From contig JBLDXI010000055.1 of assembly GCA_047495785.1 (NCBI GenBank), positions 1,922,001 to 1,986,000 on the forward strand: a stretch of 64,000 bases of DNA. Direction: 5' to 3'. Of the stretch, positions 1 to 64,000 are shown in pieces. The notes below the pieces were generated by a model. The model ran no database searches. It was not told the origin of the DNA and saw only the letters and a list, made by a program, of their open reading frames with translations. The stretch is from Lepidodermella squamata (lineage: Eukaryota > Animalia > Gastrotricha). Every line of letters begins with the position of its first letter. Position 1 is the first letter of the stretch. Position numbers and translations under genes: made by a program.

Positions 1-3000
1 GAAATCTGCCGCATTGTCGCTGCAATTTGATTTCGAATCTGATATCTTGCTCTACCAGCAATCGATGTCTGGTGCAGCATCAGTTCGCGATCTCGGGATC
101 TACTGGGGTGCCTACGATCACCTCAAAGCTGGCGATACAGACTATGCCCAGCGATTGCTGAAACCCATGACAGTTGATGTTAATATCAATGACAAGCCGA
201 ATGACAGCGGTCCCATTCAGCATGTGCGAAAGCTTAACATCACCAGCAGTGATATATCGCTGAGCGTAACGCCGCCTGCCATAAGGACAATATCAGTCGT
301 TTCGCGTGAACTCTCTGCCTTGGGTAGCCCGCCAGAAAGCGCTATGACGACTGCCAAGAGTTCGATGAATGTATCTGATTCATTATGGAATCATCGTCCA
401 CTGGACAGTTTTCGGTTGGAATTTCTACGCCGAACGGATTCTGCTCACGAGGCTTTGGATTTGCTCTTTGATAACGAGGCTGCTGCTGCTGCTGCCACAG
501 AGCCTGATCAGATATCCTCTGTCACTCTAATTCTTGCCGATCTTCCAAGCGTTACCGTCAAACTCAGCACAGGTTCCAAGCGTAAAATCGTGCCGCTGAT
601 CAAGTTGAGGAGCTCGGTTTCTGCGCAGGCATCGGCATTTTCTAATGGTGACCTGAACGCCGTGCTTCAATTCGATCTCGAAGTTGCATACTATAACGAT
701 CAACTGTACATTTGGGAACCGCTACTCGAGCCTGTTGAATGCACGGTCGCTGGACAGCCGACTCTGTACTATCCACCTACTGACGTGCAGCGGCATCGGA
801 GGGCTATATTCAACATTGAAATGACTCGTAATTCATCGAAGCAGTACACTGAAGCTGCCCTTCCGACTTCAACCTCTGTCGTGTCCAACATGGCCGACGC
901 AGCTGAAGACGAATTTGCGGCTGTCGTTGTTCCGAAACCGGTCACTTCAATCGTTATTCAGACCAGTGATATTTTGCAGCTTGTGGTCTCAAAAATTGGT
1001 CTTGGTGTGTTGACGGCCGTTGGCCAGGGCTTTAGCAAGGCTTATCGCGTCGAAGAGCTGTATAACACTGACCCGTCTGATGTAAAAGCCATGTTCCCCA
1101 TTATTTTGTACAACCATACGGACACGAAGTTTACTGTCAAACCCGACACTACTCTCGTCTGTGCACGCGTTTCTGGCCGCGAACAAACGTACAACTCGTC
1201 GACAGGCGCCCCTCGCCCACAACATATCATCCTGGGCTCATCGTCGTATGCAGCGCTCGACTACAACCACGTGGCCACCCTTGGGCGTAAACCAGTGCAG
1301 CAACAACAGTCGCTTCATCCTGGGCACAAGGCCTCCATGTCGATCGCTCAGAATAAGAACGCGTCAAAGCTACTGACCTACGAGGATCAGAGGTCATACA
1401 AGTTCACAATTTACGTGAGTGTTACGTCACATTTTACATTTAAACAGCTATTTATGATTTATTCTTTTTTATTCAGGCTGATGAATATCGATCAACCAAA
1501 GAGCTTATCGTGAACCGTGCCGATTCAGTGCTATACCGTGTAAACCCTGTTGGTAGCGACGTTTCTGCGTTGCCTCATGCGTTTGTGTGTCAAGTCACGG
1601 CATCTGAAGGCAACATGGTTGTCGAATTCACCAGCGTGGTGCGCGTTATTAACAACCTGCTTGAACCCCTCAACATCATGTGCCGTTTCTCGTCTTCGAA
1701 CTCTCTTGACTCAGTTCTCAGCTTACAGCCGGGAAAATGCGGTTATCTTCCACTGAAATCCATTTACTCGGCGAAAGGCGGGTTCTTTGTGAAACCTCTG
1801 AGTGATGACTATGAAGTTTCAGCGAATGCCATCGACCTCAATGTCAGGCAAAAACAAACAGTCGTTACTTGTCCTTCGAAGGAGAAAAATCGGCCTCCGC
1901 TACTTTTTGCTGTTAGTCCCATCCTTGTTACTATTGTCTATATTTACTATTTATAATATTCTAATTTCAAGGCCTACATCGAAGTTGTGAAAGTTGAGGC
2001 AGAGAAGCAAGCCGGCTATGTGTTGGACAAAGAGGACACTTTCCATCTACATATCAATCCGGTCATCACCGTGAAAAACCTGCTTCCGTTTTCTATCATT
2101 GTCGCCGACGTGGTATGTCATAAGTATTATAGAAATTGAGAATATTCTATCTTATTAACACTCGTTAAAACTCTCGGTTTAGTTATTGATCCCCGAGATG
2201 CTGCAAATACTACGCGGGCATATGCGCTAATGAACGGCCGAAAATAATCGAAAACTAAGCTTCAATTAGAAAGAGGGCTTATACAAGTAGATTTTGACTT
2301 TTCGTTGCACTCATTCTAAGTCAATTCGAGTTTGGGTTTGTAGCAAGGGCTTTGCATACCAGACCCGGTTACTATTAGAGGGTGGGGTTATGAAACTAGA
2401 ACAGCATCTAAACGAATTTGGTTTGTAATTCAAGGATTATGTATATGATCGGCTCAGTGGAAACCGTGATATAATTTGTATTCGCTTTCGCTTCTAGCAC
2501 CAGAGTGATGCAGCCAATGCCCCTTCCTACAACGTTGAAGCCGGGCGTCAGCAAGCTTTGCGTCATTGTTCGATTCCGAACTCAACGTTTCTCATAAAGG
2601 TTTGCATGAGCATTTTAGGAATATTTCCTGATTTTCATTTTATCCTTATTCCAGTTGCCGTCATACAGCGGCGAAGCTTGGTCATCCACTTTCAAAGTCG
2701 GCACTATTTGCGTGACAAAAAATACCTTCGTAACCTTCGAATCGGCGTCTGGACAAAAGCTTGATTTGGCGTTCTTCATGCACGCCGAAAATGGAGCAGT
2801 GGTTTTATCGCTTTATTCGCCTTACTGGTTCGTCAACCGAACTGGAATGACTCTTATGTACAAAGTAAGTCGCCGGTTCTCTCGGTGAATTATGATGTTT
2901 GAATATGACATCTCTTTTAGATGTTGGATCCTGACACAACATTCGAGCACGGTGAATCAGGCGATGCGCCTCGTCTTGTATCTGCCACATTCAAGAGCTC

Positions 3001-6000
3001 GACGAATAAGCGCAAAGTAAGCTCTCTCAGTTTGTTGCATTTTTCACAGATTGCATGACTTGATGAATTGAAGGTTCAACTAAAAGTTGGAGATAGCGAG
3101 TGGTCGGATAAGTTTTCCATTGACACTATCGGATCAGCTGGCACGGTTGTTTGCAAATTCCGAGGACTGTACTCCTACAACGTGAGTTCTGCCAACGGAT
3201 TTATACTTTTATTATAAACATTGGGTTGGTGAAATCTTATTGCCTGTCCCCTCTTGCGATACATCTTCTGGGCCTGGGCGTTTTGTTTTTTCGATAGCTT
3301 GACTTTCGAGTGGGCATCCCGGTGGATTTATTTTCCCTATCATATTAATCCTATCACCTGTGTCGCGATCTTGCTCTTAGGGCAGCTTTTCTTATCATTT
3401 GTGCTTAAGTCTCTGTTATACTCATGTGATGAACTCACAGGGCGATCACAGGACCGCTAGTCCCGTGTCGGAGGCGGCCACGCAACCACTGCTGACTCGT
3501 CGTCGTGAGAAAAAGAAACGGCGATCACTGTTTTCATGTTGTAGCAGCGAAGAGCCACCTTTACAAGTGCAAAAGCGCATGGTTGGCATCATATTATTAT
3601 TCTCATTTATGGTTTTCCAATCATTAATAATTTTTCACATGGCTTTGGCTACATTTCGCACGTTTTCTGTTTCCGACTTGCGTCATTGTCTATCTCGCAC
3701 GCCTGGAATTAATATTGTAACCGTATTGTTTCAAGCTACCCGCGCTAATTTCATATCCTGTATTAATTTGCTGCTTTCCAGTCGGTTCCATTAATTGATC
3801 TCCTAATAACTGGGTTTTGGGGCAGAAGTAATGTCGAGATATCATTGAGAATCATGGCTGGAGGGTTTACGGGTAGGAAAAGTGGGATGGGTCAAAAGAA
3901 TTTCCTGAATAGATCATTACATGACAGCAATAATAATGGGCTAAATCCTTCCAAGCTTAACGCGTTGCTTCTGGCGCACTTAATCGGCACAATATTTTGT
4001 CGTTATTAGAAACAACATTTTTGAGTTCATCATTCTATTTTATTTTATTAATTTTTCAGGTGGGTTTGAAAATTGTGCTTGCAAGTTGCAAATTGACCAA
4101 GATCATCACTCTGACTCCGTTTTTTTTTCTGGTCAACAAGTGTCCGGTACGTATCAATGATAGTATTTCTCTCGGCGTTTGATGCATTGTCAATTTTTAG
4201 TTCGAAATTCAATGCAAAGAGACCGTGGAAAGCTCGAAGATTTACACACTCCGACGTGATCAATGTGAAGCACTCTGGCCGATGGAAACTGATGTAAACA
4301 AGCAGCGCATGGTTCTCACAGTACGCGAAACAGGTCAAAGGAGTGTTCCTTTCCCTTTTGCGCTCCAAGATAGCATGCTGCTAAAATTTGACGCTCCGAT
4401 ATACGGCGTCAACGTCGCATGTTATGTTTCCGATGGTGCCATTCACATCACATTCGAGCCCTACTCCGATGGCCTCGCTCCGGTTCTGATTGCTAACCAT
4501 ACGCATCGCATGCAGCTGGAAATTTTCCAGGAGAAAACTCAAAGCCACGAACTTGTCGACGCCATGAATGTATGATTCTCTCTGAGATACATTTATTAGC
4601 TTGATAATTTGACTTCTTGTTTACAGGGCGTTCTGTTCACATGGCCCGATCCAGCTCTTGACAAGAACCTCCTTTTTGCGCCTTACGACATCGGGCGGCG
4701 CATTTGTGTCAAACCCAGTGCCATTTCAAAGGCTCTGTCGTTAACCAAGTCACCTACGATGTCTGCTTCGAATTCGTCATCCTCAGTATGTACTGACCTG
4801 CCACCCGCGACGAAATACCACTCCACCGACGTCACGAAAGACGGAGCTGGCTCGTTCCAATCTGACCCTGACACTAAAGTCTACTGGGTTTCTTTCTTGC
4901 ACAAAAAGCAGCGAGTGCTGTTGTTCACTGAAGACTCAGATCTGGCATCGCGAATCGGTGGCAGTCAGGGTGCTCTTGAACAGAAAAGCCTCGACGTCAC
5001 TTTGAAAATTGCGGCTGTCGGTCTATCACTCGTTGACAACCTACGCAGGACCGAGCTGGTTTACGCAGCAATTACACCGTCTGCTATAGAATGGCAATAC
5101 CAGCGCAAACGCAGTTTCAAGCCGTTTTCGGCTCGAGAGAACGCCCTGCTTGAAAGCGCTTTCAATCAGTACGAGATGAAGAAGGTCGCCGAACCAGCTG
5201 AGGCGGCCAAACTGGGCAGACTATCGCTCGATAACGGCAAATTGGAGGTGGATTTCAACCAACTCTGCATCTTCAAAGGTGACACACGAGTGAACATTCG
5301 CCGAATGTGTCTAGATGGCATCTGGCTGAGTGCCGGCTTCTCAGAATTCCACTCACAAGTACACTTCAAGCTGAATCGCATTCAAATCGACAATCAAACA
5401 CCAGACGCTCGGTATCAAACTGCTCTAGTGCCAGTTCCGCCTCCAAAATCAGTAGCTGCGGATAGTGCCAATCCGAAACCTTTCATTGAACTATCATTGC
5501 TGCTTCAAAAACAAGCTGATGCACAGATGCTGTTGTTCAAGTACTGCAAAGTTCTTATCCAGGAAATGTCTCTCCAAGTAGATTTACCTTTCATTTTGCA
5601 ACTCGCCTCCTTCTTCATGGGTTCTAACGTTTCGATTGATGAAGAATTTGAGCTGTTCAAACGTGACATTGAGTACACTCGCCTTCCGCTTGAGAAAACA
5701 GATCTTGGCCCTGAACTGTCAGGCGGGCAGAAACACTTTTTCGAACTGCTGCACGTATCGCCTCTCAAGTTGCATTTGAGCTTTTCGCCGCAGAATGCGG
5801 GAGGCACAGATGACATGTCTGCTGCTCTCGGTGACGTCGGTGCGTTCTTCTTGAGCTCCTTCGGAATCTTGTCCGGAGACGTTACTGACGCTATTTTCCG
5901 CCTTGGTTATTACCAACAGAACTCCATGCTTTTGACGGTGCCGCAGTTGATGACTAGCATTCAAAGCCATTACACACAACAGGCATTGAAGCAATTCTTC

Positions 6001-6963
6001 AATGTACTTCTTGGATTCGATGTCCTCGGCAACCCGGTAGGCGTCTTGCGTGGCTTTGCTTCTGGTGTGGAGACGCTTTTCTACGAACCGTGGCAAGGCG
6101 CTATCCAGGGCCCCGAAGAGTTGGCTATGGGCGTCGCTATTGGACTTCAACAATTTTTCGGAAAAACTGTCGGCGGCGTGACCGGCGCTTTGTCGAAAAT
6201 GACTGGAACTATTGGTCAGGGTTTCGCCAAGTTGACATTCGATGACGATTATCAACGTGCGCGCAAAACTGATCGACAGCAAGCGAAGACGGTTGGTCAG
6301 AGTTTGGCTTTCGGGGGCCAGCAACTGGTATTTGGGCTCTTTGATGGTGTTACGGGAATAGTTCGAAAACCGATGGAGGGTGCTCAGAAGGAAGGCGTTG
6401 AAGGCTTTTTCAAAGGCCTCGGTGTTGGGCTTGTTGGTGTGGTCACTCGACCTACTGGCGGGGTCATTGATTTCGCGTCGACGGGACTTGATACAATCCG
6501 CCGCGTAGCCGATTCTTCGGAAGAGGCCAAGAGACTCCGCCCTCCGCGTCTCATACTCTGGGATGGCATCATTAGGCCATTTTTGTCTGCCGAAGCAGAA
6601 GCTAATAGCATTCTTTTGCGAGTTGAGAAAGGCAAGTTCAAGGCTGACATTTACGCTGGGCATTTGCTGGTGTCAAAAGACGCAAAGCGACTGCTGATAA
6701 TCACGGAGAAAGCCATTTTGGGCCTCTCGCGCTCTGACATGCTGAATTCGTGGGATGTCGATTTTGTAAACGCCTGGAACGAGCTACGAGACCTACCAAC
6801 CCTGAAAGATGAAGGCATTGTGGTGCCTCTCAAGGAGCGTCAGAAGCGTCTCGGTTTCTTCACGAGCCAGCCGATGTCGCGTGTCGTTCAGGTCACCTGT
6901 GACCGCAAATTAGCCGAAGAATTTGTCACGCGAATGCAGGAAACAAAAACACACGTCGCTTGA
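1..6963 (+). CDS. VPS13: VPS13A/C-type bridge-like lipid transfer protein, 3' part (multi-exon, 5' end outside window)
   Basis: ORFs 14..1513, 1510..1956, 2655..2888, 4225..4575 and 4609..6963 join through GT-AG introns (e.g. 1415..1476, 2113..2497, 3182..4059). Motifs: WEPLLEP; VAB/SHR-BD repeats (LYSPYWFVNRTGMTLMY; WSDKFSIDTIGSAG); IQIDNQ; ATG2_C-like GAQKEGVEGFFKGLGVGLVGVVTRPTGG; C-terminal PH-like region. Confidence 0.96.
3441..3581 (+). other. Candidate 141-nt in-frame cassette exon of VPS13
   Basis: ctcacag|GGCGAT...CGCATG|gttggc. It is 47 codons, phase 0/0 like the flanking exons, stop-free, and lies in an unusually long 878-nt intron. Confidence 0.65.
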
Positions 6964-8137
6964 GAAAACGGTGCTCCATCAACATTCTATTATGTTGTAG
7001 ATAAAACTACAACAATTAAAACTACTATATAATTGATATTAACTGCTCTGTATCATTTTTCTGTCTGCTTTCGCAACTTTCATCGTGAGTGCCTTCTTTT
7101 CAAGTTCTTCCGATGAGCGATTTTATTGTCTATGATAATTCAGTCAAATCAACCCTGTTCAATGCATATTCGTCAACGATTGACAGTATCGAGTATTTTT
7201 GGTTATGCAAATCCCAAAACTTTATAAGTGATGTTTGATACGTGAGAACTCGTGGAGCATGTAATTGTTGATGTGTCCCAGAAACAAACAACGAATGCTT
7301 TCTTTTTTGCTAAAAATCAGCTGTTGTTTGTTTTGCTTTGCTCATATCTGTGGAAGTATTCCCCCAGTATGATTTTTTTCTTCCGCTACAAAGTAGTTGT
7401 TCGCCTTTGATTGATCTGTCTGACTGAACCTATTTGTTGTAAAATTTAAGAAGTGTCGTTTTCCTCCTTTTGCAACCGATTTCTGACTACAAATATGAAT
7501 TGAATGATTATTTTGAGAATATCACTTAACAGCTGCACTGATATCGTCCATTGCTGCAGATTCTTATATCCAAGAATGCGTGTCACTGGTTGCGGGTTGT
7601 AGTTGTGTGCATCTATTGATTGTGTTGATATTTTTTGAAAGAAGATTGAGCAATAAAGTATTTTCACCTTAACGGCTGGCCTTTTTCCATTTCAATCGCT
7701 ATTATATTGCGGTGATCGTACATGACTACTCATCAGTGTCTAATCGAGTAGTAGTAATTGAAGGTAAATTTACTCTGATTGGATGAAGCGTGTCCCCGAT
7801 CAAGAAGGAAAAAATTCCTAGCGGAGGCTGTCGAGGGAATGTCAAAAATGTAACTTCCGACCGAGCAGTGCGCTTTGAATTTCTACAATGCCCTCAAGTG
7901 GTAATATTCAAGTAAATTTTACACTTGCCAATCAATCCATTACAGCAGGCTAGATACATATGCTGCTTTGGGAGGGAAGCTTTGGGATCTTACGCAAAAA
8001 TGAGAAATCAAAAACGAAAATTGTGTTTTATTGTTGTCTTTAAATTATAACCACATGCTTTGCGTCGGGAAAGTATCGAATAAACTTTGAAAGTAATACG
8101 GATTATTCCGTAATAAGAATATACATATGATGTTCAA

Positions 8138-11100
8138 TCAAATTTTGCGCTGGTTGATGCGATTCTGAAGAATAGCGACAATTGACGATAAGTTCTGCTG
8201 TTTCGCCATATCCAAAGCAGTATGACCATGCTTGTCCTTGGCATCCAATAGCCTGTCACCGACAACAGTCAGAAGACGAGTGACAACTTCATCGTGGTTG
8301 AAATATGAAGCCAGGTGTAACGAGCTCACTATACGAAGGTTCAGGAAAAGATGCAACAGATAAACTCCCAAGTTAAAGATTTACCTCCATGTTCGTAATC
8401 ACGAGCTAGCGGATCCGCGCCTTTGCTGAGCAAATAGTCGACGATTTCAAGATTGCCGCGGGTACAGGCTAGGAGGAGAGGTGTGCGGCCCAGTTCACCA
8501 CGAGCTTCCACGTCAGCCTTTTTCTCGTCTACCAAGTACTTGACGATTTCGAGCTCTCCGCCAAAAACTGCGCGATGAATCGGCTCATCGTTGATTCGGT
8601 TTTTAGCGTGAAGAAGTTCCGGAGCGTAAGCCAGCAAGACTTTAACGACTTCCAAGTGCCCGAAACGTGCAGCGAGATGAAGGGCGGATGATTCAAATTC
8701 AGAGTCTTTGGCAAAAACGTTAGCTCCCTGTAATGAAAAGATTCAAGTTACTTGTTAGCAATGGTCTAAATTACGTCAGATTCACCTTTTTCATCAAAAC
8801 TTCTACAACGCGAAGTTGGCCTGCTGTAGCTGCGGCTAGGATTGGAGTACGACCAATGAAACCTGCCGATTCAATTAAAGCCGGCTTTTCACTGATGATG
8901 AGTTCTACGATGCGCTCATGGCCAGCGACAGCCGCCAAGTGGATGGGAGCGTCCTGGTTGGCAATGCGTGCGTCGATAAGCTCCGGCTTCAAGCGAACGA
9001 GCGTTGAAAAAACCTCGGCGTAACCAAGTTGCGCAGCCATGTGAACTGCCATAACCTGCTTGTCGCCAAACGAACTCCAAGAATGAAGGCTAGCTCCCTT
9101 TTTCGCCAGGTATTCAACTGCCTCAGGCCGATTGTGCGCAACGGCGGCGAGAAGCGGCGTACGCCCAGCGGCGCCTATGCTTTCGATATCAGCACGGCGG
9201 CTGACCACGAGCATGTCGAGCACACGGAGCTGGTCATCGTGGATCGCCGCAGCGTGAATAGGTTCATCTCCGTTTGCGTCTTTGACAGCTATCAACTCCG
9301 GCTTGACGGACAGTAGGTATGGGACGAGTTCACGATGACCGTGGCGCGCAACCAGATGCAAGGCCGAAGCTCCCGCATCGCCTCCTTCCGAACTGCTGCG
9401 CGCAAGGATATCAGCGTTGGCCTTCTCGATCAAATAGCGGACAGCAGCCGGTTCCCCGTTAGCAATGGCAGCGAGCAAAGGTGTGCGACCTGCAAATCCC
9501 CCAGCTTCGACGTGCACTTTTTTAGCGGTGCTGAGCAGCGAAATTACTGAGACTTTGCCGCTAGCGGCCGCAACGTGAAGAGGAAGATCGCCCTGTCCGG
9601 TACGAGCATCAATCAATTCAGGCTTCAAGCTAAGCAAATACGAGACCAGGTTAGCATTTCCCGACATCGCTGCAAGATGAATGGCTTCAAATTCCGCGTC
9701 GTTTCGAGCGCGCAAGTTGGCATTTTTCTTCGAGATCAGATGCTGCACAACTCGCATGTTACCCGAAGTTGCCGCTGCCATGAGTGGGGTTGAACCCTGG
9801 CCATCGCGAGCTTCGACAAGATCAGGGCGCAAGTTGGTCAAGTAGTCGACGACGCTGACGTGGCCCGTGCCGTGAACAGCAGCCAAATGAACGGCGGTGG
9901 CATCCTTATCGCTATCACGTGCGTACAAATTGGCTCCTTTGTTCGCGAGCAGTTCGACTACTGGAACATTTCCATGATAGGCAGCTTCGAGCAGCGGCGT
10001 GCGGCCCAAGTGATTCCGTACTTCAATGAGCTGATCGCGGTTAACGTCTAAAAAGTATCCGACAACGTCGATATGGCCCCACTGCGCAGCCAAATGAATG
10101 GCCGTGTCACCGTTCTGATCCCGATCTGAGATTGTAGTAGAATCACCGCATACACTTTTCGCCAATAATTTAGCGCCCTTCTTTGTTAGCAGCTGAACCA
10201 TAGCTAGCTTTCCATTGCCTGCAGCGCGTTGTAGCGGCGTCTGATTGCAATAACCACGCGATTCCATCGAGGATGCCTTTTGGCTGATGATCCATTCAAC
10301 GACGGGCCAATGACCGGAAAATGCCGCTACATGAATCGGAAAGTCGCTGTGTGAATTGCGTTCCTCGAGGCCCATGCCATACTCCTTGACCAGAAGTTTG
10401 ATAACGTTGAGCTTGCCAGCGCGAGCTGCCCTGTGCATTGGTCGATCTCCCGCGGCGTTCGTCAAGTCTTCAGCCCAAATACTGTCATCCAGCAACATCA
10501 GCTGGCCAGCCTCGCGATTGCCCAGAATTGCCCGAACAGCAGCGACGTCGCCGCTCTCGCAGGCTGTCAAAAAATGCTTCGCCTAAACAGATAGCGCAAT
10601 TCATATCGGGTTGCTTTGAGCAGCAAATAGCCAACAGCCAACTTACACTTATTGAGCCGGCGTGCCGACTGGCCTCTGGTTTAGCGACTGTATCTTCAGG
10701 GTCTTCGATGTCATCTTCTTCCTGTTCCGGTGACTCTATCTCAACTTTCTTCTTCAAAATTGAAAATATTATTCAAGCTTTGTGATTGTGTGAAATCTGC
10801 CACAATTACCGTGATCTTCGGATTTTTGCGAATAAATTCCTGGTCGGCGGCACGCCGGACGACGCGCTGAGCGACTTTAGAGACCGAATCCTGGTAATAA
10901 TCGGGTCCTAGGTATATCGTTTAGAAAGCTTCATAATAATTTATGCGCCAAAATATTAGCAAAATTACGGATATTGACTGCATATAAGAATAACAGCGAA
11001 ATCGGAACAGCTGCAAGTAGAAAGTAAACCCAAAAGTCCTTCGACTTCTCAGTAGCTCTGAAATGGCGCTGAAATTGGAAAAGGATGCGTTGTATTGGTA

Positions 11101-11701
11101 GAAGAAGTGAGCGAATCACAATGGCTAACATGATGTTTTAACGCCAACTTGGAAGGAGCCGAGATAGCTTCTCCCAACTGGACGATCTCTTTTGAATTGT
11201 CATCAAGAGACTCATGAGCAGCGTCGAGAACCGTATTCGCGCGGAGTATATCGTGGCGACGACGAAGGCAGGCGTCATCCTCGTCATCTGAAACTGCGGA
11301 AAGAAACAAGTTTTCATTAAGTATAACTGAGTTGGTTAAGCGAAAATCTCAACGATAATTTCAACTTTCAACTCTCAATGGCATAAAATATAACGGATTT
11401 GTAAGAGGATTGTGAACAATAAAAATGCTGTTCACAGCGGAGGTGGGTGAATAATTCTAGTTTTCCTGCCTTCTCTCTCCTCGAAACCCGTATTTCTTAT
11501 AAAATCTCAACTTCGCTTACTCTGTCGCGAAACAAAATTCGGACTTGGCTCAGGCGTAAGCATGCAAGGCGGGGCAAGTTGGCTGTCGACGCCGAGAAGG
11601 CGCGTCTTGATTGGAGCATCGTCATGTCGTTCGTCGTGTTCGAAGCTTTCGTCCAACCTCTTGTTGTAAAATTTCATGCGGCCCGGATTCAGCGCTTGCA
11701 T
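8138..11701 (-). CDS. Single-pass membrane protein with about 20+ ankyrin repeats (multi-exon)
   Basis: Hand-spliced exons, approximately 11701-11520, 11293-11130, 11069-10970, 10907-10810, 10752-10646, 10582-8786, 8727-8385 and 8328-8138, keep one frame. Acidic N-terminus, hydrophobic FWVYFLLAAVPISLLFLYAVNI, then canonical ANK repeats (GRTPLLxA, TAIHLAAxxGH). The start codon is uncertain. Confidence 0.85.
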
Positions 11702-12853
11702 CTTTCAGTGAGTGCAACAATAGAATAAAATTAGGATAAAACGCTACCGTTGATTATTTGTCGTGTTTTAAAATTGAATTCGTAAAATCGATGAGACTTA
11801 GCACATGCTGCTGATCGCGTGGCAATGTGCTTCCCGCCTTTTCGCCATTGGACGCACACGCTTCCATTCTTCAGCACGCGTCTGAGAAACTGGCCAATAA
11901 TTCCACTATTCTCCTTCAATTTTCAGGCACTTCGAGATAGTTCTATGTTCAGGCATTACAAAAATAAAGAGCATCTCCTGGAATCGGCTTATCGTTTAGT
12001 AGGTCAATCCACTATGCAGTGTGCACTTTACTCAGGCTCGACTGCACAAGAGATTTTATTTGGCGTCCAAGTAAAAATAACATCGCTCACTTCATAACTC
12101 ATTACTCAGATTCAGGGTAAGCCGAATTCGGTAAAATATTACAAATCGCATACCGTTGCATAAAAATTACCAATTCCATCGAATTCATCCAAGTCACAAT
12201 ATATTGGAAGCTGACGGGTGACCCAGTTTTGGCAAGGGCAAATTTGCGAACAATTATTGGTTTGTAGCTACCATTTGGAACTGCCGTAATCCAGCATGGT
12301 ATTTATTATTTTCAAATGGTCCAGCCAGCGACCGGGTTCATTGAGAAGCGTTCAAAAAGAGGGTCTCAAAACCAGCCACCATTTTTCTACCTTCGATGTT
12401 ATTTTGTTTCTGCCTGTTGTCATTTTCGGGCACGTCGTTACCACATATACGCAACCCTCGCTCGGAAATTGAACCTAATTCCGAGAACAAGTTGCGTAAT
12501 CATTTGTTACTTGTTTCTCATTTTTATCATTTGTGGGCTTTGGTGAAGTTTTGAAATCGGGACATTTGGCAACTTTTTCAGTGATTTGCTTACAGCTACG
12601 CTGATTGGCTCTTCCTTTTCGAAAGGTTGACTCGGCTTGACTACGACCGATATGTCTAGCAAACCAGTCATATTGCAACCTTTTAAACTATCCAAATCAT
12701 ATCGATCATAAAACCGGTAAACCAAAAATGCCAATAGCTTTTTATCTCATGTTTACTATCCACGTCGTGCAAATACTTGCGAAATAAAACCAGTGAAAAA
12801 AGATATTTTATGTTTCAAGTGTGATAAAACAATGGCGAGCAGCAGAATTCAGT

Positions 12854-14165
12854 TCAACTCAGAAAGAATATTTCTTCCAACAAAGCTGTGTCATCGTCAG
12901 ACTGTGTCTGTTGAAGTGTAGACTGGGTTCCGCGATTTAGAACCTCGGGACCTATTGAGGACGAGTCACTGTTTCGCTCGCTGAGAGTTGCCAGAAGAGC
13001 ACTGATATTTGCTATGTCGTTCAGCTCCATTTCATTATTATAAGTCATCGCATCTGTTTCCTGGTCTTTACTCACTAACGTCTGCGATGCAGGAATCAGG
13101 ACACCGACAGAACGTTGCTGTGGCGTCAACACGCGAGCAGCCTTGTGTTTCTTCGCCGTTGAGGTGACACGAGGCGTTTGAAAACTTTCGCCTTTCTTTA
13201 ACGAGCTAGGCGATGCTTTGTCGTTTTTATTTGACGGCGACGGCCGGATGGGAGATTTAGGCTTCAGCGGTGAAACTTGTCGACGAGCAGGCGAAACAGA
13301 TTTTTCAGACTTGTATCGGTTACACGTAGTATCTCCACTCTCGGGAAACCGTCCATGGCGCGCAAAATGGTCAAACCGCTTTTGCTAAAAAGATTGCAGT
13401 CAACAACAACAAAATGATAAGCGAATGACCTTACGAATTCATTTTGCTTTATTTGCAATAGTGCCTGCTTTTCCCGAAGCAGTATTTCTTGGCGCCTGAG
13501 AGAATCTGCCGCTGACACGCGACTCGTGGAGAATTCAGCGAAACGTATTTTCGGGCAATCAGAATTCAGAAGAAGCCTCTCTTCGCCCTCGCCGCGGGGT
13601 AACACTGTCTCCGTTTGCACAGCAGCTACCTAAAACAGCCGAAGATGGACTTCAATATTCTTCCTCTGGAACTTGACTTACGCATGACTTCTTTACTGGT
13701 TCGTTGATTTGAATATTATCTGGCTTGCTCTGAGTGCCTTGTGATTGTTGAATACTCAGCAACATCTGCAGCTCGTTGATCAACTTTTGGCAGTCATCCA
13801 TGCTCTTTTTAATTGCTACACGAGAAAATTTAGGACATCTATTGCGCTGCCCGGAAAAATTACCGCGTTTTTCTTTCAACAGCTTCTTCATTTCAACTGC
13901 CATAATGCCCTTCTGGTGCTCGAACATCGCTCGTTCCGTTTCCAATTGTCTCGATGCCACATCTTTTTCGTCTGCAGCCCTACATAATGTAAATTTGTGA
14001 TCCGTCAGTTATGAACAAATAGCCGACTTACTGAGCTAAGGTGCGAAGCAAATTAGCTATTCTTTCCCTGTCCTCTGAGCACAAATCTGTTATCCGCGCC
14101 GCAGCTTTGACTGGCTTGCACGATGAACTATCATTTTGATAATGTCGCTTGCCTTCGAATGTCAT
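12854..14165 (-). CDS. KIAA1328: Hinderin / KIAA1328-like coiled-coil protein (multi-exon)
   Basis: Exon 1 encodes ITDLCSEDRERIANLLRTLAQ, matching the remembered hinderin motif DLCxEDKxRIANLI. It is followed by a coiled coil, and the C-terminus LLEEIFFLS resembles the family's EDIFFI end. Introns splice in frame. Confidence 0.82.
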
Positions 14166-14352
14166 TGGGGTGAACGGGCGATTCAGATAAAAGAAAGTCA
14201 CTAGTTTTAAATATGGCCGAAGGTTAGTAGTTAGTAGGGTAGTAAATTATTTGGGGTTTCCCTCCATTCCCCCGTAAATCCACTAGATGATAGAGGATAG
14301 AGTCATAGCCTACGCTTCTCGTCGGGCTTCATTTTTTCATTTGCAGGTTGTG

Positions 14353-14570
14353 TGTATGTATGTATATTTATGTTGGATTCGCGCTAAGGCGTTCTTCAAT
14401 CCAACAGGCGCAGATGGCCGCGCCGAGGTAAGTTGGCGAGTTACCTCTTCTTTGCATAGACTTTGCATAGAATACATCGTCCATATATTCTGCTATCAGC
14501 AGATCTTTCAGAAGTTGGTCTCTGGGTCTCTGAGGATCTTCGGGTTTTCGCAAGATATGATCGATGGCGG
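14353..14570 (-). repeat. Dispersed repeat copy 1 (possible non-LTR retroelement 3' fragment)
   Basis: Its reverse complement aligns by eye to 33457..33647 (gaaaacccgaagatcctcagagacc; caacttctgaaag; aagaagaggtaa-tcgcca-cttacctcggcgcg; gcgaatccaac) and ends in a TACA-like tail. Confidence 0.8.
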
Positions 14571-16040
14571 TAAGTCGTTTCATTTGCCACTTGCTAGTAG
14601 CGCGAAAGCTGAGATATGAGATAAGTAGATTACGATTTCTCCTCGCCCGGACGGACTCAAGCTTTCGCCATAAGGCGGAGCTAGTGAACAAATTCTGGTC
14701 TGGTTTCAACGACAAGCATGGTTTCATCGCATTTTGAAATTTCCGCCCATCCTACTTCACACAAATTAACAATCCTTATCAAATTTGAGCCAAACTTATA
14801 TTTTTCACAGCATAGATTTTAGTTAATATCATGAATTCAAACTCGCGATTTTCGCGGGAGACGCCGATGGAAATCGATCGATCGATTGAGATCGTTTTAG
14901 TCGTTTTCTGCTCATGGCGATGAGAGCAGCTACTTTCGACCAACGACATATAAGACCTATAAGACGTATACCTATTCGGCGAGGAACGAGGAATTAGTTT
15001 TTTTGCGCTGCGAACCGATCAAATGTCTTACACGATGATGCTTGCGGCGTTTGCATCCTACGAGAGGATTTTTAATTCGAGCATTTAACCTTCGCAATCC
15101 GTTATCTGTTACGCGTTGCGTTCACTTGCGAGGTCACTGATAGTCGCTAGATCTACGACATGGGCTAGAATAAGGAGCCAACATCTGAATTCTGTTGAGA
15201 ATTTACAACATGCTGAATTCGCGCAAGGAATTCTTTAGACTTCGGGTAGAGTGGTCAGGCCTCTGGCCTCCGCCGAGGTGGGGTTGACCTCCAGTTCTGA
15301 AATACCAGTCCATCGCCTGCGCTAGTCTCGAGAAGGTAGACGAAGAGGCGCCAATTTCTCAGTCTGTTTGTCTCCCACACTGGTTTGTGCCAGTCTTAGC
15401 TCTTGGCGTAGATTCGAGATGATTTCAGGATATTTTCGAAATGCGAAGGAAAGATCCGCTGATTTTGCTGATGGCTTGGCATGGATTTTTATCATACGAG
15501 TGTCGGTCTTACAAATAATACGTTTACTTTGACAAGGAATGGTTACTCAGAAGTCAAGAATTTGATCAGTTGCATGTTTGGAATAAGGCGAAGTTGAGTT
15601 TTCCCGGGACTTCATCGACTCATCCGATTATAGGTGGAAGGATAAGATTTTTCACCCATTTCTTTGTCGCGACCTCCATATTCCTCGGCAAGTCTTTCAT
15701 GTGTCAACGCGAGGGTTAGTTGACGCTACAGCCTGAGTGGTTTCATTGGCTAATATCATGACTTAAATCAGGAATATTCTGCAAATAATGTATATTTTCT
15801 ATGCTACCAGAAATTTCTTCACGACGTCAAATCTGGCTGATGATTTGTATCTTTTTATATCGCGATTTTCATTGCGATTTCAGCGATCGCAACGCTTTGA
15901 AAGTGGCTTATAATAACGAATTTTCGGTTTTGTCTACCGGTGAACAAACGTTATTTTATCTGTTCACTTTTATGAAATGTTAACGAGTAACGTTCGAAAA
16001 TTTTCCTTTATAACTTAATAGATTTTAAAACAGCTGGATA

Positions 16041-18594
16041 ATGGCAAAAGCTGAAACCAGTCTTAATCAGTCTTCTAGTCCTCAAAGAATTGCGGATGAA
16101 CAGGCGCCGATGTTACCATCTGCTCCTCAAGAAACCAAACTTTACATCAAACGGTGGTTTATGCTACTCATTTTCTGCGCCTACAGTTTCAGTAGCTCTT
16201 TTCAGGTTTGTGTTCATTCGACTATATTTATATTGCTTCAAGTCGGAAAATGATTCTAGTGGATACATCTGAATATTATTGGCAATGTCGTCATGAAGTT
16301 TTACAATGAAAGTTTACCCGAGGATCCTTCGAACAAACAGCTCGCCATCGATTGGTTATCTGTAGTAAGTATTTTAACCAGCTTGAAGATTCGACTTCTA
16401 CTCGACGTGAATTTTCGCAGATTTACATGGTCACATATATCCCCCTTATTTTTCCCGCGACGTTCATTTTGGATCGAAAAGGACTACACTTCTGTGCAAT
16501 AGTAGGATCATCCATGACTGCCATCGGTGCGTGGATCAAAGCAGCTGCTATCGCGCCCGAAAGTTTTGGGCTATTGTTCTGCGGACAGACTGTTGTAGCA
16601 ATTGCCCAGGTTTTCATTTTGGAAATACCAGCTCATTTAGGTTTTTTTTACAACTTCCAATGAGAAATCGGGATTATATACGCTATTTCATAGCTGCCAC
16701 TTGGTTTGGAGAGAATGAAGTTTCGACAGCAACCGCCATTGGTGTATTTGGCAATCAAGTTGGCATCGCTGTTGGATTTTTATTGCCACCTGAAATCGTC
16801 CGCGACAGCGACGATCTTAACGAAATAGCCCAACAGCTACGCTATCTTTTGCTTGGAACGGGATTTTTCTGTACACTGGTGTTTTTCACAGTGCTAATTT
16901 GTTAGTTGCTTTTCGCTGAATGATTTCAGCTCATTTTTATTGTTAATGAAAATGTAGTTTTTCGTGCGAAACCACCGCTGCCGCCAAGTTTATCAACTCA
17001 TGCCAAATCCTCCCCGGAAGAATCGTCTGGAGGCGGCGCAGAGTTCCTGCGTTCGCTTGCTCGTCTTTTCACTAATTGGGGATTCGTGCTGCTAATGATT
17101 ACATATGGTTGTTGTTTTTTGTGCCATATTTTTTATGTTTTACGACTCAAACATTCTTTTAGGTGTAAACACGGGGTCATTCTATGCGATAAGCACGCTG
17201 TTGAATCCAATTATTTTGAATTATTTTCCGGTATGTTGCCATTATTGTACGGGTGATAACTTTAATTTATATGGATTTTACCGCCAGAACGAAGAGGAGC
17301 ATGCGGGACGGATCGGTCTGACAATTGTTTTGGCCGGCGTGCTGGGTTCGGTTCTGGCCGGTGTGTGGCTCGACCGCACCAAGACCTTCAAGTAATGACG
17401 CTCAGTGCTTCCCACCGAGTGACATATGTTTCTTTCATTATTATTTCATCGATGCGCTTGTTGTAAAGGAGACCAGGCGTGAAAAAGAATCAATATCGCC
17501 TTGTTTACATTATTATGCGATATTTTTGCCTTATTGTGCTGTTATAACAATCTTTTCGATAATGTGCGCGCGCTCTCAAATTGACAGTGGCATCTCTGGT
17601 GACTCGTTATTGTTGCTTCGTTAAATTGCGGCCTTTGTTGCCCACCAGTCCGAAATAATAATGAAGAGCGCTGGCGGCTAAACTATTTGCCTCCCCGCCG
17701 TGCCAATCCCATAGTGATATGACACTACGCTGCATTTTCCGTAGTTCCCACTCGCGACGCATGGGCTCATTGTTGCTAATGCCACGAGCCGCTGGCTATG
17801 CAGCATCTGACTGGATTAGCGCCGCCGCGCCTTAACAAGCAAAAATCGATGCTCGTTTGCGAAATTTGCTGCTTAACGAAGCGCGCTCGGCCATCGCATT
17901 CTGGCTGAAATGAATATAATATTGTGTGCTCCACAGGTTGACGACAATTGGGTTCTACATCTTCTCGTTTGCCGGCATGCTTGCCTTCACCCTTTTCCTA
18001 CATTTTCTGCCCGTACTCTGGATCATCTATGTCGTCGCCGGTCTATTAGGGTAAATAATGCGTGAAATTTCAAGATGACGATAGCGATGTTGATGATGAT
18101 GAAAATGAAATTTAAGATTCTTCATGACGGGCTATCTGCCGGTCGGCTTCGAGTTTGCTGCTGAGATCACGTACCCGGAGCCGGAAGGAACGTCCTCGGG
18201 GATGCTTAACGCATCCGCACAGGTCTTCGGCATCGTGCTGACGATGGCGTTATCGAAAATGCTCACTATGGTCAGCTGTCTGATTGGCAATATCGTCATA
18301 ACTGTGACGTTGCTAGTCGGAACGTTTGTGACAATGCTAATCAAGTCAGACATGCGGCGGCAAAACGCCAACAAACAACTTGCAACAGCGGCTTCGAATC
18401 TAACTCAACAGAGGATAGCAGCAGCCGCTGGCGAGACGCCTCTTATGCCAGGTGGGTTTCAGATTTGTTCTGACTCATTGTCAGTGGATGAAGATTAATT
18501 GTTTTTTCTTCCCATTCCGGGTTATTTAGCATCGAATGCCGCGGATGGCGCTGGCGTGGAGCTTGGCGGGGCCCCCAGTGTAGTTGCGCTGTGA
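16041..18594 (+). CDS. FLVCR: FLVCR/SLC49-family MFS transporter (choline/ethanolamine/heme) (multi-exon)
   Basis: Motifs [51 protein letters not shown] and [31 protein letters not shown]. Last exon after an intron at about 18452..18529 ends ...PSVVAL*. Confidence 0.95.
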
Positions 18595-20552
18595 GCCCAG
18601 CTGTTATATCTCGTTCGTTCGTTAGTGTTTACCATCTTGAAAATACGGCGATCTCTCCTATCTCTCTCACTCTCGGTGTTTTCCTCCGACACAACTACCG
18701 TGTGCTACTGTGTGCACATCGTGTCCGTACTCGCAGTTAGAACATGAAATTATTACGTTGATAAATAAGCCCCTTCACTTGCATTAGTCGTATAGTTTCT
18801 TGCCCACCCCACTTACATTCGTCCGTATCCGGCGGCTTTCTTAATCATGTGTTAAGTGGACTGGTTAGGGCTTTTTCCGTCCTCCACCTTCTTTCCGCCG
18901 TTAGCGCCGCAATGCTCAGAGAGGTAGAGAGAGAGAGAAAGAGAGAAAGAAATCAACTAGGTTTTTCCGTCTGATATCGCTCTTCTTACGCATAATGCGT
19001 ACTCGAGAAAGCCGTCTAGTCATTGCACCCTCTCATCGACCTCAATCATGACTCCTTGCGAGGTACACGTCTATTCATCTGAAAAAAAAATCAAAATGAA
19101 TTTTGTTTCGCCTGTTTGCGGCTATCGTATCGTTGCCTGGTTTATCCCAGTTCACGTTCGATTTCGTCCGTAGCGGCTACTCTATGCAGTGTTGTGTTTC
19201 CCGCCATACTCGAAATAATCAAAAAATTCCTTGGTTCTTATATTTTTCTATGCCTTCTTCAGTATTGCCTTTCGGGTGGTTGTTGTAGGAAAACGCGTGA
19301 CGCGAATCTCCTAAGCCTTCCAGCCTTTCGAAAATGTGGCAAGTGCAAGTCAATTATTGAAATGAATGACTGTGGTGGAGGCAATTACTACTTGAAACTT
19401 CCCTTCTACTGTGTTGTTGCATATTACATATTACTATCATTTAATTAAAAGTGGCAAATTGTAAATAATATAATCACGGTTATCGACTTGATGACAATGA
19501 CTTATGAATTATGAAGATTACGTTTGTTAGACGATAACGTGTTAACGAGTTGTTGGTTACGTGTGTTAGTTTTATACGAACATTTTGATTCTGATGAAAA
19601 ATATTATACATAAACCAAATCTACCTATATATTTACTATGAAAAATGCACCATGGGCATTATTCTTTGCGTGTGCAACTCAAAATCCTCTGCCAAACTGT
19701 TTTTACGGGAGAAAGCAATAAAAAATAATTGAAGCCTAATTTGATTTTTGGAGCACAGCTGTCTGCCACCTGTAGCTTTATTTAGCCACACAGTAAAAAT
19801 ACTCGGTTTACACCCAGTTGGAAAAACGGAATTTACCGTGCAGCGTTACCTGCGCGTTCAAGTTGGCAATATGAATGCTGCTGAATTGCTGCAATAATGA
19901 TCACCGTGGAAAAAACACCGAGTGGGGTAATTTGGCCTGAAGACCGGTTTTTGAAACTAGCCGATAGCTGTACAACTTTCATGCCGCAAATTGCATACAA
20001 AAAAACACCCGTTTAATTGTTGACAGGTAGGTCAAACCCGGTCGAAAAACGAACCGTACTATCAAGGCAGAACCGATCGGGACGAAGTGGGATCACTTGG
20101 CCACTCGTGGATGCATCACTCGTGGATGGACCATTTTGGCTGAAAGAAGATGATTTTTTTTATTTACCGCGGGGCCGTAACCCCGGTTTTCGGAGGCGCT
20201 TCTGGTGGCAGTCTGCCTCTTCCTGTCGTTGAATGCCGACAAGTTGTCCATGACCGCTCCTTCCGCTTCCTTTCGCTTTCTCCTTGAAAGTTGCCACTTA
20301 GCCCCCCACTGCACGCCGCTGGTTTTTCACCGCAGCTCTCCCGTGTGCTACCTTCTAGACTGGGGAAGTGGTGATGGGTCACTGCTCACGTGTAACCCAC
20401 ATCGCGAGCATCAAGCAAATATTTCAACTTGTACTGGAGTACCAGAATTTTTATTTTATCCAGCGACTTCGGTTGGCCGCTGTCGTGATGCAAATTCTTG
20501 TGCAGAAGCGGGCGTAGAACCCGTGCCTCACTAGAACCACACTAGCCCACAC

Positions 20553-21337
20553 CAGTGCCGGATTTTCCCAGTTAGAAATTTCTCGGGGCCCTAGGCAATA
20601 TTCATCCTCGGGCGCCCCCAACAACTAGCTTTTACTTTTTTGGTTGCTTTCTTGCATTGAATTGCTCAATTGCTCAGACCACTGTCAGTTGGTTTTATAA
20701 TTGAACATTTTCTTTGCCGCTTTGGTGGTAATTCCATTTAATTTGTACCAATTTATTCAAGCGAAGCGAAAATTTTTGGGATTTTTCCTTGAAAATTACC
20801 TTAAAAACCTCTTGAAAATGGCCCGCCCAAACACAGATTTTTACATTACGCGTTGAAGTTTGGTTCTAACAACAATATTTTTCAAATTGGCAAAATGCGC
20901 GAAAATACACTGATTAACCCCATTCAACCCTTATATGCTGAGTAGTAAACTATGTTTCTGTTTCTACTCAGTCAGTTTCAGAATTTGATTGCATCATTTG
21001 ATATTGCAAATGCAGCCTGCACACAATAGCGCCGTGATGAGCAAGTTTCGGTCAGAGAATGTGAAACAATAAATACTGAAAAGTATACAAGTTCGAGCGG
21101 AGCGAGCCAATTTTTCAAAATGTTGGGAAAAAAGCTTTACAAAGGCCTAAAAATTGATCGTTACAGGAGGTTTAAAAAATCAAAAGGGTCCCCCCTGTGA
21201 AATTTTCCGACGAGAGTCAGAAAATCTGGGGGCCCTTGGGGCATAAGGGTCCCTCCTTAGAATTTTTCTCTGAGAGCCCGAAAATCGCGGGGCCCTTAGG
21301 CAATTGCCTTGTTTGCCTAATGGAAAATCCGGCACTG
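20553..21337. mobile_element. Non-autonomous hAT-type DNA transposon (785 bp)
   Basis: Perfect 16-bp TIR CAGTGCCGGATTTTCC/GGAAAATCCGGCACTG; 8-bp TSD GCCCACAC (20545..20552, 21338..21345); subterminal GGGGCCC repeats; no transposase ORF. Confidence 0.92.
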
Positions 21338-22996
21338 GCCCACACTAGCATACCCTATGCTAGTTGCCTAATCACTACTGTCACCAGATTTATCTGTCAG
21401 CTTTGCGCCGCGAGCGTTTTACACGTTAATAACTGCCAAATTACCCATAAATATCAGGTGACTATAGGTAGCCCTAGATTCCCCGAACTCCTAACTTATT
21501 TTGAAGTCCAAAGTGTCGTTTGGAAGCTGCCATCGACACTAACTTCTGCCGCTAATGTGGCATCGACAGGAATTTGCAGGTGAAAACGCCGCTGTCGCAG
21601 GGTCCCGGGATTCTTATGCCCAAAATCCCGAGGCCTAAATACGATCGGCTGGTACTGTCAATCGATGTAAAATGGAAAAGGAAGACCAATTTGCGAATTC
21701 GAAGAAATGGAGGTAGTGGTGTCGGTGCCAAGTGACAAGGAACAATTTGGACAAAAAGCAGTTTCTTGATGACAAATCGGCGATGAGGTGACTTTTCCAG
21801 CCAAGTTACCCTACACCACGGTTCGATAAAACAAATTTAGTCGCTGACACGACTACTCACCAAAAACTCCAAAATAACACTTCAATAGAATAGGCTGAAT
21901 TAAAAACGCAAAAAATTGGGAAATTTTTAGCAGTTAGCAATTAGTCACATTTCTGTTTCTTCGGGCAACAGGGAGCCAATGCGCTACCTGCAGACTATCG
22001 TTTTTCTATCGTACTTGTATGTATTAGGCTGGTATTTTCGAAAGTGTTTACATTGAGATTCTGGATCTTGGCAAACAGTCGTTTTCACGAACAGGTTCGC
22101 TGATACCGCGTGAAGAATCTAGATACCGGCAATGTGAAGTACTTCAGAGTTGTCTTATTCAGCCTGAATTTGTCGTAGAGGCGGCTTGTTATCAAACTCA
22201 GGTAAAAAGCATGTTTCACTTTATAGTATATCTTTTCGCCAAATCCGATCACTTCGACTCATGAGTCATATTCCATAGGACAAGGCCAAGAAAAAGAGAA
22301 AACTTGTGTGCAAAATTTCAACTTTATTGGATTATAAGCATATTATCATTCCAGCTGAAAAGCTTCAAATCGATCACGTAACAGTCCGTACGTGTAAATA
22401 CGCAACAATGTCACCAGCTATATTACTTTACAAGAATGGACGGGTAGCAGCAACCAGGAGAAAATAGTTGGAAAATTCGGACACAAACTATCAAATTTCT
22501 ATGAACATGGCCACATTATTAGCATATACAAAGTTTGCGGTACTTATATATCGTGGCATAACGTTCACAATTCACCAAAAAGTATTTGCCCAAAGCGGGG
22601 TGACAGAATGTTTCGAGTAACCGGTAGATGCAGATAGAGCCACTTCAACTCACGAAGTTCATACATATCCAAGTCAAGTGTTGACTGACAAAGTATCACT
22701 GCAGGTAATGTTTATGGATGGCTGAAAGAACCCATCACCGCTTGTGCAAAGAGGGTATCAGTTCACACAGATTAATCGAAACATCGCAGCCTCAGGCTAT
22801 GCAGTTCGACCCTACAAACGTAGATTGCTTTGAAAGATACTTGTGAGCAGATAGGTACTGCTAATATCTCAATTTCTCTCCCTCTGGTTATACGGCTGAT
22901 CCGATATTTACTGATTATAGGTACCGTACAATCATTTTGGCATTACACAACACGTGAAAACTGTACAACATGAAATGTATCAAGAAGTAGAGCAAG

Positions 22997-25900
22997 TTAG
23001 TCCACACCTAGCATGGAATGCAGAGTCTGGTCGTCTATATCTTGCTCCGTCGCAGACCGATTCAACTGATCTGATGACTGAGAGTTATTGCGAGTCGCCG
23101 TCCGCGCAGACCGGTTTATTGGCGGCGGCAGAAGCAACGGTGCCACCTTGATTTCACTCAATATCTCCTTCAACCGCTGCTCTGGGTCCACCTCGGGCTC
23201 GGCTGAAGATGCGTCGTTCTGTTCGTCGGCCGCCGTTTCCATCGGACTGGCTGGTGTCGAGGGCACTCTAGTAATGGACTCGGTGGTGGCAATGACGGGC
23301 GTGGAAACTGACGAAACTGGTTTGGTTGCTATCACAGGCGACGACGAGGCGGAGGCAGCCGCTGCGATGATTGAAGGTAACACGGGAAGTTCGACACCGG
23401 GTGGAGGGGGCTCGTCATAGTCGGCGGCATCGGACGAGACAGACTGGGGTATCGAGATCGGCTTGGTATCTTTCGGGGTTTCAGGCCCAGCCGGCGTTTT
23501 TTGCTCTTTGTTCCTATTGCTCAGAATAGGAGTTTTGTTAGTTGCACTGGAGCGTTTCACGCTTGCTTCGAACTGATTCTTCAAGTTGTCCATGAAAAAA
23601 GTCGCTTTAGCTGCTACCTCTGGGCTGGCCTTGAATTTCTTTGTCAATTTCACTGCCTCGAAGAACTTTGGATTAGCTCGCACCTCGGCCGGAGTCAGAG
23701 GCAGCCCGAGGGCAAAGTCCATCAAACGAAGGTACCGAGGAACGTCCTGCAGAACAGCAAAATTTAAATTAAGAAGATGCAAAGGAATATTATGAATTGC
23801 CAAGCAGTGATGAAACGAAGCCTGAAATGCAAAATAAGAAAAATGACTCACAATTTGGCCGACAGTGAGCGACTGTTTCGTAGCGGCTTCTAGTTTTGCT
23901 AGTTTTTCGCTGACGCTAGTTAATGCCGCCAATTGCTCCAGCTCATCTGGCGGTTGTCTCTTTTGAGCGGAAGAAAGCGAGGATGGTTTGGATTTTTGAG
24001 CAGACTCCTTGCGGAGTTCCTTGACAGCAGGGGTCGGACGCGGCGTCTCCGGCACCGGGTCTTCGTTGAGCGATTGCGACTGGGGCTTGCGTGCCTCGTC
24101 TTCACTGGAGGACGAGGATGACGCGATTGAAAGACGTTTTTCGGAAGATGAATGGTGACGTTCAGGTTTTCCCGCACTGCTGCGCCGCTTAGATCGTTTT
24201 TCTTTCTTGCGAGACGAGCGCGACGATGATTTGTTAACTCTGGAGTCGTCGTCATCATCGTCTTCGTCATCTTCGATTCGAGTTCTACTCCGCCGGCCGG
24301 AGGACCCTGAGCGTTTTCTCACCTTGGCTTTGGGCTGCCAGCTGTCATCACTCTTGTCCTCGTCGATAATTTTGTTATCCTCTTCGTCAACCTTCTTTAA
24401 TTCCTCCACCGGTTTTGGTTCCGCTTCGCTCACTTTCGAATCATTTGAGTCAGCTACTGGTGGTGGGGCTGAGCTCGATGAGGAAGATTCAACAACTGAT
24501 TTTTGCACGTCATCCGATGAAGGCGATGAACTATTGTCATTCGAATCTAGTTTTGCTTCACTCGAGTTGGTTTCTTCTGTGGCTGCAGTTGTAGTGGTTA
24601 TCGACGAATCTTCGTTTATCGCTTTAGATTCAGCGGCGACTTGAGGTCCGGATGAAGAAACGCGACTCGAAGCGCGGCGACCCCGCTTAGCTGGGGCGGG
24701 TGCATTGTCGATGGGAGTAGTAGGCGCCGACGCTTCTTCGGCCGATACGTCGACAGTAAGTCTCCGCCGCCGAGTGACACGTCGGTCTGCGTCATGGTCC
24801 TCCGCTGGGGCAGCGGTGGATTCAGCGGCAGTCGAAGGCGCGGCAACTTCGTTGGTGACAACTGGCGGCGCTGATTTGCGAGGCCTGCCCCTACGGCTAG
24901 GTTGCTTCGGCTCCTCAGTTTTCGGAGTGACCAATTTTTCATTTGCCTTCTTTGGACTCGAAGGTTTAAATAACGCCTCGTCGTCATCGGAAGATGAATC
25001 GGAGAAGGAAGACGAGTAAGAGGCCGGTTTGTGCGACGCTCGGCGATCGCTGGATGGCGTTTTCGACGCTCGGAGTACTTCATCGTCTGACGACGAGAAC
25101 TCTGACGCTGGAACGTCATCCACAGTTTTTTTCGGTTTCCTACCACGGCTTTGTTTCCTTTCTGGTTTCGCAATTTTGGTCAATTTTGACGAGGATTGCG
25201 CATTATTAGTGTCATCTGGTGGGGTTCCTTCGGCCTTAGGCAACTTGAGACGTAGGCGAGGCACGTTGTTGTGAGCGGGTGGCACCAGAGCAGCGAGAGG
25301 CATTGCTTCGCCTTCGACATCGGAGTCGTCGCCTTGCAAGCGGCTCTCGTTGTCCTCGCTTGTAATTGTTGTCGAAGTCACCGTCCTCGCACTGCTCGTT
25401 CGGCCGCTGTCTAGCAACGGCGTCGTCGGCGTTGTGGATTCTGGAGCAATTACGCCGGCTTGAATGCCAGGCCGAGGCAGTACACCACGTTTCAGCTCAG
25501 AACGAACTTCTTCAATGAGCACATCCTGTTCGTTCTCTATCTCGTAGAGGCCTTCCTTGAAGCCACGTCGCTTATTATCCTTTGCCAATTTCACCTTCGA
25601 CTCCTCAGTGTACAAACAGAGATCGCGAGCATGTAGATAACATCTGAAACAAAAAGGTCATTTTTCAACTGATCAGTTGAATTACAAATGGGCATCAATC
25701 TGGAACTCAGAAAAACGACTAAATCTGACTAAAAAACGGTATTTAAGATTATTCACGAGATTTAGAGATCTCTTGTTAAACTCAACGCGAGCTCGATGAT
25801 AAAAATTATCTACGTAATAGCGAATTCGCGACTTACGTGTCGTGGGTTCCGTAAAAAAAGACAGCGAATTTGCCCTTTTCGCATACTTGATCAATGCGGG

Positions 25901-26000
25901 CAGGCCAGGCGGGCCAACCGCGAACTTTGGCGAAGACTCGATCTCCGAGTTTAAAATCGCTCGCCTTCGGCGTGGTAGACTTAGCACCGGATGGTGCCAT
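22997..26000 (-). CDS. PSIP1: PWWP + AT-hook + integrase-binding-domain chromatin reader (LEDGF/PSIP1-HDGFL2 family)
   Basis: Exon 1 encodes [21 protein letters not shown]...FFYGTHDT (HDGF-type PWWP). RRGRPRK is an AT-hook. The IBD-like segment [17 protein letters not shown]...[24 protein letters not shown] appears after removing intron 23747..23851. The paralogue assignment is uncertain. Confidence 0.88.
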
Positions 26001-26787
26001 GTCGTACTGAGTTATAGGACTAAAATATCAATCACAAAACACTAAATAAAAAAACAAGAATTAATTTGAAATACTGCGACAACATTGATTCGCAAAAACG
26101 GTCATCCACAACAGCTCACATTTTCGAAGTAAAAAAGAGGGATTGTTATGGCTGTATTTCGGTTATAAACGAGAGAATTCGTAGAATAATATATTATGAT
26201 AAATGTTTGCAGATGGGAGGGCAGATGATGAGTGGGAGAGAGAAAAAACAACACCATCGATAGAATTATAATAAACAAAACAAAACAAAGCGAATTGGCG
26301 GCATTGATCGGTAAACACGCCGCGGCACAAGAGATGCGACCAGGAGGAAAGAGCGAGATATTATACTCGAATACCATAAACTCACACCTACACGCATATA
26401 TGTGGCATAGTAACGATTTGCATATAACCAGCAAGCATAGATTCCTAGTCCTAAAAAAGTTCATTATAAAATTCGAATGCAACAAAGACTTGAATAAAAC
26501 GAGCGGCGGTGACTAGCACAAAGAACAACAGTTGGATCAATCAATAACATTCCGAGTAGAAGAGAAACGAGCCAATAAAACCAGCAACCATTGAAACGCC
26601 ATTTAATGACATCAGAGTACACACGTCCAGTTTGGTTATTAAGGCCACGCAGAAATAGAGCAGAGTGTTTCAAAGAGCAGACCCATCATTGATTGAGATT
26701 ACTGTAAATCACAAGTACACAAAGACGTTTGATGAACTGAGTAAAAACAGAGCTAGATGTTCGCATCAGTGAGGTGGACAATATGCT

Positions 26788-27534
26788 TTATTCCTTCTTC
26801 TTGTGTTGTTTCGAGTCAGCAGCAGAGGCGGCAGCAGTTGTCTGCGTTTCGGCATTGGAGCTGCTATCGCCAGTAGCAGCATCAACGCCCGTGACCGAGG
26901 CCTTCTCCTTTTCCTTCTGGGCGGCTAGCTTCTTAGCTAGCTTGGCCTTCGCAGCAGCGATTTTGAGAGCACGACGCTCCTCGGTATCCTCGTCGTCGTC
27001 TTCATCGTCGTCAGATTTGCCGAAGGCCTTGCCGCGAATCTTCTCGAATAGCTGGCAACAAATTGCCAGACGGCAAAGGAGTAGCAGTGAAAACACAACC
27101 GCTGGGGTCATTTTATCTAGTGCTTCTCCGGCAGCCCACTGCAAGTAAACCTGAACAGCGCAAGAGACTAGAAGTGCAACATTTGCAACATTCTTCAGTG
27201 GGCCCGGAACGATTGCCAAGGCAAGGCCTGCCACAACTTCGTTGGTTCCGATGCATTTGCGCAAAACGTGGCCACTCGGTCTGTAACCAGTGACGGTCGC
27301 AAGTGGAAAGGCTTTGGCCTGCTTGATGAAAATTTTGCGCATCAATCGGTATATTTCTGCGAAGAAAAACAACTTGATTAAGACGATAAGCTAAATTGGC
27401 TGGGAAAAATTACCTTCGTTGACTTTGGGCGTCAGCTTGATTGTGCCCATGAAGACGAAGAAAAACCCGATAGTCATGGAGAGGAATAGCATAGCGACGC
27501 GGGTGGATTTGGTCGGGTCGGAAAATAGAGCCAT
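26788..27534 (-). CDS. TMEM35A: TMEM35/NACHO nicotinic receptor chaperone (2 exons)
   Basis: GFFFVFMGTIKLTP and AVVFSLLLLCRL motifs, four hydrophobic segments, and a C-terminal KKKE ER-retrieval signal. Confidence 0.92.
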
Positions 27535-27697
27535 TTCTTCACAATTTCTGAGGCTGATTATCGACGGTAAATAATTTTCAAATCACTAAAATGAAAAAAA
27601 TTATAAATGTTAATCAAATAGTAGTTGATTGAATTTGAAAGCATAAATCAGCGACATATAATAAATTTAGTGACGAGGGCAATCGGAAGAAAATCGA

Positions 27698-30415
27698 TCA
27701 GGCGAATGACGAGCAGAGCATGGCATGTTGCAGACTAAATCGCTTCACCAAGATGTCGACGCGACCGGTTTGTTCAGAGCTGATACGAAGGGCCTCGAGA
27801 TGCGCTTCGACAAGCTTCTTAGTTTGTTCAGGCATCCATTTGCGCAGCACCAGTGTGAGTGTGTTCAAGTCGACTCGCTGTTGCACCAAAGCTTGGCTAT
27901 TGTTGTCGACAATGCATTTGAACAAGCGGATGATTTCTTCAGTGATTTCGACCGAGAGCCGCGTCATTACATAAGGCAAGCCAAAAGGCGCAATGCGAGC
28001 GATGTGGAATCGAAAGTAGCTGGCGTCAAACAGCGATTGAATGATGTAAGCCGATGGAGCAGCTGGTGGCACAACGGATGTCCACGCAAAATCAGGTGTC
28101 GCATACATCCGCTGCTCGATGCGGCCAATGACGTCAATGGTTAGCCGCGATTCAATGAATTCAGCAAGCAGGCGATTCGCCAAGGCTTCAAAGACATCTG
28201 CTGCTGCTTTTTTGATATCTGCTAGCAACTGGTATCCACGCCGATGAAGCAACTCGACAACTCGAGGCAGAACGTGAACTGCGGTGATATGGGCGTTGTT
28301 TGCGCACAGGAGTACAGAATCGGCTGGGACATTCGGCACTTCTTTCGCCGCTTTGCTAGTGGCATGAACACTTGCTGCTTCAATGGCAGCGGCGAACGCT
28401 TGGAAAAGTTGAATCAACCACGATTTGGCTTCCTTTGCTACCAGGTAGTCGCGGAAAATATCAGCGTCCTGCTCAGCGTCAGCGGTTGGTAGCCGATTTG
28501 ACACTTCAGCAAGTTGCTGTACAAGGTCAGTGACCAGTTGTTCAAATAGGCGAGGCAGTTCGGTAACCGCTCCATCCGTGTCGCAAACCTCGAGAAGCCA
28601 CGATTCACGCTCGTTTAGTCTTCGCACAGCGCCGATCGTTTGATCGAAAGTGAAACGCATGCATTCACGACGAATGTCGATGGCTAGGGCGTCGATTAAA
28701 TCAATGGCTGTTGCCGGTAGTGATTCCGGCAAGCGATGAAGATGTAGGACCGACATGCGAACTTGATGGACGCAAGCAATGAAAGTCGGTACGTCGAAAT
28801 CAGCGGGCCATGTTCCATACCGCTCCTTTTCGGCAGCGGGAAAGTTTTCAAAGGATCTTGGCGTGAAAACCGCGCGGACAAGGTTGCAATACAGCTTCAT
28901 AACCTTTAGTAAATATACAATGAAGTCAATTTCTAGCGTTCTTGATTTAATACTTACATCATCGACCATTTCTTTGAAGACTGCAAATCGCGAGACGTCC
29001 GCTGGAGCCGACCGACCAGTTTCGTTCAGAAGAAGATTCCCAGTAAAATAAGATTGGCCCAGCCGCCAAAATGACGAAAATGTAACAGTAAAGAGGCCTT
29101 TCAGTTCCGTTATGTAAGCAACTTTATCTGGCAACTTCGAAGAATCAGCGCTTTGAAACTTTGATGCTTCTAATAGACGACCTGGAGTATTGTTGGCAGC
29201 CGGGGTCGAAGATGGGCAATGGAGAAACTTGCTTTTAACTGCCACCATGTCAGTGTCGAAAAACGACTTATATCTCACTATTAAATCCCATGCCACGTCG
29301 CCTGGAACCTCGAGTTCTGTCAGGTATCTGATGAAGCGACGTTGTTCTTCGAAGCTAGATGGGAGCTTAAACAGCTTAGCTTGCAGACATACGCGTACCT
29401 TATTCAGAACTGCGTCAACTTTGGTGTTCAAATCACGGAATATTTTGCTTTCACTTTTTGTAAGCAGCGGCTCAACTTTTCTGCGACGATAGTAACTGAT
29501 AATCAAGTCGAACTCGTTGCGTTTCATTGCTGTTTCGATGCTCGAGGGCAATGAAAATAAAAATTCGTTTCGACTGATCAGCTCCAAAGATAAACGCTGA
29601 GCGTCAGCGTCTTCCTTGCGTTTCAAAACATCAACAAACAAGTCATCGGCCCGCGCGATACATAGCTTTACAGCGTCATCTAGAGGCTTCGTGTCGAACA
29701 CACCTCCAGAAGAAGCGTTGTCTTTTTTGATCATATCCAGCAAGACATGCATCAAGTTGTGAGACTCCAGGTAAAGCTGCAGATGCTGCTTGCGGAACGA
29801 AACAGATCCAGTTGTGTTTTCACCCTGAGCTTCTTTCAAGTGTTGCAAGCCACGCCGCATATCTTCCACCGAAGCCGATTGGTAGTGCTCCAGCAAATAC
29901 CACAGAGGATCGAAGTTGTCGGATAGTAAAGTCCCAGACTTGTCCGGAAAAAGCAGAGCAAGCTGTTTTTCATTCAGACCAGTACGGTCTTCATCGGCCA
30001 ACCCAAGAATATTGTCTAGCTCAAAACCGTATGCCTTTTCATTCGATTCTTCCGGTTGACTGTAAGACTGCTTGCGCTGATTAGCGCTAACGAAATGTTG
30101 CTCTTCAACCCAAACCGCCGATTCCTCCAAAGGACCGACGCTCATGCTGAAACAGCGGAACTGAACCGAAGCAGATCCTTTTCCGCCTGATCTTGTTTTA
30201 ATAAAAATATCATGAAGGCCGCTTTCGGGTCCAACTCTGACCTTCAATCGATTTGGTGATATCCATTCTAATGAATATGTACAGTTGTGGCGCCCGATCA
30301 TCACCAGCTCCACATCGTTTTCATTTTTTCCTAAATTTTCCCCATGCAGTGTAACTTTAATACCCGGGGGCCCCTGGTACGGAGATATTCCATTTACTAG
30401 CGGGGCAGCAGCCAT
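27698..30415 (-). CDS. EXOC2: Exocyst complex component 2 (Sec5)
   Basis: N-terminal IPT/TIG Ral-binding domain PLVNGISPYQGPPGIKVTLHGENLG, plus VGPLEESAVWVEE and FDPLWYLLEHY. One 54-nt in-frame intron at 28904..28957. Confidence 0.95.
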   Translation of the reverse strand: MAAAPLVNGISPYQGPPGIKVTLHGENLGKNENDVELVMIGRHNCTYSLEWISPNRLKVRVGPESGLHDIFIKTRSGGKGSASVQFRCFSMSVGPLEESAVWVEEQHFVSANQRKQSYSQPEESNEKAYGFELDNILGLADEDRTGLNEKQLALLFPDKSGTLLSDNFDPLWYLLEHYQSASVEDMRRGLQHLKEAQGENTTGSVSFRKQHLQLYLESHNLMHVLLDMIKKDNASSGGVFDTKPLDDAVKLCIARADDLFVDVLKRKEDADAQRLSLELISRNEFLFSLPSSIETAMKRNEFDLIISYYRRRKVEPLLTKSESKIFRDLNTKVDAVLNKVRVCLQAKLFKLPSSFEEQRRFIRYLTELEVPGDVAWDLIVRYKSFFDTDMVAVKSKFLHCPSSTPAANNTPGRLLEASKFQSADSSKLPDKVAYITELKGLFTVTFSSFWRLGQSYFTGNLLLNETGRSAPADVSRFAVFKEMVDDVSIKSRTLEIDFIVYLLKVMKLYCNLVRAVFTPRSFENFPAAEKERYGTWPADFDVPTFIACVHQVRMSVLHLHRLPESLPATAIDLIDALAIDIRRECMRFTFDQTIGAVRRLNERESWLLEVCDTDGAVTELPRLFEQLVTDLVQQLAEVSNRLPTADAEQDADIFRDYLVAKEAKSWLIQLFQAFAAAIEAASVHATSKAAKEVPNVPADSVLLCANNAHITAVHVLPRVVELLHRRGYQLLADIKKAAADVFEALANRLLAEFIESRLTIDVIGRIEQRMYATPDFAWTSVVPPAAPSAYIIQSLFDASYFRFHIARIAPFGLPYVMTRLSVEITEEIIRLFKCIVDNNSQALVQQRVDLNTLTLVLRKWMPEQTKKLVEAHLEALRISSEQTGRVDILVKRFSLQHAMLCSSFA

Positions 30416-30428
30416 GATAAATTGTCAG

Positions 30429-30695
30429 CTAATTAGAAGTGGCGAATGCGTTGATTACTTCTGCTTCCTCTTTGATAACAATGTTCTGTTTCTCAAAAGA
30501 GAGAAGAATGATTGGAGTCGGAAGATCTTGGTGAACGCGACCGCTCGCTTTTGCTAGGCCTGCAACTGACGGAGCAGAGGTGCTTGGTAAAGATCCAAAT
30601 TGATTGATAGCTAAGCCGGATTTGTCACAAACAATACCACCAGTATATTGCCCAGAAATTTGTTTCAGTACTTCAGAAGGGGATGATTCCATCAT
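30429..30695 (-). CDS. LAMTOR5: Ragulator subunit LAMTOR5 (HBXIP), 88 aa
   Basis: GGIVCDKSGLAINQFGSLPSTSAPSVAGLAKAS...PIILLSFEKQNIVIK matches the LAMTOR5 roadblock pattern (GVLCxDxxGL...G.L...AG.I...PVV.LE) and length. Confidence 0.88.
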   Translation of the reverse strand: MMESSPSEVLKQISGQYTGGIVCDKSGLAINQFGSLPSTSAPSVAGLAKASGRVHQDLPTPIILLSFEKQNIVIKEEAEVINAFATSN

Positions 30696-30704
30696 TCAAT
30701 TCAT
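30696..30704 (-). promoter_or_regulatory. Minimal uORF ATG-AAT-TGA directly abutting the LAMTOR5 start
   Basis: The minus strand reads tatag|gaatttcat ATG AAT TGA ATG ATG GAA. The sequence is seen directly; function is inferred. Confidence 0.5.
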
Positions 30705-30768
30705 ATGAAATTCCTATAATAACAGAGGATAGTATATAAGCAATGAGCAATGAGTAGCAGTTAAGAGC

Positions 30769-31462
30769 CAGTAGCGGCGCCAGGGGGGGGGGGGGGGGGG
30801 GCGAGGGGGGCGCCGCCCCCCTGACGAGATTTTTCTTGAACTCTCGCCCCCCTGGAAATTTTCAGCTCTCAACCCAAATTCGGAGCATTTTTAGGCTATT
30901 CCTGCGGAAAACTCCACAGAAATAGCGTCAGCTAAAGCTCGCTTCGCTCGCGTTATAGCCAGTTGTCTACATTTGCGCTCTGGTTCTAGAACTCCTAGGT
31001 TTTTTGTATAGACTGCTTTCCCAGGGATCCAAACTCAATTCAACAATAAATAAGGTTGCAAAAGCTTTAGCTTTAAGCGATAGAGCTAGGGCGCGCAGTG
31101 GGGAGAAAGGCACTCAACAAGGTAGTGACGGTTTACGACGCATCACGCCCGTGTGCGGAAGAATTTGCTGAGATCAAGACTCCTGAAAACTCCAGATTAG
31201 GGAAAGAGGGTCCAAATAATGAAGCATTTCTAAGTTAGTTCGTGAGTGTAATTTAAAAAATAGCGTCAGCTAAAGCTCGCTTCGCTCGCATGTAGATTTT
31301 TGTGTCTTCATTAGTAGCTTTTGATACTGTCTCCAATTTCAACGCTCAGTAACAATCTTTCGCACACATGCACACAAAATTACAGTATTTTTGCTAGCTT
31401 AGTATCGATAGTGATTGCCCCCAGCTCGCCCCCCTGACAGCAGAACCCTGGCGCCGTCCCTG
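30769..31462. mobile_element. Non-autonomous hAT-type DNA transposon (694 bp)
   Basis: TIR CAGTAGCGGCGCCAGGG vs CAGGGACGGCGCCAGGG (14/17); 8-bp TSD TTAAGAGC (30761..30768, 31463..31470); poly-G run; internal ~31-bp direct repeat aatagcgtcagctaaagctcgcttcgctcgc (~30921 and ~31259). Confidence 0.9.
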
Positions 31463-33456
31463 TTAAGAGCTATGACTTGATTGAATTAGTGAGGAAAGAT
31501 ATGAATCATGCCAGACGTAAAACATAAGTCATAAGTTTGATAATAAATGTTCAAAAATGGTCAGGGGTCACGGGAGCAACATTTAAAATTTCAATTTAGC
31601 ATTTTCGAATGTCCATCAGCTCTTGGCCGTCCTCGAACTCTCATGTCTTGATACATGAGGCATCCACTCAACACTCAACATCACAGAAGTGCTGCGAGCA
31701 GCGAAAATCCCCATCCAAAATGCGAAAAAGAGGACCCAAACGAAATCCCGACAACTTTTTTATTTAGACCTTAAAAAAATATAATAACTTGTTTCAAATA
31801 AAAATTGTTGACCTAAAAGTAAAATATAATTTCACATTTAGGATGGACCGGGAAATTCAAAATAAAAAGTTTTCGCCAAATAAAAAGAGTTGCCGGCGGT
31901 GTCGCCGTTACCTGGGCTTGCTAACCTCTTCAAACAAACGAGGACGGAGAAGTCCAAGCATACCGTTGGTGGTGACTAGCTATTGGGCTTATAGTTCCAT
32001 CCATCATCCATATATGATCGCCCATAAGCTGCAAATGTGAGTTTCTCTTGTCTTTTAAAGGAGCAATGTTAAATAGTATTGCTCCTTCTCAGTTGCCTGG
32101 TGCAATTGTTCATTTGAAAGCCAAACAAAAGAAGTGCAGGTGCGCCATGTCCTTAACGGTCGGTAGCTCGTATCTAACATCATCATCACGCGAAATGCGG
32201 CTGTTAAACTCTTCGGCGTGGAATACATCTACTACTAGCTACTAGCTACTAGCTCAATTGCCTAATTCGTCAGCATAAGTATTTAACAGTAATTTTATTG
32301 CGAGAAATTGGAAAGATTGATTTCTACCGCAGCAGAAGATATATCTCTAAACTTCACATGCCCAACGAGCTCTTCAACGGGTGAAATGCTCACTGAACGG
32401 AACCAACTTCTAAAATGCCTTCGAAAAAGGGCAGTTCTGGCTTCTGGTGGATTCTGCTTATATGTGCAGCATTGGGATACTGCCTAGGTGCCAGTTGGGG
32501 TAAATATTCTGCAGCATTATTCTGCATACGTGAAAATTTTAGTCCAATCAGATACCGGCACAGGTTTTCACCCCGCCTCGTCAATATTGCCCGCCTGCCT
32601 TCATACCTTGGGAACCTCGGATCCCCAAGGAAGCAAATTAAATCATTGGGGAGAGAAAATCCCTAGTGTCGAAGGCAAACCAATTAATCGGGCGCACCGC
32701 ATTCTTTAATGGTTTTGACTGCAGATTTCCTAAATTCTTTCTTGATTATCTTGATTGGTCTACATGTTAACCCCTAATTCCTCACATATGCGTAGAATAG
32801 AATAAGCTATGCGTAATTTAATGATAAAACCTTCCTAATTTGCTTTATTATTAGGGCCAAAATCGCTGGGCTTTTCACTTTTCAGTTTAGAGGATAACTA
32901 GCGAAACTTGGAGTACGCGAAATAAGGCAATAAAGCCTCGTTTTGATTAGTGAAGGATATTTTTGTTCGACGCGAAAATTTCGAACGACTTTTTGGCAGT
33001 CGCGAAAATTTTCACGCATATATTAATTCTGATGGTGTTCTTATTAGTGCTGAGTGCCTTAAAGAACGTATTCAAGCCATCATAATTTAAGACCACCAAG
33101 CTGGATTTTTTCTCAAAAATTGGCTAAATAGAGCCTGGAGTTGGCATATGGCGAATTCACTACTTGAAACCTGACGTGTTGACGAGTACAAGAACCCGTA
33201 GCATTCCTGGCCTCCTACTTTTCTACCTCTGTGTCACTTGTTGCTTGGACTGGTTCAATAGCTTATTTTAATCGTCATTCCTTTTCGTCGTATAATATAC
33301 GTCTTAATATACTTTTCTAAATTCATTATTCATTGTCGACCTCAGGATCAAATTTCAAACCTTCCTTGTCAGATCATGAGTTGGATTTTCAATATCCATG
33401 ATAAAAGTTGATCTGTAATAACTTGAAAAAACCAAGAAAACACAAAGTTAAGGCCG

Positions 33457-33647
33457 ACCACTCGATCAGGTCTTCCGAAAACCCGAAGATCCTCAGAGAC
33501 CAACTTCTGAAAGTACTGCTGAAAGCAGAATACGTGGACGATTTCGTCTACACAAAGAAGAGGTAAGTCGCCACCTTACCTCGGCGCGCCCGTTGGATGG
33601 AAGACCGCCTTTGTGCGAATCCAACGCTATTATACATACGTACATAC
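33457..33647 (+). repeat. Dispersed repeat copy 2 (inverted relative to 14353..14570)
   Basis: Aligns by eye to the reverse complement of copy 1 and ends in tatacatacgtacatac. Confidence 0.8.
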
Positions 33648-36600
33648 TCTTTAGAGCCCCTCAAATCATGCCGATATTTTTCAAAATGGTAGCCGAAATT
33701 TCATGAAGGCTAATCTTTTATTTCCTATAATTTTTATTAGATTCATTTTCAACTCATGCGCAGAGAAACGATATGTAGCGATTGAAATAAGGGTGGAATG
33801 GATTTTGGTGCATACCGCCAACCTTTATGTGGGCCGTTGCGTCGATGAATTTGGCTTTTGATTGTCTGCTTTTGCTTCATTCGTAGTTGCTGATGCGCAG
33901 CATAAAGCAACTATTTACATTTATTAGTCCAGACATGAATGTGCGGGTTCCGCCTGTCCCGTGCTGCTTTTGGCGCCAATAACGTAAGTCGCCTATACCA
34001 CGATGTATCGTGTCGCGTTGCAACTAACAACCAACTCCTTCCAAATCGGGGCTGTGTAGTAGACGATCATTAGAAGGGCAGAGCCAAAACGACGTCATCA
34101 TCTTCTTCTACTACTCCTCCTCATTGTTTACATATGTGCATAGCTAGCAATGTTGATTTAGTATGTTTTACGTCCAAGGTGAAGACCGCTCCTTGGCCTT
34201 CTATTGTGTCTATTTGTATGCGTCATTCGTACTAATGTTACGCGCAAGCGGGATCGTCTTCGGTCAGTGGTGGCAAAGAAGAAGAAGACGAAGACGCTCT
34301 ATCTAAGAGTGCTGTCCTTCTTTTGCCGCAGGTACGATGCGCTTTCATAAGCATTGACACATCACAATTAGCCGTACCCGTAGCCATCTCGACCCCGACC
34401 ACTCAAGACATGTTCTTCCTCTTCCCTATCTCTCTGTCCTCCGTCTCTGTTCTTCCAATCTGATCTTCCAGAGGCTCTTATTTCCGTTAAACAGAAAATT
34501 TACCACTCGTAAAAAATGGAGTGGTATATTCCCTATGTTACCATTTTTTGATCCTCTGACTAGCCAATCAAAGGGCAAGATAGCGGTTAATTTAAATTTA
34601 AATATTATCAAGACGCACATTCATTCAAGATGTAAAAACTCATTTCTGGCGACTACGGTTGTTTCATGGTCCCTTCTACTCCCCTTCGAAGGCATACTTT
34701 ATTTAGCATAAAAACTCCAATTGGTATGCATGCGTGAGATTTTGCCTGTTTTGCTGTTTGCTCGCAGATTTTTCTTATTCTTTCTGTTTCGTTGAAATCC
34801 TACTCAGTCTAAGAGTTTTTGTGGAACTTGTTGCAGCTGATCGCCATCAATGAAGTTTGCTTTAACCTCTGAGGGTGTTGTGTAGAATAGCGGATAAGTC
34901 GAATTCTGCCTGAAGAACCCCTGTCATTATATGTGCTTGTCTAGAAATAGGATCAGCTTAAATATCATGACGATTCACGCGTGCTGAATTTACCCGTTGT
35001 TGTTTAATGCGAGTGTCTTTGTTGTCACTCATAGAAACACAAGGTCACAGCAGTACGTTTCGACGTGCATAAAACGCACTTTGGCAGTGAGCTTAGTTTT
35101 GCCCATTCAAGCAGGTAATTTTCTATCTCACCGTTGTGCGTACTACACACCAGGGCACAATGCAAGAAACTGCGCGATACCATGGACATTTTGGTTTAAT
35201 TTATTGCGCCGAAGCAGGGTTAATCTGATGATGCAGCAGGTAGCGGCGGATGACACCTGGCCATTAGCTCGTGCAAAGTATTTCTGAGTCTCGCACCACT
35301 GCTTTTCTCATTAAATGAGTTTCGTTTTTTTCTCATGCGCAGGCGAGGAACGTCCGACTTGGCAATCCGTTGCGCTTTGCACACGGTCATTTTTGCAAGT
35401 GGTTTATTAGCAAGTGACATTTTATGCTACAAATGCCTTATATACCTTAAAGTATCTATACTTGCGCGCTGGCAAGGCCAACGCGTGCTGCGATCTCTCT
35501 TTTGTTGATCGTAGTGGGTGGAACTCGGCATGCTTGCTTCCGTAATGCTGTCGGTTCACGGCGTGCTGATTATAATCTACCTAGCAATAACAGTGTACCT
35601 GAGTAAGTTCACTCTAATAGCTTCTCCTTGAGCTTGTGTTTGTGTGCGCACGCGTCCTTTGTTGATGCAATTTTCTTGTTAGTACTGCAAAACGGCTCTG
35701 CGGACTCCGGGTGAAGTTTAAACTTTTGTGCTTGTTACAAAGAATGCACGTCCTCATGCATTATGCACAGAGCACGAAACGATGGGCTGTGTTTTGCTAC
35801 TGCGTTTTGAGCATTGCAAGCGTCCACGTTTTGCGTCGCACCCACACCCATACCCAGCGCAGTGTCTTGCACATCGGCGTCCTGCTATTTCCAGGAATTC
35901 TTAAATGAACCTTCCAACAAGCAACCGATATCGCACGACTTACTCGTGAACCAGGGTAATTTTGTAATTATTTGCTTCCCCTCTGAATTGACCTTGCGCT
36001 GGTGAAAAGGTGCGATATCGCCTAGCATTCATCTATTAATAATAATGAAACGTTCAGTCGTCGCGCGCTTTGTTTGTTCTTCGCTGATGAAATCGAAGGT
36101 GCTTATATCACGTCTGAGCGCGGTTGAAGCGGATTGAGGAAAACGCACGTCGATTATATTATGGACAAACGCGGACTCTGGCGTCGTCGTCACCTCTTAG
36201 CAAAACAAGTTGTGGACAATTTCGATTTCAGCTAATTGCGGTCAATTCGCATACTTATATATATCCCACATCGTCTGCGCGTTTTTCCTGCGCTTTGTTT
36301 ACTTCTTGTTCACACATTCACCTTAAAACGATTAAACCTCGCTGCCTTTTAACGCACAGGTGTAGTGTTTTTGCTTTGCTTGCTCGGTTTTTGCTTTCCA
36401 GAGCTCGTTATTTTTACCGCGCGGTTTAATCCAAACACAATGTTTGCCTTTCCGGCTAAATTTCAATTAATCCTCGTATTTTGTTCATCGGATAATTGGC
36501 TTTTCTTTATTCCTTCTTCTTTCACCTCCGCTCCCAAAGTGGATTCTTCTATCGTAGCGCGTCAAAGTAGCTGCGTCTATACATTGGCATGGGACAAAGA

Positions 36601-39600
36601 GCGTTTAGCTCGCCGGACAATGGCTTCGCGCGTTATCATTGTTGAAACCTAGTACCTACTGCTCGCCGATGATGAATTTTATTTTGAAAAACAAAAACAC
36701 GACGTTTTATCACCTTTTATTTAAATTTGACGTGTTTGAACCGTTTTTGAAGCAATTTAGGTAAATAAGCAGTCGTTTGCTACGTCGCCGCTCTCTTTTC
36801 GCGCATTCCTGGCAACTTTTACAAGCGCTGTTTTTGCATTGCAGACCGCATTATGTAGTTCGCCGTTTGTGCATTCTTTTGTTGCCATTTACCTATTTTT
36901 AAAACTTGTCTTCACCGTATGTTATTATTGTTATTTGCTGTTTTCTTGTTGTTTTGCGACAGCTCAACATCACCAACACGGCTACGGCCTTTCTTTCAAT
37001 ACTGCTACTCCAACTGCCTGCCAACGGTTTACTACATCAATTTCATTTTAAACGATGACGGTATAGTGTTGGTATACCTGTATGTGTTGTATGCATGTGT
37101 TGTTTACGCAACTCTTGAAGCCTATTTCGACTTTCGCTCATTTTTACATTGTTATTTTACGTCGACTCAATGGCGCAGCTGCGCTTTTACCGCGCTCTCG
37201 CTGCCGCGCCTGTTCACTGCTGAAATTCGGATCGGCCTAAACCTGCGAAAGCTAGCCCTATTTTTTTAGTGCTAAATCCATAAATTTCCAAAGCAGCACT
37301 GCAAAAATTACAACACAACCGCCTATTGACAATTTTGTTCACAAATTGTTCTTACGCATTGGGTATTTTCAAATAAATATTTCGCATCGGTGCTTCCAAA
37401 CACACAGGACATGCTTATTATCAACACGTTTATAAATGCGAAATTTCTGTTTCGGGTAGGTGTCAAGTTATCTGTTTTTGTTGATACGTCTTTTTCATTT
37501 CACCTGTGATCTAGTAGGAGGAATTTTAACGATATAATTTGCTGTCTCTGCTGCGCGGTGGTATCTAGGGCTGTCGTTTGTCAGCGTTTTGAAATAAATT
37601 ACCGACTCCGCTTTCCGGCTCGATAAGTCGCCGCTGTTATATCTGCCTCCTCGATGTGTTTACTATGCATAGCTTCATTATTATTTCTAATGTGTTGAAA
37701 GCTCTTTCTCCTTTATTTCGGTGTTTTATTTTCGCCTTTATTTACCGGCGAGCTTCTGATTGTCTTGGGTATTTTGGGATCGGCGCGTAAACACTCGGGC
37801 TAAAATTCCTCTGTCGTTGTTTCGGCCGGTCGGCAGGCAGTTGATATATAGTTTAAAACAAACACATGAACGGCTCTTATTGCCGCTCGTTTTATTTGTT
37901 CGCTGATGCCTCTTGACGAGCAATTTTTGCCCTTATCCATCCTCCTGATGGTTCGGCTACCTGCGTATACTTAAATAGCCATTAGTCTCGTAAAAACATA
38001 AGCTGGCACGCGAGTATATTGATCTGTTGACAGTCGGCCACTGCCGGCATTGTCATTATCACCATTACATCTCTCTCTATACAAGGTCTATCTAGTATTA
38101 CATATATTGTCTCCACAGCCATTTGTCACGAGCCAGTGCTCTGTGTCGGCCGTAGCCCGCGGTCTGCCCACTGACTGGCTGTTCGCAGCAACTGGCCAAC
38201 CAACCAACCAGCCAGCAAGTTAGCGCTGAGTGACTGCATTATTATTTTACAATAAGTTTTATTACTGTTTAATGTTGTTGGCTCGACAGTCGGTCGGTCG
38301 ACGTCATGATGGATAGATGCATATACGGTGATAGTCGATGTGAATTCTTCCGCAGCTCACGCGCGCGAGCCATGGAGAGGCAACGCGTCGTTCCCGCGGC
38401 GTTTGCGTGTTTCTTTGTCGTTTGGCGCGTTTCGCTCTTTTATAATGCACACACATACACACATGCACACACATTTTACAGTGTGTGTTATAAACTGAGA
38501 GTCTTTTTATAGCTCTGCTGCCTGCCTGCTTGCCTGCCTGCCGCCGCTCACGTAGCTCCGAGAGTGTCACCGTGTTTGCTGCGATGACAGCCAAAATAAA
38601 GTGTTCGCGGTCAGTCATAACACCTACTATACGCTGCATACACTTCGCGTGATTGCTTTCCGCTCTTGGCAATGGCAGCCGAGTTTTGCCGCGCGCTGTC
38701 ACTCCGCTGGCCGTGAGCCCATCCGGTTCGTCGCCTCATTGCTTCTCGTTGTCGCCGTCGTCATCGTTTGACGTCGCTTTTCGTTGCTTAACCTGTGCCG
38801 CCATTGCTCTGCCGCAAACAGCATTAACCACTAATAAATGGCAAATGAACAAATTCGCACACTTATGTACTTTGTTTACATCAAGATTTGGTCACGTTGC
38901 CGGCCAAGCGTGTTGGCAATATTTGTCACTCTTGTACGACATACTCTGGAGTGTATCATCATCATCATCATCATCACCATGCATCTATCACCTACCTGCC
39001 AGCGTTTTGCGCCCCCGGTGTCTGTTTTTTTCGTCATGTTACTTATTGCTTGCGTTGGTCATTAGCATCACCTGGACATTTTCTTCGTCAACCTCGGCAA
39101 ATATTTCTTAATTCTTTTCTCTTTGCTCCCACAGCAGATTCTAGTTTCTCGCTTCTAGAATTCTTCCTCCGAGTCCGAGGAATGTAATAAATACCTGCCT
39201 GGCGAATAACTTGATGACACCTGGCTTTTTGCGGCGAAATGGTCTATTTAGCTCGGGCTAATGTTGCCTCTGTTATTTGCATTTCTGACGCAACCGCGCA
39301 CGCGACCGGGTCGCTTACGGAACGTTCGATCGGATCTGCAAGTTTTATTACACGCTAGTATTACGGTCACTGTTTACCTCGCAAACGTGCCTAAGCTATC
39401 GGGCACCGTCTGTTACGAATCGCACACCGGCGGCATCGTCTTTCATACGTGCACAGCGGACATGCCTGTATGGTGCCCATGTCGGCAACCAGCCGCCATG
39501 CGTTGCGCAACCCAAACCTTCCGAAGCCTCGCAATTTTCAAGACCTGATTCCATTTTTCTTACATTTCTAGGTTGTTAATTTTATGAAATGTAATCTATT

Positions 39601-39650
39601 ATTCAAATTTTATTATCAACAATTTTAACATCGCCTGTCTCGAATCGAAA

Positions 39651-42600
39651 ATGGCTGCGACTACTGTTGTTGTCGAAGAAGACTCCGGAATGGAGTCGCT
39701 GTCGTCCGGCAATGACCAGGCTGTTCAAATGGAGAACTTTGTCACCCTTTTCATTGTAGTCCTCAACCGGAAAGGAGAGGTTTGTTGCTGCTTATTTTTC
39801 ATCTAGTTATTATACCCAGGATTTATTTTCGAGTGCCAACTGAATCACGCGTTACTGTTATATTTTCACGAGTTTGGTGTAACCTAACGTTTCAATGAGC
39901 GGTGTATGCACTCACAGGCGGATGATTTGAGCTTTCAATGCCTATTTTAATTTTGAATGATTATTTCACTAATTGAATTATTCTTATCTACATTGATGTC
40001 GTTGTCGGAAATAGTTTGATGACTCAGGAGAAGAAGAGGTAAGAAAAAGTGTCTGAGTGCACATTAGTCGGGTGTCATTGATTTAACAGCATATATTTTT
40101 TCACTGTTGTGTCGAATTTGATCATTTTGCTCTTCCATTCAGTATATCACTATTATTTGCTCGCTCGTTGATCAGTTTTTTGTATCAATCTAACGCTTCA
40201 ATTCGTGACATTGCACTAGAGCGTGTCAAGCATATAATACATGCGTGTCTCTTGTCTCCATTTGTGTTCACTATTTTCCGTGATCAACGTGGCCTGAAGC
40301 ATTCAATCTCGTTTGATTTCATCATGGCATGTCCACCGTTGTTGCTCGCACCACACTTCAGACCGCTAAGATGACGAATTGAGGCTCGTGTAACAACTGC
40401 CCGCGTCGTCTTACGCTGATCGCACCAGTGACCGTGTTTTAGATTCGCTTGAAGACTCGTTTGCTTCATTTGAAGCATTGGATTGTTGTGTTTGTTTTAA
40501 TTGAATATGAAACTTTGAAAAAAACTAAAATTGCCTGCGTTTGTTCCGTGATAAGCAATGCCTGGGCATATCAATGACTTGAACAAAGTCTCATTTTACT
40601 AAATAATAATATACAGTCAGTCCTGTATACTTTACGGCGTGTTGGTCGTCATAAAGTTAATCAACGATTTAATTTTTTTTCAGGTGCTCCAGCAACTTCG
40701 ACTATTTTTCGATGCTAGCCAGACCGTTTGGAGATGCAAACAGCGAATTTTGGCTAACTTGCTGGAACATGTAAGACTATATCCGTTTCATATAGCTCCG
40801 GCGTTAATGTAATTGTTCTAATAGACTGTTCGAGATCCGCTAAATTACGGACTATACTGTCCGGCGGCTAATGGCCGTGCGGGAAAGTTTCTGGACGAAG
40901 AGCGACTGCTGCGCGAGTACGGCCTGAGCTCACCGGCAATGCTCGAGTTCAAGTATAAACGGCGCGTCTACAAGATGATGTCGATAAACCAGCGCAAACT
41001 GCGGCAGCTGCACAGCAAAAGCACGCTGCGGCAATTCATCGAGTACGTGCGCCACAACAACGTCGAGCGTGTCAACAGGCTGCTGCTCAGCGGTCTCGAT
41101 CCTAATTTCTGCGATCCGGAGTCTGGGGAGACCCCGCTCAGCCTCTCCGTCTCACTGCCAAAGCCGTACGATATGATATGCGCTCTTTTCAACGGCGGTG
41201 CTCATGTCGATTTTCGTGGTAATGGTGGCCTGACGCCGGTTCACAAGGCCGCAAAATGTGCCGCTCCTGTTGCTCTTCGAACGTAAGTGCAATTTTTGCG
41301 TTCTAGGTGTATAGGCTTCGCTGATTCCGAATATATTACAAATATGCGGATTCGAAATTAAATGAAATTATACGACAGATTTAGGAACAATTATAAGAAT
41401 TAAATGCGGAATAAATTAAACATTTGCTGAAGTCTTTTACATATTTTTTTCAATAGGCTGCTCGAACTCGGGGCGGCAGCAAACTATCGAGACCAGCGAG
41501 GATTGACGCCCTTGTATCACGCTGTTTGCCAAGCAAGAGCCGATCTCAACTGTATCGATATGCTTTTACGAGATCGGGCTCAACTGAATGTTCGTGATGA
41601 GCAACAAAATTCAGAAGTGCACCAGGCTGCCCGAGGTGGCCATTCAGCTATCGTGGAACACCTGCTTTACTACGGCAGCCTAGGTGATGTTCAGAACGCC
41701 ATCGGCAACACGGCCCTACACCTCGCTGCTATCGAGGGCCACGAAGCCGTTGTTCGCGTTCTCTTGTTTCGCGGTGCCTCGAAGGAGGTGCGTAACTCGG
41801 CTCAGAATACGCCCTACGAAGTGGCCGTACTTGCGGGACACATGGAAATAGCGAAGATCATCGCCAATCACACACAAGCCGACGTTGTGCCGTACCGTGA
41901 CAGTCCTGTTTATACGCAACGCCGGCATTTGGCGACACCAGCACGCATGCCCCTATCACGCTCGTCGAGTGATAATCGTCTCGCAGCGACATTTGCCGCT
42001 GTTAACGCAGCCGGCGCAAACATGTCGATGGCGAGTGCCGCAGCGAATAAACGTGCTTTCTTTCAAGCTGCTCTGAACGCAGGCCCTTCATCGCACGTTG
42101 ATGGCGGTTCTAATTCTGGCAACAACAGTACAGGCGATTACGCATCGTCGTCATCACCTTCCACAAATGGTGGCAACGGCATTAGCGGAGGCATTTACTA
42201 CGCCACTCGTCTCGCTCAGTCGGGTGAACTCGCTATATCGGGCGGTTCAATGTCGGCATTTTCTGGCAATGCGCTTGACCTCAGCAGCAGCACTGCCGCC
42301 GACTTCCACGCAGGTATGCCAATTCTTCATCGAGCTTTTACTAATTCTCAAAAAAATCCGAAAGCTTCCACCTTTGGTTTGGCTCCAACATTGGGCTTAA
42401 GGGTACGGGGGAAACTGGGAAATTGCACCTGGTGTCGGGCCACATCTCTCCTGAGCATGGTGTCGTTTTTGTTTGACTTATTTCTCATTTTCTTCATTTG
42501 TGTTTGATCACGTTTAAATAGCTTAGCTGATTTTGATTTGCCACTGTTAGCTATTAATTGTCTAAAGGCCTTTGAAATAGTGTAGCGTATGAAAGTTGCT

Positions 42601-44977
42601 TTACTATTGCGAGCTTACATCATCCGTGGTTCACCTGTCGTGCGTGGATTTTTCATCGACTTTAATTTATAGCCACCAGCTGTTCGTTCGCCGCTTCTCC
42701 GATCTCGCGGCGATCTGTCGCCGTGATGGACTCGACGTCAGTCGAGCTGCGAGCGTCGGCGGCGCCGTCGCCCTACCCGCAGCCGGCGGCAGTTGTGGCG
42801 CGGCCGTCGTCGAGCGTCTTCGTCCCGCAGCACCGTCGAGTCGCGCTCTGTGTCAAGTCCTACAAGACAAAATCGCCGTTCGAATTGCCTCTAAAGAAAG
42901 GCAACCGCGTGTTTAGTACGTTGTTTTGTTCGCTTCTTTATACTTGACAGCTGATTTCTGCTTGCTTGTTTCTCTTCTGTTCTTCTGGCTTCACATTTCT
43001 ATACCTTAACTAACAATTCTAATAAAGTAGAACTAACTAACCCATCCCCTATGGCCATCTCATTTCATCAGTCCAGACACCCGGCAATTTTTTCCCGCCG
43101 CCGTGAAACGCATGTGTTTTATGCATGTTTTTCTTTTACTGTAGTTCTCGGGCCGGGCGAAGAAGGAATGTTCGAAGGACAAGATGCTGACACTGGCCGG
43201 CGTGGTTACTTTCCTTCTCGATGTGTTCGCGAAGTTGGATCGCTAGGGTCCAGCGCGGGAGCGACATTTCTGGAAGCTTCCATGTCATCAGTCACTGGCA
43301 ACAATGACGGTTCGTATACACTGCAGAAAACTGCGTCTCTTTCGGGCACCATGTCGCTACGGCATCGTAGCCGATCAGCGGCGACTCTCTATGCGGAAGA
43401 TCTCATGAGTGTGCCGCGCACAGTCGTCATTCAACGCACCCCGGCTGGTTTCGGTTTCGTTCTTAAGGTATGGCGTCTCAGTTTTTCATTATTATTTCAG
43501 TAATTTATGAAATACGTGTGCTTTATTTCAGGGACCTCGAGCTTCTCAACCTGGCCAAATTGAAATAGACTTTTCGCCGACTCCTGCCATGCCTGCGACG
43601 CAGTATTTGGCTGTTGTCGAGGCTGGCTCGGTGGCTGACCGCGCGGGTCTAAAACCCAAGGATTACGTCCTTGAGATAGACGGAATCTCAGTAGCAGCTG
43701 CGACTCACGAGCGGTGTGTTGACCTGATTCGTGCTTCTTCCGACATGCTGCAGCTCAAGGTAGTAACAGTGAACCAAGCCACTGTCAACGCTCAAGCAAA
43801 CTCATCGCTTAACGGGCAAGCCATCGAAGCCGGAGATACGGATGGCCGACCACCCCGTCCATGGCCTTTCGGAAATTCGGGTCAAAATACCCCTAATGTG
43901 TTTCGACAACAGGCGCCTCCAGTGCCGCAACCACTTTCCGGCGGTAATATCGGCGTGATGACTCTATCTCGGCACCCAGCACTAAAGCAATTGGCGCCGG
44001 TGGAGCAACTTGAAATGTCTCTGCGCAGTCAGCTAACCCTGCCGCGTCAGCCGAAATTGCCCGGCCAGCAAATCATGCGTGGCTCTATCGCCGGGCAACA
44101 AGCCCTGGAAGTATCGATTCACACATTGATGGCGAACCGCAGGACGATGTCAGCTGCTTGTGAAAAGCTGCAACAGGAACCGGCTGCTGCTGGAAGCGGC
44201 GATGGTGAGTCTGACTACGAGACGATAGATGACGCCGGATGCCACGGAGTTCCATTACCGCCGCCACCCGCGTCAATGGGCACGTTGGGTCGAGGCGGCG
44301 CCATGCCCTCGGCCACCGTTTCCATACACGACGGGGATGATGCGACCTACTCAAGTCACCTCGAGCAAATGGACTCTGGCAATAGCAGCTGCTCGAACAA
44401 CGGCACCGAGGAGATCACCTCGGCAGGCACACTCTACGCCAATGCCGGCCAACTGCGCCGGCTTTACGGCGTTAGCGGTGACGCCACAGTGCAATCAGCA
44501 GCCGGAGGCGACGATGCGCGCGGGAATTCGAACTTTGGCAATGATGACGCCAACTACGATATGTTGGTTGACGACCAGCGAGCGATGCTTCAGCGCCAAC
44601 AGCAACCGCCCTCACAACCATCACGCACGAGCACAAACTCGAACAGCGTTGACAGCGAGGATATCTATGAGAATGACGTCGAAGAGTCATCTGCGAACGC
44701 GAACACCAGTGTCGTCACTGTTGTGAGCAAAGACAGCCCTTCGCGGCGACCCGTCAAGCCTTCGGTGTCGTTCAGCGCCCGCGCCGAGGAAACTCGTCGC
44801 GCCTTCCTGGACCAGTTTCAGCGTATGACAAAGGGAGCGGCGAAGCCACAACAACCGCCACCCCCGCCGCCGCCTCCATCGTCTGCTTCTGCGAACTCGA
44901 CGACAGCGAACTCGGCTGGCTACAACGCGATGACACTGTCGCGTCGCCAGGAGGCCGTCTTCATCGCCGAGTTTTGA
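39651..44977 (+). CDS. SHANK: SHANK/ProSAP scaffold (SPN-ANK-SH3-PDZ; no SAM seen)
   Basis: Exons 39651-39779, 40684-40770, 40825-41282, 41457-42313, 42673-42915, 43145-43467 and ~43531-44977. Motifs: LNYGLYCPAANGRAGKFLDEERLLREY, LEFKYKRRVY, ANK repeats, SH3 (GYFPSRCVREV) and PDZ (GFGFVLKG...FSPTPAMPATQYL). Confidence 0.95.
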
Positions 44978-46032
44978 CTGGCGTTATCGCCACCGCCGAG
45001 TCTCTAGTCCGAGCGAGTTCTTCCACGATCGACCGTTTACTAGTGCGAGATTATTAGCATTGTGTCTGCTACGGCTGTAGAAGATGATCTTTCTTTGCTT
45101 TTATTCAGCGTGTGTTCATGTACAGGTACAACGACGACGCCGATCCTCGGCAGAATTTACCAAGATTTTCTAGCTACCGCTGCTTTTACCTACCATGTAT
45201 CTCACGCAAGCAATTTTTTTACTTTGTTCGGCAGTCATCAAGCTTTTAATTATTGAATCCAAGTATACGATGATCCATCCAACTATCGATCACTTGTTCA
45301 ATCAGCTCTAAATTATGCTATCGACTACTATCAACGATTATTTGCGTTTGCGTTTTTGCTATTTTATTTGTTCATGGCTGTGAATTCATCTGAAAAGCTG
45401 TTATGTTGTTTTGGTTGTTAATTGCTCGGTCCTCCTGCTTGCCGGGCAGAGCTTGTAGCTGTTACTGTTGGATACATTGTTCAAGCCGCGAAGAACTCTT
45501 CTTCAGATTAAATGGCTAAAAGTTCATGACAAAATTAACGGCTAATTATTGAATAGCCCTATCATGCAATTGATTGCCAACGATCGGAATTATTAGCAGT
45601 TAATTCGAGTTCTTCTGCTTGTGTACGATTTGCAATCAGACGTTGTTGTTGTTTTATGAAACCATGTATCATGAAAATATTAATTACCTACGAATCTTTT
45701 TACCTTAGAGATCTGAAATGGATTGAACGAACTTTTGAAAGAAAGAATAAAAAGCGATTTTGCATTAACCAAGCGTATTTTTCGAAACCTGATATTGCCA
45801 CCTGTGCAGGGACCTGGTCCTAGTTGACATATTAGCTTGGATTGTTACAAGATAACAAGACAACAAGAAAGGGAAATTAGTTTTGTATTTTATTTCCGTG
45901 ATTGTGATCGTTCTTAGATTATCTCATTTTTCATTCATCATCAATAAATTTATAAAAGTCAAGTTTAGTTGCAACAATGAGCATTATTTTCACAATTTTG
46001 ATCTATACAACATACAATATACAAGGTGAACT

Positions 46033-49000
46033 TCAGAGCATCGCAGCGTTTTTACTCGAGGCAGCAGCAGTTAGCGTGGCAGAAGAAGACGAGCCTACAT
46101 TGAGCTTGAGATCTTTCATAAGTCCGTCTAAACAGCTCATTTCGGCAGCAGTCGCCGCCAGGTCTTCATCCGTAGAATGAAGTTGCGGTGGCGCTGGCGG
46201 CAAGTGAACATTCAAACCTAGATTATCGGCACTGCATAGGTTAGACGCCAACGTCGCTGACGATGTGCGATCAGGCTGCTGTGAGCCGCTGCAGGAATTG
46301 CTACCAGTGGTCGATGACGACGACCCAGACGCCCGCCCCTGGCCTGGCGTGGGCGGTAAAACTCGAGACAAATGCAGACTGAACGGGGTTTTACAGTTTG
46401 ACGGCGTGCCCGATTGCGATTGCAGCGGCTGAAAGCTGGAAAGACGAGGCCGTTCAGCAGATGTCGAGACGCTACTCGACGCAACTGACGGGCTGTTGGT
46501 AGCGCCATTGAAGGACGCGGCTAGATTGTTGGCGGTTGAGCTCGACACTGAGCCAGCTCCGCCACCACCGTACGAGCTGCTTGAAAGCGATGCCCGCTGT
46601 CGCTGCAGCTGCGCGTGAACGCTCGCGTCAATGTCGCAACCGCTGTCGGGCGTTTGAGCAGGGGGCGGCCCAGCGAACAGGCTCGCGGCTCCACTGCTCG
46701 TCGTGGTGAGCAATGGCTCGTACCGCATCGAATTCGGACCGGGCGATGGCATTGTAGCTATGCTGAGCCTTGGCAACGTTTGGTGGCTGAGGAGTTGCTG
46801 GTGTTGACGGTGCGAATGGGCATGTTCCGCCACGTTCAGCAATCCACTGCTGAGCATGGCAGCCGGGGAGCCACGGTGTTGGAAAGCTGCAATCCTATTC
46901 GCTGCAGCAGTAGCAGAATTAACATCTACCATAAAGTCATCAGCTTCCGACCCAACATTGTTTGAATGCCGATAGCCATTTTGTAGGAGAGGATACGAGT
47001 CGTGACAAATAGTGGCAGCCGAAGTTCGGCCGTTGTAAAGCCGTTGACCGTTGCCCGTCGCTTGCCGGTACAGCGTAGCAGAGGCCCCGTTAGGAGAACA
47101 CATCACCGAATTTGCAGCTTGCCGTGCAAGTTCGACCGCTTCTCCGCCTATGATGATAGTCTCGCTATCGTAGGCATCCATAGCATGGTACATGCGGGCA
47201 TCGTGGCTTGCACGATGTCTCGCACTGGAACTTGAACCATTCTGCATATCGTCAGACATAGTCATTGCAGAAATGCCACCAGGGCCACCGCCGCCGAGCG
47301 TTGACTGCAGTTCGGCGCTTGAAATCAACTGCTGACGAAGTTCGAGGTGTTCGCGCATCGCCCACAAATCGGCATTACTGGGTGGCGGCAGTCCGTTTCC
47401 ATCTGATGGCGCCATTTTTCCGACCCCGCAACCGCCGCCGCCACCATTAGAGGCCAACCGACCAGCGCCCATAGATTCAGATTTACTAAGGCGCATTTTA
47501 TTCGAAGAGCGGGGTGTGGAGATTTTGCGACAGACAAACACAGCAACACTGGCAATGGTCGCCACTAGCAGACAACCGATTGCCGCAGATACCGCAAGCC
47601 AGAGTGTGCCAGCACTGGAATTACTGATCGCGTCATGTTGCTGTTGCAAGTTATCGCCATGTCGTCCAATTATGGGATGTTGTGTAGTTTCAAAGAATGT
47701 TGCTGTTGAAGTGCGTACCATGACATGGTTTTCAAAGAAAGTCGGCTCGAACGGCCACGCATCGTCGCCAACGTCGTTGCTCGCCAGATCTGCGCGACTC
47801 CCATCGGCCCTGTTGTGATTGTTGTTGTTGTTGGGCCGAGATGCAACCAACGGCTCGTCCTCTTCGTCAGCCAAGGCTGGCGATGGGGTTTGTCGATGTA
47901 TAGCAGGTGTTCGTATGTGCACAGGTACCGAGGTCGGCCCGTAACCTCGGGCAGTTTTCGCCTGCACCTTGAAATAGTACGTTGTGTCTGGCTGGAGGCG
48001 GCGAATGAGAACACTAAATCTATCCCCGTTGACGCCAATTACTTGCCAGTCTCGTTCGGCGCGATTAGGAGAGTGTGCTGAATAGAAAACTACGTAACTT
48101 GTGACTATGCCGTTACTCTTAGACGGAGCCTGCCAGCTGACCCGTACAGTTGAGCCTCGGGAAGCAGCCGCGGACGACGCGACTTCGGCGACTTTAACCT
48201 CGCGCGGTGCATCACTTGGTGCTGAGTCAAGCGTACGGTTTGTAGCTGACATCGACCAGTCAGAAGTTTGAAGTTGACGAGATGGATGATCTGCGTCGAT
48301 GCGAACGATTCGCACCGCAAATTCATACTCAGTGAATGGTTCCAGCGAGTGGATGCGCACTGACGGCAGGGTCGAGTTCGCATAGCGCCAACGCATTGGA
48401 GCTGTAACTGGTACACCACCATTCGGCAGCTCTTGACCATTGTCAGGCATTGATAAGATCGGGCTATAACGAACCGTATACGTCACGTGGTATTCCTTGC
48501 CGGATGCCATTCCGTTGCCAGCACCGCTTCGTGCTTGGTGGTGATTGTCAGCGCGGTATGAATGACTATTGGGATCCGTCCAACTGACCACCATCGTGGA
48601 ATCTGAAATTGCGAATGCTTTTATGCCTAAGGGCACCGCTAGAGGTGGCGGCTTTGGTGCTGCAGCCTTTGGAACCTGATATTGGTTAGGGGCGTGCGAT
48701 TGCGAATCTTCGACAAACTCGCCAGAGGCAACAGCAGGGGTGCGCACAGCTTGAAAGACTTCCGGACCGTAGCCGTAGTTGTTGAACGTTCGGCAACTGA
48801 TGATATACTCTGAGTTTGGTCTCAGATTTGTCAGCACGTGCTCGGTTTTGGATGCGTCCAGCATGACCTGGTTGCGGTAAGGTTCGCCAACCCCAAAGCT
48901 GATGAAGTAACCGCGAACTAGAACGGCTGACGACGTTGCAGGTGGCTGCCAAGCGAGTAAAATCTGACTAGGTGACCGAGCTCTTGCCGTAAAAGCAAAG

Positions 49001-52000
49001 GGTGCCCCGGGCGTCGCTGTTTCGCTCATCTGCTGTTGCGGAGTTGTCACTACAACAGCATCGCTGAAAGGACCTGATCCGTTAACGTTGATGGCAGCGA
49101 CGCGGACGTCGTAGGCCGTATTTGGGATGATGTCCTTCAGGTGAACCATCGTCGTGATACCATCGGTTAACGCCAGTCGACCGACCGATTGAGCAGCTGT
49201 TGAGTGAGGCTGGAAAGCTACTTTATAGCCAGTTATAAGGCCGTTTTGCATATGGGCAGGCGGCGGATCCCAGCGTACAGAAATGCTAGTTGGACTGATA
49301 GCCGTGGCTTCGACCCGCTGCGGACTCCCAGATGGAGCTGTATTGAAAGTTTAAAGATTAATTATAGCACAATTCATTGATAATTTATAAGAGTAATACC
49401 GGCGCTTGGTGTCCAAACGGTGACATCGCGTGAAGCCGGGCCAAGAATAAGCTGTGCAGCTTCGCCTGTGCTTTCAGAACCCTGAACGCCAGCGCGTACG
49501 TAAAATGTATAGCCAGTATTTGGCTGTAGTGAACTCAATACGTGCGTGGTTTGGTGCCCTGTGTCCAATACAGTGGATTTATGACTTGGTATAAATCCCA
49601 AGTTATAGGTGTTACTTTACCTGGTATGTCGATGTAGCTGTCTTGAAGTGTGTTGCGACCGTTCGAATTAGCGCCGCCACGATAGTAAAGACGATATCGC
49701 TGAACGTTCTGCAGCGAGCGGGTGGCCTGTCCAGCGCGAAGGGTACCATCCGGTGCAGTTGCAGAGCCCGGCGCCGGCGGTTGCCAAGAAACACTCACCG
49801 TAGTTGGGCTGTTCAGTTCGGCGCGAACAGCACGTGGTTGCTGTAAGTGAGCTGAAGCAAACGTATCATCGTCACTAGCAGTCGACATGGATGATAGCAA
49901 AAGCGGCGGCGATGGCGATGGCATCATTTTTTCCGTGCTAACAACTACCGGATGGCTCATGGCGCCCACTGTCAGGGTAGAGGCACCGCTCGTCTTGAAA
50001 GCCACCGCGACTGTTGCTTCGTAACGCCGACCTGGCGAAAGTCGATCTATAAGAAGCTCTGGATTTGGTGCGAACATGCGGCGCATCCTGTTGGCAGCCT
50101 CAGCTAGGGCTTCGGCTTTGCTAAGCACAGTTGCAGAGCGAAGAAGAACGACATATCCCGAAATGATTGCACCGCTGCTGAGCTGAGGTGGTTCCCATGT
50201 CAGTCGGATCGTCGTGGCAGAGCGTGATGTGGCTCGCACGTTAGTTGGCTGCTTCTCCCGGTCGTTATCGGCGTCGCTTCGAATCATCGTTGCCGCAGGT
50301 GACACGAACGCGCCAGAAGCAGGGCTCTCTACGGCGAGGAATGTAGTTGAGACGAGTAATCCCGCATCATTTACGCCGAAACACTGGTAAATTCCCGAGT
50401 CAGACTCGGCAAGCGCCCAAAGGCTGAGCCGTCTACCGCAAGTTTCGCCGGTTGGGCCGTATTCGAAGAAAAACTCTCGGCTACCAGACGCCTCAACGGG
50501 CAGCTGGTCAGCTGTAAATGCAGCTGGATCAAGATAGTTGCCGTTGTGAAACCAGAAGAATTCTGCTGCATGCTCGACGCCGCAATCCAACTCAATTGAC
50601 GAACCCGTTGCCGCGAACATGGTTCGGCTGACGGCGCCGTTAGAGCAATACTCAGGTTTTGTAACAACTACCAACTGCACGTGCGCATCGATGAATAAAT
50701 CAGAGTCGCCTGAGCTCAGTGACGCGCGACATGTATACAACCCAGAATCTATGACCGTCGGATCGTTTATCTGCAAACTGCCCTGTCCCAACTTTTTATA
50801 GCGCTTCGATTCCACAGAAGACGAGCTGAAAAAAGAAGAATGAACAATTTTTAGTCTGCGAATATGTGTCAATGAAGTTTGGGAAACATTATATAAAAAG
50901 TACCTATGCAAATGTGTGATCATAATAAAAAAAACTCTTTCCTGACCCTAGCCATATTAACTTTCAATAAGTTTCAGTCAGTGCTTGTATCTTAAGCAAC
51001 GGCGAGGAAGATATAACTTCCAGCGGTAGTCATTCGGAGTTTTATTAACCGCCGAACTGCCAAAATAATACAAGTTGGAACGTTAACGCCGAGAGCGCAA
51101 ACAAAACAATAACATGTTTACGTTCGCGTCAGAAGCGCAGCGCATTCGCTAGCAAGCGATAACACGGTGGCGTGTTGATCAGAAGAAAACAACGCATAAG
51201 CTTACCGAGATTCGATTTCGTCGACCAGTGGCAGAGTTGCACCGTTTTTCAGCCACGCTATCGAAACGACAGCGCCTGCAACTTTTGCGCCAACTGCCGC
51301 CGCACCGCAGAAGAGTGTCACATGTGATGAAGGTGCCTTGACTACAGTCAATTTTTCAGCAGATCGTACCAAAAATCGAATTGAAGGTTCTATATCTATT
51401 ACGTAAACACATGTTAAGTGAACTGCATAGGAATGAAATTAATTCTACTCACCATTATTATCGGTTTCTTCTGCTGAAGCTTGACTGATAATAAAACGGC
51501 TAACAAAAGTACCGTCTGCCTTGGTACAAGTGTATTCGCCAAGGTCATCGGTGTTGATGGCAGTGAATTCAAGAAGCCGACCGTTGTCCAGCAAAGCGGT
51601 CGCTCGAAGCGAAGCGGCGCTCTCATCGGGAAACGGCACATCGTCGCGAAACCAATTGAATGGTTCGCTGATGTTGTCGTGGCCAAGCGTCAGAGAAGCG
51701 TTACTCAATGCCGACGACGAAATTGCACCAATGCCGCATGCCAGCACCACGGCATCTCCAAGCCTTACCGGCAGCCGTTGCGGTCTCTGTGCAGCCGTGG
51801 TGGGTGTTGGTGCTGCAGTAGAACCTTGTGGTTTAAGTACATGGGCGACGCGACTAACGATCGTTGCGTTGTAAGTGCGCCCACGGAACTCGACGCTGGT
51901 CGCGGCTCGACAGTTGTAGCCGCGCGCAATAGGCAGAGGGACGTCGGCAATAAGTGATGTTGGCGGCGGTTGCTCGGCAGCAGCGGCCGAAACGTAGAGC

Positions 52001-52290
52001 GATCCATTGGCGAGTGGTATGCGTATTTTATCTGCCACTGGGTCGACCTGACGCCCGTTGAAGAACCAGGCTATCGACGCACCGACGCTAGGTAAGAGCG
52101 CACGGTTGTTGGGTCCGGTGGCTGGAGCTGCCGTGGGTTGCGCCAGCAGGCATGTGAACACGGCTGATCGCCCGTCTACAATCCGCGCGGTGCCTGGCTC
52201 GACGGCAAAGTGCGGTAACGAAACTGCTGCCGAGATTTCATCTGCTAAGATAATTTTTAGCAGGCCGATATGCACTAGCAGCAACCGCAT
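46033..52290 (-). CDS. DCC: DCC/neogenin/frazzled netrin receptor (4 Ig, 6 FN3, TM, P1/P3 motifs)
   Basis: Signal peptide MRLLLVHIGLLKIILA; Ig domains in 52290-50340; six FN3 domains; TM LWLAVSAAIGCLLVATIASVAVFVC; P1-like PPPSNADLW; P3 EMSCLDGLMKDL. Confidence 0.93.
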
Positions 52291-55200
52291 CACCACCGTC
52301 TGTGGAAATAAAAATTCGAAGTAAAGTAAAATTATTAGTTTCCGGTAATACTAGTATCGCGCCTGGAATGATGAAATTCTCAGGACGAGCATGTGTTGAA
52401 GACAGAGAGCTGCTCAAAGGCTGCGCAATCGTTCAAAATCAGGAGGAATACTAAGGGGATATCTCCGAACTGATTGCGCAATGCCGAGCTCGGAATGGTG
52501 GTATATCAGTTAAGTGGCGGCTTTGCGCGATTGGCGTAATATTATAACTTCTCTCGTAGATCTATATCTAAAGAACAAACCTTTTCTACATGCTGATTAG
52601 CCATTTGACGGGTCGTGTCTTTTCGTTAAATTGAGCAGCAGCCGTGGAAGCAAGTGATTCTTCGGAATGTCTGATTTTGCAACATATTTCAGACAATATC
52701 GGAAACCATTAAAACTTTGGCAAAACTTCCTATAACAACAAAACAGCAAGGATTTATGTAAAGGTATTGTATAGAAAAGGAATTGGTAAGTTGTGAATAA
52801 TAAGAAAGGGCGAGTTCGTCAAGCGTGCGAATGGCCTTCATGCATTACAAAGCTATCTGACTAGGTGAGCTTGTCAGAACTTGTCAGACTTCTCGAAGTT
52901 GTCACGCGCGCCTGAATCGGCTTGGCCGAACCTGCACGTTGAATGCCCTTTGCAGAAAGGATGCTGTAGCGCCGTAATTGGTTGCCTACCTCACAAACAA
53001 CTCTGAATAATAATGAAAGTTGAATGACAACACTGTGGAAACTGCTTGTTGGCAGCGAAACAAATTGAATATTCAACAGGCTCTCGTTTTTGACGTGATT
53101 TGAATCAACAAAACGGTTGATATTATTGCTACCTGCGTAAGAGTATAGCCGACGGGCCAGAACGCCGCCGGCAAAGAGAGCTTCTTGGCAGAGCAATAAG
53201 TATAACCATTGATGATTATGATGATGATTGCGATATCGATAAACAAAAAGATTGTGAGGGAGCGGCGTTGAGAAAAGCGATATCACGCACGCATTTGCAT
53301 TTTGCATTTTGTTGTTGTAATTAGAGCGAGAGGGGAACGGAAAATAACCTAAATCACACTTTCTTCGTGGGCGCTGATGATGATCGCAGACGAAAGAAGA
53401 AAGATGGCCAGCTGAGTTTGGGTGTGATGTTGTTATTAGACGAAGTATTACAAGACGTTGTAAATGCTTTGTATGCAAAATATCGATATTGCAACAATTT
53501 GCGCGCCTGCTTTTTCTCGGCCTGTTTATTAGTAGGCAAAGCTGCCGACAGCGCTGCACGGCCTTAATCGGGCGATTGATGATCCAGCGCGCCCTTCATC
53601 TCGGCCGGCTCGGCTACACTGTCGCAAAATAACAGAGCTGATAATCTAAACAAAGAGCGCTTACAGGCTATTAGGATAACACATTCGTCGGCCACAAAAA
53701 ACTTGCCGAAAAAACAGAGCAACCCTTGTTCCGATGAACTGGTGCTTGTGAGTGATTGTGAATAATATGATTTAGCGGATGATGAATAATTGCGAACTAA
53801 ACGAGCATAAATATTACGTTTAAAAAAGATGCACCTGCGCGAATATTACCTCCCGCAATTACCTGCACAAAGAGCAGGGGAGCAAAGATCCTCGGAGGCA
53901 GCAGCATTTGAGGCAAGAAAGCAAATGATGTAAGCTGAGTAATGGCGTGTTTCAGTAAATATTCAATATTATAGGATATATAGTGTACAGTCGAGTGGTT
54001 CATCATCGAAGAGCGCGCGGGCGTGGTGTTTGTTATCATCGGCAAGTACACGCCCTTAACAGCCCGGTCCGATCATTTACGAGTTACGTGGCCAAGGTGT
54101 TATCATCGCGTTATATATATACTATTGACCATCCCAATACGGCGAATTAATATTGTTGCGCGAGCAATAACAGACACTTGAACGTGAATCGAACAAGGCG
54201 AGGCGGGGCGATACGATGAGAACAGAATCTCACAGACCTTGGCATCGGCAAATTATTTACCTAGCTGGTCATTAATAATGATAATAATAAAGACAATAAT
54301 AGCAGTTGAGTGAAGAGAAAGAGAGCGAGAGGGATAGATCGGTTTCCAACGATGATAAATACTCATGAACAACAAACATTATCACTCGATCAATGCGAAA
54401 TAGGTCTGGCGTTTCTTGAAATATCGCGGGGGGAAAGTCGAAGGTTAGGTGTGCGAACCGGAAGGTGTTGCTGTAAAAACAATGATGATAATGATGATAA
54501 CAAAGCCATTGAGAGCATTGTTTGACGATGGGTGCTGATAGCAGGTGGGAAGACACGTTTCGGGTCGTGTCGTGGTCAAATAAACCTGCGCGATATATGC
54601 TCTAAGGTGAGAAGAGCGATCGGAAGTGTACTCCGAGGTACACTCCGAAACGTCGCGGTACTGACGCGAAGCAATCGAATAAAGAATAAAGATAGGTGGG
54701 GTTGGCTTCTTGTTGTTTGCCGAGCTGTGAAACTAAATTATTGCAGAGCGTTGTCGAGTCATGCTGATCGGCGGCGACGAGTCGCGCCTAATGTAATAAA
54801 GCGCCCATGTTGGCGCTTGTGGGCTCACGCGCGTGAAAAGGCGCGGCAAATATATGTAATATACGCTATATTGTTACTTGCCGATGACGACGACGCCAAT
54901 TAGCAAAAATGCAGAAAATTTCAAACACGTCGTCGATATAGGGTTAATAGTAGGTATCAGCATCAGCATCGTATAGCGCAAATTTTTCGATTCGCCAAGC
55001 GATGAAAAAGAGAGTTGCTCTCGAGAATGCAATGAGGGCCACGCGCACGCGGGAAGATCATGATGGCCGGAGTTTGCGAGGTCACCCGACGCGCTGCCTG
55101 TCATCGATAGCGATCCGAGCCTAATTCAGTCAGGCAACCTGCTCGTTCCGATGTATTCAAATTGATACGCGCGAGTGGAACAGTATAGCATCGATTCGCT

Positions 55201-57907
55201 ACTATAAGAATCGCAGCTAAATTGATTACAGAGTTTCGGGACTATAACACTAAAATGTAAATTCAGACTTATTAATTACTAATTAATTATGAAGTTGCTG
55301 TTCTGAAAGGTAAGTTATTCGGTAATAATTTGCAGATGCGAGGAGCAATTACTTGGTGGTGGTGGTGGCGGACTCCATTGCGCAATCATAGCGAGAGTAG
55401 GATTCAAGAAACTTGATCCGCGTTGATAAATTTGCCATTATCATCGTTGAAGAAATCAACGCCGCCGTTGATGAATCGCACAGAGATAGGAACAAAGGAT
55501 CGCCCAATATGTTTACAGGAAAATTACAAACATCTAGTGGCCGTGTTTATTGCATCGAATGGCCGGCACACAACAAAGGCGGCTTTGAATAATAAATCGG
55601 CTGAGATGATGACCATTGATTTTTTGATCACAGTTCACAGCTTGATAACATGCGTGAATAGTGCTAGCAATAGAAGGAAAGACTACGTCGTGGAAAGACG
55701 ATCTTACCGCTTAGGATGTCCAAGGAATCAGAGGCTCTGATGATAAATACAAAACACATAACAGTTGATACTTAATATGAAACGTTTTTTCAGCTCTTAA
55801 GAGTAGGCTAAATACAGAATAGACGCAGAAAGTAACTTTAAATTAAGGCTGTATGCTAATAAGCCGTACCTATAAATCAGTCAACTTAGTATAGACGCGA
55901 ATGAAAGGCTTTTTATAAAAACGGGAATATTGCATCAATATTTGGTTATTGGTTACACGAACAAGCATAGCTACAGGGACATTTATTTCCGCGTTATATA
56001 CCTGTCCAATATTTTCTGACATATATATCATATATAGCGAACGAAAAACGGCGACAACAGCCATAGCGAAAACACAAAACGCGCGTTTGTTAGGAATAGC
56101 CGCGACTTGTTTATTAATGCAATTATTAGTAAGCGAAGCGGTAGCCATTTTGTTGCCCGCTTGCGTTGTAGTAAAATATTCAAGCCTGGAAGGCAAACAA
56201 AAATCAATCGAAAAGGGGTGATGCTCAGCTATAACGTATATAACTGGTGATAAATTGTAGTATGACTTTTTAGTATGTCACTAAGAACAAGTAGACCCAT
56301 AGCACCTGCGATATCAACTGTTGCCTTTTATGAAGATATACCGAAGTATACGCCGGAGACTGAGACACAATAAATGCAGTTCTGGGGTGATTGAAGATTG
56401 ACGTGTACTCTTAATAGAGACGAACTATGATGAATCAAGTTGAGACACCGAGACCGGCGGTCTGGAACTGTCTCAAGAAACCAGACATCCAGACGATGAT
56501 TGCTATAATTGGCCGCGATGATTTGTTGAGACTAGGCGCTATATTTTCAATCAAATAAACGTATTTTGCTTGCGCAACGACACGCCAGATTGCTGACGGC
56601 TTTATTGTACGCTGGTCGACTGGCGGGCAACACGTCCGCTGAGGATAATGCTATTAGTGGCCCGCCTAAAGTGTGGTGATAATCGAATAAGGGTCATCGC
56701 CCGGCTTTAATCGCCCGGTCATCCGGGCGGTTCGCCGAGTTGCGCAACAGCGAAAATGTTGCCGAAGGCGTGTCAAGCCGCGCCGTTCAAGAGCGCAACA
56801 CTAGCAGTCTTAAGAAAAATCTTACAATAATACTTATTAACAATATTAATAAACAAAACTTTATTAGCCATGATTATGGCTGGCAGCGCATGCGCGACCG
56901 GCTGGACCACCGGGTCGTCTTGCACCTGCATAGCGAAAATTATCCAACACAGCAAACGAGCTTCTTTTCACCGTTTTAAGTTTCGCGATGAAAACGCTAC
57001 GGCTTGGTGCTTTGTTATTTGTCGCGTGTTTAATTGGTTTTAACAACTAACTCTAGGTAGCTATGTAATTGAAGCGCCGCACTCGGTGATTGTAAGTGGT
57101 GATTTACAAAAAAGTGAATCACAGTCGCAGAAACAAGCGTCAAGAACTTAAGTTGAGACTTATTAGCAGTGAATAATGCTCAAAATAAAAAACAACTATC
57201 TAAAGAAAATATGTTGAAAATTTCTCAGTTGTTATATATCTACAGGTAAGATTACCTGTCAACAACAAACAAGACTAGGCGATAATCGTGGTGTTTACAC
57301 CGATGGGCGTGCCTCGGTACTTGTCTCGCCCTAAAAAAACACTTGATTGTGCGTGTCCAATGCTGAAATTTTCAACCGATGCACTTGTCGAAAAACACCT
57401 GGAACGAGAGGTGAGAAGGCGCTGGTACAATGCATAATCGTCAATACACGCCAAAATGAAGCGCGATCACGCAATATGAAAATAATCGCAAAATTTACCA
57501 GCTGAGTGTATGATAATATGGTACTCAGGAATCGTTTGGTTCACGCATTTATATTAAAGCACCAGAATGAAAAGAGTATAACAGCGATGGCAATAAGAAT
57601 GAAGAAGGTTTTGATCGAAATATGAAAAGGATTGGGAATTGGGAGGAGTAAAGGAGGAGTATGTGCTGATCCAGCGAGTCGTCCATTCGTGTGCTGTTCC
57701 AGCGGGACCTTCAACCCCGCTAAGAAGCCGGTAGTCATCTTCAGTCAGACAAATGAAGGTTATATAAAATAAAACGGCAATGTCAAATTGTTAATTTTTA
57801 ATTGCACCGAACAAGAAATAAGAACACTAATAAGTGAATTCTTCCAGCTTTCTGAGTCCTGTCATAACTAGAAGACGAATTGCGATCATTCGTATGAAGT
57901 CAGAATA

Positions 57908-58124
57908 CTGTATATCTACTAATTTTCGGTTTGATCTTTGAATTCGGTGTTTTTGCAAAAATACCGAAATTAAAACCACCGAATATTAATTCTAATTAAA
58001 ATAAATCATTTTTTTCCTCAGCGGCCAACGTAAAACCGAATTCAAATCCACCGAAATTTAATGTACAGGGCCAAAATCTCCAAAACCGAAAATTAATGAC
58101 CACCGAAAATTAGTAGATATACAG
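57908..58124. mobile_element. MITE with TA flanks (217 bp)
   Basis: Perfect 23-bp TIR CTGTATATCTACTAATTTTCGGT/ACCGAAAATTAGTAGATATACAG flanked by TA on both sides; ACCGAA motif repeated internally. Confidence 0.9.
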
Positions 58125-61100
58125 TATATATCGAAGTAAGATTATCGATATCATTTGCAAGCCACCGTTGGGAATAGGTACCTATATAATTGCGCAAGCT
58201 GCTATGATGCTAAGCGCAAACAGAGAGTTCTTAGAGGGCTGCCTCGACTCCCCCTGTCAAATACGGCACTTGGTTATATTTTGGGCGTGCGCGCAACATC
58301 AACATTAATAGACTGAAATAATTGCACCGAACGAGCGCGCGCGCGACGTTGTTGAGTGCTTTCGAAGTGTTGCTGCTCCAACGCTCCGCAAACAAACGCG
58401 ATTCTTCGTTCGACGGGTGGGCGGAGGCGCGGTTAATGGATGCGATACCAGCGTCACCAGCAATGGCCCGCAGGTGTTTTGTTGCCGCCGCCATCGTTAT
58501 TATTACTAGTATTGTTATAATATTATTCTGTCAACAAAAACTAATCAGGCGATTTGTCATGCATTTCTCATGATGCGAGGGCGTGTTGGCGCGCCAACGA
58601 TGCGGGAATATAGTGGAAATGTATCGAGGCTTCGCAGATAAGGAGACCACAAAAACAGCGCAAGTGGCAATGGGCTTCCGGTGTTTGCTGTAATTATTTT
58701 GGATATATGGCAGATTTACCATCTGCTTATGGACTCACTCAGGCTTGCGTTCAACGCAAAACGCTCGTTAACTGAAGGCAGGTGAATCGAATAACACGCA
58801 AAGGGTCACGTTCGTCGGCATCTTATCGCGCGTGCGCCGTCCCGCAGCCAGTGGCATTGACTCTTGATACAAGTTAATTCCTCGATGCGTCAAAACGTGC
58901 CCGCCCGCCAAATTTCTTGTTTTCTCGGGCAAGAATTCGTTGGGTAGCATAACATGCGCGCTACCCGAGTCCATAATAGTGCTGGCGATATATCGTTTTC
59001 GCTAATAGCCTTGTATCTGCGAATACACCCTCTCTCACCGATAAGGAAATAATGAAGGAGAGGCGAAGAGAAAAATTGCACGCGTGTGGTTATCAACTGT
59101 TCTTTAAGCGCAGGGTCGTTGAATGTTTTCTTTTTCTAAGAGCAAGATTAAGCGCATCCGAAGATTTTTGATATACAATAGTTGCGGCTGCATATTATGA
59201 GTCATTTATGATCTCGCGGCGATTATCGATGCGTGTGTCGCCCTTGATCGTCAAGTCTATCGAGCATACACCCGCGTGCAAGTTTATGAAAACACTGCCA
59301 AGGTTAACAACACAGCGCACGTTCAACATTCCCCAGTCACTGCTAACCATCACGACCGCATCAGCGGAAAAATAACGTTGCGACTATGAATAATGGTGAG
59401 AAAGGCTCAGTTTAGAATAGGTATCTATCGTACCTCCAATGCAGACGCGGTGAAAAACGATAGTTATTTGGCTCTCGGAGTTTCACAGTGATGATGGAGG
59501 CTAAATGACGGCAATAAGTATCAAGGTATCAGGTATTAAGACGGCAAAACCGTTTTATCACAAATAAATGGGCCTAATTGAATGAAAATAGAAAAGGAGA
59601 GTATACACCAATCTGGCCGCCTCTTATATGTGATCATTTTGTAACAAAGATGCGATGGCTGGAGGTGACGCGATTTTGTATGATAAAATTGTAATCTCGC
59701 AAAATGCTCAATGTCATTTCAATTAGAAAGCGAAACATTTTTGTCAAAAGCGCAGGGAGTGAGCCACTCAACAAAATCAACGCAAAAACGACAAAAACGA
59801 CGCTACGCGCATTTAGAGCCGCCTTAATGCGACAGTAAAGAATGGCTGATGACGACACAAAAATGTAATAGATATAATTTCACGGCCAAAGTAGAGAGAC
59901 CAACAACATGGCGTTGTTGTGTTGTTGTTGATGATGATGATGATGGCGAAAAAGGCTCAGGCAATATGTATCATTTTTAGTGGGTGTGGACTGTATTCAT
60001 AGCTATCGATGGGTGACTGCTGATAGAACGGAGGGTAAACGGCGGAAAGATTAGCAAAACCAGGCAATCACGCCGCCAGAAAAATATGACGGCGCCTATC
60101 ATTGCCGTCAAACGGAGCGGCGGCGACGGCAGCAACAGCAGCGGTCCACATATATTGACTGAAGCGATTACGCCCTGTGTCGATACATCGCTATAAACAT
60201 CGTTAATCCGCAACAACTGTGTGTCCATCTTCTAATTTCACCCTGTGTCCGCCGCAAATAATCGGATATTGGAGGGGTAGGTTATATATTGCCGATCAGA
60301 ATCCTAAGAGTAAACGTGTATATAGCGAGACGTGGCTGGTGGTGTTATCTGCAGTAGCGAATTCTTAGATAAAACAACTATTTTGAAACGTCTAAGGAAT
60401 CGAAATATCGAAACGGGACATAACAGAAAAGGAGAATCGAACCTGTTTTATCGTGTCATTTCGAGGCGCCTTGGCGGAAGCAGGAGCGGCAGTTCGCTTG
60501 GTGCACAACTATTTTCCTCCTCATCCTCTCTGCCGCAAATTGAATATTAAAACGCATCGGCATATGTTCAACTGAGTTGCTGAATAATAAATGCCGATCG
60601 TGTGGGTTGACAGGCCAAGTGGCCGCAGCGGCACATTTCATCTGCTGGCGAACGTTTAGCAGCTAGCCAGTAATTAAATAGCCGCATGTGACACAAGTTC
60701 AATTTGTTGTTCGCCCTTAAACATCTATGTGTGAGCGGTTAACTTCAAAGTGTGTCCGACCTTCATATCCCTATTCATGCTGCCTGCTGCATATGTTAAG
60801 CGTCAAAATACTTCTTACTTCTTATTGATGGCTATTTGTCCGAAAAACCCGCAAGTGGTTATTGGAATGAAATCACACCGTATTTGGTATCGCTTTTGCC
60901 ATTTATCATTTTTCAGCTCGACATGGATGATTCTGATGAGCGATCTTCCTCTTCCTTCTCTCTTTCTTTCTGGTCTTCCTCATCTCTTCTTTTTCGGGAA
61001 TTCCTTGTCGCACACATAACAGTGCGTTTGCGTGTGTTGAAACATTGAAACAGTGAATGAATGAAAAACAAAAACGCAATGCAAGTTAAGCCCGAAGCCT

Positions 61101-61682
61101 TCATCTTTATCCTCTTTCGTTTTCTCTCTACTGGTTGACATAAGCCCAATTTTGCATTTTTAGACAGTGAGCCGATGTTTTGGCGCGTTCGCTGTTCTGC
61201 GTCATAGCTGTTTTGACGCACGATTGGAAACCCAGACTGCATTAGTGGGGGTATCCTCCCTTCACGAAAAAACGTTGAAAACCGTTGCCATCGGAGTTGT
61301 AAGCGGCCAAACCTCCAAGACACGATCGTACGAGTCGCCGGCAAGCTCCCTCTGAGTTATTCCGCGGTGAATTAAAAAAAATCCTTCATTCAAAACGGTT
61401 AGCGACGGTAGGCAGTATCAAGACAAAATATGATTTTTGAAAGTTGTCATTTGCAATCTCAAAAAATAAGTTTGATGGCTTGGTACTGCCCACCCGCTCA
61501 TCGCACAACAATGAGCTATGTTTGACGAAACGGCAATTAAAAAACTCTGGTGGAAATCTATTTGACAAAAGGTATTACTGCAAGCACCTTTCAGTAAGAT
61601 GAATATCGATGCTCAATTTCATTTGGATTGCCGATGTGAATAATCGAATTAGTTCGCCCATGTCCTTATTTTGACGCCTTTT

Positions 61683-62437
61683 CTATGCAGTTGCTTTGCC
61701 GAACTGTGTTAATCCTGCTACGCCGCCTTTGAATAGGTGGACCATGACGCAGGCGAAGGCAAATAGGGTTGGCATTTGAGTGAGAGCGAAGCCCAATGCC
61801 CGAGCTCTAGCATTCAGTCGGTAACCGAAGATGAACGCAAAGCGGCCCACTACGAAAATCAAGGAGAGGAACGGAAGATACCTGTGACAAGGTGAAAATA
61901 AATGTAAGAATTAACGTCAAAAATTATACTATTGAGTACCTAATGATTTCATGCCCCGGAAAATGATAATTATTTTAAAAAAAATACTTTGCAGTCGCCT
62001 CGTTGAGTATCGTGCTGAATGACAGCATGACGAACGCATGTGCGATGAACTGCTCGAAGCTGTTCACAAGAATGCGCTGTTCTAACTCAAGCAAGTGTTC
62101 ATGGCCAGAGGTAGGATCAACGGCTGGCGTCCAGAATCGGATCCTTGACACTGCGATCCCAGCGTAGAAAACCTGATTGGAAGAATAGAAGCGGAAGAAC
62201 GAGATGGAACAGGAAGAAAACCGGAATTAGCGAAAAAGTCAGGCATCGCAGAGCCAAGCCAAGCCTAATTTCTAACTTATCGGCGCCTTGCAAAATAAGG
62301 TCCAAGTTAGCGACATATTGAAGTCCGATAGCCAGAATAGCCGCAGCTACACCGACTTGCATGAATATTGGAAAGCGATAAGCAAAGAAGCCAACGTCGG
62401 GCTCTTTTTTCACGGGGCCAGACCCTTGTTCCGACAT
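61683..62437 (-). CDS. TMEM79: TMEM79 (mattrin)-like MAPEG-fold membrane protein (3 exons)
   Basis: The spliced product contains RIRFWTPAVDPTSGHEH, QRILVNSFEQF and LPFLSLIFVVGRFAFIFGY...RALGFALT.MP. The model requires a 49-nt intron at 62173..62221 and a second intron at about 61882..61988. Confidence 0.8.
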
Positions 62438-62967
62438 TTTCGCAAATATTTTCACGATCTACAGGTATATATTTGGGCATTGATATTGCGTTGAAAGTGG
62501 TGTTGTTCACTTGTTACAAAATATAGCAATTAATTCGAAAATTATTAGGCTCTGGTGTTACTTTTATGTCTGAATTTTGGAATACTTCATTTATTTCGAA
62601 GCTAATACGCAAAAAGGGTAGCTCGATATTAGTGTTCAGAGAAGTGCAAACAAACAACAAACGAATCAACGATTCGGACAAAGTGTAAAAGGTACCGATA
62701 CAGCTTTCATCAAAAACGTTGCTGGTGGGTTGAAAGATGAAAGCAACGGGGTCAATTTCTTATAAAAAATCTGTTTTCCATATACTAATACCTAACTGCT
62801 TTGTGGCTTTTTAGATCTAGGGTTTTTTAAATACGTGATAGCTGCAAATGCGTGCATGGCCTCACAAAAGCCGCCGCTGTAGGCTGCCTAAGTTCCTATT
62901 AAGTTGGATACAAATTACTCGCCCTGTTACCTGATGTTAGACGTTGGCTACAGATTCTCGATATCTA

Positions 62968-63399
62968 CCGTCAACTGGAGTGACTTTGGGTCACTTCGAC
63001 GTACAAATATGGGGTGAGTTTGGCGTACCAAAAATCAAAGATGGTCACGTAAATACCCCGCAAGTGGGGTACCGTTGGATAGCCCAAGGAAAGGCCAGCC
63101 TGGATGTGTACAATGTACATCAATGCAACCCATATAAGGACATATTATGGCAGGTGAAGTTTTGGGAAAGTTTTGAAAAAAAAGTTTTTTTTATTAAAAC
63201 TTTGGTGACTAACCAACTGACGCCGTCTGATCAAACTTGAAATCGTATGCCATTTTCAGACTGCATTTCCTCCAGGCTATCCAACGGCACCCCACTTGCG
63301 GGGTATTTACCTGACCATCTTTGATTTTTGGTACGCCAAAGTCACCCCATTTTGGCACGTCGAAGTGACCCCACTGGGTAAAGTCACCCCAGTTGACGG
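62968..63399. mobile_element. Tc1/mariner(pogo)-type MITE with long TIRs (432 bp)
   Basis: About 115-bp imperfect TIRs starting CCGTCAACTGG(A/G)GTGACTTT, with TA on both sides and no ORF. Confidence 0.9.
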
Positions 63400-64000
63400 T
63401 ATATTTCTTTAGTAAATTATTTCCTCCTTATAGAGCGTCTTTATTAGACCGCTTTACTTGCGATTTATTAAGTAAAGAAAATAAAGACATTTGCGATATT
63501 AGTCAGTTTTACTCCAACCAGCTTGTTCGTGTGGATGCCGCTGCGCGAGCCCGATAATGTCTTCCACAAATGACAACAAATAAAATGATTTATTTTGCGT
63601 CCTCTAATGGAATATAAGTACAACAAATTCCAGAATACCCATGCGGGTTTTGGGGACGGCGACGGGCGGTCAGCTCGAGTCCGAGGGATCAGTCGCGAAC
63701 AGCCTGCTTTTATTATAAAATTCATAATTTTCTCTAGTTAGGCAAGCCAACTGCCATTCATCTCAATTTCTGGCTGTGATTTCAGCTAATTCCCAGTCAG
63801 CTACTATTTTGATTTTGGTGCGTCGCAAGTTTAAGGTCGATTTCCTGGGCCTTTCCCGCTTTTTCGGTTCATTTGGATTTCTTATCCTTATGATACCAAT
63901 ACCAATACCAATGCCAATTTTTATCAGACTTCGTCCAACACAATTTATCTCTACAATGTCTTCTAATGTCTTCTACAAGTATACTGTCCGAGATCCTTCT

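What the first reader, a model, noticed from the sequence alone, without database searches (positions are those of the whole stretch)
30405..30715. Candidate bicistronic LAMTOR5-EXOC2 unit with an AUG-free first cistron and an abutting uORF
Seen: two apparently full-length genes are only 13 nt apart (TAG ctgacaatttatc ATG, out of frame), leaving no room for a poly(A) signal or promoter. After its ATG-ATG start, the LAMTOR5 ORF and spacer (~274 nt) contain no ATG in any frame (about 4 expected at 1/64), so the next AUG a scanning ribosome meets is the EXOC2 start, in strong context (atcATGg). A 2-codon uORF (ATG AAT TGA) ends exactly at the LAMTOR5 start. Established: short uORFs allow delayed re-initiation (GCN4/ATF4); LAMTOR5 is a Ragulator subunit upstream of mTORC1; Sec5 is a Ral effector linked to mTORC1/autophagy control. 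Inference: one mRNA partitions ribosomes between a Ragulator and an exocyst subunit, possibly nutrient-sensitively. Caveat: the second LAMTOR5 ATG has a good Kozak context, which argues against simple leaky scanning.
Basis: partly seen in the sequence, partly recalled or inferred. Interest (0 to 1): 0.85.

Follow-up and report, generated by a model that had tools for sequence, protein, structure and literature searches.

The report
Conserved two-gene LAMTOR5-Sec5 messenger RNA
In this small spliced-leader animal and two distant relatives, a tiny Ragulator gene (LAMTOR5) with no internal ATG sits 13-27 bases before the exocyst gene Sec5/EXOC2, so both proteins are probably read from one mRNA by ribosome scanning, a mechanism already known from flies and green algae.

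Summary
On the minus strand there are four elements in a row. First, a 2-codon uORF (30704-30696). Second, an 88-codon LAMTOR5 ORF (30695-30429). Third, a 13-nt spacer. Fourth, a Sec5/EXOC2 ORF that starts at 30415. No ATG lies between the LAMTOR5 start and the Sec5 start.

The layout is conserved in two other species, known from a metagenome contig and a Logan contig. Synonymous sites are saturated between all three (dS about 2). In each species the next ATG after the LAMTOR5 start is the Sec5 start. Spacers are 13, 20 and 26/27 nt, and the frame relation between the ORFs varies. Each species has a tiny uORF that ends at or just past the LAMTOR5 start.

One RNA-derived contig crosses the junction colinearly, at the same depth as the Sec5 body. 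More distant animals keep the two genes apart.

Best reading (about 0.65): a true bicistronic mRNA in which ribosomes reach Sec5 by scanning. The route is either leaky scanning or re-initiation after the uORF bypasses LAMTOR5. The main rival is a spliced-leader operon, because other notes say this genome trans-splices.

Nutrient-sensitive partitioning is untested speculation. Sec5 is not intronless: it has one in-frame 54-nt intron.

The scan has already noted several similar ATG-free-first-cistron pairs elsewhere in this genome. I class this as a new member of a known kind.

The parts
30705..30714 (-). Pyrimidine tract plus AG (AG at 30714-30713) followed by a 9-nt leader. This is a candidate 3' splice or SL acceptor that would define the mature 5' end. 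It is not proven.
   Evidence: Sequence. Comparable Y-tract plus AG sites lie 2 nt before the uATG in L001 and L008. No AG lies between the uATG and the LAMTOR5 ATG in any of the three species.
30696..30704 (-). Mini-uORF ATG AAT TGA, in a weak context (c at -3, a at +4). Its stop abuts the LAMTOR5 ATG.
   Evidence: Counterparts are at -7 in L001 (5 codons, ends at +11) and at -16 in L008 (11 codons, ends at +20).
30429..30695 (-). LAMTOR5 ORF, 88 codons. Orthologues start at the second ATG (30692), which has A at -3 and G at +4. There is no internal ATG in any frame.
   Evidence: Pfam PF16672 at 31.5 bits against a cut-off of 27. All PDB sequence hits are LAMTOR5/HBXIP, E = 0.02. dN/dS is 0.12-0.19 against the orthologues. 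ATG count.
30416..30428 (-). 13-nt inter-ORF spacer with no ATG. The only AG nearby is the TAG stop itself.
28958..30415 (-). Sec5/EXOC2 exon 1. The start context is atcATGg, and the TIG/IPT domain begins at residue 5.
28904..28957 (-). In-frame 54-nt intron (GTAAGT..AG) inside the apparent single Sec5 ORF.
   Evidence: The joint 28901>28956 (cut +2) is seen in runs X1 and X3. Sequence. Orthologue P0001 lacks exactly these 18 residues.
27698..28903 (-). Sec5/EXOC2 exon 2, up to the TGA stop.
27610..27697 (-). Sec5 3' UTR, with the poly(A) addition site near 27610.
   Evidence: An X3 contig ends at 27610 followed by 21 T on the plus strand, which is a poly(A) tail on the minus strand. Sequence.

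Best explanation
LAMTOR5 and Sec5/EXOC2 form a conserved bicistronic unit. One mature mRNA carries a mini-uORF, the roughly 87-codon LAMTOR5 ORF, a 13-27-nt spacer and the Sec5 ORF. Selection keeps the LAMTOR5 ORF and spacer free of AUG, so any 40S subunit that does not start at the LAMTOR5 AUG scans about 280 nt of weakly structured RNA and starts at the Sec5 AUG. There are two routes past the LAMTOR5 AUG. One is plain leaky scanning. The other, which I favour slightly, begins with translation of the tiny uORF. That uORF ends at or just beyond the LAMTOR5 AUG, so post-termination subunits cannot use that AUG and re-initiate at the next one, which is Sec5. What is shown: the anatomy, its conservation, AUG depletion, and RNA continuity across the junction. 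What is inferred: that full-length molecules carry both ORFs, and which bypass route is used.
For: (1) Adjacency is conserved in three species: the window, L001/L004-L007 (Sec5 70% identical, LAMTOR5 51%), and L008 (LAMTOR5 64%). Spacers are 13, 26/27 and 20 nt. (2) In all three the next ATG after the LAMTOR5 start is the Sec5 ATG, at +280, +290/291 and +281. Shuffle probabilities of zero ATG are 0.011, 0.005 and 0.009. (3) The lineages are near saturation: third-position identity is 0.38-0.42 and dS is about 2 or not computable. The ATG-free state has therefore been maintained rather than merely inherited. (4) Pooled over the three ORF1s there are 0 internal Met in 257 codons (5.1 expected, P = 0.006). 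Only 5 of 257 dipeptide junctions could form an out-of-frame ATG, against 6.9% in the background (P = 3e-4), and none does. (5) A 1-nt spacer length polymorphism within one species changes the frame relation between the ORFs. This excludes fusion, readthrough and frameshift. (6) RNA evidence comes from runs X1 and X3, which carry spliced joints and a poly(A) tail. Depth arithmetic shows a single X1 contig at depth 167.8 covering 30287-30542. That stretch contains Sec5 codons 1-43, the spacer and the last 38 LAMTOR5 codons. The contig is unbranched and as deep as the Sec5 body (105-180). (7) The RNA from the leader to the Sec5 AUG folds no better than shuffles (z = +1.75, +0.46, +1.13). (8) All three species have a uATG 7-16 nt before the LAMTOR5 AUG, and its uORF stops at 0, +11 or +20. 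(9) The architecture matches experimentally tested leaky-scanning bicistrons in green algae: ORF1 median 291 nt, inter-ORF median 40 nt, and AUG depletion before ORF2 (PMC11892635). It also matches Drosophila dicistronic genes (PMC4528330).
Against: No single read or full-length cDNA shows both ORFs on one molecule, and contigs cannot prove that. X1 has a hole over 30631-30715, so the 5' end is not mapped. If the X1 library was normalised, the equal-depth argument is weak; the next gene downstream also has similar depth. With the protein sequences held fixed, resampling synonymous codons gives zero ATG 46-68% of the time. The depletion therefore lies in amino-acid content, not in codon choice alone. 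The LAMTOR5 AUG has a strong context (purine at -3, G at +4) in all three species, which argues against simple leaky scanning. Other notes on this genome report spliced-leader trans-splicing, which offers another way to express Sec5. The uORF pattern was recognised post hoc, with roughly 0.2 chance per species.
Confidence: 0.65

Rival explanations
1. Spliced-leader operon. The two genes are co-transcribed, but the precursor is cut. LAMTOR5 mRNA is polyadenylated in or near the spacer, and Sec5 mRNA receives a spliced leader at an AG just before its AUG, so each protein comes from its own monocistronic mRNA.
For: Other notes on this genome report SL RNA genes and operon-like clusters (unverified here). 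An AG lies just before the Sec5 AUG in the window (the TAG stop, after a moderately pyrimidine-rich stretch) and in L001. ATTAAA overlaps the stop codon in L001 and L008. Operons without intercistronic space are known in tunicates (my own knowledge).
Against: L008 has no AG in its 20-nt spacer; the nearest AG is 46 nt upstream, inside LAMTOR5. The window has no A(A/T)TAAA near the stop. This model does not explain why ORF1 plus spacer is ATG-free in three saturated lineages. The X1 RNA contig crosses the spacer unbranched and at Sec5-like depth. The very next junction, Sec5 to the downstream gene, looks quite different: a poly(A) site, 77 nt, and a strong Y-tract plus AG.
Confidence: 0.2
2. 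A bicistronic mRNA, but Sec5 is reached by termination-coupled re-initiation after full LAMTOR5 translation, or by an internal ribosome entry site, not by scanning from the 5' end.
For: The short stop-to-start distance (13-27 nt) is compatible with ribosomes staying on the RNA after termination. Re-initiation after longer ORFs has been reported in yeast (PMC11952965, listed; not read).
Against: Neither mechanism requires an AUG-free first cistron. There is no excess RNA structure before the Sec5 AUG in any of the three species. The spacers are not conserved in sequence or length, so a fixed rRNA-binding or IRES element is unlikely.
Confidence: 0.08
3. Two separate ordinary genes. Sec5 has its own promoter inside LAMTOR5, and the ATG-free stretch is chance.
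For: ATG-free gaps of 277 nt or more occur 12-14 times per strand in the 64-kb window, so a single such gap is not rare.
Against: The gap coincides exactly with ORF1 plus spacer in three saturated lineages. RNA depth shows no step between the LAMTOR5 3' part and Sec5. Distant animals, where the genes are apart, have 3-9 ATGs in their Sec5 5' regions.
Confidence: 0.05

Closest known systems
Leaky-scanning bicistronic loci of green algae (Chlamydomonas, Auxenochlorella; PMC7896298, PMC11892635)
   Same: A short first ORF (here 264-267 nt, against a median of 291 nt). A very short inter-ORF (13-27 nt, against a median of 40 nt). The ORFs are in arbitrary frames. AUG is depleted everywhere before ORF2. 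The pairing is conserved across deep divergence.
   Different: This is an animal, reportedly one that trans-splices a leader. The ORF1 start is in a strong rather than weak context. A start-overlapping mini-uORF is present. No long-read or in vivo evidence exists here.
Drosophila dicistronic genes (stoned, Sloth1/2 and about 159 annotated pairs; PMC4528330, PMC9681215; Wall et al. 2005 as cited there)
   Same: Animal mRNAs with two independent ORFs. For some of these pairs, translation of the second cistron depends on the absence of AUG codons in the first.
   Different: The gene pair is different. I found no report of a LAMTOR5-EXOC2 pair. In four distant Sec5 transcripts and three distant LAMTOR5 loci the genes are apart.
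uORF-directed start-site bypass, as in C/EBP-beta LAP/LIP (PMC5986274) and ATF4/GCN4
   Same: A small uORF close to the first main AUG. Ribosomes that translate the uORF would skip that AUG and re-initiate at a distant downstream AUG.
   Different: Here the two main starts would give two unrelated proteins from separate ORFs, not isoforms of one protein. The role of the uORF is inferred from position only.
SL-resolved operons of nematodes, tunicates, flatworms and rotifers
   Same: Same-strand genes that are co-transcribed, in an animal reported to have SL RNA genes.
   Different: An AUG-free upstream cistron is not a feature of such operons. The acceptor and poly(A) signals at this junction are not conserved.

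Membership tests
Scanning-type bicistronic mRNA (algal/Drosophila kind) | Two independent ORFs with their own start and stop, a short inter-ORF, and no fixed frame relation | tested here: met
   Spacers are 13, 20 and 26/27 nt. The frame offset is 1, 2, and 2 or 0. An in-frame stop lies before the Sec5 ATG.
Scanning-type bicistronic mRNA (algal/Drosophila kind) | AUG depletion in ORF1 and the inter-ORF | tested here: met
   Zero ATG in 274, 287 and 279 nt in the three species. Shuffle P = 0.011, 0.005 and 0.009. Pooled Met and junction tests give P = 0.006 and 3e-4. The test that resamples synonymous codons alone is weak.
Scanning-type bicistronic mRNA (algal/Drosophila kind) | One mature, processed transcript carries both ORFs | tested here: inconclusive
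   An RNA-like contig covers 30287-30542 across the junction at Sec5-like depth.
Scanning-type bicistronic mRNA (algal/Drosophila kind) | Weak initiation context at the ORF1 start | tested here: not met
   The LAMTOR5 AUG has a purine at -3 and G at +4 in all three species. Only the extra first ATG of the window is in a weak context. This is judged by the general animal rule, because the organism's own consensus is unknown.
uORF-dependent bypass and re-initiation (C/EBP, ATF4 type) | A short uORF ends too close to or beyond the first main AUG, and the next AUG is far downstream | tested here: met
   The uORFs have 2, 5 and 11 codons and stop at 0, +11 and +20. The next AUG is 280-291 nt on.
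uORF-dependent bypass and re-initiation (C/EBP, ATF4 type) | The uORF is translated and is needed for downstream initiation | not testable with these tools
   This needs Ribo-seq or reporters. Whether the uATG lies inside the mature mRNA is not mapped either.
SL trans-spliced operon | A 3' splice acceptor between the cistrons | tested here: inconclusive
   An AG is present in the window (the stop codon) and in L001. It is absent from the L008 spacer.
SL trans-spliced operon | A spliced leader on the downstream gene's mRNA | not testable with these tools
   I do not know the leader sequence, and the one read-laying run listed no loose end at 30416-30430. However, 37 loose ends were not shown.
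LAMTOR5 (Pfam PF16672, Roadblock/LC7 fold) | Sequence match above the curated cut-off and a roadblock-like fold | tested here: met
   31.5 bits against a cut-off of 27. The seven best PDB sequence hits are all LAMTOR5/HBXIP, E = 0.02. The model is weak (pLDDT 61.5) with alpha-beta-beta-alpha-beta-beta-alpha order. The top Foldseek rows are Ragulator, HBXIP or Roadblock entries, but E is about 0.06.
Sec5/EXOC2 | An N-terminal TIG/IPT domain plus a Sec5 domain over the full length | tested here: met
   TIG at 40 bits and Sec5 at 240 bits, covering profile positions 18-800 of 837. Identity to annotated animal EXOC2 is 27-30% over 96-100% of the query.

The most novel reading that the evidence does not exclude
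The start-overlapping mini-uORF is a conserved switch. Ribosomes that translate it are carried past the strong LAMTOR5 AUG and re-initiate at Sec5, while those that skip it make LAMTOR5. The Ragulator-subunit to exocyst-subunit ratio would then depend on ternary-complex and re-initiation capacity, that is, on nutrient or stress state. The same uORF gate may be a general feature of this animal's many bicistronic mRNAs.
Probability: 0.2. Interest if true: 0.65.

Novelty: new member of a known kind. Interest (0 to 1): 0.45.

Why it matters
This pair adds a well-supported and deeply conserved case of a true two-protein mRNA in an animal. I found no report of this gene pair. Together with the other pairs noted in the same genome, it suggests that this lineage uses scanning-type bicistrons alongside spliced-leader operons. 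That makes it a good system for asking how animals choose between the two ways of expressing packed genes. The conserved uORF beside a strong first start codon gives a concrete, testable model for how the two proteins are balanced.

Tried and rejected
- **Word-based LAMTOR5 search.** The search with the window's LAMTOR5 alone found nothing. With the three-species profile it found only the same two relatives. The exhaustive HMMER search added one close relative and two distant LAMTOR5 proteins.
- **JGI metagenome scans.** Two scans, one with the Sec5 N-terminus and one with LAMTOR5, gave no confirmed locus.
- **Exact look-up of the window's LAMTOR5.** It is not on record, so I could not fetch any transcript contig of this species.
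- **Distant Sec5 transcripts and LAMTOR5 loci.** In all of them the two genes are apart. The pairing is therefore specific to this clade.
- **Rfam on the window.** No hit.
- **Structure of LAMTOR5.** The model has low confidence, and the Foldseek matches are in the right family but not significant.
- **Fusion, readthrough or frameshift.** Rejected because the frame varies between and within species, and an in-frame stop lies before the Sec5 ATG.
- **IRES.** No excess RNA structure was found.
- **Identity of the organism.** Not resolved. The atlas search indicated only Arthropoda and Chordata as the commonest phyla of the nearest EXOC2 clusters, and a paper search for the metagenome sample accession found nothing.
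- **Functional coupling of Ragulator and exocyst.** No evidence was found, and I treat it as speculation.
Full report
**1. What is in the sequence**

All the elements lie on the minus strand.
- A 2-codon uORF, ATG AAT TGA, occupies 30704-30696.
- It abuts ATG ATG GAA..., the start of an 88-codon ORF (30695-30429, stop TAG).
- A 13-nt spacer, ctgacaatttatc, follows (30428-30416).
- Then comes atcATGg at 30415, which opens a 905-codon ORF ending at 27698.

Pfam identifies the first ORF as LAMTOR5 (PF16672, 31.5 bits against a cut-off of 27). It identifies the second as Sec5/EXOC2, with an N-terminal TIG/IPT domain (40 bits) and a Sec5 domain (240 bits). A profile of the LAMTOR5 clade hits only LAMTOR5/HBXIP chains in the PDB (E = 0.02). 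A low-confidence model (pLDDT 61.5) has the helix and strand order expected of a roadblock fold. Its best fold matches are Ragulator, HBXIP and Roadblock entries, but they are not significant.

The two ORFs are in different frames, and an in-frame TGA lies 12 nt before the Sec5 ATG.

**2. Is the ATG-free stretch more than chance?**

The 274 nt between the ATGATG and the Sec5 ATG hold no ATG.
- Composition predicts 4.1, and only 1.1% of shuffles have none.
- In eight other coding ORFs of the window, 1.3% of 274-nt stretches are ATG-free.
- The first 280 nt of Sec5 itself hold seven ATGs.
- Gaps of this size between ATGs do occur about 13 times per strand in the window.

A single gap therefore proves little. 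What matters is that this gap coincides exactly with ORF1 plus spacer, and that the coincidence is conserved.

**3. Conservation**

The closest Sec5 in the protein collection (P0001, 70% identical) lies on a metagenome contig (L001). There an 87-codon LAMTOR5 (51% identical) ends 26 nt before Sec5. Three further contigs carry the same LAMTOR5 protein, with spacers of 26 or 27 nt.

An exhaustive HMMER search found one more close LAMTOR5 (P0022, 64% identical). On its contig (L008) the ORF ends 20 nt before an ATG that opens MSVAPLVNG, the Sec5 N-terminus.

In all three species the next ATG after the LAMTOR5 start is the Sec5 start, at +280, +290/291 and +281. Shuffle probabilities of zero ATG are 0.011, 0.005 and 0.009.

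The lineages are old. Third-codon-position identity is 0.38-0.42. dS is about 2 or not computable. dN/dS is 0.12-0.19. LAMTOR5 is therefore a protein under purifying selection, and the ATG-free state has persisted through saturating change.

Where the depletion sits matters.
- With the proteins held fixed, resampling synonymous codons gives zero ATG 46-68% of the time. Codon choice alone is not the signal.
- The proteins have no internal Met in 257 pooled codons (5.1 expected, P = 0.006).
- Only 5 of 257 dipeptide junctions could form an out-of-frame ATG, against 6.9% in the background (P = 3e-4). None of the five does.
- Distant LAMTOR5 proteins each have an internal Met. Human LAMTOR5 shows a Met in the aligned part.

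The 1-nt spacer polymorphism within one species changes the frame relation between the ORFs. This excludes fusion, readthrough or frameshifting.

In more distant animals the genes are apart.
- Four Sec5 transcript contigs have no LAMTOR5 upstream and carry 3-9 ATGs in their 5' regions.
- Three annotated genomes have LAMTOR5 next to other genes.

**4. RNA evidence**

Run X2 behaves as DNA: it has a colinear contig over 26300-30542 and a longest record of 130 kb.

Runs X1 and X3 behave as RNA.
- Both skip 54 nt at 28904-28957 (GT..AG on the minus strand).
- X1 also skips a 57-nt GT..AG intron in the next gene.
- An X3 contig ends at 27610 with 21 T on the plus strand. That is a poly(A) tail 88 nt after the Sec5 stop.

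The depth bins and the distance-to-end values fit a single X1 contig of depth 167.8 covering 30287-30542. That stretch holds Sec5 codons 1-43, the spacer and the last 38 LAMTOR5 codons. Two allelic 118-nt contigs (summed depth 131.6) continue from it to 30630. The Sec5 body has depths of 105-180. The spacer is thus transcribed, the graph shows no branch at it, and there is no depth step between the two ORFs.

There are limits to this evidence.
- Contigs cannot prove a single molecule.
- Nothing from X1 was laid on 30631-30715, so the 5' end is unmapped.
- The next gene has similar depth, so the library may be normalised.

**5. Mechanism**

An AUG-free first cistron followed by a short, non-conserved spacer is the hallmark of scanning-dependent bicistronic translation. 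The RNA up to the Sec5 AUG folds no better than shuffles in any species (z = +1.75, +0.46, +1.13). This argues against an IRES and fits scanning.

The LAMTOR5 AUG has a purine at -3 and G at +4 in all three species, so plain leaky scanning past it should be inefficient.

All three species also have a uATG 7-16 nt upstream, in a weak or intermediate context.
- Its uORF has 2, 5 or 11 codons and stops at 0, +11 or +20 relative to the LAMTOR5 AUG.
- No AG lies between the uATG and the LAMTOR5 AUG. Each species has a pyrimidine tract plus AG 2-9 nt before the uATG. If the 5' end is made by splicing, the uATG is therefore in the mature RNA.
- Ribosomes that translate such a uORF cannot use the LAMTOR5 AUG efficiently. 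They would resume scanning and re-initiate at the next AUG, which is Sec5. This is the logic shown for C/EBP-beta LAP/LIP (PMC5986274).

The pattern is suggestive only. I recognised it post hoc, and the chance of a uATG in that stretch is about 0.2 per species.

I put 0.65 on a scanning-type bicistronic mRNA, without deciding between the two bypass routes.

**6. Rivals**

The main rival is a spliced-leader operon.
- In its favour, other notes on this genome report SL RNA genes and operon-like clusters. I did not verify these.
- Against it, L008 has no AG in its spacer, and the window has no poly(A) hexamer near the stop.
- The model leaves the ATG-free cistron unexplained.
- The neighbouring junction looks quite different. 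After the Sec5 poly(A) site at 27610 come 77 nt containing a strong Y-tract plus AG (27587-27586), then the next gene's ATG at 27533.

Termination-coupled re-initiation, an IRES, and separate promoters are less likely, for the reasons given in the rival entries.

**7. Comparison with what is known**

The architecture matches green-algal bicistrons, which have been tested in vivo. Those have an ORF1 median of 291 nt, an inter-ORF median of 40 nt, AUG depletion before ORF2, and loss of ORF2 output when an AUG is inserted (PMC11892635; PMC7896298).

It also matches Drosophila dicistronic genes. There are 159 annotated pairs, and for some of them resumed scanning through an AUG-free first cistron has been proposed (PMC4528330 citing Wall et al. 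2005).

I found no paper linking LAMTOR5 and EXOC2 in one transcript.

Other notes of this scan list several further pairs in the same genome with an ATG-free first cistron. These include POP7-THUMPD2, BRK1-METAP1D, CDC26-like-GTF3C3, PTRHD1-NFS1 and LYRM7-Maf. One of them, LYRM5-COQ10, is described with an overlapping uORF. I used these notes as leads only. They suggest that the layout is a general habit of this genome rather than a Ragulator-exocyst device.

**8. Verdict**

- I class this as a new member of a known kind.
- The scan found the same kind of locus before on other DNA of this genome.
- Interest is moderate, at 0.45.

Noticed in passing
window 28904-28957 (-): The long Sec5 ORF hides an in-frame 54-nt GTAAGT..AG intron with no stop codon. 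It is spliced out in two RNA-like runs, and its 18 residues are missing from the orthologue. ORF-based gene calls in this genome can therefore silently include short introns.
   Followed up: yes
window 26788-27610 (-): The next gene starts at ATG 27533, only 77 nt after the Sec5 poly(A) site. A strong pyrimidine tract plus AG lies at 27587-27586, and the gene has a 57-nt intron (27357-27413). Its product begins with a hydrophobic segment and has no Pfam match. The junction looks like an SL-operon joint or a very compact promoter.
   Followed up: partly
window 30920-30951 and 31258-31289 (+): A perfect 32-nt direct repeat lies 338 nt apart, just upstream of the LAMTOR5 unit. In the DNA-like run the region 30716-31451 has depth above 1600-2700, against about 115 for the genes. 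Many contigs break exactly at the repeat edges, so this is a very high-copy short element.
   Followed up: partly
window 30780-30815: A run of about 20 G (C on the gene strand), flanked by GC-rich segments, lies 70-110 nt upstream of the uORF. It forms an imperfect 18-nt inverted repeat with 31417-31434. It could be part of the repeat element or of the promoter.
   Followed up: no
L004 and L006 versus L001 and L005, spacer T-run: Contigs carrying the same LAMTOR5 protein differ by one T in the spacer (26 versus 27 nt). This shifts the Sec5 frame relative to LAMTOR5.
   Followed up: yes
L008 936-941: In the third species the Sec5 ORF seems to be interrupted by an intron (gtaagt) right after codon 9. 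The window species has no intron there, so intron positions differ within the clade.
   Followed up: no
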